Below are positions 1 to 49,845 of a stretch of 49,845 bases of DNA, piece by piece; within the stretch, counting starts at the first letter, position 1, and each line of letters begins with the position of its first letter. The stretch comes from a bacterium (GTDB lineage: Bacteria > Patescibacteriota > Minisyncoccia > Moranbacterales > UBA2206). The translations under genes were made by a program, and so were the position numbers. Under the pieces are notes generated by a model. It worked only from the letters and a program-made list of their open reading frames with translations. It ran no database searches and was not told the DNA's origin. The DNA is taken from the NCBI GenBank assembly GCA_021777675.1, contig JAJYDG010000003.1, positions 1-49,845 on the forward strand, in the 5' to 3' direction.

Positions 1-10
1 AGTAAGTGAT

Positions 11-337
11 ATGGAGTTTGTTGATTATGTTGTAAAACAAATCGTAAATCATCCTGATGATGTAAAGGTTGATAGAAAGATTGATGAGATGGGCGTGCTT
101 ATTACATTAGATGTTAATCCTGAAGATATGGGGATGATCATCGGTCGTGAAGGTGCGACAGCGAAAGCTCTTCGTACATTGCTTCGTGTGATCGGCGCAA
201 GAAATAATGCCAGAGTTAATCTTAAAATTAACGAACCGGAAGGATCAGAGCGAAAACCGAGAGAAGATCGCGAACCAAGAGAGCGCAAAGAGGAAGTGCG
301 TAAAAGCATTGACGATGTCGTTGGAGATATCATTTAA
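11..337 (+). CDS. khpA: KH-domain RNA-binding protein (KhpA/YlqC family)
   Basis: 108 aa with a KH GxxG loop (GMIIGREGATAKALRTLL) and IV.HPDDV N-terminus typical of YlqC/KhpA. Confidence 0.9.
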   Translation: MEFVDYVVKQIVNHPDDVKVDRKIDEMGVLITLDVNPEDMGMIIGREGATAKALRTLLRVIGARNNARVNLKINEPEGSERKPREDREPRERKEEVRKSIDDVVGDII

Positions 338-366
338 TGCAATCTCTTTAATAAAATTGAAGAAAA

Positions 367-397
367 GAAAAGGCTGGCGCGAGTCAGCCTTTTTTTA
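367..397 (+). terminator. Rho-independent, potentially bidirectional terminator after khpA
   Basis: AAAAGGCTGGC-GCGA-GTCAGCCTTTTTTT: GC stem with a GNRA loop, A-tract before and T-tract after. Confidence 0.85.
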
Positions 398-401
398 AAT
401 T

Positions 402-430
402 TTGCTAAAAATAAAAATGTGGCGTAAAAT
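402..430 (+). promoter_or_regulatory. Putative sigma70 promoter of radC
   Basis: TTGCTA (402-407), 17 bp, TAAAAT (425-430). Confidence 0.45.
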
Positions 431-459
431 TAGGATGAGTTTTTTCATCTAGTAATGCA

Positions 460-1122
460 ATGAAAATCAAAGATCTTCCCAAGGTCGACAGGCCAAGGGA
501 AAAATTGGAAAAATACGGTCCGGATAAATTATCTAACGCGGAGCTTTTGGCGGTGATTTTGGGAAAAGGAATGAAGGGGTTGAATGTGCTTGAATTGTCT
601 CATAAAATTTTTAGAAAATTTTCTGGCACCAGTTTAGCCGATGCCAATAGCAAGGAACTGAAAAATTTTTTGGGATTGGGAGGTGCAAAATCTTGCGCAA
701 TTGTAGCTTGCTTTGAGCTTTCACGAAGATTGTTGAAGGATAAAAAAGCGGAATTGATTCTTTCTCCAAAAGATGTTTGGGAAAATTTAATAGATATTCG
801 CAATAGCAAAAAAGAACATTTTATCGTTTTTTATTTGGATTCAAGAAATCAAAAAATTCAACGCGAAGTCATTTCTGTCGGGACATTAAATGCTAGTCTG
901 ATTCATCCGCGAGAGGTATTTGAGCCGGCGATTTGTCACAGCGCCGCTCAAATTTTAATTTCGCATAATCATCCATCTGGAGATGTCAGGCCGTCGGATG
1001 ATGATATTTCTGTTACCAAAAGATTGATAAACGCGGGAAAAATTTTAGGAATTGAAGTCATTGATCATGTAGTAGTTTCTCAATGTGCTTATTTAAGCCT
1101 CAAATGCGAGAACTTGCTTTAA
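460..1122 (+). CDS. radC: RadC/UPF0758 JAB-domain protein
   Basis: N-terminal IKDLP..DRPREKL..YG...LSNAELLA; JAB motif HPREVF...HNHPSGD..PS.DD is intact. Confidence 0.95.
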   Translation: MKIKDLPKVDRPREKLEKYGPDKLSNAELLAVILGKGMKGLNVLELSHKIFRKFSGTSLADANSKELKNFLGLGGAKSCAIVACFELSRRLLKDKKAELILSPKDVWENLIDIRNSKKEHFIVFYLDSRNQKIQREVISVGTLNASLIHPREVFEPAICHSAAQILISHNHPSGDVRPSDDDISVTKRLINAGKILGIEVIDHVVVSQCAYLSLKCENLL

Positions 1123-1150
1123 TATATATGTACGCTATAATGTACATATA
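1114..1150 (+). promoter_or_regulatory. Promoter overlapped by a YefM/Phd-type operator palindrome
   Basis: TTGCTT (1114-1119), 16 bp, TATAAT (1136-1141); perfect inverted repeat TATATGTAC (1125-1133) / GTACATATA (1142-1150); TGTAC cores 12 bp apart. Confidence 0.7.
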
Positions 1151-1167
1151 ATTTTGAATACAAAAAA

Positions 1168-1902
1168 ATGAATACAAAAAATATTTTGTCCATTACCGAG
1201 GCGAGAAAAAAAATTTTTACTATTGTCGATTCTGTGCAAATTGCTAATGCTTCCTGCACATTGACCGAAAGAGGTGAATCAAAAGCGATTGTGCTTTCAA
1301 TGAAAAGCTATGAAGCTTTAACTAAAAAACAAAATTCGGCATTTATTCTTTCCGACGGAGACAAAAATAAATATGCTTGGCGAAATGAAAATCAAATTTT
1401 TTCTAAAAATTTAATTATTCGCGATGAATCGCGCGTAGTTTATCTTTCTGAAAATGATCAAAATAAAAAATATGCTGAAGAAAATTTAATTAAAGCGCAG
1501 TTATATGTTCAATTGATTGAAAAATATAATTATCCCTTGCCACTGGTGGAGTTTGGCCGGTATGTTAAGGTTGGACCAAAGAAAAGCAAGCATTATATTG
1601 AAGCTGATATTATAATCAATGATGAAAACGGTAATGTCGAAATGATTTTCGAAACCAGTCCGTTTTGCGATTATGAAGAAAACATGGATCGAATTGTGGC
1701 TGATCTTTTTTCCTTGGCTGATTCTGTCAGCTGGGTGAAGAAAACGAAATATTTGGTGTATTATTCTCGTTTGGCTAAAAACGGAATAGTTCAAGAAAAA
1801 ATTTTAATCGTTGATTGCTCTAAATTTAATACTTTTTCCGCTTGGAAAAAATCCGGTCGACCGGGAGAGAAAAAAATTCCGCAATTTGAAATAAAAAAAT
1901 AA
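1168..1902 (+). CDS. Phd/YefM antitoxin-like DNA-binding domain fused to a type I HsdR N-terminal-like (PD-(D/E)XK fold) domain
   Basis: N-term SITEARKKIFTIVD.V......LTERGE..AIVLS...YEAL resembles Phd/YefM; C-term EENLIKAQL...L..KYNYP...V....V..G......EADIII...IFE resembles HSDR_N_2. Confidence 0.7.
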   Translation: MNTKNILSITEARKKIFTIVDSVQIANASCTLTERGESKAIVLSMKSYEALTKKQNSAFILSDGDKNKYAWRNENQIFSKNLIIRDESRVVYLSENDQNKKYAEENLIKAQLYVQLIEKYNYPLPLVEFGRYVKVGPKKSKHYIEADIIINDENGNVEMIFETSPFCDYEENMDRIVADLFSLADSVSWVKKTKYLVYYSRLAKNGIVQEKILIVDCSKFNTFSAWKKSGRPGEKKIPQFEIKK

Positions 1903-1972
1903 TTCTTGCAGTTTACTAAAGCGATGATTTGTTGTAAGCTTAGGATAAATTCAAGAAATTTTTTGAAAGCTT

Positions 1973-3547
1973 ATGGCAAATAAAGATATAGATCTAAATA
2001 TGACCAAAGAGCAAGAGCGATCAGAACTTCATCGTGCTATTTGGCAGATTGCCAATGATCTCAGGGGAAGCGTTGACGGTTGGGATTTCAAACAATATGT
2101 CCTTGGAATTTTGTTCTATCGTTTCATTAGTGAAAATCTCACAAGACATCTTAATGATGAAAAAAATGAAGGAACCGATTTTGATTACGCCAAATTAGAT
2201 GATAAAACTGCAGAGTTTGGCAGGAAAGAAACTATCATTGAAAAAGGTTTTTATATCCTGCCAAGTGAACTTTTTGGAAATGTTCGAAAAAATGCTCGCA
2301 ATGATGAAAATCTCAACGAAACGCTTTCTAGGATTTTTGACAATATTGAAAATTCCGCCAAGGGATTTGAAAGCGAAGATGATTTGAAAGGATTGTTCGA
2401 TGACTTGGATGTGAATTCCAATAAGCTCGGCCCAACTGTTGAAAAAAGAAATCAAAGAATCGCAAAGCTCCTTGAAGCGATTGGCGATCTTCGCTTGGGC
2501 GAGTATGCCGACAATACGATTGATGCCTTTGGTGATGCGTATGAATATTTAATGGCGATGTATGCTTCAAATGCCGGAAAATCCGGAGGAGAGTTCTACA
2601 CCCCTCAGGAGGTGAGCGAGCTTTTGGCGGAAATTACTACTGTGGGAAAAAAAGAAGTAAATAAAGTATATGATCCTTGTTGCGGTTCCGGTTCGCTTCT
2701 TTTGAAATTTGCTAAAGTGTTGGGCAAGGAAAATGTTAGACAAGGGTTTTATGGTCAGGAAATAAATCTAACTACCTACAATCTTTGTCGCATCAACATG
2801 TTTTTGCATGATATCAACTACAATCATTTTGATGTAGCGCACGGTGACACACTCACCGATCCAAAACATTGGGACGACGAACCTTTTGATGCCATTGTTT
2901 CCAATCCGCCGTATTCAATTAAATGGGAAGGGGATGCCAATCCGCTCATCATCAATGATCCTCGATTTTCTCCGGCAGGAGTTTTGGCGCCCAAAAGCAA
3001 AGCGGATTTGGCATTCACCATGCACATGCTCTCGTGGCTTTCCACCAGCGGAACAGCGGCGATTGTTGAATTTCCGGGAGTACTCTATCGCGGTGGAGCG
3101 GAACAGAAAATTAGAAAATATTTGATTGATAATAATTATCTGGATGCGGTGATTCAACTCCCGCCGGATCTTTTTTTTGGCACGACAATTGCCACTTGCG
3201 TGGTTGTTTTGAAAAAAAGCAAAAAAGAAAACAAAACTTTGTTCATTGACGCATCGAAAGAATTTGTGCGGGGCGGGAACAAAAACAAATTAAGCGAAGA
3301 AAATCGCAAAAAGATTCTGGATGCGTTCATTGCGCGAAAAGACGCGGAGTATTTTGCCAAACTGGTGGATAATAATACGATTGCTGAGAATGATTATAAC
3401 ATTGCGGTGTCTAGTTATGTGGTGGCGGAAGACACTCGGGAAGTGGTTGATATAAAAGAATTAAATAAAGAAATTGAGAGGATTGTGGCAAGGCAGAGTG
3501 AATTGAGGGTGGCGATTGATGAGATTGTAGCGGATATCGAGAGATAA
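1973..3547 (+). CDS. hsdM: Type I restriction-modification methyltransferase subunit M
   Basis: HsdM_N IWQIANDLRG; GEFYTP, YDPCCGSGSLL (SAM binding), SNPPY (N6-adenine catalytic motif). Confidence 0.97.
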   Translation: MANKDIDLNMTKEQERSELHRAIWQIANDLRGSVDGWDFKQYVLGILFYRFISENLTRHLNDEKNEGTDFDYAKLDDKTAEFGRKETIIEKGFYILPSELFGNVRKNARNDENLNETLSRIFDNIENSAKGFESEDDLKGLFDDLDVNSNKLGPTVEKRNQRIAKLLEAIGDLRLGEYADNTIDAFGDAYEYLMAMYASNAGKSGGEFYTPQEVSELLAEITTVGKKEVNKVYDPCCGSGSLLLKFAKVLGKENVRQGFYGQEINLTTYNLCRINMFLHDINYNHFDVAHGDTLTDPKHWDDEPFDAIVSNPPYSIKWEGDANPLIINDPRFSPAGVLAPKSKADLAFTMHMLSWLSTSGTAAIVEFPGVLYRGGAEQKIRKYLIDNNYLDAVIQLPPDLFFGTTIATCVVVLKKSKKENKTLFIDASKEFVRGGNKNKLSEENRKKILDAFIARKDAEYFAKLVDNNTIAENDYNIAVSSYVVAEDTREVVDIKELNKEIERIVARQSELRVAIDEIVADIER

Positions 3548-3574
3548 TTATAAAATTTAACAAAAAGAACCAAT

Positions 3575-5041
3575 ATGAACAATGAGGAGCTTGTTAAAAT
3601 GTTTTTGGATACTCAGGAATGGCAGACTTTTGAGTGCAAAAGAGCGGCAATTAAGCCTTCCGATTTGCTTGAAACAGTTGTTGCTTTCGCAAATGCAGAC
3701 GGAGGCCTTATTGTTATTGGAATTGAAGATCCCAAAAAAGCCAATGGTGTGAAACGATTGCTTGGAATAAGTGAAAATTTGGATAATTGTTCAGATTTTT
3801 TAAAATTGCTCGAAAAAGAAATTGAACCACCATTGTTATTATGGAGAAAGTTTGAAATCAAAATTATAAATGTTGATGGAAAAGATGATAAGCTGCTTGT
3901 TTTAAATATTGAAAAAAGTAATGATGTTCATTCATTGAAGAAGGGTGATACTTTTGTAAGAAAAGGAAGTCAAAATGTTAAAATTGGTTCTACAGAAATA
4001 ATGCGTCTTAAATATGAAAAAGGTGCAATTAAATTCGAAAATGAGAGGTCTGGAATATTTCTATTGGATGATTTGGATCATGTTCTGCTTTCTCAATATA
4101 AAAAAGACACATCAAGCACTGGTGTGGATGATTGGCAATTCCTCAAAGACAATGGACTAGCATTTAATGATGGTGGAAAGTTTGAATTAACAAAGGCGGG
4201 CGTTTTGCTATTTGGGAAAAATCCATCAGTTTCCCTAAAGAGTAAATGTGGTGTGAAAATTTCTCATTATTATGGAACCAAGCCCACATATTCAGGGGAG
4301 CCAAATTTTGTCTCAAGACCTTTTACAGTGGAGGGGTCATTAATAAAGCAAATTGAAAAAACATTGGAGTATTTTGATACGATTGTTAAAAATTCCCCGC
4401 CTAAATTGGCTGGCGCCTCATTTGCACCTACATTTTTGATTCCCGCTTGGGCTTTTCAGGAGGCCATTACAAATGCCATCATTCATCGTAACTATTTTGT
4501 GCAGGATGATATCCATGTGCGCTTCTTTGATGATCGTGTAGAAATAGAAAGCCCTGGAACATATCCTGGACACATTACGGTTGATAACATAAGAAGTGAA
4601 AGATTTTCACGCAATCCGTTGATATTGAGAACATTGAATCGTTTTCAATCTGCGCCGAATCTTGATATTGGTGAAGGAGTTGATCGAATGTTCATGGTTA
4701 TGAGAAAACAAAACCTATATGAACCGCTATTTTTTCCTCCAAAAATTAGACCGAATTCAGTTTTGCTATTGTTGTTAAATATGCAAAGAATCGAATATTG
4801 GGATACAGTCAGTAATTATTTGAATGAAAACTACCGAATTACTAATTCTAAGGCTCGTGAGATTACGGGGTTAAGTGATGTATTGAAGATGTCCAGGTTT
4901 TTAAAGTCATGGGTTGAAAAGGGCTTATTGGAAAAAATTGGCTCTGGAAAAAAGGACAGTTTTTATATGAAGCCTGGTCAAGATGTTCCGAGAAATTTAT
5001 TTTCAAGCGGGGATGAAAATAAAACAGAAATATGCAAATAA
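3575..5041 (+). CDS. AlbA_2 (Schlafen-like) + HATPase_c_4 + winged-HTH protein (often labelled RecG-like/transcriptional regulator)
   Basis: E...FECK, VAFANADGGLIVIGIED (AlbA_2); AFQEAITNAIIHRNY, FDDRVEIESPG, SRNP, GEGV (HATPase_c_4); C-terminal ITN...REITG HTH. Confidence 0.85.
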   Translation: MNNEELVKMFLDTQEWQTFECKRAAIKPSDLLETVVAFANADGGLIVIGIEDPKKANGVKRLLGISENLDNCSDFLKLLEKEIEPPLLLWRKFEIKIINVDGKDDKLLVLNIEKSNDVHSLKKGDTFVRKGSQNVKIGSTEIMRLKYEKGAIKFENERSGIFLLDDLDHVLLSQYKKDTSSTGVDDWQFLKDNGLAFNDGGKFELTKAGVLLFGKNPSVSLKSKCGVKISHYYGTKPTYSGEPNFVSRPFTVEGSLIKQIEKTLEYFDTIVKNSPPKLAGASFAPTFLIPAWAFQEAITNAIIHRNYFVQDDIHVRFFDDRVEIESPGTYPGHITVDNIRSERFSRNPLILRTLNRFQSAPNLDIGEGVDRMFMVMRKQNLYEPLFFPPKIRPNSVLLLLLNMQRIEYWDTVSNYLNENYRITNSKAREITGLSDVLKMSRFLKSWVEKGLLEKIGSGKKDSFYMKPGQDVPRNLFSSGDENKTEICK

Positions 5042-5116
5042 TGCCTTGTTTCAGCCATTAATTCATTTTTCTTATTTTCAGAGGTTAAAATAGGCGGCAT
5101 ATCTTTTAAAGAAAAA

Positions 5117-6298
5117 ATGAGGGTAAATAATATGACCAATCGCCAATCAACAATCGAAAAACTAATTTCAGAACTATGCCCTGATGGCGTAGTATTTAAA
5201 GATTTGGAAAGCTTAGCGAGTATAGAAACCGGAACACAATTAAACAAGACTGAGTTGTCGGAAATTGGAGACTATGCTGTGTTGAATGGCGGAATAAATC
5301 CTTCTGGTTATTATCATGAGTATAACACTATCGAAAATACGATTGCTATTAGCCAAGGTGGAGCATCTGCTGGTTACGTTAATTTTGTCACAACTAAATT
5401 TTGGGCAGGAGCCCATTGTTTTGTTATAAAACCAATAACTGATGAAATAAATAATAGATTTTTATATTTTATCTTAAAAAATGCACAAGAAAAATTACAA
5501 AATGCAAAACTTGGTGCAGGTATCCCAGGATTAAACAAAAAAGAATTGCAAAACTTTAAAATCCCCATCCCACCCCTTGCCATCCAAGAAGAAATTGTCA
5601 AAATTCTTAATAGTTTTACAGAGCTAGAAGCAGAGCTAGAAGCAGAACTGGAAGCAAGGAAGAAACAATACAAATATTATAGGGATGATCTATTGAACAT
5701 AAAAGATGTTGAGTATAAAGCCCTAGGAGAAATTGGGGAATTTATTAGAGGCAATGGCCTGCAGAAAAAAGATTTTACAGAAACTGGAGTTGGTTGTATT
5801 CATTATGGTCAAATTTATACTTACTACGGAACTTTTGCCGATAAAACCAAAACATTTGTTTCAGAAGAACTAGCAAGAAAATTGAAAAAAGCCCAAAAAG
5901 GGGATGTGCTAATTGCTGGCGTAAGTGAAAACATTGAAGATGTTTGCAAACCACTAGGATGGTTAGGAGATGAGATTTGTATTAGCGGCGATATGTTTGC
6001 CTTCCGCCATAATCAAAATACAAAATTTATTACATATCTTTTGCAAACTACAAATTTTCATAAATATAAAGAACGGTATGCGCAAGGAGCTAAGGTAACT
6101 CGTGTTAAAACTAGCAGGATACTAGATTATAAAATTCCAGTCCCACCACTCAAAGAACAAAAAAGAATCGTTTCAATTCTCGATAAATTCGACGCCTTAG
6201 TAAACGACATTTCCATTGGTCTGCCGGCCGAACTCAAAGCTCGAAGATCGCAGTATGAATATTATCGCGGGAAACTTTTAAGTTTCAAAACACTATGA
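5117..6298 (+). CDS. hsdS: Type I RM specificity subunit S, type IC-like (start may be 5132)
   Basis: Two TRDs with IPIPPLAIQEEIV and IPVPPLKEQKRIV conserved regions; central (ELEA)3 repeat; C-term GLPAEL.AR..QYEYYR..LL. Confidence 0.95.
   Translation: MRVNNMTNRQSTIEKLISELCPDGVVFKDLESLASIETGTQLNKTELSEIGDYAVLNGGINPSGYYHEYNTIENTIAISQGGASAGYVNFVTTKFWAGAHCFVIKPITDEINNRFLYFILKNAQEKLQNAKLGAGIPGLNKKELQNFKIPIPPLAIQEEIVKILNSFTELEAELEAELEARKKQYKYYRDDLLNIKDVEYKALGEIGEFIRGNGLQKKDFTETGVGCIHYGQIYTYYGTFADKTKTFVSEELARKLKKAQKGDVLIAGVSENIEDVCKPLGWLGDEICISGDMFAFRHNQNTKFITYLLQTTNFHKYKERYAQGAKVTRVKTSRILDYKIPVPPLKEQKRIVSILDKFDALVNDISIGLPAELKARRSQYEYYRGKLLSFKTL
5621..5656 (+). repeat. Three tandem 12-bp repeats in the hsdS central conserved region
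   Basis: GAGCTAGAAGCA GAGCTAGAAGCA GAACTGGAAGCA, encoding ELEA x3. Confidence 0.9.
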
Positions 6299-7314
6299 AA
6301 AAAGAATTACAAAATCAAATAATTATTTATGAAGGAGATGATGGAGAGTCTCACATAGAAGTTCGATTTGAGGGGGAAACTGTTTGGCTTACGCAGGCGC
6401 AACTTGTAGATTTGTATCAATCAAGCAAGGCCAATATCAGCGAGCATATTAAGAATATCTATTCAGAAAAGGAATTAACTCCAGAGGCAACTGTTCGGAA
6501 ATTCCGAACAGTTCAAAAAGAGGGAAATAGAGAGGTTTCTAGGGACATTGAGCATTATAGTCTTGATATGATTATTTCGCTTGGTTATAGAATTAAATCC
6601 CAGATTGCTACAAAGTTTCGTATTTGGGCGACCGCGCGCCTCAAAGAATATATTATCAAAGGATTTGCAATGGATGACGAAAGACTGAAGGGAACTGGCG
6701 GTGGAAATTATTGGAAGGAATTACTGGAGAGAATCCGAGATATTCGCAGTAGTGAAAAAGTGCTTTATCGACAGGTACTTGATTTGTACGCAACCAGTGT
6801 TGACTATGATCCCAAAAGCAAAGAGTCGATTTTATTTTTTAAAACTGTTCAAAATAAATTACATTATGCCACTAATCAGCAGACTGCGGCTGAATTGATT
6901 TTTTCTCGTGCGGATGCGGAAAAAGAATTTATGGGAATGACGAACTTTTCCGGTAAAATGCCAACCAAAATAGACTCAACTATTGCCAAGAGCTACTTGA
7001 CCAAAGATGAATTGTACCGACTTAATCGCTTGGTATCCGCCTTTTTTGATTTGGCTGAAATTAAAGCGCAAGATGAGCAACCAATGAAGATGAAGGATTG
7101 GGTTGCGGAGCTGGATAAATTTTCGGAAATATACGGAAAAGGTAAATTGCTTAATGCGGGGAATGTGAGTCATGAAAAAGCCATGAAAAAAGTGGAGGAA
7201 GAATATCGCAAATATCAAACAATGACCATGTCTCCGGTAGAAAAGGATTATATGGAATCAATCAAGGCTGTGGAAAAAAAGATTGTTAAGAAAGTTAAGT
7301 TGAATAAGAAATAA
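6295..7314 (+). CDS. rhuM: RhuM family protein
   Basis: ETVWLTQAQL..LY..S..NISEHIKNI; YSLDMIISLGYRI.S..AT.FR.WAT..LKEY..KGF..D.ERLK; ELLERIRDIRSSEK; ATGA overlap with hsdS. Confidence 0.9.
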   Translation: MKKELQNQIIIYEGDDGESHIEVRFEGETVWLTQAQLVDLYQSSKANISEHIKNIYSEKELTPEATVRKFRTVQKEGNREVSRDIEHYSLDMIISLGYRIKSQIATKFRIWATARLKEYIIKGFAMDDERLKGTGGGNYWKELLERIRDIRSSEKVLYRQVLDLYATSVDYDPKSKESILFFKTVQNKLHYATNQQTAAELIFSRADAEKEFMGMTNFSGKMPTKIDSTIAKSYLTKDELYRLNRLVSAFFDLAEIKAQDEQPMKMKDWVAELDKFSEIYGKGKLLNAGNVSHEKAMKKVEEEYRKYQTMTMSPVEKDYMESIKAVEKKIVKKVKLNKK

Positions 7315-7319
7315 AAAAT

Positions 7320-10300
7320 ATGAAATATAATTTAGTCGCACAAAATCCGGAAAGCACCGTTGTTGCCGAATATCAGCGGCCCATTGATCGTGTGCGAGAT
7401 GGCAACGCCTACCAAAACGAAGCCGATCTTGAACGTGCTTTTGTCAAGCAACTAGAAACTCAAGCTTATGAATATTTGAAAATCACTTCTGAAAATGAGT
7501 TAGTAAGCAACTTGCGACAACAACTTGAAAAGCTAAACAATTTTTCCTTTTCTAATACCGAATGGGAAAGATTTTTCATAAGTGAAATTGCTAATTCCAA
7601 TCAAAGCATTGAAGAAAAAACCGCCACTATTCAAGAAGATATCACAAAAATACTAGACCGAGATGATGGCACTTTCAAAAATATTGATTTCATAGACAAG
7701 AAAAACATTCACAACAACAGCTTGCAGGTCATCAATCAATATGTCACAGACGAAGGACAACGCGTTAATCGCTATGATGTAACGGTGCTGGTGAATGGTT
7801 TGCCTCTTGTGCATATTGAGCTCAAACGCCGAGGCGTGGCGATCCAAGAAGCTTTCAATCAAATCAATCGCTATCATCGAGAAAGTTTTTGGGCTGCCAG
7901 CGGACTTTTTGAATATGTGCAATTGTTTGTCATTTCCAATGGAACGCATACAAAATATTACAGCAATACCACCAGATCGCAGCACATCAAGGAATCAAAT
8001 GAAGGTAAAACCAAGAAAGGCAAAAAAACGAGCACCAGTTTTGAATTTACTAGTTGGTGGGCGGATGCGACCAATCGGCCAATTATGGATCTGATTGATT
8101 TCGCCAAAACATTTTTTGCCAAGCATACGCTTTTGAATATTTTGACAAAATATTGCGTGTTTACCACGGACCACTTGCTTCTTGTTATGCGTCCCTATCA
8201 GATTGTGGCGACCGAACGAATATTGAACAAAATCGAGATCAGTACGAATTATAAAAAACTTGGGACAGCGGAAGCTGGGGGATACGTTTGGCACACCACC
8301 GGATCGGGAAAGACTTTGACCAGCTTCAAAACCGCTCAACTTGTCAGTAAATTGTCGTATGTGGACAAGGTATTATTTGTGGTTGATCGTAAGGATTTGG
8401 ACTATCAAACAATGCGAGAGTACGACAAATTTGAAAAAGGGGCGGCCAATAGCAACACTAGTACTGCTCTTTTGAAAAAGCAACTGGAAAATTCAAATGC
8501 CAGAATAATTGTAACGACCATCCAGAAGCTGGATAAATTTATTGGGAAAAATGCCAAACATGCAATATTTGACGGGCATATTGTGATTATTTTTGACGAA
8601 TGTCATCGTAGCCAATTTGGCGATATGCACGCGAGCATTGTCAAAGCCTTTAAAAACTATCATTTATTTGGTTTTACCGGTACGCCAATTTTTGCCGTTA
8701 ATTCTTCAGCTGGTGGGCGAGTTGATATTAAAACTACCGCGCAGGCTTTTGGAGAAAAATTGCATACCTATACAATCGTGGATGCAATTGCGGATAAAAA
8801 CGTTCTGCCGTTTAGAATTGACTATATTTCAACCGTTCATGAAGCTGAGAATGTCGAGGATAAAAAAGTTCCAGATATTGATCGCGAAGCTGTGCTTGCC
8901 GCACCTGAACGTTTGACAAATATTGTCAAGTACATTCGTGAGCATTTTGATCAAAAAACTAAGCGCAACAGTTTTTATAAAATCCAAGAGCGGAGGATGG
9001 CAGGCTTCAACTCAATTTTTGCCGTTTCATCTATCGATGTGGCCAAAAAATATTATCTTGAGTTTAAAAAACAATTAGATGGCGAACCAAGCGATAAACA
9101 ACTTAAAATAGCGACGATTTTCAGTTTTGGAGTGAACGACGAAGATGCAGACAGTATGCTTGATGAAAATTCAGAGGATACAAGCGGGCTGGACGTTAAC
9201 TCGCGAGATTTTCTTGAGAGCGCTATCTCAGATTATAACCAAATGTTTGGCACTTCCTATGACACTTCATCGGATAAGTTCCAAAATTATTATAAAGATG
9301 TCAGCGAGCGAGTGAAAAAAAGAGAAATAGACATTCTGATTGTGGTAAATATGTTTTTGACTGGGTTTGACGCGACAACTCTCAACACTTTGTGGGTGGA
9401 TAAAAATCTGCGTTTGCATGGCTTGCTCCAGGCATTTTCTAGGACTAATCGCATTTTGAATAGTGTGAAAACTTTTGGAAATATTGTTTGTTTTCGTAAC
9501 TTGGAAAAAGCAACCAATGAATCTATCGCGCTTTTTGGCGACAAAGAAGCGAGTGGAATTGTGCTTCTCAGGACCTATGGAGACTACTATAATGGCTATA
9601 AAGACGGCGATAAAGAAGTGTGGGGATATAAGAGTTTAATAGACGAACTTTTAAAGAAATTCCCAGTAGGAGAAAGGATTGTCGGTGAGCAGAATCAAAA
9701 AGATTTTATCAAATTATATGGAGCGGTTTTGCGCATGCGAAATATTCTCACAACCTTTGATGAATTTGCAGGTCAGGAAATTTTATCTCCGCGTGATGTG
9801 CAAGATTATCACAGTAGGTATATCGATTTGTACAATGAATTTCGCAAAAGCACAGAAGAAGAAAAAGAAAACGTTAATGATGATCTGGTCTTTGAGATGG
9901 AATTAATAAAACAAGTCGAAATCAACATTGACTATATTTTGGGTCTTATCAAGAAATACCACGAGGATCATGTAAAAAATAAAGAGCTCCTGGTTGATAT
10001 TAATAAAGCCATCGATTCTAGTGTCGAGCTTCGCAATAAAAAAGATCTTATTAATCAATTTATTGCCTCCCTTGATGCGCACTCTGTTATTGATGAAGAT
10101 TGGCAAAAATTTATCAAAGAAAAGAAAATTGAGGAATTGGAAGAAATTATTAAAAATGAAAATCTTGACCGAGAAGCGACCTATAAGTTTATAAACAATG
10201 CTTTTAGGGATGGAAACGTTGCGACAACCGGCACCGCAATTTCAAAAGTATTGCCACCAGTATCTCGATTTTCTCCAACTGGCGAACGAACACAAAAACG

Positions 10301-10364
10301 AGAAAGTGTTTTGAATAAGTTGACAAATTTCTTTGAGAGATTCTTTGATATTTCGCGAGGCTAG
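7320..10364 (+). CDS. hsdR: Type I restriction endonuclease subunit R (EcoR124-like)
   Basis: RYDVTVLVNGLPLVHIELK nuclease motif; WHTTGSGKT Walker A; DECHR; MFLTGFD; QAFSRTNR. Confidence 0.97.
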   Translation: MKYNLVAQNPESTVVAEYQRPIDRVRDGNAYQNEADLERAFVKQLETQAYEYLKITSENELVSNLRQQLEKLNNFSFSNTEWERFFISEIANSNQSIEEKTATIQEDITKILDRDDGTFKNIDFIDKKNIHNNSLQVINQYVTDEGQRVNRYDVTVLVNGLPLVHIELKRRGVAIQEAFNQINRYHRESFWAASGLFEYVQLFVISNGTHTKYYSNTTRSQHIKESNEGKTKKGKKTSTSFEFTSWWADATNRPIMDLIDFAKTFFAKHTLLNILTKYCVFTTDHLLLVMRPYQIVATERILNKIEISTNYKKLGTAEAGGYVWHTTGSGKTLTSFKTAQLVSKLSYVDKVLFVVDRKDLDYQTMREYDKFEKGAANSNTSTALLKKQLENSNARIIVTTIQKLDKFIGKNAKHAIFDGHIVIIFDECHRSQFGDMHASIVKAFKNYHLFGFTGTPIFAVNSSAGGRVDIKTTAQAFGEKLHTYTIVDAIADKNVLPFRIDYISTVHEAENVEDKKVPDIDREAVLAAPERLTNIVKYIREHFDQKTKRNSFYKIQERRMAGFNSIFAVSSIDVAKKYYLEFKKQLDGEPSDKQLKIATIFSFGVNDEDADSMLDENSEDTSGLDVNSRDFLESAISDYNQMFGTSYDTSSDKFQNYYKDVSERVKKREIDILIVVNMFLTGFDATTLNTLWVDKNLRLHGLLQAFSRTNRILNSVKTFGNIVCFRNLEKATNESIALFGDKEASGIVLLRTYGDYYNGYKDGDKEVWGYKSLIDELLKKFPVGERIVGEQNQKDFIKLYGAVLRMRNILTTFDEFAGQEILSPRDVQDYHSRYIDLYNEFRKSTEEEKENVNDDLVFEMELIKQVEINIDYILGLIKKYHEDHVKNKELLVDINKAIDSSVELRNKKDLINQFIASLDAHSVIDEDWQKFIKEKKIEELEEIIKNENLDREATYKFINNAFRDGNVATTGTAISKVLPPVSRFSPTGERTQKRESVLNKLTNFFERFFDISRG

Positions 10365-10421
10365 GGAATTTATATAATTTATTTATTTTCGCAAATTGAT
10401 TTTTAGTGTTATGATTAAGCT

Positions 10422-11471
10422 ATGCGAATCAAAATCAATAATAAAAAATATATCGTCAATTTTGGCGAAACTGTTTTGGATGTTTGCCGAAGAGAGGGGA
10501 TTCCGATTTCAACTCTTTGCGCATTTGAAGAACTGTTGCGCGGAGCGGTTTGCCGATTGTGTCTTGTAGAAACAAATAAAACCGATAGATTGGTAACCTC
10601 TTGCACAACTAAAGTTTGTGATGGATTGGAAGTGATTACGGAAAGTGAAAAAATTCAAAAAGCGCGTCGAATTAATTTGGAATTGCTTTGGGCTGACCAT
10701 GCCGGAAAATGTTCCACTTGCAAAAAAAATCGAATATGTGAATTGCAAAAACTGGCAGAAGAGTATAAAATTGAAAATTTCCATTTTGTACCGAGAAAGA
10801 GTGAAATGACAGATATGGAAGAACAAAAACTTTTATATGATAACTGGTCACGAGTGGTGGTGGAAAATGAAAATCCTTGTATTTCGCGTAATTCTGAATT
10901 GTGCATAGAATGTCGCCGATGTATTAATGTTTGTCCCGAGCGTAAATTCGGGTTTAACTATCGTGCCGGAGATGTTGTCGTGGGAACTCCATATGAAAAT
11001 GTGTTGGAGTGCAGTTTTTGTGGAGAATGTGTGCGAGCTTGTCCGACCGGAGCGCTGACAGATCAAAACAATTTTGTTAAGATTATTGAAGAATTGGATG
11101 ATTTAAAAAAATTTTCGGTGGCGGTAATGGATTTTGCAATGGAAGAAAAAATAGGAAAGCAAGTAGAAGATATTTCGTCGGAGAAAGATTTGGATAAATT
11201 ACTTTTTAATTTGGGCTTCGAAAAAATTATAAAGCTGACAAGAAAAGATCAAGGCGACGAAGACGAAATCATTAAAAATATCAAAACTGAATATGCTAAA
11301 AAAGAAAAAATTAATCCTGAAAACATTCGCACTTTTTTTATTTCAACTAAAATTTATAAAAAAGCTAAAAAAAACGAATATCTAAACTATGTATTGAGCG
11401 AACGGGAAATAGCAAGATTGGTACGAGATAAAAATAAAATTGTGGCGGGAAAGCTGAAAATTAAAACTTAA
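10422..11471 (+). CDS. Multi Fe-S protein resembling the N-terminus of [FeFe]-hydrogenase/NuoG, with a degenerate H-cluster domain
   Basis: 2Fe-2S (TLC...CRLC...TSC), His-ligated 4Fe-4S (H...CSTC.....C), 2x4Fe-4S (CIECRRCINVCP; CSFCGECVRACP); no Cys after about aa 207. Confidence 0.8.
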   Translation: MRIKINNKKYIVNFGETVLDVCRREGIPISTLCAFEELLRGAVCRLCLVETNKTDRLVTSCTTKVCDGLEVITESEKIQKARRINLELLWADHAGKCSTCKKNRICELQKLAEEYKIENFHFVPRKSEMTDMEEQKLLYDNWSRVVVENENPCISRNSELCIECRRCINVCPERKFGFNYRAGDVVVGTPYENVLECSFCGECVRACPTGALTDQNNFVKIIEELDDLKKFSVAVMDFAMEEKIGKQVEDISSEKDLDKLLFNLGFEKIIKLTRKDQGDEDEIIKNIKTEYAKKEKINPENIRTFFISTKIYKKAKKNEYLNYVLSEREIARLVRDKNKIVAGKLKIKT

Positions 11472-11584
11472 AATTGTGTTTAGCTATGTGGATAATTTTT
11501 TATTTTATCATGCAAGTTCTTGAAGATTCATGGAAAATATGCTATATTTATTTTGTAAGTTAGTGACAGTTGAATAATAATGAA

Positions 11585-11654
11585 ATTTCGCATAACCTGC
11601 AAATTTTGGCAATTATTCGACAATAAGTTCGCATAGCTGCACATTAAGTGAAAT
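11585..11654. other. Pair of dif/Xer-like sequences
   Basis: ATTTCGCATAA (11585-11595; reverse complement TTATGCGAAAT, XerD-arm-like); AGTTCGCATAG-CTGCACA-TTAAGTGAAAT (11626-11654) resembles dif GGTGCGCATAA-N6-TTATGTTAAAT. Confidence 0.35.
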
Positions 11655-11683
11655 ATTTTTCTAAAATTTTTTTCAGCTAAAAT

Positions 11684-12079
11684 ATGCAAAGCAAAACAAC
11701 AGAATTTTCATTTGTACTAAAAAATTCACATTACGGAATTGGCGTTTTTGCCGTTCATGATATTAAAGCTGGTACATATCTCAGGGTATTTGGTGATGAA
11801 GATAATGAGGGTGATGTTTCAATTGTTAGAAAAAAGGAAGATGTGCCAGAGTTTTTTAGATCTTATTGTGTGGACAGGGGTAATACTATGATGTGTCCTA
11901 AAGATTTTGGTTGCATGGAAGTCGGCTGGCATATTAATCATTCAAAAACGCCAAACACCCATCATCATAATTATGAATTTTTTGCTTTGAGAGATATCAA
12001 GGCAGGAGAGGAAATAACGATTGATTATAATACATTAGAAGAGTCCGATGAAGCTAAAGAAGAATTCTATAAGGAGTGA
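11684..12079 (+). CDS. SET-domain protein (putative lysine methyltransferase)
   Basis: GIGVFA..DIKAG; INHS..PN; ALRDIKAGEEITIDY. Confidence 0.9.
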   Translation: MQSKTTEFSFVLKNSHYGIGVFAVHDIKAGTYLRVFGDEDNEGDVSIVRKKEDVPEFFRSYCVDRGNTMMCPKDFGCMEVGWHINHSKTPNTHHHNYEFFALRDIKAGEEITIDYNTLEESDEAKEEFYKE

Positions 12080-12197
12080 AAAAAATTTGATTTTTAATTT
12101 ATTTATGAAGAGGTCTCAAGGTGTTTTTTTGCTCCTAAAATTGCAAAAAAGACGATTTTATTTTTATTTAAAAATTAATGAATAAAAACCAAGAAAA

Positions 12198-13469
12198 ATG
12201 TGCCATTCTGACTTAATTTTATTTATATTTTCTTTTTCTGTATTGCTCTTCGTAGCAATAGCTTTTGGTCGTCTGGCTCAAAAACTGGGGATGCCGAAAA
12301 TTATCGGGGAGCTATTGGGTGGAATTGTTTTCGGACCGACAGTATTGGGAACATTTTTCCCAGAAACTCAAAACTGGCTTTTTTCCTATTCTGATTCGAT
12401 TCTTGTTTCTAGGGATGTTTTGATAAAATTCAGCGCGATACTGCTTCTTTTCATAATTGGTCTGGAAGTTAATCTTTCTAAGGTCAAGGAACTCAAAAAA
12501 ACAATTATTTGGATAAGTCTTTTTGGTTCGGTCTTTCCATTCGTATTGGGCGTAGCTTCTGTTTTTCTTTTTCCGAGAGTTTGGAATTATGTTCCTTCTC
12601 AAAATGAATGGCTTTTGCCTTTATTTATCGGAACCGCCCTGTCCATTTCTGCACTGCCAGTCATTGCTAGAATTCTAATGGATTTGGGAATGCTTAAAAG
12701 CAAGGTCGGCTCAATTATCTTAGCTACCGCCACAATTGATGATATTGTAGGCTGGATTCTCTTTGCCCTTATTACCGCCTATTTTGTTCCATCAGGAGTC
12801 AGTCAGATAAATCCATTGATAACGGTAGCTATTGTTTTGGCGATGTTTTTCTTTGTCATTACTTATGGCAACGGATTGACCAAAAAATTTATCGCTTGGA
12901 GTGAGAAAAAAGAAGACGGAGACAATCTGTTTTTAGGATTGACGCTAGTCCTCGTTCTTGCTTTCTCCGCTCTGACAGAACGAATCGGTATCAACGCAGT
13001 TCTTGGAGCATTTCTCGTTGGTTTGGCGTTTTCAAACTGCGAATCGCACAAGATGCACGATTCTCTGCGTAAGGTGGTAATGTCTGTATTTTCTCCTTTG
13101 TATTTCGTTTCAGTCGGCTTGGGAGTGAATTTAATTAAAAATTTTGATATGACGCTGGCGTTGATTGTACTTGCGATTGCTATTATCGGTAAGGTTGGAG
13201 GAGTTTGGATGGGCGCAAAAATATCAAAATTAAGTGACAGGGAATCCTTGGCAGTAGGATTTGGAATGAATGCCAGGGGGGCAGTAGGAATTATTCTTGT
13301 TACTTCGGCTCATCAGGCAGGGATAATAGACGAGAGAGTTTATGTGGCTCTTTTGGTAATGGCTATAATAACCAGTCTAATTAGCGGCCCAATGATGAAA
13401 AAAATTCTTGAAAATTATTATGGCATAGCTGGAACAGAAGAAGAAAGAAGAAGAATACTAACATCGTAG
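12198..13469 (+). CDS. Cation/H+ antiporter (CPA2/Kef-type)
   Basis: About 12 TM segments; P.IIGELLGGIVFGP, SISALPVIARIL, ATIDD, GMNARG motifs. Confidence 0.9.
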   Translation: MCHSDLILFIFSFSVLLFVAIAFGRLAQKLGMPKIIGELLGGIVFGPTVLGTFFPETQNWLFSYSDSILVSRDVLIKFSAILLLFIIGLEVNLSKVKELKKTIIWISLFGSVFPFVLGVASVFLFPRVWNYVPSQNEWLLPLFIGTALSISALPVIARILMDLGMLKSKVGSIILATATIDDIVGWILFALITAYFVPSGVSQINPLITVAIVLAMFFFVITYGNGLTKKFIAWSEKKEDGDNLFLGLTLVLVLAFSALTERIGINAVLGAFLVGLAFSNCESHKMHDSLRKVVMSVFSPLYFVSVGLGVNLIKNFDMTLALIVLAIAIIGKVGGVWMGAKISKLSDRESLAVGFGMNARGAVGIILVTSAHQAGIIDERVYVALLVMAIITSLISGPMMKKILENYYGIAGTEEERRRILTS

Positions 13470-13529
13470 GAATGGGTAGTTTTTGATTTTGGGCATTCAC
13501 CCCCAACTCCTCTGCTTAAAATCAAAAAA

Positions 13530-13559
13530 ACTTTGAATATTCCTGAAGTTATGTGAAAT
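13530..13559 (+). other. dif/Xer-like sequence
   Basis: ACTTTGAATAT-TCCTGAAG-TTATGTGAAAT; right arm is 10/11 identical to the E. coli XerD arm TTATGTTAAAT. Confidence 0.35.
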
Positions 13560-13701
13560 AGCTGGAAGTTTTTTATTTTTTGAATATGTTGCCATCTTTT
13601 CAATCTTTTATGATGCATTTACAAACTGCCCAAAAAGATTTAGAATAGCTTTATGCTGTTTTTTTAGTTTATTTTAGCCACATCGTTATTCTTTTAATTT
13701 T

Positions 13702-13995
13702 ATGTCTTTTAAGAAATTATTAAAGCCAACAAAGGGAAAAATGCTTTTTTTTGTTGGACTGTTTATCATCTTGGGGCTGTTGAAAATATTCACCTTGCAA
13801 CATCTTTCCGGGGAAATCTATAAAATGTCTTTATTGGAGCAATATAAATTCCAATTTTTACACAGGAATGATAAATGGTATCGAAAAAGCGATCAGTCTT
13901 TTTGGTTGGGAATAATATTTTTGCATCTCATTGCGACCTATTTGATTATTTGCGTCTTGGCGTTTATTACTAATCGTCTAAGGGGAAAGGATTAA
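13702..13995 (+). CDS. Small hypothetical membrane protein (2 TM)
   Basis: 97-aa ORF with two hydrophobic segments. Confidence 0.55.
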   Translation: MSFKKLLKPTKGKMLFFVGLFIILGLLKIFTLQHLSGEIYKMSLLEQYKFQFLHRNDKWYRKSDQSFWLGIIFLHLIATYLIICVLAFITNRLRGKD

Positions 13996-14015
13996 AAGAT
14001 AAAAATAAAAAAAAG

Positions 14016-14086
14016 CGGGCTGTAGTATACCGGTAGTACGCGTCCATGGGGTGGATGTAGACCGAGTTCGATTCTCGGCAGCCCGA
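14016..14086 (+). tRNA. tRNA-Pro (GGG)
   Basis: Acceptor CGGGCTG/CAGCCCG, anticodon arm CGTCC-ATGGGGT-GGATG, T-loop GTTCGATTC; CCA not encoded. Confidence 0.93.
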
Positions 14087-14159
14087 CTGGCAGAGATAAA
14101 GCAGAAAATAACCCTAATACCAGCTAATAAAACCGCTTTTACTTAAGAGTGGATAATGT

Positions 14160-14984
14160 ATGGTCAATCGAATATATAAAAAAATTAAAAATGTTCTTTT
14201 CGCTGATCCACAGTTGCTTTTTCAAGAAGAAAAAGAATTAATCAAGCAAGCATTTTACTTTCCCGCCAAAAGTGAGCGCGCAATTTTGTTGATTCACGGT
14301 TGGACATCAACTTCCTATGAGGTGCGTCGATTAGGGAGATATCTCAATCAAAATGGTTATACCGTTTTAGCGCCAATGTTGCGCGGACATGGGACGACTA
14401 TGCGTGATTTGAGCGATGTGCATTGGAATATGTGGTTAGTGGACATTAGAAAAGAATATGAAAAACTAAAAAAAACACATAAAAAAGTTTTTATTGGGGG
14501 GACATCGATTGGCGCTAATCTTTCCGCTGTTCTTGCTGGCGAGGAAAAAGAAATAGCCGGTGTGGTGCTTATGGCAATGCCCTATAAAATAAAATTTGAG
14601 AAATTAGCTGTCGTTTTTGCCAGGATAATGCTTTTGTGCGGAAAAAAATATAATCATAAAATATATCCTCCGACATTTGGTCTCTCCACAACGATTACGC
14701 GGTTGATTTCTTATCAAACATATCCAATCAAGTCGGCGTTAGAGTCTTTTGAATTAATCAAGGAATCGCGAAAAAAATTGGGTGATATTACGCAACCCTG
14801 TTTGATTATTCAGTCAAAAGATGATCATATTGTAGCCAAGCAAAGTTTAGAGCTGATTTTTTCCAACATTAAATCTAAAATTAAGAAAAAGAAATATCTT
14901 ACTCAGGCTTATCATACTTTCATTTCAGATATTAAAAACGAACATGTTTTTCAGGATATTTTGCATTTTTTGGATGAAAATTAA
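14160..14984 (+). CDS. Alpha/beta hydrolase (carboxylesterase/monoacylglycerol lipase-like)
   Basis: LLIHGW oxyanion loop, LRGHG, GTSIG nucleophile elbow, catalytic D (SKDD) and H (AYH). Confidence 0.9.
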   Translation: MVNRIYKKIKNVLFADPQLLFQEEKELIKQAFYFPAKSERAILLIHGWTSTSYEVRRLGRYLNQNGYTVLAPMLRGHGTTMRDLSDVHWNMWLVDIRKEYEKLKKTHKKVFIGGTSIGANLSAVLAGEEKEIAGVVLMAMPYKIKFEKLAVVFARIMLLCGKKYNHKIYPPTFGLSTTITRLISYQTYPIKSALESFELIKESRKKLGDITQPCLIIQSKDDHIVAKQSLELIFSNIKSKIKKKKYLTQAYHTFISDIKNEHVFQDILHFLDEN

Positions 14985-14989
14985 AAAAT

Positions 14990-16135
14990 ATGAAAATCGC
15001 TATTTTCACTAACAATTATTTGCCCAATCCATATGGCGTTGCGGTTTCCGTGGAAACATTCCGGGAAGAATTGGAAAAGCGCGGTCATACTGTCTATATT
15101 TTTGCCCCCGAATGGAAAGGCTATGAGGATAAGAATCCTAATATTTTTCGTTATCCGTCAATTGATATTAAATTTAAATTTCGTTTTCCGTTGCCATTAC
15201 CATATTCATGGCGAATAAGTAAGATTCTAAAAAATCTCGAGATTGACATTATTCACGCTCAACATCCCAATCTTTTGGGTTTGACTGCGAAACATTGGTC
15301 TGGGAAAAAGAAAATCCCGCTAGTTTTCACGTGGCATACGCTCTATAATCATTATACTAATTTTGTTCCTTTTTTGCCAAAAAAATGGTTGGAAAAAAAG
15401 GTTGTCGCGCAAGCCGTGAAATATGCCAATCAAGCGAATGCGGTAATTGCTCCGACAGATTCGATTATTGCCATGCTTAGAAAGTGGGGCGTGAAACAAC
15501 AGATTTTTTCTATTGCGACTGGAATTAAAGAAACGGATTTTTCCGGCGTGAATGGAAAAGCAGTTCGCCAAAAATATCAAATAACTGATGATGAAATTGT
15601 TTTGCTTTTGATTTCGCGATTAACAGAAGAGAAAAATATTGAATTTGTTTTTCGCGCGTTAAAAGATATTTTGGCGCGGAATAAAAAAATTAAATTTTTA
15701 GTGGCAGGTAACGGCTATTTATTGCCAAAATTGAAAAATTTTTGCGAAGAAAATTCAATTTCTAAACAGGTTATTTTTTCCGGATTGATTTCTCGTTTAG
15801 AAATTAAAAATTATTATGCTTGCGCTGATATTTTTGTTTATGCTTCAAAATCGGAAACTCAAGGAATTATTCCTCTGGAGGCGATGTATTCCAAGCTGCC
15901 GATAGTGGCTATTTTCTCCACGGGAATCAGCAGTCTTATGCTTGATAGAGGCAATGGTTTTTTGGTACGCGATAATGAAGATGATTTTGCGCAAGCGGTT
16001 ATGAAATTAGTTGAAGATAAAAAAATGCGTGAAAAGTTTGGCGAGGTATCGGGAAAAATCGCACGCGAGAATTTTACGAGTGAAGTTTGCGCGGAAAAAA
16101 TGCTCGAGGTGTATGAAAAATGTTTGAAACATTAA
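14990..16135 (+). CDS. Glycosyltransferase family 4 (diacylglycerol glucosyltransferase-like)
   Basis: MKIAIFT..Y.P...GV..SV; HTLY; SRL..EKN; S.SETQG...LEAM. Confidence 0.9.
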   Translation: MKIAIFTNNYLPNPYGVAVSVETFREELEKRGHTVYIFAPEWKGYEDKNPNIFRYPSIDIKFKFRFPLPLPYSWRISKILKNLEIDIIHAQHPNLLGLTAKHWSGKKKIPLVFTWHTLYNHYTNFVPFLPKKWLEKKVVAQAVKYANQANAVIAPTDSIIAMLRKWGVKQQIFSIATGIKETDFSGVNGKAVRQKYQITDDEIVLLLISRLTEEKNIEFVFRALKDILARNKKIKFLVAGNGYLLPKLKNFCEENSISKQVIFSGLISRLEIKNYYACADIFVYASKSETQGIIPLEAMYSKLPIVAIFSTGISSLMLDRGNGFLVRDNEDDFAQAVMKLVEDKKMREKFGEVSGKIARENFTSEVCAEKMLEVYEKCLKH

Positions 16136-16178
16136 TTGTCGATGATTATACCTTTTTTAAAAAATGTTTATTAGCAAT

Positions 16179-18263
16179 TTATTCCAAATGCACATTCTTT
16201 GCGAATTTTTCCAAGGCTTTGGCGAGAAGCGGATATTTTTTTAGCTTGAAATCATTTTTTAAAATATTTTGGGCTTCTGTACGGGCGATTTTGATTAGTT
16301 TTAGGTTATTGAGATTTTCCATCGCGATGTCGGAAAGTCCTGATTGCGCCTTGCCCAAAAGTTGTCCCGGTCCACGCAAATTAAGATCTTCTTTTGCCAA
16401 TTCAAATCCATCCATGCTTTTTTCCAGTATCCTCAAGCGTTTTAATGAAACACTGTTTGTTGATTCGGTAAAAATAAAGCAATATGATTGATGTTCTCCG
16501 CGTCCAACGCGTCCGCGAAATTGATGAAGCTGGGAGAGCCCGAAACGATCGGCATTTTCAATAAGCATAATTGTGGCATTGGGAATGTCGATTCCAACTT
16601 CGATTACCGAGGTGGAAACCATTATTTGCGTTTTTTGTTCTTTGAATTCTCGCATCGCGACTTCTTTTTCCGTAGCTTTTAATTTTCCATGCAAAAGCCC
16701 GATTTTATAGCCAGGGAAAAGAGCGATCAATTTTTTATATTCCTCTGTTGCCGCTTTAATTTCGATTAATTTTTCCGATTCGTTTACCAGTGGAAAAATA
16801 ACAAAAACTTGGCGTCCGGCATCGATTTCCAAATGCATAAAATTATAGATCTGTTCTCGTTGGGATGGCAATATGATTTTAGTGATAATTGCCTTTCTGT
16901 TTTTAGGCATTTCATCGAGAACTGAGATGTCCAAACTGCCGAAAAAGGCGATTGCCAATGTGCGTGGAATCGGCGTGGCGGTCATTGTCAATAAGTGTGG
17001 AATATTTTTAGCATCTCCGTCTTTCAGACTATTGGCTTCTTGCAAGAGAGTAGCTCTTTGCTCTACACCAAAACGATGTTGCTCGTCGATAATTACAAGG
17101 GATAAGTTTTTAAACTTTATATTTTTTTGAATAATGGCATGCGTGCCAATGAGCAGATCAATTTCTCCGGAATGAATTTTTTCTAACATGGTTTTTCTAT
17201 CAATATTTTGGGAATTGATAATTTTATATGATCCGGTGAACAACGCGATATTGAAATTATTATTTTTAAATAATTCGCAAAAGCCGGAAAAATGTTGTTT
17301 GGCTAAAATTTCGGTTGGAGCAAGAATGGCCACTTGATGTTTTTTGGAAATTATTTCAAGCGCTGAAGCGGCCGCGACTATAGTTTTTCCCGATCCGACA
17401 TCGCCATTAAGCAAGCGATTCATCGGGCTGTTTTTTTTCAGATCGAACAATATTTCTTTTATTGCTCTGTGTTGGGCGCCGGTAAGCTGAAAGGGTAAAT
17501 TGTTGATAAAATTTTCTATTAAATTTTTGTCAGGCGCAAAGCTTTCAGCTTGCTTGGTTTTGCGATCATTTTTAATTTGTAGAGATTTAAGTTGCAACAA
17601 AAACATTTCACGAAAAGCGAAAGTTTTTTTGGCAATCAACAATTTTTCCGCGTTTTCGGGAAAATGAAGCTGTCTTAATGCGGAAAAAAAAGAATAAAGA
17701 TGTAATTTTTTACGCAATTCTATTGGCAGATAATCGGGAATTTGTTTTCCCGCTTCGAGCATATTTTTCATTTGCCAGCGAATCCATTTGGAAGTTATGC
17801 CTGGTGTTTCTGAATAAATTGGCACTAATCTGCCTGTATTGGTTTCTTCGCGCGAACTTTTTTCCCATGCGGGAGAGGATATTGTAAAATATTTTCCTTT
17901 TAATTCTAATTTTCCGGAAAGCCGAACGGAAGAATCTTTTGGCAAGTTCTCAATGATAAACGGTTGATTAAACCATGTAGCTTTTAGCAATGTGCCGTTT
18001 TCATCTTCGCAAATTATTTCTGCAATAGTTAATTTGCGCTTGAAAATGCGATTCAATTTTGCGCTATTCACCTTAACGCAAACGGTTACGACTTTGCCAA
18101 TATACTGTTCGGATAACGGAACAATTTTGGAAAAATCATCATAACGAAAAGGAAGATAAGTTAAAAAATCTTGAACGGTAAAAAGGCCGAGCTTTTCCAG
18201 CGCTTTAGCATATTTTGGCGTAATTCCGGGATTTTTCTTGAGAAAATTATTTGGTGAAAGCAT
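16179..18263 (-). CDS. recG: ATP-dependent DNA helicase RecG
   Basis: MNRLLNGDVGSGKT, IIDEQHRFGV, MTATPIPRTL, SQLHQFRGRVGRG. Confidence 0.97.
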   Translation of the reverse strand: MLSPNNFLKKNPGITPKYAKALEKLGLFTVQDFLTYLPFRYDDFSKIVPLSEQYIGKVVTVCVKVNSAKLNRIFKRKLTIAEIICEDENGTLLKATWFNQPFIIENLPKDSSVRLSGKLELKGKYFTISSPAWEKSSREETNTGRLVPIYSETPGITSKWIRWQMKNMLEAGKQIPDYLPIELRKKLHLYSFFSALRQLHFPENAEKLLIAKKTFAFREMFLLQLKSLQIKNDRKTKQAESFAPDKNLIENFINNLPFQLTGAQHRAIKEILFDLKKNSPMNRLLNGDVGSGKTIVAAASALEIISKKHQVAILAPTEILAKQHFSGFCELFKNNNFNIALFTGSYKIINSQNIDRKTMLEKIHSGEIDLLIGTHAIIQKNIKFKNLSLVIIDEQHRFGVEQRATLLQEANSLKDGDAKNIPHLLTMTATPIPRTLAIAFFGSLDISVLDEMPKNRKAIITKIILPSQREQIYNFMHLEIDAGRQVFVIFPLVNESEKLIEIKAATEEYKKLIALFPGYKIGLLHGKLKATEKEVAMREFKEQKTQIMVSTSVIEVGIDIPNATIMLIENADRFGLSQLHQFRGRVGRGEHQSYCFIFTESTNSVSLKRLRILEKSMDGFELAKEDLNLRGPGQLLGKAQSGLSDIAMENLNNLKLIKIARTEAQNILKNDFKLKKYPLLAKALEKFAKNVHLE

Positions 18264-18305
18264 CTAAGCTCAGTTATCTTGCAATCTTGTTTTGGTATAA
18301 AATTG

Positions 18306-18378
18306 TGTCCTCGGCAGGAATCGAACCTGCGACCTTCTGGACCGCAACCAGACGCTCTATCCACTGAGCTACGAAGAC
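18306..18378 (-). tRNA. tRNA-Arg (GCG)
   Basis: Reverse complement GTCTTCGTAGCTCAGTGGATAGAGCG-TCTGG-TTGCGGT-CCAGA-AGGTCGCAGGTTCGATTCCTGCCGAGGACA; anticodon GCG. Confidence 0.93.
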
Positions 18379-18443
18379 GGATAACCTATCTTTTTTAGCA
18401 TAGAGAGAATAAAAAAGCAATACTGATAATGTGTTAGTATATT

Positions 18444-18980
18444 TTATATGCCGATAAATCTTTCCAATGCTTCTGCGAAATTATAATCTTGTTTTTTTTC
18501 CGGAATGTGTTTGATTAGAATATTGCGAATTGCAACCGGATCTTGATCATTAATGGGGATATGAACAAATGGTGAGATATAACTTTTGGTGTGAAAGCTA
18601 ATTATTTTTTTATATTCCGGATCGTAAAAAATCCAAAATGAACGCATATTATCAAAATCATAGAATTCTTTTCCGGCAATTATTCCCTCGGGAATAATTC
18701 TAAAATCCAAATTGAGCGGTGTTTTTTGCATATCTAAATAGGCAACAATTCCAATAAGAATAAACACTAAGGCCATCAGCGGGCTATTGGTAAAAGAAGC
18801 ATAGCCTATGATTATTGAAAGTAATAATAACATATATGCAAGGCGTTTTTTATTTTTTTCGAGCATTTCAAATTCCGGAGCATTCCAATGCATAATAGTA
18901 TCAGGCTGATGTTTTTTCGGATTGCCATTTAATTCCTGTGGCGTTATTTCTTTGATTGATTTTTCACTTTTGATGTACAT
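18444..18980 (-). CDS. Hypothetical membrane protein (2 TM plus soluble domain)
   Basis: 178 aa; W.APEF motif before a TM hairpin; upstream extended -10 TGCTAAAAT on the minus strand. Confidence 0.75.
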   Translation of the reverse strand: MYIKSEKSIKEITPQELNGNPKKHQPDTIMHWNAPEFEMLEKNKKRLAYMLLLLSIIIGYASFTNSPLMALVFILIGIVAYLDMQKTPLNLDFRIIPEGIIAGKEFYDFDNMRSFWIFYDPEYKKIISFHTKSYISPFVHIPINDQDPVAIRNILIKHIPEKKQDYNFAEALERFIGI

Positions 18981-19068
18981 TGCAAAATGATAAAAATTTA
19001 TGGGCTATTTTATGATTTTATTTTAGCATAAAATCTTTATTTGAACAAAAGCCAAAATATTATTTTTG

Positions 19069-19077
19069 TGCTATAAT
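19069..19077 (+). promoter_or_regulatory. Extended -10 promoter of the kinase/regulator/pilus operon
   Basis: TGCTATAAT, 18 nt upstream of ATG 19096. Confidence 0.6.
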
Positions 19078-19095
19078 AAAAAAAAGAAAAAAAAG

Positions 19096-20046
19096 ATGAA
19101 AATTATCAATGATTTAAATTTAAAAAAACAGGCGCATGATTTGGGCGTAAAGGTTTGGCAAACACCTGGTTTTATGTTTATTATGCTTGGCGTGATTGCT
19201 GTGGTGATTATGACTGCCACCTTTTTTATTTCTCAAAATTATGATAGTCCCGAGCTGGTTGTCTTAGCGGAAAGCAGTGTGGTAATAATTGTTTTGGCGG
19301 TGGGAAATTCAGTAATAAGCTTGATTGAGCAGATGTTGAAATTAAATCGCATGAAAAGCGAATTTGTATCAGTAGCTTCTCATCAATTGCGTACGCCACT
19401 TTCCGCGATCAGGTGGGAGACGGAGCTTTTGCTTTCAAAACATCGCAAATCCGTTAGCGCAAAACAGCAAAAAAGTATTGAAAATATAAATACCTTAAGC
19501 ATCAGAATGACGCACTTGGTCAATGATCTCTTAGATGTTGCTCGGATAGATCAAGATAAATTGATTATCAAAAAAAAGGCGATGGATATTTCCCTGCCGA
19601 TTAGTGAAGTAATTGCAGAAAATAAACAATTGGCAAAAAACAAGCACATAGAAATTATTTTTGATGGGAAGAAAAAAATGCCGTTTGTTTTTGCCGATCC
19701 GGAAAAAGTACAAATGGTAATTGAAAATTTATTTAATAACGCAATCAAATATACGATTGATTACGGAAAAATTGAAATAAAATTGAGTAAAAATGACAAT
19801 GTGCTTGTTTGTGCTGTTAAAGATAGCGGAATTGGCATACCAAGAGAACAACACGGGAGAATTTTTGAGAAATTTTTCCGCAGTGACAATGTTGCCAAAT
19901 ATCAAACTGAAGGGACCGGGCTGGGTTTATATATCGCTAAAAATATTATAGAGCAAATGGGTGGAAAAATTTGGTTTGAATCGGTGGAAAATTCAGGTTC
20001 TATTTTCAGTTTCTCAATTCCCATAGCTGAAAAAAATCAAGCATAA
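19096..20046 (+). CDS. Membrane sensor histidine kinase (HisKA + HATPase)
   Basis: Two TM segments; SHQLRTPL H-box; NAIKY; DSGIGI; GTGLGL. ATG 19096 preferred over the upstream non-ATG start, which overlaps the promoter. Confidence 0.93.
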   Translation: MKIINDLNLKKQAHDLGVKVWQTPGFMFIMLGVIAVVIMTATFFISQNYDSPELVVLAESSVVIIVLAVGNSVISLIEQMLKLNRMKSEFVSVASHQLRTPLSAIRWETELLLSKHRKSVSAKQQKSIENINTLSIRMTHLVNDLLDVARIDQDKLIIKKKAMDISLPISEVIAENKQLAKNKHIEIIFDGKKKMPFVFADPEKVQMVIENLFNNAIKYTIDYGKIEIKLSKNDNVLVCAVKDSGIGIPREQHGRIFEKFFRSDNVAKYQTEGTGLGLYIAKNIIEQMGGKIWFESVENSGSIFSFSIPIAEKNQA

Positions 20047-20068
20047 ATAATTTTTTTAATTTAATATT

Positions 20069-20434
20069 ATGACTAAAATATTAGTAGTCGAAGATGAACA
20101 AATTCTACATAAAGCGCTGGAGGAATTTTTGGTAGATGAAAAATTTGAAGTATTTGGTGCTTATGATGGTGAGGAAGCGATAAAATTAATAAAAACAAAA
20201 AAACCGGATTTAATTCTTTTGGATATTGTTTTGCCGAAAAAAAATGGTTATGAGGTTTTGGATGCGATTAAAAGTGATGATGAAACAAAAAAAATACCGG
20301 TAATTTTATTAACCAATTTAGAAAGCATGGAAGACATACAAAAGGCTTTTGATAAAGGCGCAACTACTTATTTGGTAAAAGCGAATTATCGCCTGGAAGA
20401 TATAGTCAAAAAAATAAAAGAAACATTGAAATAA
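20069..20434 (+). CDS. Single-domain response regulator (receiver only)
   Basis: ILVVEDE, PDLILLDI, LTN, YLVK; 121 aa with no output domain. Confidence 0.93.
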   Translation: MTKILVVEDEQILHKALEEFLVDEKFEVFGAYDGEEAIKLIKTKKPDLILLDIVLPKKNGYEVLDAIKSDDETKKIPVILLTNLESMEDIQKAFDKGATTYLVKANYRLEDIVKKIKETLK

Positions 20435-20435
20435 A

Positions 20436-22181
20436 ATGCGCATAAGCAATGAACAATTAAAAAATTTCATAGAAGATTCAGGGTTGCTCGATAAAAATGA
20501 TCTTGAGAAAGTTTTCGAGGAAACGCAAGCGAAAGAGGGTAATTTAGGCGATGCTCTTTTGGCGAAAAAAATGATTAGCGAGGTGCAACTGCGAAAACTT
20601 TTTGCCTATATTTTGGGTGTTCCATTTGTTGATTTGCAAAAAGAAACAATTGCTACTGATGTTTTGCAATTAGTTCCCGAGCCTATTGCTAAAAAATATA
20701 AAATTGTAGCTTTCGAAAAAAACGGAACGGAATTGAAAATAGCAATGCTCAATCCGGATGATATCCAAACAATTGATTTTATTCGTAAAAAAACCGGATT
20801 GCGAGTTGTCATATGTATAACTTCGGAAGAAAGCATTGAGGCCATATTAAAACAGTACGGGAAAAGTTTAAAGGCGGAATTTGGCGATATGATCGAAAAA
20901 AATTCTTCTGAAATTGAAAATTCTTCAGGCGATCAAGATCTGGAAAAAATTGCCAGTGATTTACCGATTATTCGCATCGTTGATACACTTATAAAACATG
21001 CGATTATTCAAGGCGCTTCCGATATTCACATTGAACCGGACGAAAAAGAGGTTCGTGTGCGTTATCGAATTGATGGAATTTTGCATGAGGCAATGGTTCT
21101 TCCAAGACAAGTCAAGGAAGGAATTACGGCAAGAATAAAAGTTCTGTCAAATTTAAAATTAGACGAGCATAGAATTCCGCAAGACGGTCGTTTTAAAATT
21201 GAAAAGGACGGATTGAAAATTTCTTTTCGTGTAAGCATTTTACCGATCTTTGACGGTGAAAAAATTGTAATGCGACTTCTTGACGAATCAGCCAAGGGTC
21301 TGACACTGGAATCGATGGGTCTTGCCGGCAAAGCTTTGGAGGCATTGCATCGCGAAATTAAAAAACCCAATGGAATGATTTTAGTAACCGGGCCGACCGG
21401 AAGCGGAAAAACAACAACATTATATACAGTGATGGATATTCTAAACACTGCTGATGTCAATATCAGCACAGTTGAAGATCCGGTGGAATATCGTATGTCC
21501 AGAGTTAACCAAACTCAAATTTATCCCAAAGTCGGATTAACTTTTGCAGCCGGATTGCGAGCACTTTTGCGTCAGGATCCGGATATAATTATGGTAGGAG
21601 AAATTCGAGATAATGAAACGATGGAAATGGCGATCCAAGCGGCAATGACCGGACATCTTGTTCTTTCAACATTACATACTAACAGTGCTGCCGGAGCATT
21701 GCCACGATTGTTGGATATGGGAGCCGAGCCGTTTTTAGTCGCTTCAACGGCAAATGTTATTATCGCCCAACGATTAGTTCGTAAGGTCTGCCATGATTGC
21801 GCAGTAAAATATAAATTAAGTAAAAAAGAAATAGAAACGCTTGGAAGAAATTATAATTTAGCTGAGATATTGGAACATATTAAAAAAAGCGCTATTTTAG
21901 GCAAACAATTAAAACCAAAAGACAGTTGGGAAGATATTGAACTATTAAAAGCCACGGGTTGTGAACAGTGTAGTGATGGCTATCGTGGCAGAGTCGGGAT
22001 TTATGAAGTTTTGGAAATAACTGAAGATGTCCGTCAATTGATTTCCCAAAAGGCTTCTGCTCATGAATTGGAGGAGAGAGCAAAAATGAACGGAATGCTT
22101 ACTATGGTAGAAGACGGTTTTTTGAAATGTATCCAAAACATGACAACCTTAGAGGAAATTTTACGAGTAACAAAAGAATGA
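20436..22181 (+). CDS. pilB: Type IV pilus assembly ATPase PilB/GspE
   Basis: ASDIHIEP, GPTGSGKTTTLY, TVEDPVEY, LRQDPDIIMVGEIRD, TGHLVLSTLHTN, tetracysteine motif. Confidence 0.95.
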   Translation: MRISNEQLKNFIEDSGLLDKNDLEKVFEETQAKEGNLGDALLAKKMISEVQLRKLFAYILGVPFVDLQKETIATDVLQLVPEPIAKKYKIVAFEKNGTELKIAMLNPDDIQTIDFIRKKTGLRVVICITSEESIEAILKQYGKSLKAEFGDMIEKNSSEIENSSGDQDLEKIASDLPIIRIVDTLIKHAIIQGASDIHIEPDEKEVRVRYRIDGILHEAMVLPRQVKEGITARIKVLSNLKLDEHRIPQDGRFKIEKDGLKISFRVSILPIFDGEKIVMRLLDESAKGLTLESMGLAGKALEALHREIKKPNGMILVTGPTGSGKTTTLYTVMDILNTADVNISTVEDPVEYRMSRVNQTQIYPKVGLTFAAGLRALLRQDPDIIMVGEIRDNETMEMAIQAAMTGHLVLSTLHTNSAAGALPRLLDMGAEPFLVASTANVIIAQRLVRKVCHDCAVKYKLSKKEIETLGRNYNLAEILEHIKKSAILGKQLKPKDSWEDIELLKATGCEQCSDGYRGRVGIYEVLEITEDVRQLISQKASAHELEERAKMNGMLTMVEDGFLKCIQNMTTLEEILRVTKE

Positions 22182-22195
22182 TTTAATATTTTTTT

Positions 22196-23416
22196 ATGAA
22201 AGTATTTTATAGCGCGAAAAATTATAGCGGAGAAACCAAGGCAGGAGAAGCGGATGTGAAAAATGAAAGAGAATTGGCAATGCAATTGCGTGCCGATGGG
22301 TTTACGCTTACTTCCTTTAAGGAGTTGAAAGAAGAAGAAAAAAAATCAATAACTATAAAATTTCTCGATCGTTTTTATGGCATTTCATTGAAAGATAAAC
22401 TAATGTTTACTCGTAACTTAAGCGTGATGATTTCTTCCGGATTACCCATATCGCGTTCGATAAAAAATATTTCAGACCAAACCCAAAATAAAAAATTTAA
22501 AAAAATTTTAACTAGTATATTTAATGACATTCAAGCGGGAACAACTTTTGCTGATGGGCTGGCAAAATATCCGGCTGTTTTCGATGATTTGTTTGTTAAT
22601 ATGGTCAGAGTGGGAGAGGGTAGCGGAAATTTGGAAGAAATTTTGCAAATTCTGGCTATTCAATTGGAAAAAGAGCATGATTTGGCAGGCAAAGTAAAGG
22701 GAGCATTAATATATCCGGCAGTAATTATTGTGGCAATGGTGGCAATTGCCATTTTAATGCTTACATATATATTACCAAAAATGATGGGTGTTTTTCAAGA
22801 TATGAATGTGGAGCTTCCCGCTTCAACCAAATTTTTAATTTTACTTAGCAATCTTTTGCGCGAGCATGCAATTTATTTATTGGTAACTCTAATTTTTGGT
22901 GGAATTTTTCTTAAATTTTTTCTGACAACAAAAATGGGAAAAAAAACACTGGCTTTCTTTTTGATTAATATTCCCGTAATTAACAATTTGGTAATTAAAA
23001 ATAATTGCGCCAGATTTGCAAGAATTTATAGTTCGCTTTTACGCAGTGGCGTTCCGGTAATAAGCGCACTCAAAATTATCTCCAATACCTTGACTAATTA
23101 TTATTATCAAGATGCTTTTAAGGAAAGTATCGAGGAAGTGCAAAAGGGGATTAATCTCAGCCAAGTAATTGAAAAAAAATCAAAGATTTTCCCACTGCTT
23201 ATGGTGCAAATGATTCAGGTTGGCGAGGAAACGGGAAAAACAGAAGCGGTGCTTTTGAAATTGGCAGAATTCTATGAAGACGAAATAAGTCAAATTTCTA
23301 AAAATATGTCATCAATCATTGAACCGGTCTTGATGATTTTTATTGGTGGCGCGGTGGGTTTTTTTGCAATTTCCATGCTTCAACCGATGTATAGCATAAT
23401 GGATAATATTAAATAA
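22196..23416 (+). CDS. pilC: Type IV pilus platform protein PilC/GspF
   Basis: Two T2SSF domains; GE.SGNLE, ALIYP, GEETG, IEP motifs. Confidence 0.95.
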   Translation: MKVFYSAKNYSGETKAGEADVKNERELAMQLRADGFTLTSFKELKEEEKKSITIKFLDRFYGISLKDKLMFTRNLSVMISSGLPISRSIKNISDQTQNKKFKKILTSIFNDIQAGTTFADGLAKYPAVFDDLFVNMVRVGEGSGNLEEILQILAIQLEKEHDLAGKVKGALIYPAVIIVAMVAIAILMLTYILPKMMGVFQDMNVELPASTKFLILLSNLLREHAIYLLVTLIFGGIFLKFFLTTKMGKKTLAFFLINIPVINNLVIKNNCARFARIYSSLLRSGVPVISALKIISNTLTNYYYQDAFKESIEEVQKGINLSQVIEKKSKIFPLLMVQMIQVGEETGKTEAVLLKLAEFYEDEISQISKNMSSIIEPVLMIFIGGAVGFFAISMLQPMYSIMDNIK

Positions 23417-23434
23417 GCTTAAGATAAAAAATAA

Positions 23435-24790
23435 ATGATAATCAACGGTAAAAAAGCCGGCTTTATGATGATTGAAGCGTTGACTGTGTTGTTTATATTC
23501 GCATTGATTTCAGTGACTTTTTACGCAGTTTTTTCTGTCGGAACAAAAGCGATTATTGATGTAAAAAATCGTTTAAGTGCCAACTCTTTGGCTAATGAAA
23601 AAATGGAAATCATTCGCAATCTTAATTATTCCAATATTGGAACAATCGGAGGAATTCCCGCCGGCAATATCTTAGCAGATGAGGATGTTATGGAAAATGG
23701 AAAATATTTTCATGTAAAAACATTAGTGCAATATATTGATGATCCATTGGACGGTCTCTATCCGGCAGATCCCGTACCTAATGATTATAAGCGAGTTAAA
23801 ATAACGGTTTCTTGGAATAATGGAAATCCAAATAGCTCAGGAAGTGTTTATTCCGTTTCTAATTTTGTACCATACGGGCTGGAAAGCGGTTTTGCGGGAG
23901 GAGTTTTGGCCATTAATATTGTCGACAGCTCCGGGATTGGAGTCTCTCAAGCAAATGTTAATATTTTAAATTCAAATGTTTCTCCCACGATCAATTTGAA
24001 TGTGTTAACCGATGATACGGGAAATTTGATGTTTCCCGGAGCTCCACAGTCGACACAAAACTATCAATTAACCATTTCTAAATCAGGCTATGAAACAGTT
24101 GCTACATTACCTCCCTATCCGACAACAACATACTATCCAACCGATGTGCATGCTTCTGTTATTTCCGGTGCGCTTAATGTTAAAACAGTAGTAATTAATA
24201 AATTATCAAATCTGAATATTTTTACCGCAGACGGAGCGGGAAATAAAATTACCGGAATTAGTTGTAATTTTATTATTAATGGAGGGAGAATTTTGGGTAC
24301 CGAAGCTGACGCGGCACATACTCCCGTATATAATATTAAAAATCAGAGCGAGACAATCGATACAACTGGTGAAAAAAGTCTTAGCGCAATCAGTCCGGGG
24401 CAATATACGATTACGCCAGCTGTGCCAGCCGGATATTCTTTAGTTGGAGTTGATCCTCTTTCACCATTTTCGTTACTTCCGAATTCAACTTTGGAGGCAA
24501 AAATAAAATTAGCACCCATAAATAAATCAGCACTTTTATTGACAGTGGTAGATGGCGCTACTAGCAGTCCGATTGCCGGAGCCCAAGCTGAATTAAAAAA
24601 TAGTCTCGGATATGATATTGTTCAAACAGCTGGATCGGATGGCGTAATATTTTTTCAAAATGGCAATGATCCGTTGATTCCCGGAACATATGATCTTAAA
24701 ATAAGCGCTATCGGATATCAGGACAATATTTCACAAGAAACAATCAATGCGAATGAATTAAAAACGGAAACAATAAAAATGATCCCTTGA
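23435..24790 (+). CDS. Large minor pilin (PilV-like) with C-terminal carboxypeptidase-regulatory-like beta domains
   Basis: Class III signal KKAG|FMMIE; LANEKMEIIRNL.Y..IGT; DYKRVKITVSW; repeated TD..G / G.Y.L.ISK.GY modules. Confidence 0.8.
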   Translation: MIINGKKAGFMMIEALTVLFIFALISVTFYAVFSVGTKAIIDVKNRLSANSLANEKMEIIRNLNYSNIGTIGGIPAGNILADEDVMENGKYFHVKTLVQYIDDPLDGLYPADPVPNDYKRVKITVSWNNGNPNSSGSVYSVSNFVPYGLESGFAGGVLAINIVDSSGIGVSQANVNILNSNVSPTINLNVLTDDTGNLMFPGAPQSTQNYQLTISKSGYETVATLPPYPTTTYYPTDVHASVISGALNVKTVVINKLSNLNIFTADGAGNKITGISCNFIINGGRILGTEADAAHTPVYNIKNQSETIDTTGEKSLSAISPGQYTITPAVPAGYSLVGVDPLSPFSLLPNSTLEAKIKLAPINKSALLLTVVDGATSSPIAGAQAELKNSLGYDIVQTAGSDGVIFFQNGNDPLIPGTYDLKISAIGYQDNISQETINANELKTETIKMIP

Positions 24791-24807
24791 TTTATTGAAT
24801 TAAAAAG

Positions 24808-25446
24808 ATGCTAATTGAAAAAAAACAAAAAATAAAAGGATTGACTTTAATAGAAACTCTAGTGGCGATCGCTATTTTTGCTATCGGAATGGTTGGATTT
24901 TCAACATTATTTGTTAATGCGTGGCGAAATAACGCCTACACAATCGAAATGGGACAGTCAAATTTGGTTATTTCCCAGGGAATTAGCAAAATGGCCGGCT
25001 ATATCCGCAAAGCAAGACAAGGCGATGATGGAAGTTATCCAATAAAATCAGCCGGTAGTAATGATTTGATAATTTATTCCGATTATAATGAGGACGGGAT
25101 TACTGAGCGTTTGCATTTTTATTATGCCAATGGAACAATTTTTATGGGCATCGCCACCCCGACAGGAACTATGCCAAAAATTTATCCAGCAAACGATCAG
25201 CAAGTCATAGTAATCGCGACAAAAATTGTAAATACAACTAGTGAACCGATTTTTTATTATTTTAATAAAAATTATCCGGGCGATACTGCTAATAATCCCG
25301 TTTCTATTCCTGTAGATATCTCAACGGTGCGTTTAGTGGAAATACATTTAAAAATCAATATAAACCCTAACCGTGCTCCGGACAATATTGAAATGCAATC
25401 GTTTGTGGAAATAAGAAATTTAAATGATTATGATCATATTCAATAG
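24808..25446 (+). CDS. Minor pilin (PilW-like)
   Basis: Class III signal KIKG|LTLIETLVAIAIF. Confidence 0.85.
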   Translation: MLIEKKQKIKGLTLIETLVAIAIFAIGMVGFSTLFVNAWRNNAYTIEMGQSNLVISQGISKMAGYIRKARQGDDGSYPIKSAGSNDLIIYSDYNEDGITERLHFYYANGTIFMGIATPTGTMPKIYPANDQQVIVIATKIVNTTSEPIFYYFNKNYPGDTANNPVSIPVDISTVRLVEIHLKININPNRAPDNIEMQSFVEIRNLNDYDHIQ

Positions 25447-26908
25447 AAAAAAACAAAATGGTTCGACATTGGCTTTTGTGCTGGTAATTATGACCGCTGT
25501 TATGATTATTTTAGTTTCCATGCTTAGTTATATTACTGCTCAATTAAAATTTAGTTATAGCAGAGTGGAAAGAGATCAGGCTTTTCAAATTGCGGAGGCG
25601 GGAGTTTATTATTATCGTTGGTATCTCGCACATCAAATTTCCGGAAAAACCGCTCAGCAAATAAAAGATTTTTGGCAGACGGGAAACCCTTATGGAGTCG
25701 CCTCTCCCTATCAGGCGGATTATTTTGATCCGGAAGGCGGGAAAATCGGTAGCTACAAAATAGAAGTAATTCCGCCCGATCCTAATTCCACAATTGTAAT
25801 TGTAAAATCAACTGGCTGGACAAATAAGGCGCCTGATTTAAAAAGAATTATTCAAGTTCGTTTTCGTCGTCCGGCATGGAGTGAATATTCTGTCTTGGCA
25901 AATAATTTTGTTCGTTTTGGAGAGGGCACGGAAGTTTTTGGAGAAATCCATTCCAATGAAGGAATCCGTTTTGATGGATCGGCTCATAATATTGTTTCCA
26001 GTTCTGTCGCAAGTTATGATGACCCGGATCATACCGGCGGATTGGAATTTGGCGTGCATACGCATGTTAATGTTCCGCCGGCAACCGGAGTGAATGACAC
26101 TTTTCGTTCGGCGGAAGCGCCACCTAATCCGGTTCCTTTGAGAAATGATGTTTTTCTTGGTGGAAGACAATTTCCCACGCCGACAATTGATTTTAATGGA
26201 GTGGTTTCCGATTTAAGTTATATGAAAACGGAGTCGCAAATTTCCGGTCAGGGGCTTTATTTTGATAACAACAAGAGCACTGCTAATTGTAATATTGCTA
26301 CTAAGAATAATTATGGAAGGCATATTATTCTAAAAAGTGATGGGACAATGATTGTTTCTATTGTTACTAACTATGACACCACAACCAATTCAATTAAAAG
26401 TGAAACTTGCACCAAAACATTAACCATACCCAATAATGGAATAATTTTTGTGGAAAATAATCTTTGGCTTGAAGGAATAATAAATAGCGAGAAAATAACA
26501 TTGGTGGCAGCTGATTTATTGGGCGGTTCGGCAAAAAATGTTTATTTGGGAATGAATAATTTGCTTTATACCAATTTTGACGGAAGGGATATTATAGGGG
26601 TAATTGCGCAAAATAATGTGGAAATAATTAAGAATAGCCAAAATTATCTTACCCTTGATGGTGCTTTTTTGGCTCAATTGGGGAGAGTTGGTCGAGCGGA
26701 TTATGGAACAAGCGATTATAAAAATACAATTACAGTTAATGGATCAATTGCCACTAATTTGCGTTATGGATTTTCTTGGACAAATGGGTATCAAAGTTGG
26801 GGGTATGTCAATCGCATACTTAATTTTGACAATAATTTACTTTATTATCCGCCACCATACTTTCCCACCGGAACGGAATATGCGATTGATCTTTGGGATG
26901 AAAAATAA
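25424..26908 (+). CDS. PilX/GspK-like minor pilin with a large C-terminal domain
   Basis: KQNG|STLAFVL lacking E5; AFQIAEAG motif typical of PilX N-termini. Confidence 0.8.
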   Translation: MIMIIFNRKKQNGSTLAFVLVIMTAVMIILVSMLSYITAQLKFSYSRVERDQAFQIAEAGVYYYRWYLAHQISGKTAQQIKDFWQTGNPYGVASPYQADYFDPEGGKIGSYKIEVIPPDPNSTIVIVKSTGWTNKAPDLKRIIQVRFRRPAWSEYSVLANNFVRFGEGTEVFGEIHSNEGIRFDGSAHNIVSSSVASYDDPDHTGGLEFGVHTHVNVPPATGVNDTFRSAEAPPNPVPLRNDVFLGGRQFPTPTIDFNGVVSDLSYMKTESQISGQGLYFDNNKSTANCNIATKNNYGRHIILKSDGTMIVSIVTNYDTTTNSIKSETCTKTLTIPNNGIIFVENNLWLEGIINSEKITLVAADLLGGSAKNVYLGMNNLLYTNFDGRDIIGVIAQNNVEIIKNSQNYLTLDGAFLAQLGRVGRADYGTSDYKNTITVNGSIATNLRYGFSWTNGYQSWGYVNRILNFDNNLLYYPPPYFPTGTEYAIDLWDEK

Positions 26909-26912
26909 TCCT

Positions 26913-26940
26913 TTGATATTTAAATGGATTATGATATAAT
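26913..26940 (+). promoter_or_regulatory. Putative sigma70 promoter of the ABC operon
   Basis: TTGATA (26913-26918), 16 bp, TATAAT (26935-26940) with extended TG. Confidence 0.55.
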
Positions 26941-26970
26941 AAAAATATAAAAAGTAAACTGAAAAGTTTG

Positions 26971-28323
26971 ATGGAAAACGAAACTAAAAACAAAAAATCC
27001 GTAGTCGTTGTGAAAGATTTGAATGTTATTTATAACAAAGGCAAGTCCAATGAAGTACGCTCTTTGGAGGAAATTGATTTGGAAATATTTCCCCAGGAAT
27101 ATGTGATCATATTTGGTCCGTCCGGTTGCGGAAAGTCGACTTTGCTATATTCAATTTCCGGTTTGCAAAGACCGACAAGCGGAATGGTGATGGTTGACGG
27201 AGAAGATATTAGCACATACAAAAAGAAAAAATCTGCGTGGTTTCATCGGCATAAAATCGGAATGATTTTTCAATCTTTTCATTTGATCGGATCTTTGAAT
27301 ATTTTGGATAATGTTTGTTTGCCTAAAACTTTTGATGGAGGAGAAGTTGAGGATCGAAGAGCTAAGGCGTTGGAGTTGCTCGGGCGTTTTACTATTGCCA
27401 ATCAAGCGGATAAATTTCCAATGGAGCTTTCTGGCGGACAACAGCAACGCGTTTCCATTGCCAGATCACTAATCAATGACCCGGATATAATCTTGGCTGA
27501 TGAGCCGGTAGGAAATTTGGATTCAAAATCTTCTCATACTGTAATGGAAATTCTGAAGGAATTGAATGAGATCGATAAAAAAACGATTATTTTGGTTACG
27601 CATGATCCATCTCATTTGCGCTATGGAGATAAAATCGTGCATATGGTTGATGGAAAAATTGTTAAGATAGAACAAAAGCAAAAAGCAAATACTTCAGTGG
27701 AAAGTTATGTTATGAAAGATGGAAAAGTGCGCGAAGATTTGGTTAAGGGAGAGTATATCCCGCTTGATTTGCGCCACCTAATGCGTTCTTTCAGCGGATT
27801 AACAGCCAATCAGATCAGTAATTTGCTGGTTCCATTTAAAGCGCAACAACTGTTTTCGCATCTATTTTTTTCAATGACCAATGATCAAATTGAAAAAGCA
27901 ATAAAAAAAGTGGAAGATTTTTTATATACCAGAATTAATTTTGAGGATTTTTTTGAAGGACTGGACGCGGATATTGAGAAGGGAGGCGCAGGATGGGATC
28001 GGCGAGTCGCCGAAAGCTTTTCCACTCAAGTCAAGCAACTGGTGGAAAGGGCGAGCGAAATAAGTTTTGCGGAAAAGGAAAAAACTGCTCGTAGTTTGGC
28101 TGAATATTTCAAATCCAAATGGAATCTGGATTTGGATGAAAAAAGGGTTTCCGAATTAGCGGGAATTGTTCTTGATAGGTTGGAAAATAGAATCGGCAGG
28201 GATGAATTTCAAGATTTAATTAATTTTTCCAAAGAAAAAAATGGAATGTCTTTCAATAAAAGAACAGCGATTAAGATTTCCAGAGAATTGGAATTGCTTT
28301 TGCTTTTACGCTATTCCGGTTAG
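26971..28323 (+). CDS. ABC transporter ATP-binding protein (LolD/MacB-like) with a ~210-aa C-terminal extension
   Basis: GPSGCGKST, LSGGQQQRV, ILADEP.GNLD, VTHD. Confidence 0.9.
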   Translation: MENETKNKKSVVVVKDLNVIYNKGKSNEVRSLEEIDLEIFPQEYVIIFGPSGCGKSTLLYSISGLQRPTSGMVMVDGEDISTYKKKKSAWFHRHKIGMIFQSFHLIGSLNILDNVCLPKTFDGGEVEDRRAKALELLGRFTIANQADKFPMELSGGQQQRVSIARSLINDPDIILADEPVGNLDSKSSHTVMEILKELNEIDKKTIILVTHDPSHLRYGDKIVHMVDGKIVKIEQKQKANTSVESYVMKDGKVREDLVKGEYIPLDLRHLMRSFSGLTANQISNLLVPFKAQQLFSHLFFSMTNDQIEKAIKKVEDFLYTRINFEDFFEGLDADIEKGGAGWDRRVAESFSTQVKQLVERASEISFAEKEKTARSLAEYFKSKWNLDLDEKRVSELAGIVLDRLENRIGRDEFQDLINFSKEKNGMSFNKRTAIKISRELELLLLLRYSG

Positions 28324-28358
28324 TATAAACAGAATTATTTTTTAAAAAAAATAAAAAA

Positions 28359-29510
28359 ATGGGTATCATCGATTTATTAAAAATGTCGACTAGGATGTTT
28401 AAGGCAAGAACTTCACGAACCTTGCTTACTATATTGGGTATGGGAGTGGGAATTGGTGCAATATTGTTTCTGGTAGCATTGGGTTATGGAATTCAAAAGA
28501 CATTATTGGAAACAATAACAACTGCCGATTCTCTTGTAACACTAGATGTATATCCGAAAGCGAGTGAGCAGGCAATTAGCGCTAGTGAAGTTGATGGTAT
28601 GAAAAAGATGGATGGCGTGCAAACAATCAGTTCGGTTTTTGAAACAACAGGACAGTTAAAATATTCCAATTTGGTTTCCGATTCAAAAATTATCGCAGTA
28701 GACCGGAATTTTTTACGTTTAGACGGCACTAAAATAGAAGGCGGAGAAGATATAAACGATAATAATGTCCAAGGCGCTATTATTTCCACTTCTTTGGCGA
28801 AAGTTTTTGGAAAAGCGCCGGTTGAAATGTTGGGTGAAATTATTCATATATCTGCGTTGAAAAGCGAAGCGGATTTTAAGATAATCGGGTTTGTCGATGC
28901 TAAGGAAATGTCTATTTTTGTTAATCAGAAATCATTAGAAAACAGCTCAAAGCTAGATGCGTTTAGTCGGTTGAAACTTGAATGTAAAAATAGCCAGTCG
29001 ATGGAAAAAATCAGGACGCAACTTGCCGGTTTCGGTTTTATTGTTTCGGCGCTGACCGATTTGGTTGCGCAAGTCAATAAGGCATTTGATATTATTAAAA
29101 TAATACTCGGATTTTTTGGCGCTATTGCGCTTATGGTTAGTGCAATCGGTATGTTTAATACTATGACTGTAACTTTACTTGAAAGAACGGAGGAAATTGG
29201 GGTAATGAAATCAATTGGGGCGTCTGATTATGATATTTTATGGATGTTTGTTTTTGAGTCAACCATTATGGGTTTTCTTGGTGGAATCGCCGGAATCGTT
29301 TTGGGCTTCATTGCAGGAGAAATTTTTAATTTTGCAGTTAACTTTTTAGCAGAAAGAATGGGTGGTTATGCTGTTTCTCTTTTTTATTTTCCCGGCTGGT
29401 TTTTGTTAGTTATTCTTATTGTTGCTACAGTTGTCGGTTTTTTAACAGGCTTGGTTCCCGCCAGAAAAGCCAGCACAACCGATCCGTTGGAAGCATTGAG
29501 ATATAAATAA
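28359..29510 (+). CDS. MacB/FtsX-type ABC permease
   Basis: RTLLTILG..VG; NTM...LLERT.EIG..K.IGA; PARKAS..DP.EALRY. Confidence 0.92.
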   Translation: MGIIDLLKMSTRMFKARTSRTLLTILGMGVGIGAILFLVALGYGIQKTLLETITTADSLVTLDVYPKASEQAISASEVDGMKKMDGVQTISSVFETTGQLKYSNLVSDSKIIAVDRNFLRLDGTKIEGGEDINDNNVQGAIISTSLAKVFGKAPVEMLGEIIHISALKSEADFKIIGFVDAKEMSIFVNQKSLENSSKLDAFSRLKLECKNSQSMEKIRTQLAGFGFIVSALTDLVAQVNKAFDIIKIILGFFGAIALMVSAIGMFNTMTVTLLERTEEIGVMKSIGASDYDILWMFVFESTIMGFLGGIAGIVLGFIAGEIFNFAVNFLAERMGGYAVSLFYFPGWFLLVILIVATVVGFLTGLVPARKASTTDPLEALRYK

Positions 29511-29516
29511 AAAAAT

Positions 29517-30200
29517 ATGAAAATTGAAATCTTGCCAAGCAAAAAAAAGAAACACTCATTTTCCATAATTATTCTCGCGATAATTATTTGTTTAGTATCT
29601 GGTTATTTTTATTATCTCAAACAAAATGAAAAGATTTCCCAAGCAATAACATATTTACCACCGGAACATAATTTAACAAAAGACACGGTTTCGGCAGTAC
29701 TTGGGCAGGCTGATGCAAAAACAAATAATTCAGGCGAACAGCCGGTTTTGCTTAGTGAGAATTTTAAAATGGGACAATTAACGGTTAATAGCAATCCTAA
29801 TACTGCAAACATAGGTGAATTCGAGGAAAGCGATATTTTAAAAATAAATGATATAAAGAGTGAATTATATTCGATTAAAGAGGGCGAAAAGGATACGATT
29901 AAAGCAATTATCAGTTGCAACACAACCAAGCGGGCAAATATTGAAGTGGATTATATAAAGAGCGGAGAAAAGGAGGCGAAAACAGTTAATAGCGAATTTT
30001 ATGGAATGGAACACACAATAATCATCTCCGGTCTTGATCCGGATTCTGTGTATAAATATTCTGTTAATGCGATTGATTTGATTGGCAACAAGGTGACATC
30101 GGATCAATTCGTTTTTTATACCGGCGCACCAAATGTTTCGCTTATGACTGTGCTTGAAAATGCTACACAAAAAGTTTTCGGTTGGGCAATGAAAAAATAA
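29517..30200 (+). CDS. Membrane-anchored protein with a C-terminal fibronectin type III-like domain
   Basis: N-terminal TM; H...ISGL.PDS.Y.YSV.A.D..GN. Confidence 0.7.
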   Translation: MKIEILPSKKKKHSFSIIILAIIICLVSGYFYYLKQNEKISQAITYLPPEHNLTKDTVSAVLGQADAKTNNSGEQPVLLSENFKMGQLTVNSNPNTANIGEFEESDILKINDIKSELYSIKEGEKDTIKAIISCNTTKRANIEVDYIKSGEKEAKTVNSEFYGMEHTIIISGLDPDSVYKYSVNAIDLIGNKVTSDQFVFYTGAPNVSLMTVLENATQKVFGWAMKK

Positions 30201-30275
30201 TTTGTCTAATTTGGAATTTTCATTTATAATTAAAACCAGTCTAATATTTTTTAAAAAATAAAAGTTAATTAAAAT

Positions 30276-32858
30276 ATGCATATGCAAACTGATAAAATAA
30301 TGCGCGAATTAAATAACAATGGATCATCTGTTCCAAGTGAAAGAAATAAAGATTCAAAATTTATTCTAAGGTTTCTTGATAAAACTATCAGCTTTGGTTT
30401 GTTTATGCTTATTTTTGGTTTTCCGCTCTTCTTTACTAATACAACTTTGCAGGGACTAATATTTGAAAAGCAACTCTATTTTTATTTTTGGTTGCTTTTA
30501 ACTTTAATATCTTGGGTGGCGAGAGGGGTCATTAAAGAAGAATTGAATATTCGCCGAACACCATTGGATATTCCTATTTTGGGTTTTTGGATTGTTTATT
30601 TTCTTTCTACTGTTTTTTCGATTGATCGCTGGCACAGTTTTTGGGGCGCTTTTGGCGATCCGTCACGCGGTTTTATGAGTATTACCGGGTTAGTGATTAC
30701 ATATTATCTAATAGCCAGTAATTTTAATGAAAAAAGATTGAAACTTTTTTTTAATGCTATTATTAGCTCCGGATCAATGCTTATTATTTGGACAACAATT
30801 TTGTTTTTTAATATTCCTTTTACGGGTCATTCATTAACATCAATGATTCCCGATAAAGTCGCTCAATATATTCCGCTTAGCAACATCGGAAGTATTGGAG
30901 GCTTGGGCGTATTTTTTTCCATTATGGTTATTTTTCTTACCGTGGCGATTTTAAAGATGGCGGAAAATGAAAGCGGAAAAAAAGTTTTCAGAAAAATAGG
31001 GATAATTTTCCTTTTACTTGTTTTGCTTTTGGATTTATTTTTAATTCTCAGCATATCAACCTATGTCCCTTGGATTGGACTTTTTGTTGGAGTGGCAATG
31101 TTTTTGATTTATATTCTTTCTAAAATTGTCAGACCGCATAGAACCTGGATTTGGCTTCCGATGGTGCTTTTTATTGCAGTAATGATTATAAAAATGATTG
31201 GTAATGTTTCTTTAGTGAAAGTTAATTTGCCTATCGAAGTTAATCCTGATTCATTTTTTGGCGGATATCGTGTTTCTTGGGATATAGCTAAAAGTTCTTT
31301 GAAAAATAAATTTTTTCTTGGTTCCGGTCCGGCAACCTATGGCTATGATTTTTCTTTGTTTCGCCCGCAATACTTTAATGGAACGCAATTTTATAATTTT
31401 AGATTTTCTCAAGGATCCGGTGTCTTTTTTGAATCAATTTCGACTATTGGAGGTTTGGGCGTATTTTTTCTAGCTATTTTAGGACTTTCTTATTTGAGTA
31501 TTTGTTTTTATTTAATTTCAAGAGAGAAAGAAAAAAACAAACTTTATTCTTTGGGAATATTCTCTTCGGCAATTGTAATACTTACGGATATTTTTCTTGT
31601 TAAAACAGATGGAACGATATTTATATTTGCTATTTTTTTGGGAATATTTTCTTTGGTGGCTATTCTCTTGGAAAGTGAAGCGGAACCGAAATATTTAGCA
31701 CTTTCGCTCAAAGCATCTCCAAAATTTGCTCTTGCACTGGCTTTTGTTTTTATGGTTGTTAGTGCCGGAGTAGCATTTTTGTTTGTTTTTCTGGGTAAAA
31801 TTTATGTGGCGGATATTTATGCGGGCATAGCGGCAAAGGAAATCACTCAAAATCAAGACGATTCTATTATTAAAATGGATAAAGCCATAAATTATTATGG
31901 ACAAGAAAGCGCCTATTATACAAAGGCGGGAATATATTATATGGCACTGGCAAATGGTGAAGCGCTTAAACCAACTGATCAGAGAAATATTGATAAAATC
32001 AGGCAATACATAAATTACGCAGCGAGCGCTGCGAATGTCGGCGTCAGCATGAATAAAAATAGCGTAGAAACAATTGAGGCGTTAGCTCAGATTTTTGAGA
32101 ACTCCGGTTCGTATGTTGCAGATTCTTTGAAGCTAACGGAGGATGCATATAAAAAAGCCTTGGAACTTGAACCGCATAATCCCGATTTTTATCTTAAACT
32201 CGGGCAAATGAAATTAGTTGATGCTTCAACTCAAAAAGATGATTCAGCAAAAAACAATCTTTTTGGAGAAGCAAAAAACTATTTTCAAAAAGCAATTGAT
32301 GAAAAAAATGACTTTGCCCCGGCTTATTATCAGTTATCCTTGGTCCAAGATGCGTTAAAGGATGCTGATTCAGCTATTAATACTGCAACTAAGGCAGTTA
32401 ACCTAACTAATGCAAAAAATGCTGATTATTTGATCAGTCTTGGTAATATGTATCGTCTTAGAGCGAAAAATGATGATCTTAAATCATCCGAAGCCATTTT
32501 CAAATTAGTAACTGATTCTGACAATAAAAATATTAATGCTCATTTTTACCTTGGTATGGCTTATGAGAAAGATAAGAACAAAGATGCTGCTAAAAATGAA
32601 TATCAAAAAGTAATTGATTTGCTTCCACAGCAAAATGCAGACGATGTTAAAAAGCAACTGCAAAAAATGATAAGCAATATTGATAAGGGAATTGAAAATA
32701 CTCCGGAAACTTTGGGGTTGGTTAAAGCAGGCCAGGCTGGTGGTGGTCAAAATCAAAACACAGCCAATCCTCAAGCAACTACTCCTCAAACAACAACTTC
32801 TGGCAACGCTGGAAATCCAAATCCTGCCACTAGCACCACTACTACTACCGGGCAATAA
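30276..32858 (+). CDS. Polytopic O-antigen-ligase-like (Wzy_C) membrane protein with C-terminal TPR repeats and a T/Q/N-rich tail
   Basis: About 12 TM segments; FLGSGPATY loop; TPR-like AYKKALELEP.NP, AYYQL, AHFYLG.AY. Confidence 0.75.
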   Translation: MHMQTDKIMRELNNNGSSVPSERNKDSKFILRFLDKTISFGLFMLIFGFPLFFTNTTLQGLIFEKQLYFYFWLLLTLISWVARGVIKEELNIRRTPLDIPILGFWIVYFLSTVFSIDRWHSFWGAFGDPSRGFMSITGLVITYYLIASNFNEKRLKLFFNAIISSGSMLIIWTTILFFNIPFTGHSLTSMIPDKVAQYIPLSNIGSIGGLGVFFSIMVIFLTVAILKMAENESGKKVFRKIGIIFLLLVLLLDLFLILSISTYVPWIGLFVGVAMFLIYILSKIVRPHRTWIWLPMVLFIAVMIIKMIGNVSLVKVNLPIEVNPDSFFGGYRVSWDIAKSSLKNKFFLGSGPATYGYDFSLFRPQYFNGTQFYNFRFSQGSGVFFESISTIGGLGVFFLAILGLSYLSICFYLISREKEKNKLYSLGIFSSAIVILTDIFLVKTDGTIFIFAIFLGIFSLVAILLESEAEPKYLALSLKASPKFALALAFVFMVVSAGVAFLFVFLGKIYVADIYAGIAAKEITQNQDDSIIKMDKAINYYGQESAYYTKAGIYYMALANGEALKPTDQRNIDKIRQYINYAASAANVGVSMNKNSVETIEALAQIFENSGSYVADSLKLTEDAYKKALELEPHNPDFYLKLGQMKLVDASTQKDDSAKNNLFGEAKNYFQKAIDEKNDFAPAYYQLSLVQDALKDADSAINTATKAVNLTNAKNADYLISLGNMYRLRAKNDDLKSSEAIFKLVTDSDNKNINAHFYLGMAYEKDKNKDAAKNEYQKVIDLLPQQNADDVKKQLQKMISNIDKGIENTPETLGLVKAGQAGGGQNQNTANPQATTPQTTTSGNAGNPNPATSTTTTTGQ

Positions 32859-32879
32859 ATTTATTTAAAAAATACAATT

Positions 32880-33584
32880 ATGGAAAATACGAAAACTTGG
32901 GGTGAAGCGCTGACAACTTCATTGGTTAGCGTTGTGCAAAAGTTTGTTTATTTTTTTCCAACTATATTGGGTGCGTTTCTAGTGTTAGTTTTTGGCTGGA
33001 TACTTTCCGTCGCTTTGGGAAAATTGATTTCTAAAGTAGCGGGTGATTACTTGGGACTGGATCGTATGGCGGAAAAAATAGGTGTTAAAAAAAATGCTTC
33101 CGGTGGACGTAGTGTTATGTTTTTGGCTCCTTCCGTGCTTATCGGAGGTCTTTTTAAATGGTTTTTGGCGCTGGTTTTTTTAATGGCGGCAACAAGCATA
33201 CTGGGACTTGACCAAGTAACAATCTTTCTTAATAGTATTGTTGTTTATATTCCTAATGTGATTGTAGCGGTGATTATTTTAGCTCTCGTTTTTCTTTTGG
33301 GTAATTTTGTTTATCATCTCGTTAAACATAGCACTCGCGCTATGGGATTAACATCGGCTACGCTAGTTGCAGGAATTTCCAAATGGGCAATCATTACTTT
33401 TGGTATTTTTGCCGCATTAATTCAATTGGGGATTGCGTCATCACTTGTCAATACGATTTTTGTCGGATTGATAGCCATGCTTTCTTTGGCTGGTGGTTTA
33501 GCGTTCGGACTTGGCGGAAAAGAAGAAGCGCAGTTGATTTTGCGAAAAATAAGAGAGGAATTGACTGAAAAACACAATCTGTAA
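32880..33584 (+). CDS. TM-helix repeat / MscS-related (CmpX-like) membrane protein
   Basis: Repeated P.ILGA..V and PNVIVA.II helices; LAFGLGG motif. Confidence 0.8.
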   Translation: MENTKTWGEALTTSLVSVVQKFVYFFPTILGAFLVLVFGWILSVALGKLISKVAGDYLGLDRMAEKIGVKKNASGGRSVMFLAPSVLIGGLFKWFLALVFLMAATSILGLDQVTIFLNSIVVYIPNVIVAVIILALVFLLGNFVYHLVKHSTRAMGLTSATLVAGISKWAIITFGIFAALIQLGIASSLVNTIFVGLIAMLSLAGGLAFGLGGKEEAQLILRKIREELTEKHNL

Positions 33585-33587
33585 ACG

Positions 33588-34037
33588 CTAAGAATAGTGA
33601 ATAATCAAAAGATTATAGCAAAAGTGCATAGCAATAATTAAGGCTAATAATATAACAACAGAAAGCTTGGTTTCGAGTGACTTTTTTTGCAGAAAAAAAC
33701 CGATGATGCTTGCAGTTAATGTGTGGATAAAAAATAACCCCAAAATGTAAAATGGAGATATTTTTTGGTAGTCAATTTGCTTTAAAAAAAGCTCTATCGA
33801 AGAAAATCCTAATCCGACAAAAAAAGCGGCATAGAGAATTTTTTCTTTTTTGTCAGAGCGGATGTATTTATGGCATATTAGGATATATTTTAATATTTCC
33901 TCTATTGCAACACAGATAAAAAGAGAAATTAGCGATTTATCGGAAGACGGCAGATTAAAAGCAAATAGAATCGAAAGCTCAAAAAACAAAGCGCCAAGTG
34001 CAATAACAATTCCTTCAAGAAAAGCTTGTATGAACAT
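33588..34037 (-). CDS. PrsW-family intramembrane glutamic protease (short)
   Basis: IEEILKY, GLGFS.IE, H...H..YN motifs. Confidence 0.75.
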   Translation of the reverse strand: MFIQAFLEGIVIALGALFFELSILFAFNLPSSDKSLISLFICVAIEEILKYILICHKYIRSDKKEKILYAAFFVGLGFSSIELFLKQIDYQKISPFYILGLFFIHTLTASIIGFFLQKKSLETKLSVVILLALIIAMHFCYNLLIIHYS

Positions 34038-34039
34038 AA

Positions 34040-35122
34040 TTATAGTCTAGTTTTTAATTTTAAGTTAGCGTTGGTTTCCATATTTTGCCAGCTGGATTTT
34101 AATTTAAAAATAGACCCGACTTTTTTCGTGTTCATTTCTTTCCAGCGATAAAATCCGGCAACGGCGATCATAGAAGCATTGTCAATGCTATATTTGGGAT
34201 GTGGAGCTGAAAAAGAAACGCCTATTAAATCTTTCTTGATTGTTTTTGCCAGTTCATTTCTCAAATGAATATTCGCACTTACGCCTCCGGCAAGCAAAAT
34301 AGTTTTTGGCTGATATTTTTTTGCTGCCAAGATCGTTTTATGTATGAGGACATCGCATACGGCAGTTTGGAACTCACGACACATTTCGGCAATAAAATTT
34401 TGATCAGTTAATTTTTCCGGTTGTTTTTTTATGCTATAAAGAACGGCTGTTTTAATGCCGGAAAAAGAAAAATTAAAATTGGGAGACTTGAGCATTGGAC
34501 GAGGAAGCTGAATTTGGAAAATATTTTTTTCTTGCGGATACGTATCGGCAATAAGTGAAACATTCGGACCTCCGGGATAGGGAAGTCCAAGCAGTCTGGC
34601 GACTTTATCAAAAGCTTCTCCGACGGCATCATCTAGTGTTTCTCCGATAATTTCATATTCAAGATGATTGCGCATCAAAACTAATTGTGTATGCCCGCCG
34701 GAAACTACCAAGCAAAGAAGGGGAAAATTTTTATCATTAATATTACTTGAGATAAAATTAGCGTAAATATGTCCCTCTATATGATGTATGCCGATTAGTG
34801 GCTTTTGCCAAAGATAGCTGAGTGTTTTGGCGACAGTTGTTCCGATTAAAAGTGCTGGAATCAATCCTGGTCCATTGGTTATGGCAATAAGATCTATTTC
34901 TGTTAGTTTTTTTTGTGCGTTATCTAGCGTTTTTTTGATTATTGGAATGATATTTTTTAGATGTTCGCGAGCAGCAAGATTTGGTACGACTCCGCCCCAT
35001 TTGGCATGTAATTTTATTTGGGAAGAAATAACGCTTGAAAGCGGGATAATTTCTTTGCCTTGGTTTTCAATTATTGCTGCCGCAGTTTCATCGCAAGATG
35101 TTTCAATTCCCAAAATTAGCAT
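34040..35122 (-). CDS. tsaD: tRNA N6-adenosine threonylcarbamoyltransferase
   Basis: ILGIETSCDET, GGVVP..A.R.H, HIEGH, VSGGHT, DDAVGEAFDK, GGVSAN. Confidence 0.97.
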   Translation of the reverse strand: MLILGIETSCDETAAAIIENQGKEIIPLSSVISSQIKLHAKWGGVVPNLAAREHLKNIIPIIKKTLDNAQKKLTEIDLIAITNGPGLIPALLIGTTVAKTLSYLWQKPLIGIHHIEGHIYANFISSNINDKNFPLLCLVVSGGHTQLVLMRNHLEYEIIGETLDDAVGEAFDKVARLLGLPYPGGPNVSLIADTYPQEKNIFQIQLPRPMLKSPNFNFSFSGIKTAVLYSIKKQPEKLTDQNFIAEMCREFQTAVCDVLIHKTILAAKKYQPKTILLAGGVSANIHLRNELAKTIKKDLIGVSFSAPHPKYSIDNASMIAVAGFYRWKEMNTKKVGSIFKLKSSWQNMETNANLKLKTRL

Positions 35123-35241
35123 AAGTTTATTTTTTCTGAAATCATATTATAATCATAATGCGCCATATCTTCAAATGGACAAAAGTCACAAGTCTTGATA
35201 GTATGATAGCGGATATATTGGATAATTGCAAAAAAGTCAGT

Positions 35242-36231
35242 ATGCTGTATGATGATTTAATTTATGGAAAAACTGAAATAACCGATCCGGTAATTTTGGC
35301 GCTCTTGGAAAGTTTCGCAATGCAACGACTTAAGGGTGTTGATCAGGCGGGATATTTTGAACCGTTTTTTCCCGGAACAAGGCTTTCTCGTTTTGAACAT
35401 TCTATGGGAGTCTATTTGCTTTTGCGTCAATTTGGCGCTGAAATTTCTGAACAAATTGCCGGACTGATTCATGATGTTTCTCATAGTGTTTTTTCGCATT
35501 GTGCCGATTATGTTTTTTCCGAAGGATCGCAAAAGGAACAAAATCATCAGGATAATATTTTTGATTCTTTTGTGAGAAAAACTGAAATCCCGGCTATTCT
35601 TATGAAATATGGTTTTAATTTGGAATATATTTTGGATGATAAGAATTTTCCGCTTAAGGAAAAAGATTTACCGGATATTTGTGCCGATCGAATTGATTAT
35701 TCCTTGCGAACAGTTTGGTGTTATCGCGAGTATGCTCCGGAACAAGCCAAAAAAATCAAAACCATTTTAGCCAATTTAGATGTGAAGGGCGGGCAGTGGA
35801 TTTTTGTCGATTATCAATCTGCTCAAGCTTTTGCCGATCTATTTTTTCATGCCAATAAATATTTTTATTCCAATATCGAATCAGCCGTGATGTTTCGTGC
35901 AACCGGAGACTATCTTAAATATGCGTTGGATAAAAAATATATCATGAAAGGAGATTTGTATTCCACTGATTTTGAAGTGTTGCAAAAAATCAATGCACAT
36001 ATGAAAGACGATTTGATGCTTCAGAATTTTTGGGCACGAATGAATAACGAAGTTAATTACAAAAATGATCCAAACGATTATGATGCGCAAGTATTTTGCA
36101 AATCACGCGTAATTGATCCGTTGTGTCATAGCAATGGGAGGATAATGCGTATTTCAGAAATTAATCCCGCATGGAAAGAGGTGGTCAAGGAAGATATGCG
36201 ACCAAAGGAATATTTTTTGAAATTTAATTAA
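35242..36231 (+). CDS. HD-superfamily phosphohydrolase (YwfO/SAMHD1-like)
   Basis: QRLKGVDQ, RFEHSMG, LIHDVSH..FSH, ADRIDY; ATG 35242 preferred over 35158. Confidence 0.85.
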   Translation: MLYDDLIYGKTEITDPVILALLESFAMQRLKGVDQAGYFEPFFPGTRLSRFEHSMGVYLLLRQFGAEISEQIAGLIHDVSHSVFSHCADYVFSEGSQKEQNHQDNIFDSFVRKTEIPAILMKYGFNLEYILDDKNFPLKEKDLPDICADRIDYSLRTVWCYREYAPEQAKKIKTILANLDVKGGQWIFVDYQSAQAFADLFFHANKYFYSNIESAVMFRATGDYLKYALDKKYIMKGDLYSTDFEVLQKINAHMKDDLMLQNFWARMNNEVNYKNDPNDYDAQVFCKSRVIDPLCHSNGRIMRISEINPAWKEVVKEDMRPKEYFLKFN

Positions 36232-36282
36232 ATTTCAAAAAATTAAATTAACAACAGCACATTTAAAAAAGGAGAAGATCAG

Positions 36283-36594
36283 ATGGAACAAATCGATAAA
36301 CTTAAAGCGATAGTGGAAACAGCAGAAGAAAAAAAATTTGAAATTAATAATCCGGAGTCTTGGATGAAAAAAGGATTTGAAAAAAAACAAGAGTGTAGTT
36401 TTTTTTGCCTTTGCGGAAGTCATGAATACAAAACTCATCAAAATAACAATGGAATTTATGGATCGGGATTCCGTGAGTGGACTACTCATTATGAATGTTC
36501 CGGATGCTCAATTATTTTTCATGATCCAAAAAAATATTCAGAAGGGCAAAAAAAGGCCAAAAAGAGACTAATGACGGCACACATACCAATCTGA
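36283..36594 (+). CDS. Small hypothetical protein, possible zinc ribbon
   Basis: CLCGS...ECSGC; preceded by AAGGAG. Confidence 0.6.
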   Translation: MEQIDKLKAIVETAEEKKFEINNPESWMKKGFEKKQECSFFCLCGSHEYKTHQNNNGIYGSGFREWTTHYECSGCSIIFHDPKKYSEGQKKAKKRLMTAHIPI

Positions 36595-36605
36595 TTTTGC
36601 ATTTT

Positions 36606-36647
36606 AGCCGAATTATTTTTTTAATAAAATCTAATTCGGCTTTTTTT
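36606..36647 (+). terminator. Rho-independent terminator
   Basis: AGCCGAATTA ... TAATTCGGCT followed by a T-tract. Confidence 0.7.
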
Positions 36648-36742
36648 ATTGAAAATTTAGAGCATTATGAATAGTTGTTTATTTTTTTTGCGCTATATTG
36701 ACTTTTTTCTTTTTTTGCGTGAAAATGGAAACAGAGTAAATT

Positions 36743-37048
36743 ATGCATATGAATAATGAAAAAAAGAGTGAGGCGGCATGGTGGCAGCCGAGTTTGGTTT
36801 TATTTGGAAGATTGAGCGGATGGATCGGTGGGCCGGTTATTTTGGCTTTATTTTTCGGAAAATGGTTGGATAATAAATATGGAACAGCACCAAAGTTTTT
36901 TTTATTTTGCGTCGGCATCGCATTTTTTGTTTCCACTATCGGAATTGTGAGGGATGCGATGCTTGCGATTAAAAATATTGATGATGAGGCGGAAGAAAAT
37001 AAGAAGAAACATGATGTGGAAGTTGAAATAGAAAATAAAAAAATATGA
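36743..37048 (+). CDS. AtpZ/AtpI-family ATP synthase accessory protein
   Basis: G.WLD.KYGT.P motif with two TM segments; first gene of the atp operon. Confidence 0.85.
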   Translation: MHMNNEKKSEAAWWQPSLVLFGRLSGWIGGPVILALFFGKWLDNKYGTAPKFFLFCVGIAFFVSTIGIVRDAMLAIKNIDDEAEENKKKHDVEVEIENKKI

Positions 37049-37914
37049 CGGAACAGAATAGCGTAATAATAGATAGCAATACAATAAATTCCCAGGCTAC
37101 TAATAAAAGTGACTCGGGCAGTGAAACGACGCTATTTGCCGAACCACTTGGACATATTGGAAGTTTTGTTATTACCAATTCACTGGTCAGCAGTTGGATT
37201 GTGGTGGCAATTCTGGTTATTTTTTTGGTGGCAGCGGGGAAAAAAGTTAAAAATATTCCCAGGGGGCTTCAAAATATTTTTGAGTTGTTTTTGGAAAAAG
37301 CCTTGGAAATGGCGGATAGCGTAACCGGGTCACGCAAAAAATCAGAAAAATTTTTACCAATTTCTTTGGCGCTGTTTTTGTTTATTTTGTTTAATAATTG
37401 GCTGGGATTGCTTCCCGGAATGGGCACGATTGGATTTAATGAAATGAATGGCGGACAAAAAGTTTTCATTCCTTTGTTTCGCGGAGGAACAGCGGATATT
37501 AACACGACGTTAGCCTTGGCGTTATTTGCTGTTGTCGCATCGCATATGATGGGTATTGTTATGATTGGGCTCTGGAATTATTTCAATAAATTTGTTAATA
37601 TTAAATTGTTGTTGGAAATTCCGACAAAAATTAAAAAAGATTTTACGGTTGTTTTAGTCAATCCGATTAAGGTTTTTGTCGGATTGGTTGAAATTATCAG
37701 TGAACTTGCCAAGGTTGCATCATTGACTTTTCGGCTTTTTGGAAATATCTTTGCCGGGGAAGTTCTACTTTTTTCTATGATGGCGCTTTTTGCCTATTTA
37801 TTGCCATTACCTTTTATGTTTTTAGAATTGATTGTCGGCATAATCCAAGCACTCATTTTTTCCATATTAGCTTTGGTTTATATGACAATTGCTACGGCAG
37901 AACATGAACATTAG
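37045..37914 (+). CDS. atpB: ATP synthase F0 subunit a
   Basis: SLTFRLFGNIFAGE, IQALIFSIL. Confidence 0.97.
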   Translation: MTEQNSVIIDSNTINSQATNKSDSGSETTLFAEPLGHIGSFVITNSLVSSWIVVAILVIFLVAAGKKVKNIPRGLQNIFELFLEKALEMADSVTGSRKKSEKFLPISLALFLFILFNNWLGLLPGMGTIGFNEMNGGQKVFIPLFRGGTADINTTLALALFAVVASHMMGIVMIGLWNYFNKFVNIKLLLEIPTKIKKDFTVVLVNPIKVFVGLVEIISELAKVASLTFRLFGNIFAGEVLLFSMMALFAYLLPLPFMFLELIVGIIQALIFSILALVYMTIATAEHEH

Positions 37915-38021
37915 AATAATGAAAGCAGCAGTTTTAGTTAATTAATTTTTTTTAAATTTATTTCTTGCGGCGACATTAAAAAAATAAATAATTGATCGAC
38001 CGCAGAAATGATAGCAAATAA

Positions 38022-38237
<216 letters not shown>

Positions 38238-38304
38238 TATTTTTCTTCGATTCCGAATTGTTCGGAATCGAGATAAGATTATTATTTTTTTAATGATTTC
38301 AACT

Positions 38305-38793
38305 ATGGATGAATTAATTAAAACATTTCATATCGAACTTAATTTGCTTTTTGCTCAAGTCGTTAATTTTTCGATTGTTTTATTCGTATTGTATCGTTTT
38401 GCTTATAGACCGATATTAAAAACACTTAACAGTCGAACTGAAAAAATTGAAAAGGGCATGAGAGATGCCGGCGAGGCGGGAAAGAAATTGGAAGAAATTA
38501 CTGAAAAAGAAAAAGAAGTTCTGTCCAATGCAAAAAAAGAGGCGTGTGAAATCATAAAAAATGCTGAAGAGCAAGCTAGAATTAACGCTGAAAATATTGC
38601 GCTTGAAACGAAAAAGCAAAATGAAAAATTGATTTTGGCAACCAAAAAACAGATTGAACAAGAAAAAAATAAAATGCTAACTGAAGTGAAAGGCGAAATT
38701 GTCAATTTGGTAATTTTGGCAACTGAGAAAATTATCGATGAGAAATTGGATCGAAATAAAGATATGGAATTGATTGAAAAAGCAATAAAATAA
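38305..38793 (+). CDS. atpF: ATP synthase F0 subunit b
   Basis: AQVVNF..VL.VL..FAYRPI...L..R...I followed by a coiled coil; ATG 38305 preferred. Confidence 0.93.
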   Translation: MDELIKTFHIELNLLFAQVVNFSIVLFVLYRFAYRPILKTLNSRTEKIEKGMRDAGEAGKKLEEITEKEKEVLSNAKKEACEIIKNAEEQARINAENIALETKKQNEKLILATKKQIEQEKNKMLTEVKGEIVNLVILATEKIIDEKLDRNKDMELIEKAIK

Positions 38794-38797
38794 TTTT

Positions 38798-39199
38798 ATG
38801 CGAATAACATCAGCTCAATACGCAAAATCGTTGTATGAAGTAACACTTGAAAGGTCTCATAAGGAAATTGATGTTTTAGTGTCTAATTTTATAAAAATTT
38901 TAGCAAAAAATGGACAATTGAAATTAAAAAATGAAATCTTGCAAAAATTTGAAACAATTTTCAATCAAAAAAATGAAATCATTGTAGCTCAAGTTATTTC
39001 GCGAGAAAAATTAAACAAAGAAACACTTGAAAAATTAAGCGAATATATTAAAAAAAAATATTTTGCAAAAGAGGTCGCCATAGACAATAAAATTGATGAA
39101 AGTATTGATGGCGGAATAGTTATAAAAGTGGGACATGAAATAATGAATGCCGGTTTAAAAGAAAAGCTTAGAAAAATGAAGAATGTTTTGATTAGTTGA
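38798..39199 (+). CDS. atpH: ATP synthase F1 subunit delta (short form)
   Basis: QYAKSLY; IDESIDGGIVIKVG; operon position. Confidence 0.9.
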   Translation: MRITSAQYAKSLYEVTLERSHKEIDVLVSNFIKILAKNGQLKLKNEILQKFETIFNQKNEIIVAQVISREKLNKETLEKLSEYIKKKYFAKEVAIDNKIDESIDGGIVIKVGHEIMNAGLKEKLRKMKNVLIS

Positions 39200-39236
39200 A
39201 AATTAAAACAATTTAACAAATTAGAAATTGAAAACT

Positions 39237-40772
39237 ATGAACAAGGACTATGTGATTGAGAATTTGAAAAAGCAAATTAATGAATTCGATGCAACGGCAA
39301 AAATGGAAAAAGTGGGAACCGTGGTGGAAATCGGTGATGGTGTTGCGCGCATTGTCGGGCTTAGCGAAGCGATGTCTTATGAAATGTTGGAATTTTTTCC
39401 TGTGGAAAAAAAAGATAAAGAAATGGCATCGGTTTTTGGCGTGGCGCTTAATCTTGAAGAAGATCGTATTGGTGCGATTATTTTGGGAGCTTATGAAAAA
39501 ATTAAGGAAGGAGATATGGTGCGAGCAACCGGGAATGTTTTGTCTGTTCCCGTTTCAGAAAATTTTATTGGTCGCGTAATTGATCCGTTGGGATTTCCAG
39601 TCGATGGAAAAGGTGCGATTATTTCTGAAAAAAGATATCCGATTGAAAAAATTGCCCCCGGAGTAATCACAAGAAAATCAGTGCATCAGCCACTTCAAAC
39701 CGGAATAAAAGTAATTGATGCAATGATTCCTATCGGTCGCGGACAACGCGAACTGATTATTGGGGATCGTCAAACGGGGAAAACGGCAATTGCTATTGAC
39801 ACGATTATCAATCAAAAAGGTCAAAATGTAAAATGTATCTATGTGGCAATTGGACAAAAAGAATCTAAGGTTGCGAGAATTGTGGCGGAGCTTGAAGCGC
39901 GCGGAGCAATGGAATATACAACTGTTGTTGTGGCGGGCGCATCCGATCCAGCTCCGCTTTCCTATATTGCTCCTTATGCCGGATGTGCGCTGGGAGAATA
40001 TTTTATGGATAAAGGCGAAGATGTTTTGATTGTGTATGATGATTTATCTCGCCATGCTTGGGCTTATCGACAGATTTCTTTAATTTTGCGTCGTCCGCCA
40101 GGGCGCGAGGCCTATCCCGGAGACGTTTTTTATATTCATTCTCGACTATTGGAAAGAAGCGCGAAATTAAATGAAAATTTTGGTGGCGGATCAATGACAG
40201 CATTGCCAATTATTGAAACGCAAGCCGGCGATGTCAGCGCCTATATTCCAACTAATGTTATTTCCATTACTGATGGTCAAATTTATTTGGAGGCGGATTT
40301 GTTTTATAAAGGCGTTCGCCCGGCACTTAATGCCGGAATTTCTGTTTCGCGCGTGGGAGGCGATGCGCAAACTAAAGCGATGAAAAAAGTGGCTGGAAAA
40401 TTGCGTTTGGATATCGCTCAATTTCGCGAATTGGAAGCATTTGCCCAATTCGGATCTGATTTGGATGAAGATACAAGACAAAGAATTGGAAGAGGCAGGC
40501 GCACAGTGGAGATTCTAAAACAAAATCAATATGAACCGATGAGCGTGCCTAACCAAGTGGCAATTATATATGCTGTAATCAATGGTTATCTTGATGATGT
40601 GGCAGTTGAAAATATTTCAAAATGGGAAGCGGATTTTCATAAATACTTGGAACTTAACCAAAAAGCGGTTTTAAATTTAATTTCGGAGAAAAAGGAGTTG
40701 ACAGATGAAATTGTGGCAAAACTTCAGGCGGCAATTAAAGAATTTAAGGAGATATATCAAAATGGAAATTAA
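39237..40772 (+). CDS. atpA: ATP synthase F1 subunit alpha
   Basis: [39 protein letters not shown]. Confidence 0.98.
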
Positions 40773-40777
40773 AAAAT

Positions 40778-41743
40778 ATGAATTCAGCCCGAGATATTAA
40801 AAGACGAATAAAATCAATCGGTAACACCAAAAAAATCACCCGTGCAATGGAGATGGTTTCAGCTGCCAAAATGCGTCGTTCCGTTGCAAGTGTTTTAAGC
40901 ATTCGTCCCTATGCGCATAGCGCTTGGAATGTGCTTATGAATTTGGCTGATTCGATTGATAGCCAAAAAGAAGGATTGCTTTTAGTGCGAGAAGTGAAAA
41001 ATATTTTAATAGTGGTTATCGCCGCTAATCGTGGTTTGTGCGGTTCTTTTAATGCTCAGGTGGCGAAAAAAATTAAAGATGAATTGACAAATCCGGTTAA
41101 ATTGAAGATAAATAAAATTGGGAATAAGAAAAATGATGAATTTCTCGCTGATAATACAGAGGAAGTCAGAGTAGATTTTATTACTGTCGGAAAAAAAAGC
41201 GAGGTAATGGTTAAAAGGCTTGGTAAAGAAATTATTGCTACCTTTCCGGAGCTTACTTATTTGCCAAAAATTGAAGATGTGCGAGCGGTGACCAAAATTA
41301 TTATAAATGAATATTTGGAAAAAAAATACGATAAAGTTGCAGTAATTTATACGGACTATATTTCCGCTATTAATCAGCAAACTAAAATCAGGCAAATTTT
41401 GCCAGTTTCCAAATTGGATTTAGAAAAACAAATTGCTGAAATGGATGTTTTGGCTGATAGTGTTGGTTTGAATAGCGCAAAAATTGAATACGAAATTGAA
41501 CCAAGTCGAAAGGAAGTTTTGGAATGTATTTTTCCCAGATTGATAGAAATGCAAATTTACCATGCTATTTTAGAATCAAATGCTTCAAAGGAATCATCAA
41601 GAATGTTGGCAATGAGAAATGCGACGGACGCGGCAGGAGAGATGGCTGATGGATTGACACTTGCCTATAATCAACTCCGACAAGCAAAGATTACTCAAGA
41701 AATAGCAGAGATTTCTGCAGGAAAAGCAACTCTTGAAGGGTAA
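40778..41743 (+). CDS. atpG: ATP synthase F1 subunit gamma
   Basis: KITRAMEMVSAAK, RGLCGSFN, RQAKITQEIAEI. Confidence 0.97.
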   Translation: MNSARDIKRRIKSIGNTKKITRAMEMVSAAKMRRSVASVLSIRPYAHSAWNVLMNLADSIDSQKEGLLLVREVKNILIVVIAANRGLCGSFNAQVAKKIKDELTNPVKLKINKIGNKKNDEFLADNTEEVRVDFITVGKKSEVMVKRLGKEIIATFPELTYLPKIEDVRAVTKIIINEYLEKKYDKVAVIYTDYISAINQQTKIRQILPVSKLDLEKQIAEMDVLADSVGLNSAKIEYEIEPSRKEVLECIFPRLIEMQIYHAILESNASKESSRMLAMRNATDAAGEMADGLTLAYNQLRQAKITQEIAEISAGKATLEG

Positions 41744-41768
41744 AATAATTAAATGTAATTAAATCTAG

Positions 41769-43163
<1,395 letters not shown>

Positions 43164-43174
43164 ATCAATGAAAT

Positions 43175-43624
43175 ATGAATTTTATGTCTAAACCGATGCT
43201 AAAATTTAAAATAGTTACTCCTGAAAAAACTGTTTTTGAGGAGCAGGTGGAGCAAGCAACGCTAACGACTAGCAGTGGGCAAATTACTATTCTACCTAAT
43301 CATGTAAATTACATCGCAAGTCTCATTCCAGGAGAAGCGATGATTAAAAAAGATGGAAAGGAAATATATCTTTCTATTTCAGGGGGCTTTATTGAGTTTA
43401 ATTCTAATACCTTGACAGTTTTAGCTGATACGGCGGAAAGAGCTGATGAAATCGATCTTGTTCGAGCTGAGGAAGCAAGAAAGAAAGCGGAAGAATTAAA
43501 AAATAAAACTATTTCAATGAATGAAGAGGAATATGCTCGTGTGGCTGTGGCAATTCAAAAAGAATCTGCTAGAATTAGCGTGGCGAAAAAGCATCATACA
43601 AAAAGAGGTCTTAAAATGGAATAA
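43175..43624 (+). CDS. atpC: ATP synthase F1 subunit epsilon
   Basis: IVTPE, G.ITILPNH, SGGFIE, LAD.AE...EID. Confidence 0.95.
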   Translation: MNFMSKPMLKFKIVTPEKTVFEEQVEQATLTTSSGQITILPNHVNYIASLIPGEAMIKKDGKEIYLSISGGFIEFNSNTLTVLADTAERADEIDLVRAEEARKKAEELKNKTISMNEEEYARVAVAIQKESARISVAKKHHTKRGLKME

Positions 43625-43656
43625 AACAATATGATTTTTTGATAAATTGCAACGAC

Positions 43657-43719
43657 TTGACGAATCTTTCAAATTTTGTCAAAATGATGTTGTTAGCACT
43701 CAAATAGTTTGACTGCTAA
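43657..43719 (+). promoter_or_regulatory. sigma70 promoter plus CIRCE element (HrcA operator) upstream of groL
   Basis: TTGACG (43657-43662), 17 bp, CAAAAT; TTAGCACTC-N9-GACTGCTAA (43693-43719), one mismatch from the CIRCE consensus. Confidence 0.9.
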
Positions 43720-43748
43720 AATAATAATTTAATTTTTTTTTAAAAAAT

Positions 43749-45419
43749 ATGAGTAAACTTATTTTGTTTGATGAGGATGCAAGACAAAAAATTAGAGCCG
43801 GAATTGATAAAGTGGCTGATGCCGTTAAAACTACAATTGGTCCGAGAGGAAGAAATGTTATTTTGGATAAAGGTTTTGGATCGCCGGTTATTACTAATGA
43901 TGGAGTTTCTATTGCCAAGGAGATTGATTTGGAGGATAAGTTTGAAAATATTGGCGCCGATTTGATTAAGGAGGTTGCTAATAAAACTAATGATAACGCC
44001 GGAGATGGAACTACGACAGCAACAGTTTTAGCTCAGGCTATTGTGCGCGAAGGTTCAAAATTAGTGGCAACCGGAATGAATCCGATCAGTATTCGAAAAG
44101 GAATTGAAGATGCAAAAAACGATGTGGTTAAGGGTCTTAAAAAAATCGCTAAAGCCATTGGTTCCAAAGAGGAAATTGCTCAGGTGGCAACAATCTCGGC
44201 AGAAAGTGCGGAAATGGGAAAGATGATTTCCGAGGTGATTGCGCAGGTAGGAAAAGATGGTGTTATTACTGTTGAAGAATCACAAACTTTCGGCTTGGAA
44301 AAAGAAATTGTGGAGGGTATGACTTTTGATAAGGGTTATATCTCTCCCTATATGATCACTAACAGCGAGACGCTTAAAGCGGAACTGAAAGAAGTTAATA
44401 TTATTATTACAGACAAAAAAATTTCGGCCGTAGCGGAAATTTTGCCGATTTTGGAAAAAATTACTGCTAGTGGCAAAAAGGATATTGTAATTATTGCTGA
44501 AGATGTTGATGGCGAAGCTCTTACAACCTTGGTAGTGAATAAGTTGCGAGGCATTCTTAATGTTTTAGCAATTAAAGCGCCGGAATTTGGCGATAATAAG
44601 AAGGCGATGTTGGAAGATATTGCAATTATCACCGGTGGGCGAGTTATTTCCGAAGAAACGGGAATGAAGTTGGAAGATGCTGAATTAAATATGCTTGGAC
44701 AGGCGTCTAAAATAATTTCTACAAAAGACAATACAACGATTGTTGGAGGCAAAGGAAAAAAGAAGGAAATAGAAATGCGCATTGCTCAAATTAAAAAGCA
44801 AATGGCTATAAGCGAAAGCAAATGGGATAAAGAAAAGATGCAAAAAAGATTGGCGAAAATATCAGGCGGGGTAGCTGTGATTAAAGTTGGAGCGGCAACC
44901 GAAACCGAATTGACATATATGAAACATAAAATGGAAGATGCGCTTGCCGCTACGAGAGCAGCCTATGAAGAAGGAATTGTCGCCGGAGGTGGTGTAGCGC
45001 TTTTGCGAGTGTCCAACGAATTATTGCTGAAAGCGGAAGCGAGTAATAATCTTAGTGGAAATAATTTAGAACATTCTGTCGGTTATAAAATGTTATTAAG
45101 CGCCTTAATGGAACCGGCCAAGCAAATCGTGGCTAACGGCGGACAAAAAGATCCGGGGGTTGTTATTTATGAAATAATTAAAAACAAATCTGTTAATTAT
45201 GGCTTTGACGCAAGTTCTGGTGAGTATGTTTCGGATATGCTTAAGGCTGGGATTATCGATCCTATGAAAGTAACCAGAACGGCATTGGAAAATGCTGTAA
45301 GCATTTCTTCGATTTTTTTGACAACGCAAGTTGCCATTGCAGAAAAGCCGGAAGAAAAAGAGCATAATCATGGCGGATCGGGAATGCCGGGAATGGGTGG
45401 TATGGGAGGAATGATGTAG
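43749..45419 (+). CDS. groL: Chaperonin GroEL
   Basis: TIGPRGRNV, AGDGTTTATVL, GGM-repeat C-terminus. Confidence 0.98.
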   Translation: MSKLILFDEDARQKIRAGIDKVADAVKTTIGPRGRNVILDKGFGSPVITNDGVSIAKEIDLEDKFENIGADLIKEVANKTNDNAGDGTTTATVLAQAIVREGSKLVATGMNPISIRKGIEDAKNDVVKGLKKIAKAIGSKEEIAQVATISAESAEMGKMISEVIAQVGKDGVITVEESQTFGLEKEIVEGMTFDKGYISPYMITNSETLKAELKEVNIIITDKKISAVAEILPILEKITASGKKDIVIIAEDVDGEALTTLVVNKLRGILNVLAIKAPEFGDNKKAMLEDIAIITGGRVISEETGMKLEDAELNMLGQASKIISTKDNTTIVGGKGKKKEIEMRIAQIKKQMAISESKWDKEKMQKRLAKISGGVAVIKVGAATETELTYMKHKMEDALAATRAAYEEGIVAGGGVALLRVSNELLLKAEASNNLSGNNLEHSVGYKMLLSALMEPAKQIVANGGQKDPGVVIYEIIKNKSVNYGFDASSGEYVSDMLKAGIIDPMKVTRTALENAVSISSIFLTTQVAIAEKPEEKEHNHGGSGMPGMGGMGGMM

Positions 45420-45480
45420 AAAATTATTAAAAAAATAGTCTATTCGTTTTTTGATTTAAAAGAAATTGCAGGCGCTTTTA

Positions 45481-45509
45481 TTGACAAAATGCAGGATATT
45501 TGTTATTGT
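45481..45509 (+). promoter_or_regulatory. sigma70 promoter of the candidate ncRNA
   Basis: Perfect TTGACA (45481-45486), 17 bp, TATTGT (45504-45509) with extended TG. Confidence 0.65.
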
Positions 45510-45514
45510 TTAGC

Positions 45515-45626
45515 GACAAAGAATTTCTATCAGGCACGCTTCAATGCTATTGTTGTGAGCGATAGCGTAAATTCTCTTTCTCCTTTTTGGGGAGTTTCCG
45601 CATACCCCTGGTGGGGATTCTTTGTT
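45515..45626 (+). ncRNA. Candidate structured small RNA (~112 nt), possibly a minimal 6S/SsrS-like RNA
   Basis: 20-bp closing stem 45515-45534 / 45607-45626 with G-U pairs possible only on the + strand; two internal hairpins; flanked by a promoter and a terminator. Confidence 0.6.
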
Positions 45627-45634
45627 AATACATT

Positions 45635-45664
45635 GGCGATTTTTCGAATGAAAAATCGCTTTTT
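45635..45664 (+). terminator. Rho-independent terminator
   Basis: GGCGATTTTTC-GAAT-GAAAAATCGCT-TTTT. Confidence 0.75.
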
Positions 45665-45730
45665 GATTTTTTTGATTTTTTTTGATATAAATGTAATAAG
45701 CTTAACCTTAATAAAAATAAATTTAAAAAT

Positions 45731-46597
45731 ATGCGAATAAAAAAAGCAATTTTACCGGTGGCCGGATTTGGAACACGGTTTTTGCCTGCGACTAAAGCGC
45801 AACCGAAAGAAATGTTGCCCGTTGTTGACAAGCCGGTAGTGCAATATTTAGTTGAGGAAGCGGTTGCTTCAGGAATTGAAGAAATAATTTTTGTTACCGG
45901 AAGAGGAAAAAGAGCCATTGAAGACCATTTTGATATTTCTTTTGAGTTGGAAGAAACATTAGTAGAAAAAAATAAACATGATCTTCTAATGGCAGTACAG
46001 AAAATTCCCAATTTGGCAAAATTTTCTTATGTGAGACAACCGATGCCCTTGGGCGATGGACATGCTATTTTGCAGGCCAGACATATTGTTGGTGATGAGC
46101 CGGCATTGGTTATTTTTGGTGATTGTTTATATGATAGTGAAGTGCCATCAACAAAACAGCTGATGGAAACATTTGATCGCTATAATGATCCAGTAATCGG
46201 ATTAAGTCGTGTGGACATGAAGGATGTTTCCAAATTTGGTGTTTATGACGGAGTAAGGTTGGATGATAAAAATATTGAAGTAAAAAATGTTGTGGAAAAG
46301 CCCAAAATTGAAGATGCTAAATCGGATCTGGTGGCAGTGGGAAAATATATTATCACTCCCGAAGTGTTTGAAGTTCTTTCTAAAATAGAACATGGGAATT
46401 CCGGAGAGATTCGTCTAATTGATGCTTTTGAGATTATGCTTTCAAAAAATCGCCCGATTTATGGGAGAATATTAGATGGGGAGTGGTTGGACACTGGCGA
46501 TAAGTTCAATTTTCTCAAGGCTACAATTCATATCGGATTAAAACATCCTGAAGTTAAGGAAAAATTAAAGGAGTATTTAAGAAAATTAAAGATTTAA
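45731..46597 (+). CDS. galU: UTP-glucose-1-phosphate uridylyltransferase
   Basis: KAILPVAGFGTRFLPATKAQPKEMLPVVDKP, VVEKP. Confidence 0.97.
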   Translation: MRIKKAILPVAGFGTRFLPATKAQPKEMLPVVDKPVVQYLVEEAVASGIEEIIFVTGRGKRAIEDHFDISFELEETLVEKNKHDLLMAVQKIPNLAKFSYVRQPMPLGDGHAILQARHIVGDEPALVIFGDCLYDSEVPSTKQLMETFDRYNDPVIGLSRVDMKDVSKFGVYDGVRLDDKNIEVKNVVEKPKIEDAKSDLVAVGKYIITPEVFEVLSKIEHGNSGEIRLIDAFEIMLSKNRPIYGRILDGEWLDTGDKFNFLKATIHIGLKHPEVKEKLKEYLRKLKI

Positions 46598-46601
46598 AAA
46601 T

Positions 46602-47855
46602 ATGCAACACAATGTGCTTGCCAAAAAAGATGAAGCGGTTTTTCAAATTATTGCTCGTGAAGAAAAAAGACAAAAAGAAGAATTGGAATTGATTGCGTCG
46701 GAAAATTATGTTTCTTTGGCAGTCCTTGAAGCCTTAGGAACAGTATTAACAAATAAATACAGCGAAGGAACTGCAGGACATCGTTACTATGGAGGAAACC
46801 AAAATATTGATGAAATTGAAGCGCTGGCAATTGCGCGACTTAAAAAAATTTTTGGAGCGGAGCATGCTAATGTTCAACCTCTTTCCGGTTCTCCGGCTAA
46901 CGCCTCGGTGTATATGGCGTTTCTCAATCCGGGTGATAAAATTTTGGGTTTAAAACTTGATCATGGCGGACATCTTTCTCACGGACATCCGGTTAATTTT
47001 TCCGGCATGCTTTATAACTTTGTGCAATATGAAGTTGACTCGAAAACCGGACGAATAGATATGGAAGCTGTACGAAAATTGGCAAAAAAAGAAAAACCGA
47101 AAATGATCGTAGCGGGTTACAGTGCTTATTCGCGAGAAGTTGACTGGAAAGAATTTAAGAAAATCGCCGATGAAGTTGGCGCTTATACTTTTGCTGATAT
47201 AGCTCATACGGCCGGATTGATTGCGGCAAAACTATTGGAAAATCCCGTGCCTTATTTTGATGTTGTTTCGACTACAACGCATAAAACCTTGCGTGGTCCG
47301 CGCGGTGCGGTGATTATGTGCCAAGAAAAGTTTGCCAAGAAAATTGATCGAGCGGTTTTTCCCGGAATGCAAGGTGGACCGCATAATCATGTAACAGCGG
47401 CAAAGGCGGTAGCTTTCGGAGAGGTTTTAAGTAAAGACTTTAAGATTTATGCCAGACAGGTAATTAAAAATTCCAAAGTATTGGCTCAAGAATTTTTAAA
47501 AAAAGGTTATGAAATAGTTTCTGGTGGAACTGACAATCATTTGTTTGTTTTGGATTTACAAAATAAAAATATTGGCGGACATGATGCTGAAGTAATTTTG
47601 GAAAAAGTGGGAATTTCTGTTTCTAGATCTACTGTTCCCAATGATTTAAAGTCTCCTATGAATCCATCCGGAATACGAATTGGAACACCAGCCGCAACAA
47701 CTCGCGGAATGAAAGAAAAGGAAATGAAACAAATTGTTTTTTGGATTGACAAAGCTTTGATAAATATGAATAATAATGAAATTTTGGCGCAGATAAAAAA
47801 AGAAGTTAAAAAAATGTGTTTACAGTTTCCATTGCCGGAAATGAAAGAAGTTTAG
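46602..47855 (+). CDS. glyA: Serine hydroxymethyltransferase
   Basis: LIASEN, GGHLSHG, TTTHKTLRGPRG (PLP lysine), GIRIGTPA.TTRG. Confidence 0.98.
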   Translation: MQHNVLAKKDEAVFQIIAREEKRQKEELELIASENYVSLAVLEALGTVLTNKYSEGTAGHRYYGGNQNIDEIEALAIARLKKIFGAEHANVQPLSGSPANASVYMAFLNPGDKILGLKLDHGGHLSHGHPVNFSGMLYNFVQYEVDSKTGRIDMEAVRKLAKKEKPKMIVAGYSAYSREVDWKEFKKIADEVGAYTFADIAHTAGLIAAKLLENPVPYFDVVSTTTHKTLRGPRGAVIMCQEKFAKKIDRAVFPGMQGGPHNHVTAAKAVAFGEVLSKDFKIYARQVIKNSKVLAQEFLKKGYEIVSGGTDNHLFVLDLQNKNIGGHDAEVILEKVGISVSRSTVPNDLKSPMNPSGIRIGTPAATTRGMKEKEMKQIVFWIDKALINMNNNEILAQIKKEVKKMCLQFPLPEMKEV

Positions 47856-47880
47856 AAATTTAGGCATTTATTTTTTTTTA

Positions 47881-47889
47881 TGCTATAAT
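47881..47889 (+). promoter_or_regulatory. Extended -10 promoter of the fibre-like gene
   Basis: TGCTATAAT about 40 nt upstream of ATG 47928. Confidence 0.55.
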
Positions 47890-47927
47890 TTAAATGCAAT
47901 CTTAATTACAAAAGTTAAAAATAAAAA

Positions 47928-49845
47928 ATGGATTTTCCAAAAAATCAGAAAAAAGAAATTCAACTTTTTTTGTTTTTCCGTCGAGCCTTTCTTCTTCTTA
48001 TCATAATCTTTTTGGCAACCCTGATTGGAAACTTGCCGGAAAAATATCGCCTAGCCAATGCCTATCAAAACTGGCAAAATCAAAAAGCGCGTCAAACTTC
48101 CGGTGCGCAATTTTCCGCCTCGCTAAATGGCATGGCAATGGTGGCGGGGGAGAGTCAAACCAAAAATAACTCCCCTTTAGTATTGGCTGCCACCAATAGT
48201 ACCGTTTCCAACAATATTCAAGCCACCATCAATTCCAACACTAAAACCATCCAATTGGTAGGTACGCTTGCGGATGTTAATGGCAAGATGGTAAATGGCA
48301 CCTATTCCATCCGTTTTGCCATCTATGATACCGATCGAACCACAGTCGATCCCTATCCTTCCGATACCGACAAAAATCAAAGAATTTGGGAAGAAACACA
48401 AAATGTGGACATCAAAAGCGGAGTGTTCAATGTCGATTTGGGAAAAGTAAATAATTTGCCAACAACGCTTGCCAAAACAAACACTCAATTCTATTTGGCA
48501 ATGCGAGTGGAAAATGACAGTGAGATGGTGCCCCGAAAAAAAATCGCACCTTCTTTTTTCGCCCTTAATTCCGAAAACGCCATCACCCTAAACGGCAAAA
48601 AAATCGGCAACCAATCCGGTGATATTCCCATCCTCAATCAAAGCGGACAAATTGATATTCAAAATTTGCCTATTGGCACAAATAGCAATCAACTAGTAGT
48701 TGGCAACGATAAAAGATTTACTCTCAGTGCTAGCGGACAAAAATATTTCACCATTTCCGGGCAACAATTCAAATTGAATAAAATTGATTTAGGTTCCGAT
48801 ATTCAAGGCACACTGGGTGTCGCTCAAGGCGGAACGGGACTAACCAATTTTTCCCCAGGGGATTTATTGTATGCCTCGGGAACAGACACCTTATCCAAAC
48901 TGGCTATCGGCGCAGCTGGTCAAGTACTCGCCGTTAATGACAATGGAACATTAAATTGGAAAACACTAATCGGTAACGGAACCGAAACCGATCCTCGCTT
49001 GCCACTTGCAGGAACAAGCGGCAATCTTTTGCAATCCGATGGCAGCGTTTGGACCAGTTGGACACCAAACTATCTGACAAGCTACACCGAAACCGATCCG
49101 ACAATCTACGCTTGGGCGAAAAATTCCACCAAGCCAACCTATACCGCAACGGAAGTGGGCTTGGGAAATGTTACCAATGAAAGCAAGGTTACAATGTTTT
49201 CCAATCCCACTTTCACCGGCACAGTCTCCGGCATCACCGCCGCAATGGTCGGACTGGGCAATGTGCCCAATCTCACTTTTTCCGGATCCAATACCGGTGA
49301 TGAAACTCAAACTTCCATCAAAACCAAACTAGGTTTTGCCACTTCAACATCAGACGGCTACCTGACACAAGCAGATTGGAATATATTCAATGGAAAACAA
49401 AACAATTTAGGCTTCACACCTTACGATTCCACCAATCCGGCCGGATATATTTCAACTTACAATGAAACCGATCCGATTTTTCTCGCCAGTCAAGCTCACA
49501 ATATCACCGCCGCTCATCTTATAATCCTTAGCAACACCAGTGGCATTAACACGGGAGATAATGCGCCAAATACGCTCTACTCCGGCTTAGCGACAAGCAA
49601 ACAGGATGCCCTAAATGGCACCGGTTTTGTCAAAATCAGTGGTACAACCATAACCTATGACAACTCCAGTTATGTAACCGGAACACCGTGGACTGGTATG
49701 GGATATTTAACAAGCTATACCGAAACCGATCCTCGCTTGCCACTTGCAGGAACAAGCGGCAATCTTTTGCAATCCGATGGCAGCGTTTGGACCAGTTGGA
49801 CACCAAACTATCTGACAAGCTACACCGAAACCGATCCGACAATCT
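47928..49845 (+). CDS. Large exported phage-tail-fibre-like repeat protein (partial, at least 639 aa, runs off the window)
   Basis: Hand translation from ATG 47928 (MDFPKNQKKEIQLFLFFRRAFLLLIIIFLATLIG...) is stop-free to the window end; N-terminal TM; GTL.D.NG...NGTYSIRFAIYD...WEETQ.V.IKSGVFNV.LG domain; then LGVAQGGTG, ETDP x5, VGLGNV x2 motifs. Confidence 0.85.
   Translation, partial: MDFPKNQKKEIQLFLFFRRAFLLLIIIFLATLIGNLPEKYRLANAYQNWQNQKARQTSGAQFSASLNGMAMVAGESQTKNNSPLVLAATNSTVSNNIQATINSNTKTIQLVGTLADVNGKMVNGTYSIRFAIYDTDRTTVDPYPSDTDKNQRIWEETQNVDIKSGVFNVDLGKVNNLPTTLAKTNTQFYLAMRVENDSEMVPRKKIAPSFFALNSENAITLNGKKIGNQSGDIPILNQSGQIDIQNLPIGTNSNQLVVGNDKRFTLSASGQKYFTISGQQFKLNKIDLGSDIQGTLGVAQGGTGLTNFSPGDLLYASGTDTLSKLAIGAAGQVLAVNDNGTLNWKTLIGNGTETDPRLPLAGTSGNLLQSDGSVWTSWTPNYLTSYTETDPTIYAWAKNSTKPTYTATEVGLGNVTNESKVTMFSNPTFTGTVSGITAAMVGLGNVPNLTFSGSNTGDETQTSIKTKLGFATSTSDGYLTQADWNIFNGKQNNLGFTPYDSTNPAGYISTYNETDPIFLASQAHNITAAHLIILSNTSGINTGDNAPNTLYSGLATSKQDALNGTGFVKISGTTITYDNSSYVTGTPWTGMGYLTSYTETDPRLPLAGTSGNLLQSDGSVWTSWTPNYLTSYTETDPTI
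48981..49845 (+). repeat. Exact in-frame direct repeat of at least 127 bp (48981-49107 = 49719-49845), period 738 bp
   Basis: ACCGAAACCGATCCTCGCTTGCCACTTGCAGG...GATCCGACAATCT occurs twice; the second copy is cut by the window end. Confidence 0.95.

Follow-up and report, generated by a model that had tools for sequence, protein, structure and literature searches.

The candidate RNA locus belongs to a CPR-type bacterium with a tiny genome, where it is flanked by the chaperonin gene groL and the sugar-activation gene galU. The genome (G000) comprises 0.88 Mb (878,724 bases) on 36 contigs, with 35.7% G+C and a completeness of 95%. The window, i.e. the whole stretch of DNA that was analysed, is 49,845 nucleotides long, and all coordinates given without a contig name refer to it. 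The neighbouring genes and the parts of the element are compiled in Table 1. The start of groL follows a 124-nt gap after the ATP synthase epsilon gene, and no groES-sized ORF was seen at 43175-43749. Downstream of glyA, a 639-aa open-ended ORF (47928-49844) matched no Pfam family at E<=0.001. An 83-aa ORF at 45489-45740 was considered as a gene and discarded; its ATG reads ATA in G010, a sister species from the same genus.

Table 1. Genes and sequence features at the groL-galU locus
Feature	Coordinates	Strand	Remarks
ATP synthase beta and epsilon genes			upstream of groL
groL	43749-45419		stop at 45419
Putative RNA promoter	45481-45509	+	-35 TTGACA 45481-45486, 17-nt spacer, TG-extended -10 TATTGT 45504-45509
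P1 closing stem, 5' strand	45515-45534	+	from pair table
Interior, 72 nt	45535-45606	+	two predicted hairpins at a three-way junction, from folds
C/U-rich hairpin region, 29 nt, inside interior	45569-45597	+	identical in G010
P1 closing stem, 3' strand	45607-45626	+	from pair table
Linker, single-stranded, 8 nt	45627-45634	+	2/8 positions differ in G010
Intrinsic terminator	45635-45668	+	stem-loop 45635-45660 (11 pairs, 4-nt loop) and T-run
galU promoter	45663-45691	+	boundary feature outside the RNA; overlaps terminator T-run; TTGATT 45663-45668, 17 nt, TATAAA 45686-45691, with TG
galU	45731-46597	+	downstream of element, same strand
glyA	46602-47855		downstream of galU

A sequence-only reading of this DNA had described a self-contained RNA gene at this place, and every part that it named was found where it had been located. 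The motif TTGACA-17-TATTGT, read there as a promoter with a start at about 45515, is present with 10/12 matches and is complemented by the TG of an extended -10 element; the start site itself is deduced from the distance to the -10 hexamer. Likewise, the pair table bears out the claimed 20-bp stem with five G-U pairs. In P1, 20 consecutive pairs (15 Watson-Crick and 5 G-U) close a 112-nt domain (45515-45626), and all 5/5 non-Watson-Crick pairs are G-U on the + strand, with no A-C pair among them, as expected of an RNA transcribed from this strand. The intrinsic terminator that had been placed 8 nt past the stem could also be identified, as a hairpin followed by a T-run. The predicted transcript would extend from about 45515 to about 45665 and hence measure roughly 150 nt.

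The two inner hairpins named in that reading fared less well. Both can be drawn, but structures containing them score 3-5 kcal/mol above the MFE in both species, with -39.4 kcal/mol vs -44.7 kcal/mol in G000 and -37.6 kcal/mol vs -40.8 kcal/mol in G010. Because alternative folds lie within 5 kcal/mol, the predicted inner pairing is left ambiguous. In the MFE fold, the motif UUCUCC occupies the loop of the C/U-rich hairpin. When the element was folded inside its 316-nt context, the same element fold was recovered for both G000 and G010.

The stability of this fold clearly exceeds that of randomized sequences. On the + strand, 45510-45670 (161 nt) reached an MFE of -58.0 kcal/mol compared to -34.6 +/- 3.8 kcal/mol in dinucleotide shuffles (z -6.15), and 0/200 shuffles were as stable, while the minus strand of the same stretch gave a z of -2.92. 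Stems with 20 or more pairs (Watson-Crick and G-U) around at least 40 nt were counted over the whole genome on both strands, using 10 block-wise dinucleotide shuffles as control. Four such stems were found vs a mean of 0.8 expected; the other three are situated in coding or poly-A/T DNA, so that the stem of the element is the only intergenic one. Among 5,398 segments of 120 nt taken from spacers 90 nt or longer, the element ranked 14th after de-duplication. The higher-ranked segments include spacers of contigs C16, C19 and C34 with tRNA-like stretches, terminator hairpins and small genes, the latter overlooked by the crude gene calling; some others, lying in unannotated sequence, are presumably rRNA.

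For the promoter, the number of sites alone is not above chance, as a scan of the 500-nt region returned one site vs 1.7 +/- 1.3 in shuffles. Genome-wide, the pattern TTGA[CT][AT]-N14-16-TGnTAnnnT had 52 matches; 28 fall in DNA that counts as non-coding by crude gene calling, which makes up 10.7% of the genome. Given this five-fold enrichment, the motif predicts promoters of the organism fairly well. One match of this class falls in a long unannotated gap of contig C14, which we take to be an rRNA operon. Promoter-like sites of this extended -10 class, each followed by a long hairpin (26 and 19 pairs), were also seen in two spacers of another contig, G000:C19:63974-64099 (+) and G000:C19:4146-4218 (-), and both may harbour other small RNAs or leaders.

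The collection of homologues from related genomes, which the sequence-only reading had proposed, yielded one, in the sister species G010. There the element is 93% identical and again positioned between groL and galU. Constraint was thus estimated from this single relative, using third codon positions of groL (72.7% identity) and galU (72.6% identity) as the neutral reference. The spacer from the groL stop to the -35 element (45420-45480) is no better conserved, with 71% identity (18/63 positions differ), whereas identity rises to 91% in the promoter (45481-45514; 31/34 positions the same) and in the RNA (10/113 sites differ) and to 95% in linker plus terminator, with 45635-45664 free of differences. 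Altogether, promoter, RNA, linker and terminator contain 15/184 differences vs 231/844 at the groL and galU third positions (Fisher p 3e-9); the comparison of this block with the upstream spacer 45420-45480 gave p 1e-4. The element is therefore conserved above background, as would be expected of a candidate sRNA gene.

The -35 element TTGACA is unchanged in G010 and the -10 element is weaker there (TACTGT). The rise in conservation sets in about 10 nt upstream of the -35 element, as expected of an independent promoter and unlike a plain 3' UTR. In P1 of G010, three of five changes convert a G-U pair to A-U or G-C; a C-G pair is altered on both sides to give a U-U mismatch. Compensatory changes were seen at 0/39 predicted pairs, in a comparison of two sequences that are 91% alike. 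Among the substitutions in the interior, 4/5 hit positions that are unpaired in the G000 MFE fold (p ~0.1), and no inner fold was significantly favoured.

The distribution of the element is very narrow. BLAST searches over 41 relatives matched G010 only. A covariance model (R1) built from the two sequences found the element in 2/71 genomes of the family, i.e. in none beyond G000 and G010, and at E<=10 it added nothing new among 14 genomes of the genus (2/14). From these proportions, the element is dispensable for close relatives. A possible third carrier (G071, 20.7 bits) lacked one hairpin and had mismatched stem pairs and was treated as noise. Pattern scans gave 0 matches in JGI metagenome contigs and IMG/VR viral contigs, and in GTDB species genomes a single locus (L061), the position of which fits the contig of the sister species.

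Public sequencing runs were also inspected. The runs listed as containing the stretch included no RNA runs. Contigs from four DNA runs of one study contained the window's sequence and a G010-like variant, with no new variants in the RNA. Contigs of a variant strain (runs X2 and X4) break or diverge at the groL stop (45420-45422) and at the terminator, in keeping with the rapid evolution of the spacer when G000 and G010 are compared. The G010 assembly contains two groL genes (on contigs C65 and C76). Over the C-terminal 199 residues, they share 97% and 82% identity with the window's groL, which fits the stated 6% contamination or the presence of two strains in one bin.

The genomic arrangement is as restricted as the element. 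In the downstream DNA of 30/38 groL matches, galU came next after groL solely in G000 and G010. This coincidence would suit a non-functional leftover of a groL-galU rearrangement in which fold and motifs are fortuitous, as would the lack of homologues in the other genomes, contigs, phages and plasmids searched and the lack of covariation between the two sequences. We nevertheless regard such an origin as quite unlikely. Relative to neutral sites on either flank, substitutions in the block are three-fold rarer (p 3e-9), its G-U pairs are specific to one strand, and no other intergenic long-range stem of such size occurs in the genome. Moreover, when the 311-nt spacer was compared with the genome and with the retrieved loci by six-frame tblastn and blastn-short, only chance-level or T-rich matches were obtained, and the element accordingly shows no likeness to any gene fragment. 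The RNA gene proposed here looks very young.

The patchy distribution and the imperfect inverted repeats, separated by about 70 nt, would also allow the locus to be read as a miniature inverted-repeat mobile element (MITE) whose terminal inverted repeats are the 20-bp arms. This appears extremely unlikely, since the element is present as a single copy in G000 and occupies the identical site in both species. There are no copies in other genomes, blastn detected none in the phage and plasmid collections, and the mismatches of the arms are all G-U on one strand.

We then considered how the element relates to the transcription of its neighbours. Other members of the genus carry a strong intrinsic terminator 30-70 nt after groL. 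In G000 and G010, no convincing terminator was detected between the groL stop (45419) and 45635, either by scanning or by eye. Lacking a terminator of its own, groL should be transcribed through the element up to the terminator of the latter. The element should consequently be regarded as a candidate stand-alone gene and, as predicted from the sequence, also as a part of the groL 3' UTR.

This raises the alternative that the element acts purely in cis within the groL mRNA, as a 3' UTR stabiliser that shields the mRNA from 3' exonucleases or as an RNase III site, and that no separate sRNA function exists. The missing terminator before 45635 is in line with this explanation. A helix of 20 bp is long enough for RNase III cleavage, and RNase III is encoded in the genome (rnc, 141 bits). 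Against it, the conserved stretch starts about 10 nt ahead of the -35/-10 pair and not with the stem, and the 60 nt that separate the groL stop from the promoter diverge at the neutral rate. An element that merely stabilises a 3' UTR would have no use for a promoter, the terminator hairpin by itself already shields the 3' end, and the other 12 genomes of the genus do without the element. On balance, we judge a role confined to the groL mRNA unlikely.

On the downstream side, the sequence-only reading had offered an attenuator for galU-glyA. A 5' leader, attenuator or riboswitch of these genes would agree with the location of the element upstream on the same strand and with the succession of a structured region and a terminator. 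However, the galU promoter is located past this terminator, so the element is not a galU leader. This promoter consists of an invariant TTTGATTTTT, 17 nt and TG.TA, and is conserved in 7/7 genus genomes having galU, five of which have no element; in all seven it borders directly on the terminator of the respective upstream feature. Furthermore, MFE and centroid folds of the 316-nt context of both species, inspected by eye, showed no antiterminator-like pairing in competition with the terminator arms, and no riboswitch family matched. The attenuator was therefore rejected, and any leader function for galU-glyA is very improbable.

The family assignment was approached with covariance models. At E<=10, an Rfam scan of 44500-46500 listed 13 matches; every one fell far short of its gathering score, and none was to a riboswitch. 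With RF00013 included, as had been recommended, no Rfam family fits the element. Neither integron attC sites nor hammerhead cores were seen in the element by eye.

A divergent SRP (4.5S) RNA would have been conceivable because no SRP RNA was found elsewhere in G000. RF00169 and RF01854 matched neither the element region nor any other part of the genome. Searches of G000 for the Ffh M domain (PF02978) and for TIGR00959 gave no match, PF00448 (SRP54-type GTPase) gave nothing above the cut-off, and tblastn with a piece of the FtsY GTPase found nothing, while the positive controls SecY (364 bits), RNase P RNA and tmRNA were all detected. The SRP RNA reading was rejected because Ffh and FtsY are missing from the lineage. 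Bacterial Y RNA was considered as well. A long stem joining the 5' and 3' ends is a trait of Y RNAs, and the ends of the element form a long stem, too; no Ro60/TROVE protein (PF05731) is encoded in G000. The probability that the element is an SRP RNA or a Y RNA is thus practically negligible.

The absence of SRP components extends well beyond this genome. True matches to SRP54-type GTPases were found in none of 40 genomes of the order, the lone nominal match being a 27.5-bit P-loop stretch, in 0/151 genomes of the class and in 1/201 of the phylum genomes sampled. RF00169 was found in 0/41 genomes of the order. The absence of SRP subunits in many CPR bacteria is already known, as stated in part of a previous report (PMC8080830), and the breadth observed here is striking.

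The sequence-only reading had further suggested a miniaturised 6S-like RNA. Such an RNA would bind the RNA polymerase holoenzyme as a promoter decoy; P1 would serve as its closing stem and the junction strands as the bubble, topped by a short apical stem. RF00013 matched at E<=10 neither in 44500-46500 nor anywhere else in G000. In control searches this family was found in 7/14 named control genomes, in four of them above the cut-off. It was not detected in any of 40 genomes of the order (G000 and 39 relatives), and the niche is thus formally open; our literature search on SRP and 6S RNA in CPR bacteria yielded no paper on 6S RNA in this group. According to part of one study, truncated B. subtilis 6S-1 RNAs consisting only of the central bubble and two short arms maintain the 6S cycle in vitro (PMC8876501), for which reason we retain a small residual probability for a 6S-like function. 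Nevertheless, this explanation is very unlikely and the suggestion found no support. Besides the missing RF00013 match, the element comprises 112 nt vs about 180 nt, its best folds are three-way junctions and not a rod, and it occurs in 2/71 family genomes, whereas a housekeeping regulator of RNA polymerase should persist in relatives. There is a similarly slim chance that the element is one of many miniature decoys for RNA polymerase which evolve fast, are private to their lineages and cannot be linked by sequence homology. If this were true, a 112-nt junction RNA would replace the 180-nt 6S rod in ultra-small genomes.

Altogether, we consider it probable that 45481-45664 specifies a functional RNA element on the + strand. 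Our preferred explanation, to which we assign somewhat less than an even chance, is an orphan sRNA gene on this strand with a transcript of about 150 nt, restricted to two sister species. That the RNA is independently transcribed, as its promoter suggests, is likewise a tentative conclusion that falls just short of an even bet. The proposal of a new sRNA class made in the earlier reading survives in this form, given the element's own promoter and terminator, the absence of an Rfam match and its conservation above the neutral rate.

For this orphan sRNA gene, we propose that the extended -10 promoter at 45481-45509 would start transcription at about 45515. The primary transcript would then consist of the 112-nt junction domain, with its two hairpins held in the 20-bp helix, followed by the 8-nt linker and the Rho-independent terminator ending at about 45665, and the same element would be carried additionally in the 3' UTR of read-through groL mRNA. 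The 20-bp helix might provide stability or a processing site for RNase III. By analogy, our best guess is that the RNA would act in trans by base pairing, and the invariant C/U-rich hairpin might pair with purine-rich ribosome-binding regions. Taken by itself, such an anti-SD mechanism of the C/U loop is unlikely. When the interior was scanned for duplex energies against 771 crudely defined start regions, no target exceeded 20 shuffled queries; the minimum was -43.1 for the real query and -38.0 to -46.9 for the shuffled ones, in what is a crude use of the method on long pieces.

The family would be new and its kind already known, and the gene is credible yet unproven. A literature search covering SRP and 6S RNA in CPR bacteria and small RNAs or riboswitches in Saccharibacteria found nothing on regulatory sRNAs of such bacteria. 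If the element is a real sRNA, it would offer a concrete and testable case in uncultured bacteria with reduced genomes. It would also represent a very young RNA gene, born at a rearrangement junction and now terminating an essential chaperonin gene. With two species and no target indicated, its practical value is modest, and until a transcript has been demonstrated the interest will stay moderate to low.

In comparison with 6S RNA, the element shares a long closing helix formed by both ends, centrally placed unpaired strands and its organisation as a gene by itself. It differs in being a three-way junction of about 112 nt confined to two species, whereas 6S RNA is a rod of about 180 nt with a central bubble. 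The resemblance to classical intergenic sRNA genes is closer. Their hallmarks, as listed in part of a published overview (PMC9438474), are an own promoter, a Rho-independent terminator, a length of 100-200 nt, an intergenic location and conservation in relatives. Correspondingly, the element shows by sequence a sigma-70-type promoter, a U-tailed terminator, a predicted length of about 150 nt and an intergenic site, and it is conserved in the nearest relative; it differs from them in matching no family, in residing in a reduced CPR-type genome and in having no indicated target. The sections of the same overview that deal with mRNA 3' ends describe DapZ, MicL and MicX as sRNAs that originate there from their own promoter (PMC9438474). 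The promoter of the element lies 62 nt past the groL stop and not within the coding sequence, and there is no homology to these RNAs. Like them, insofar as these sections characterize them, the element shares the terminator of the upstream gene and could potentially be both part of a UTR and a primary transcript.
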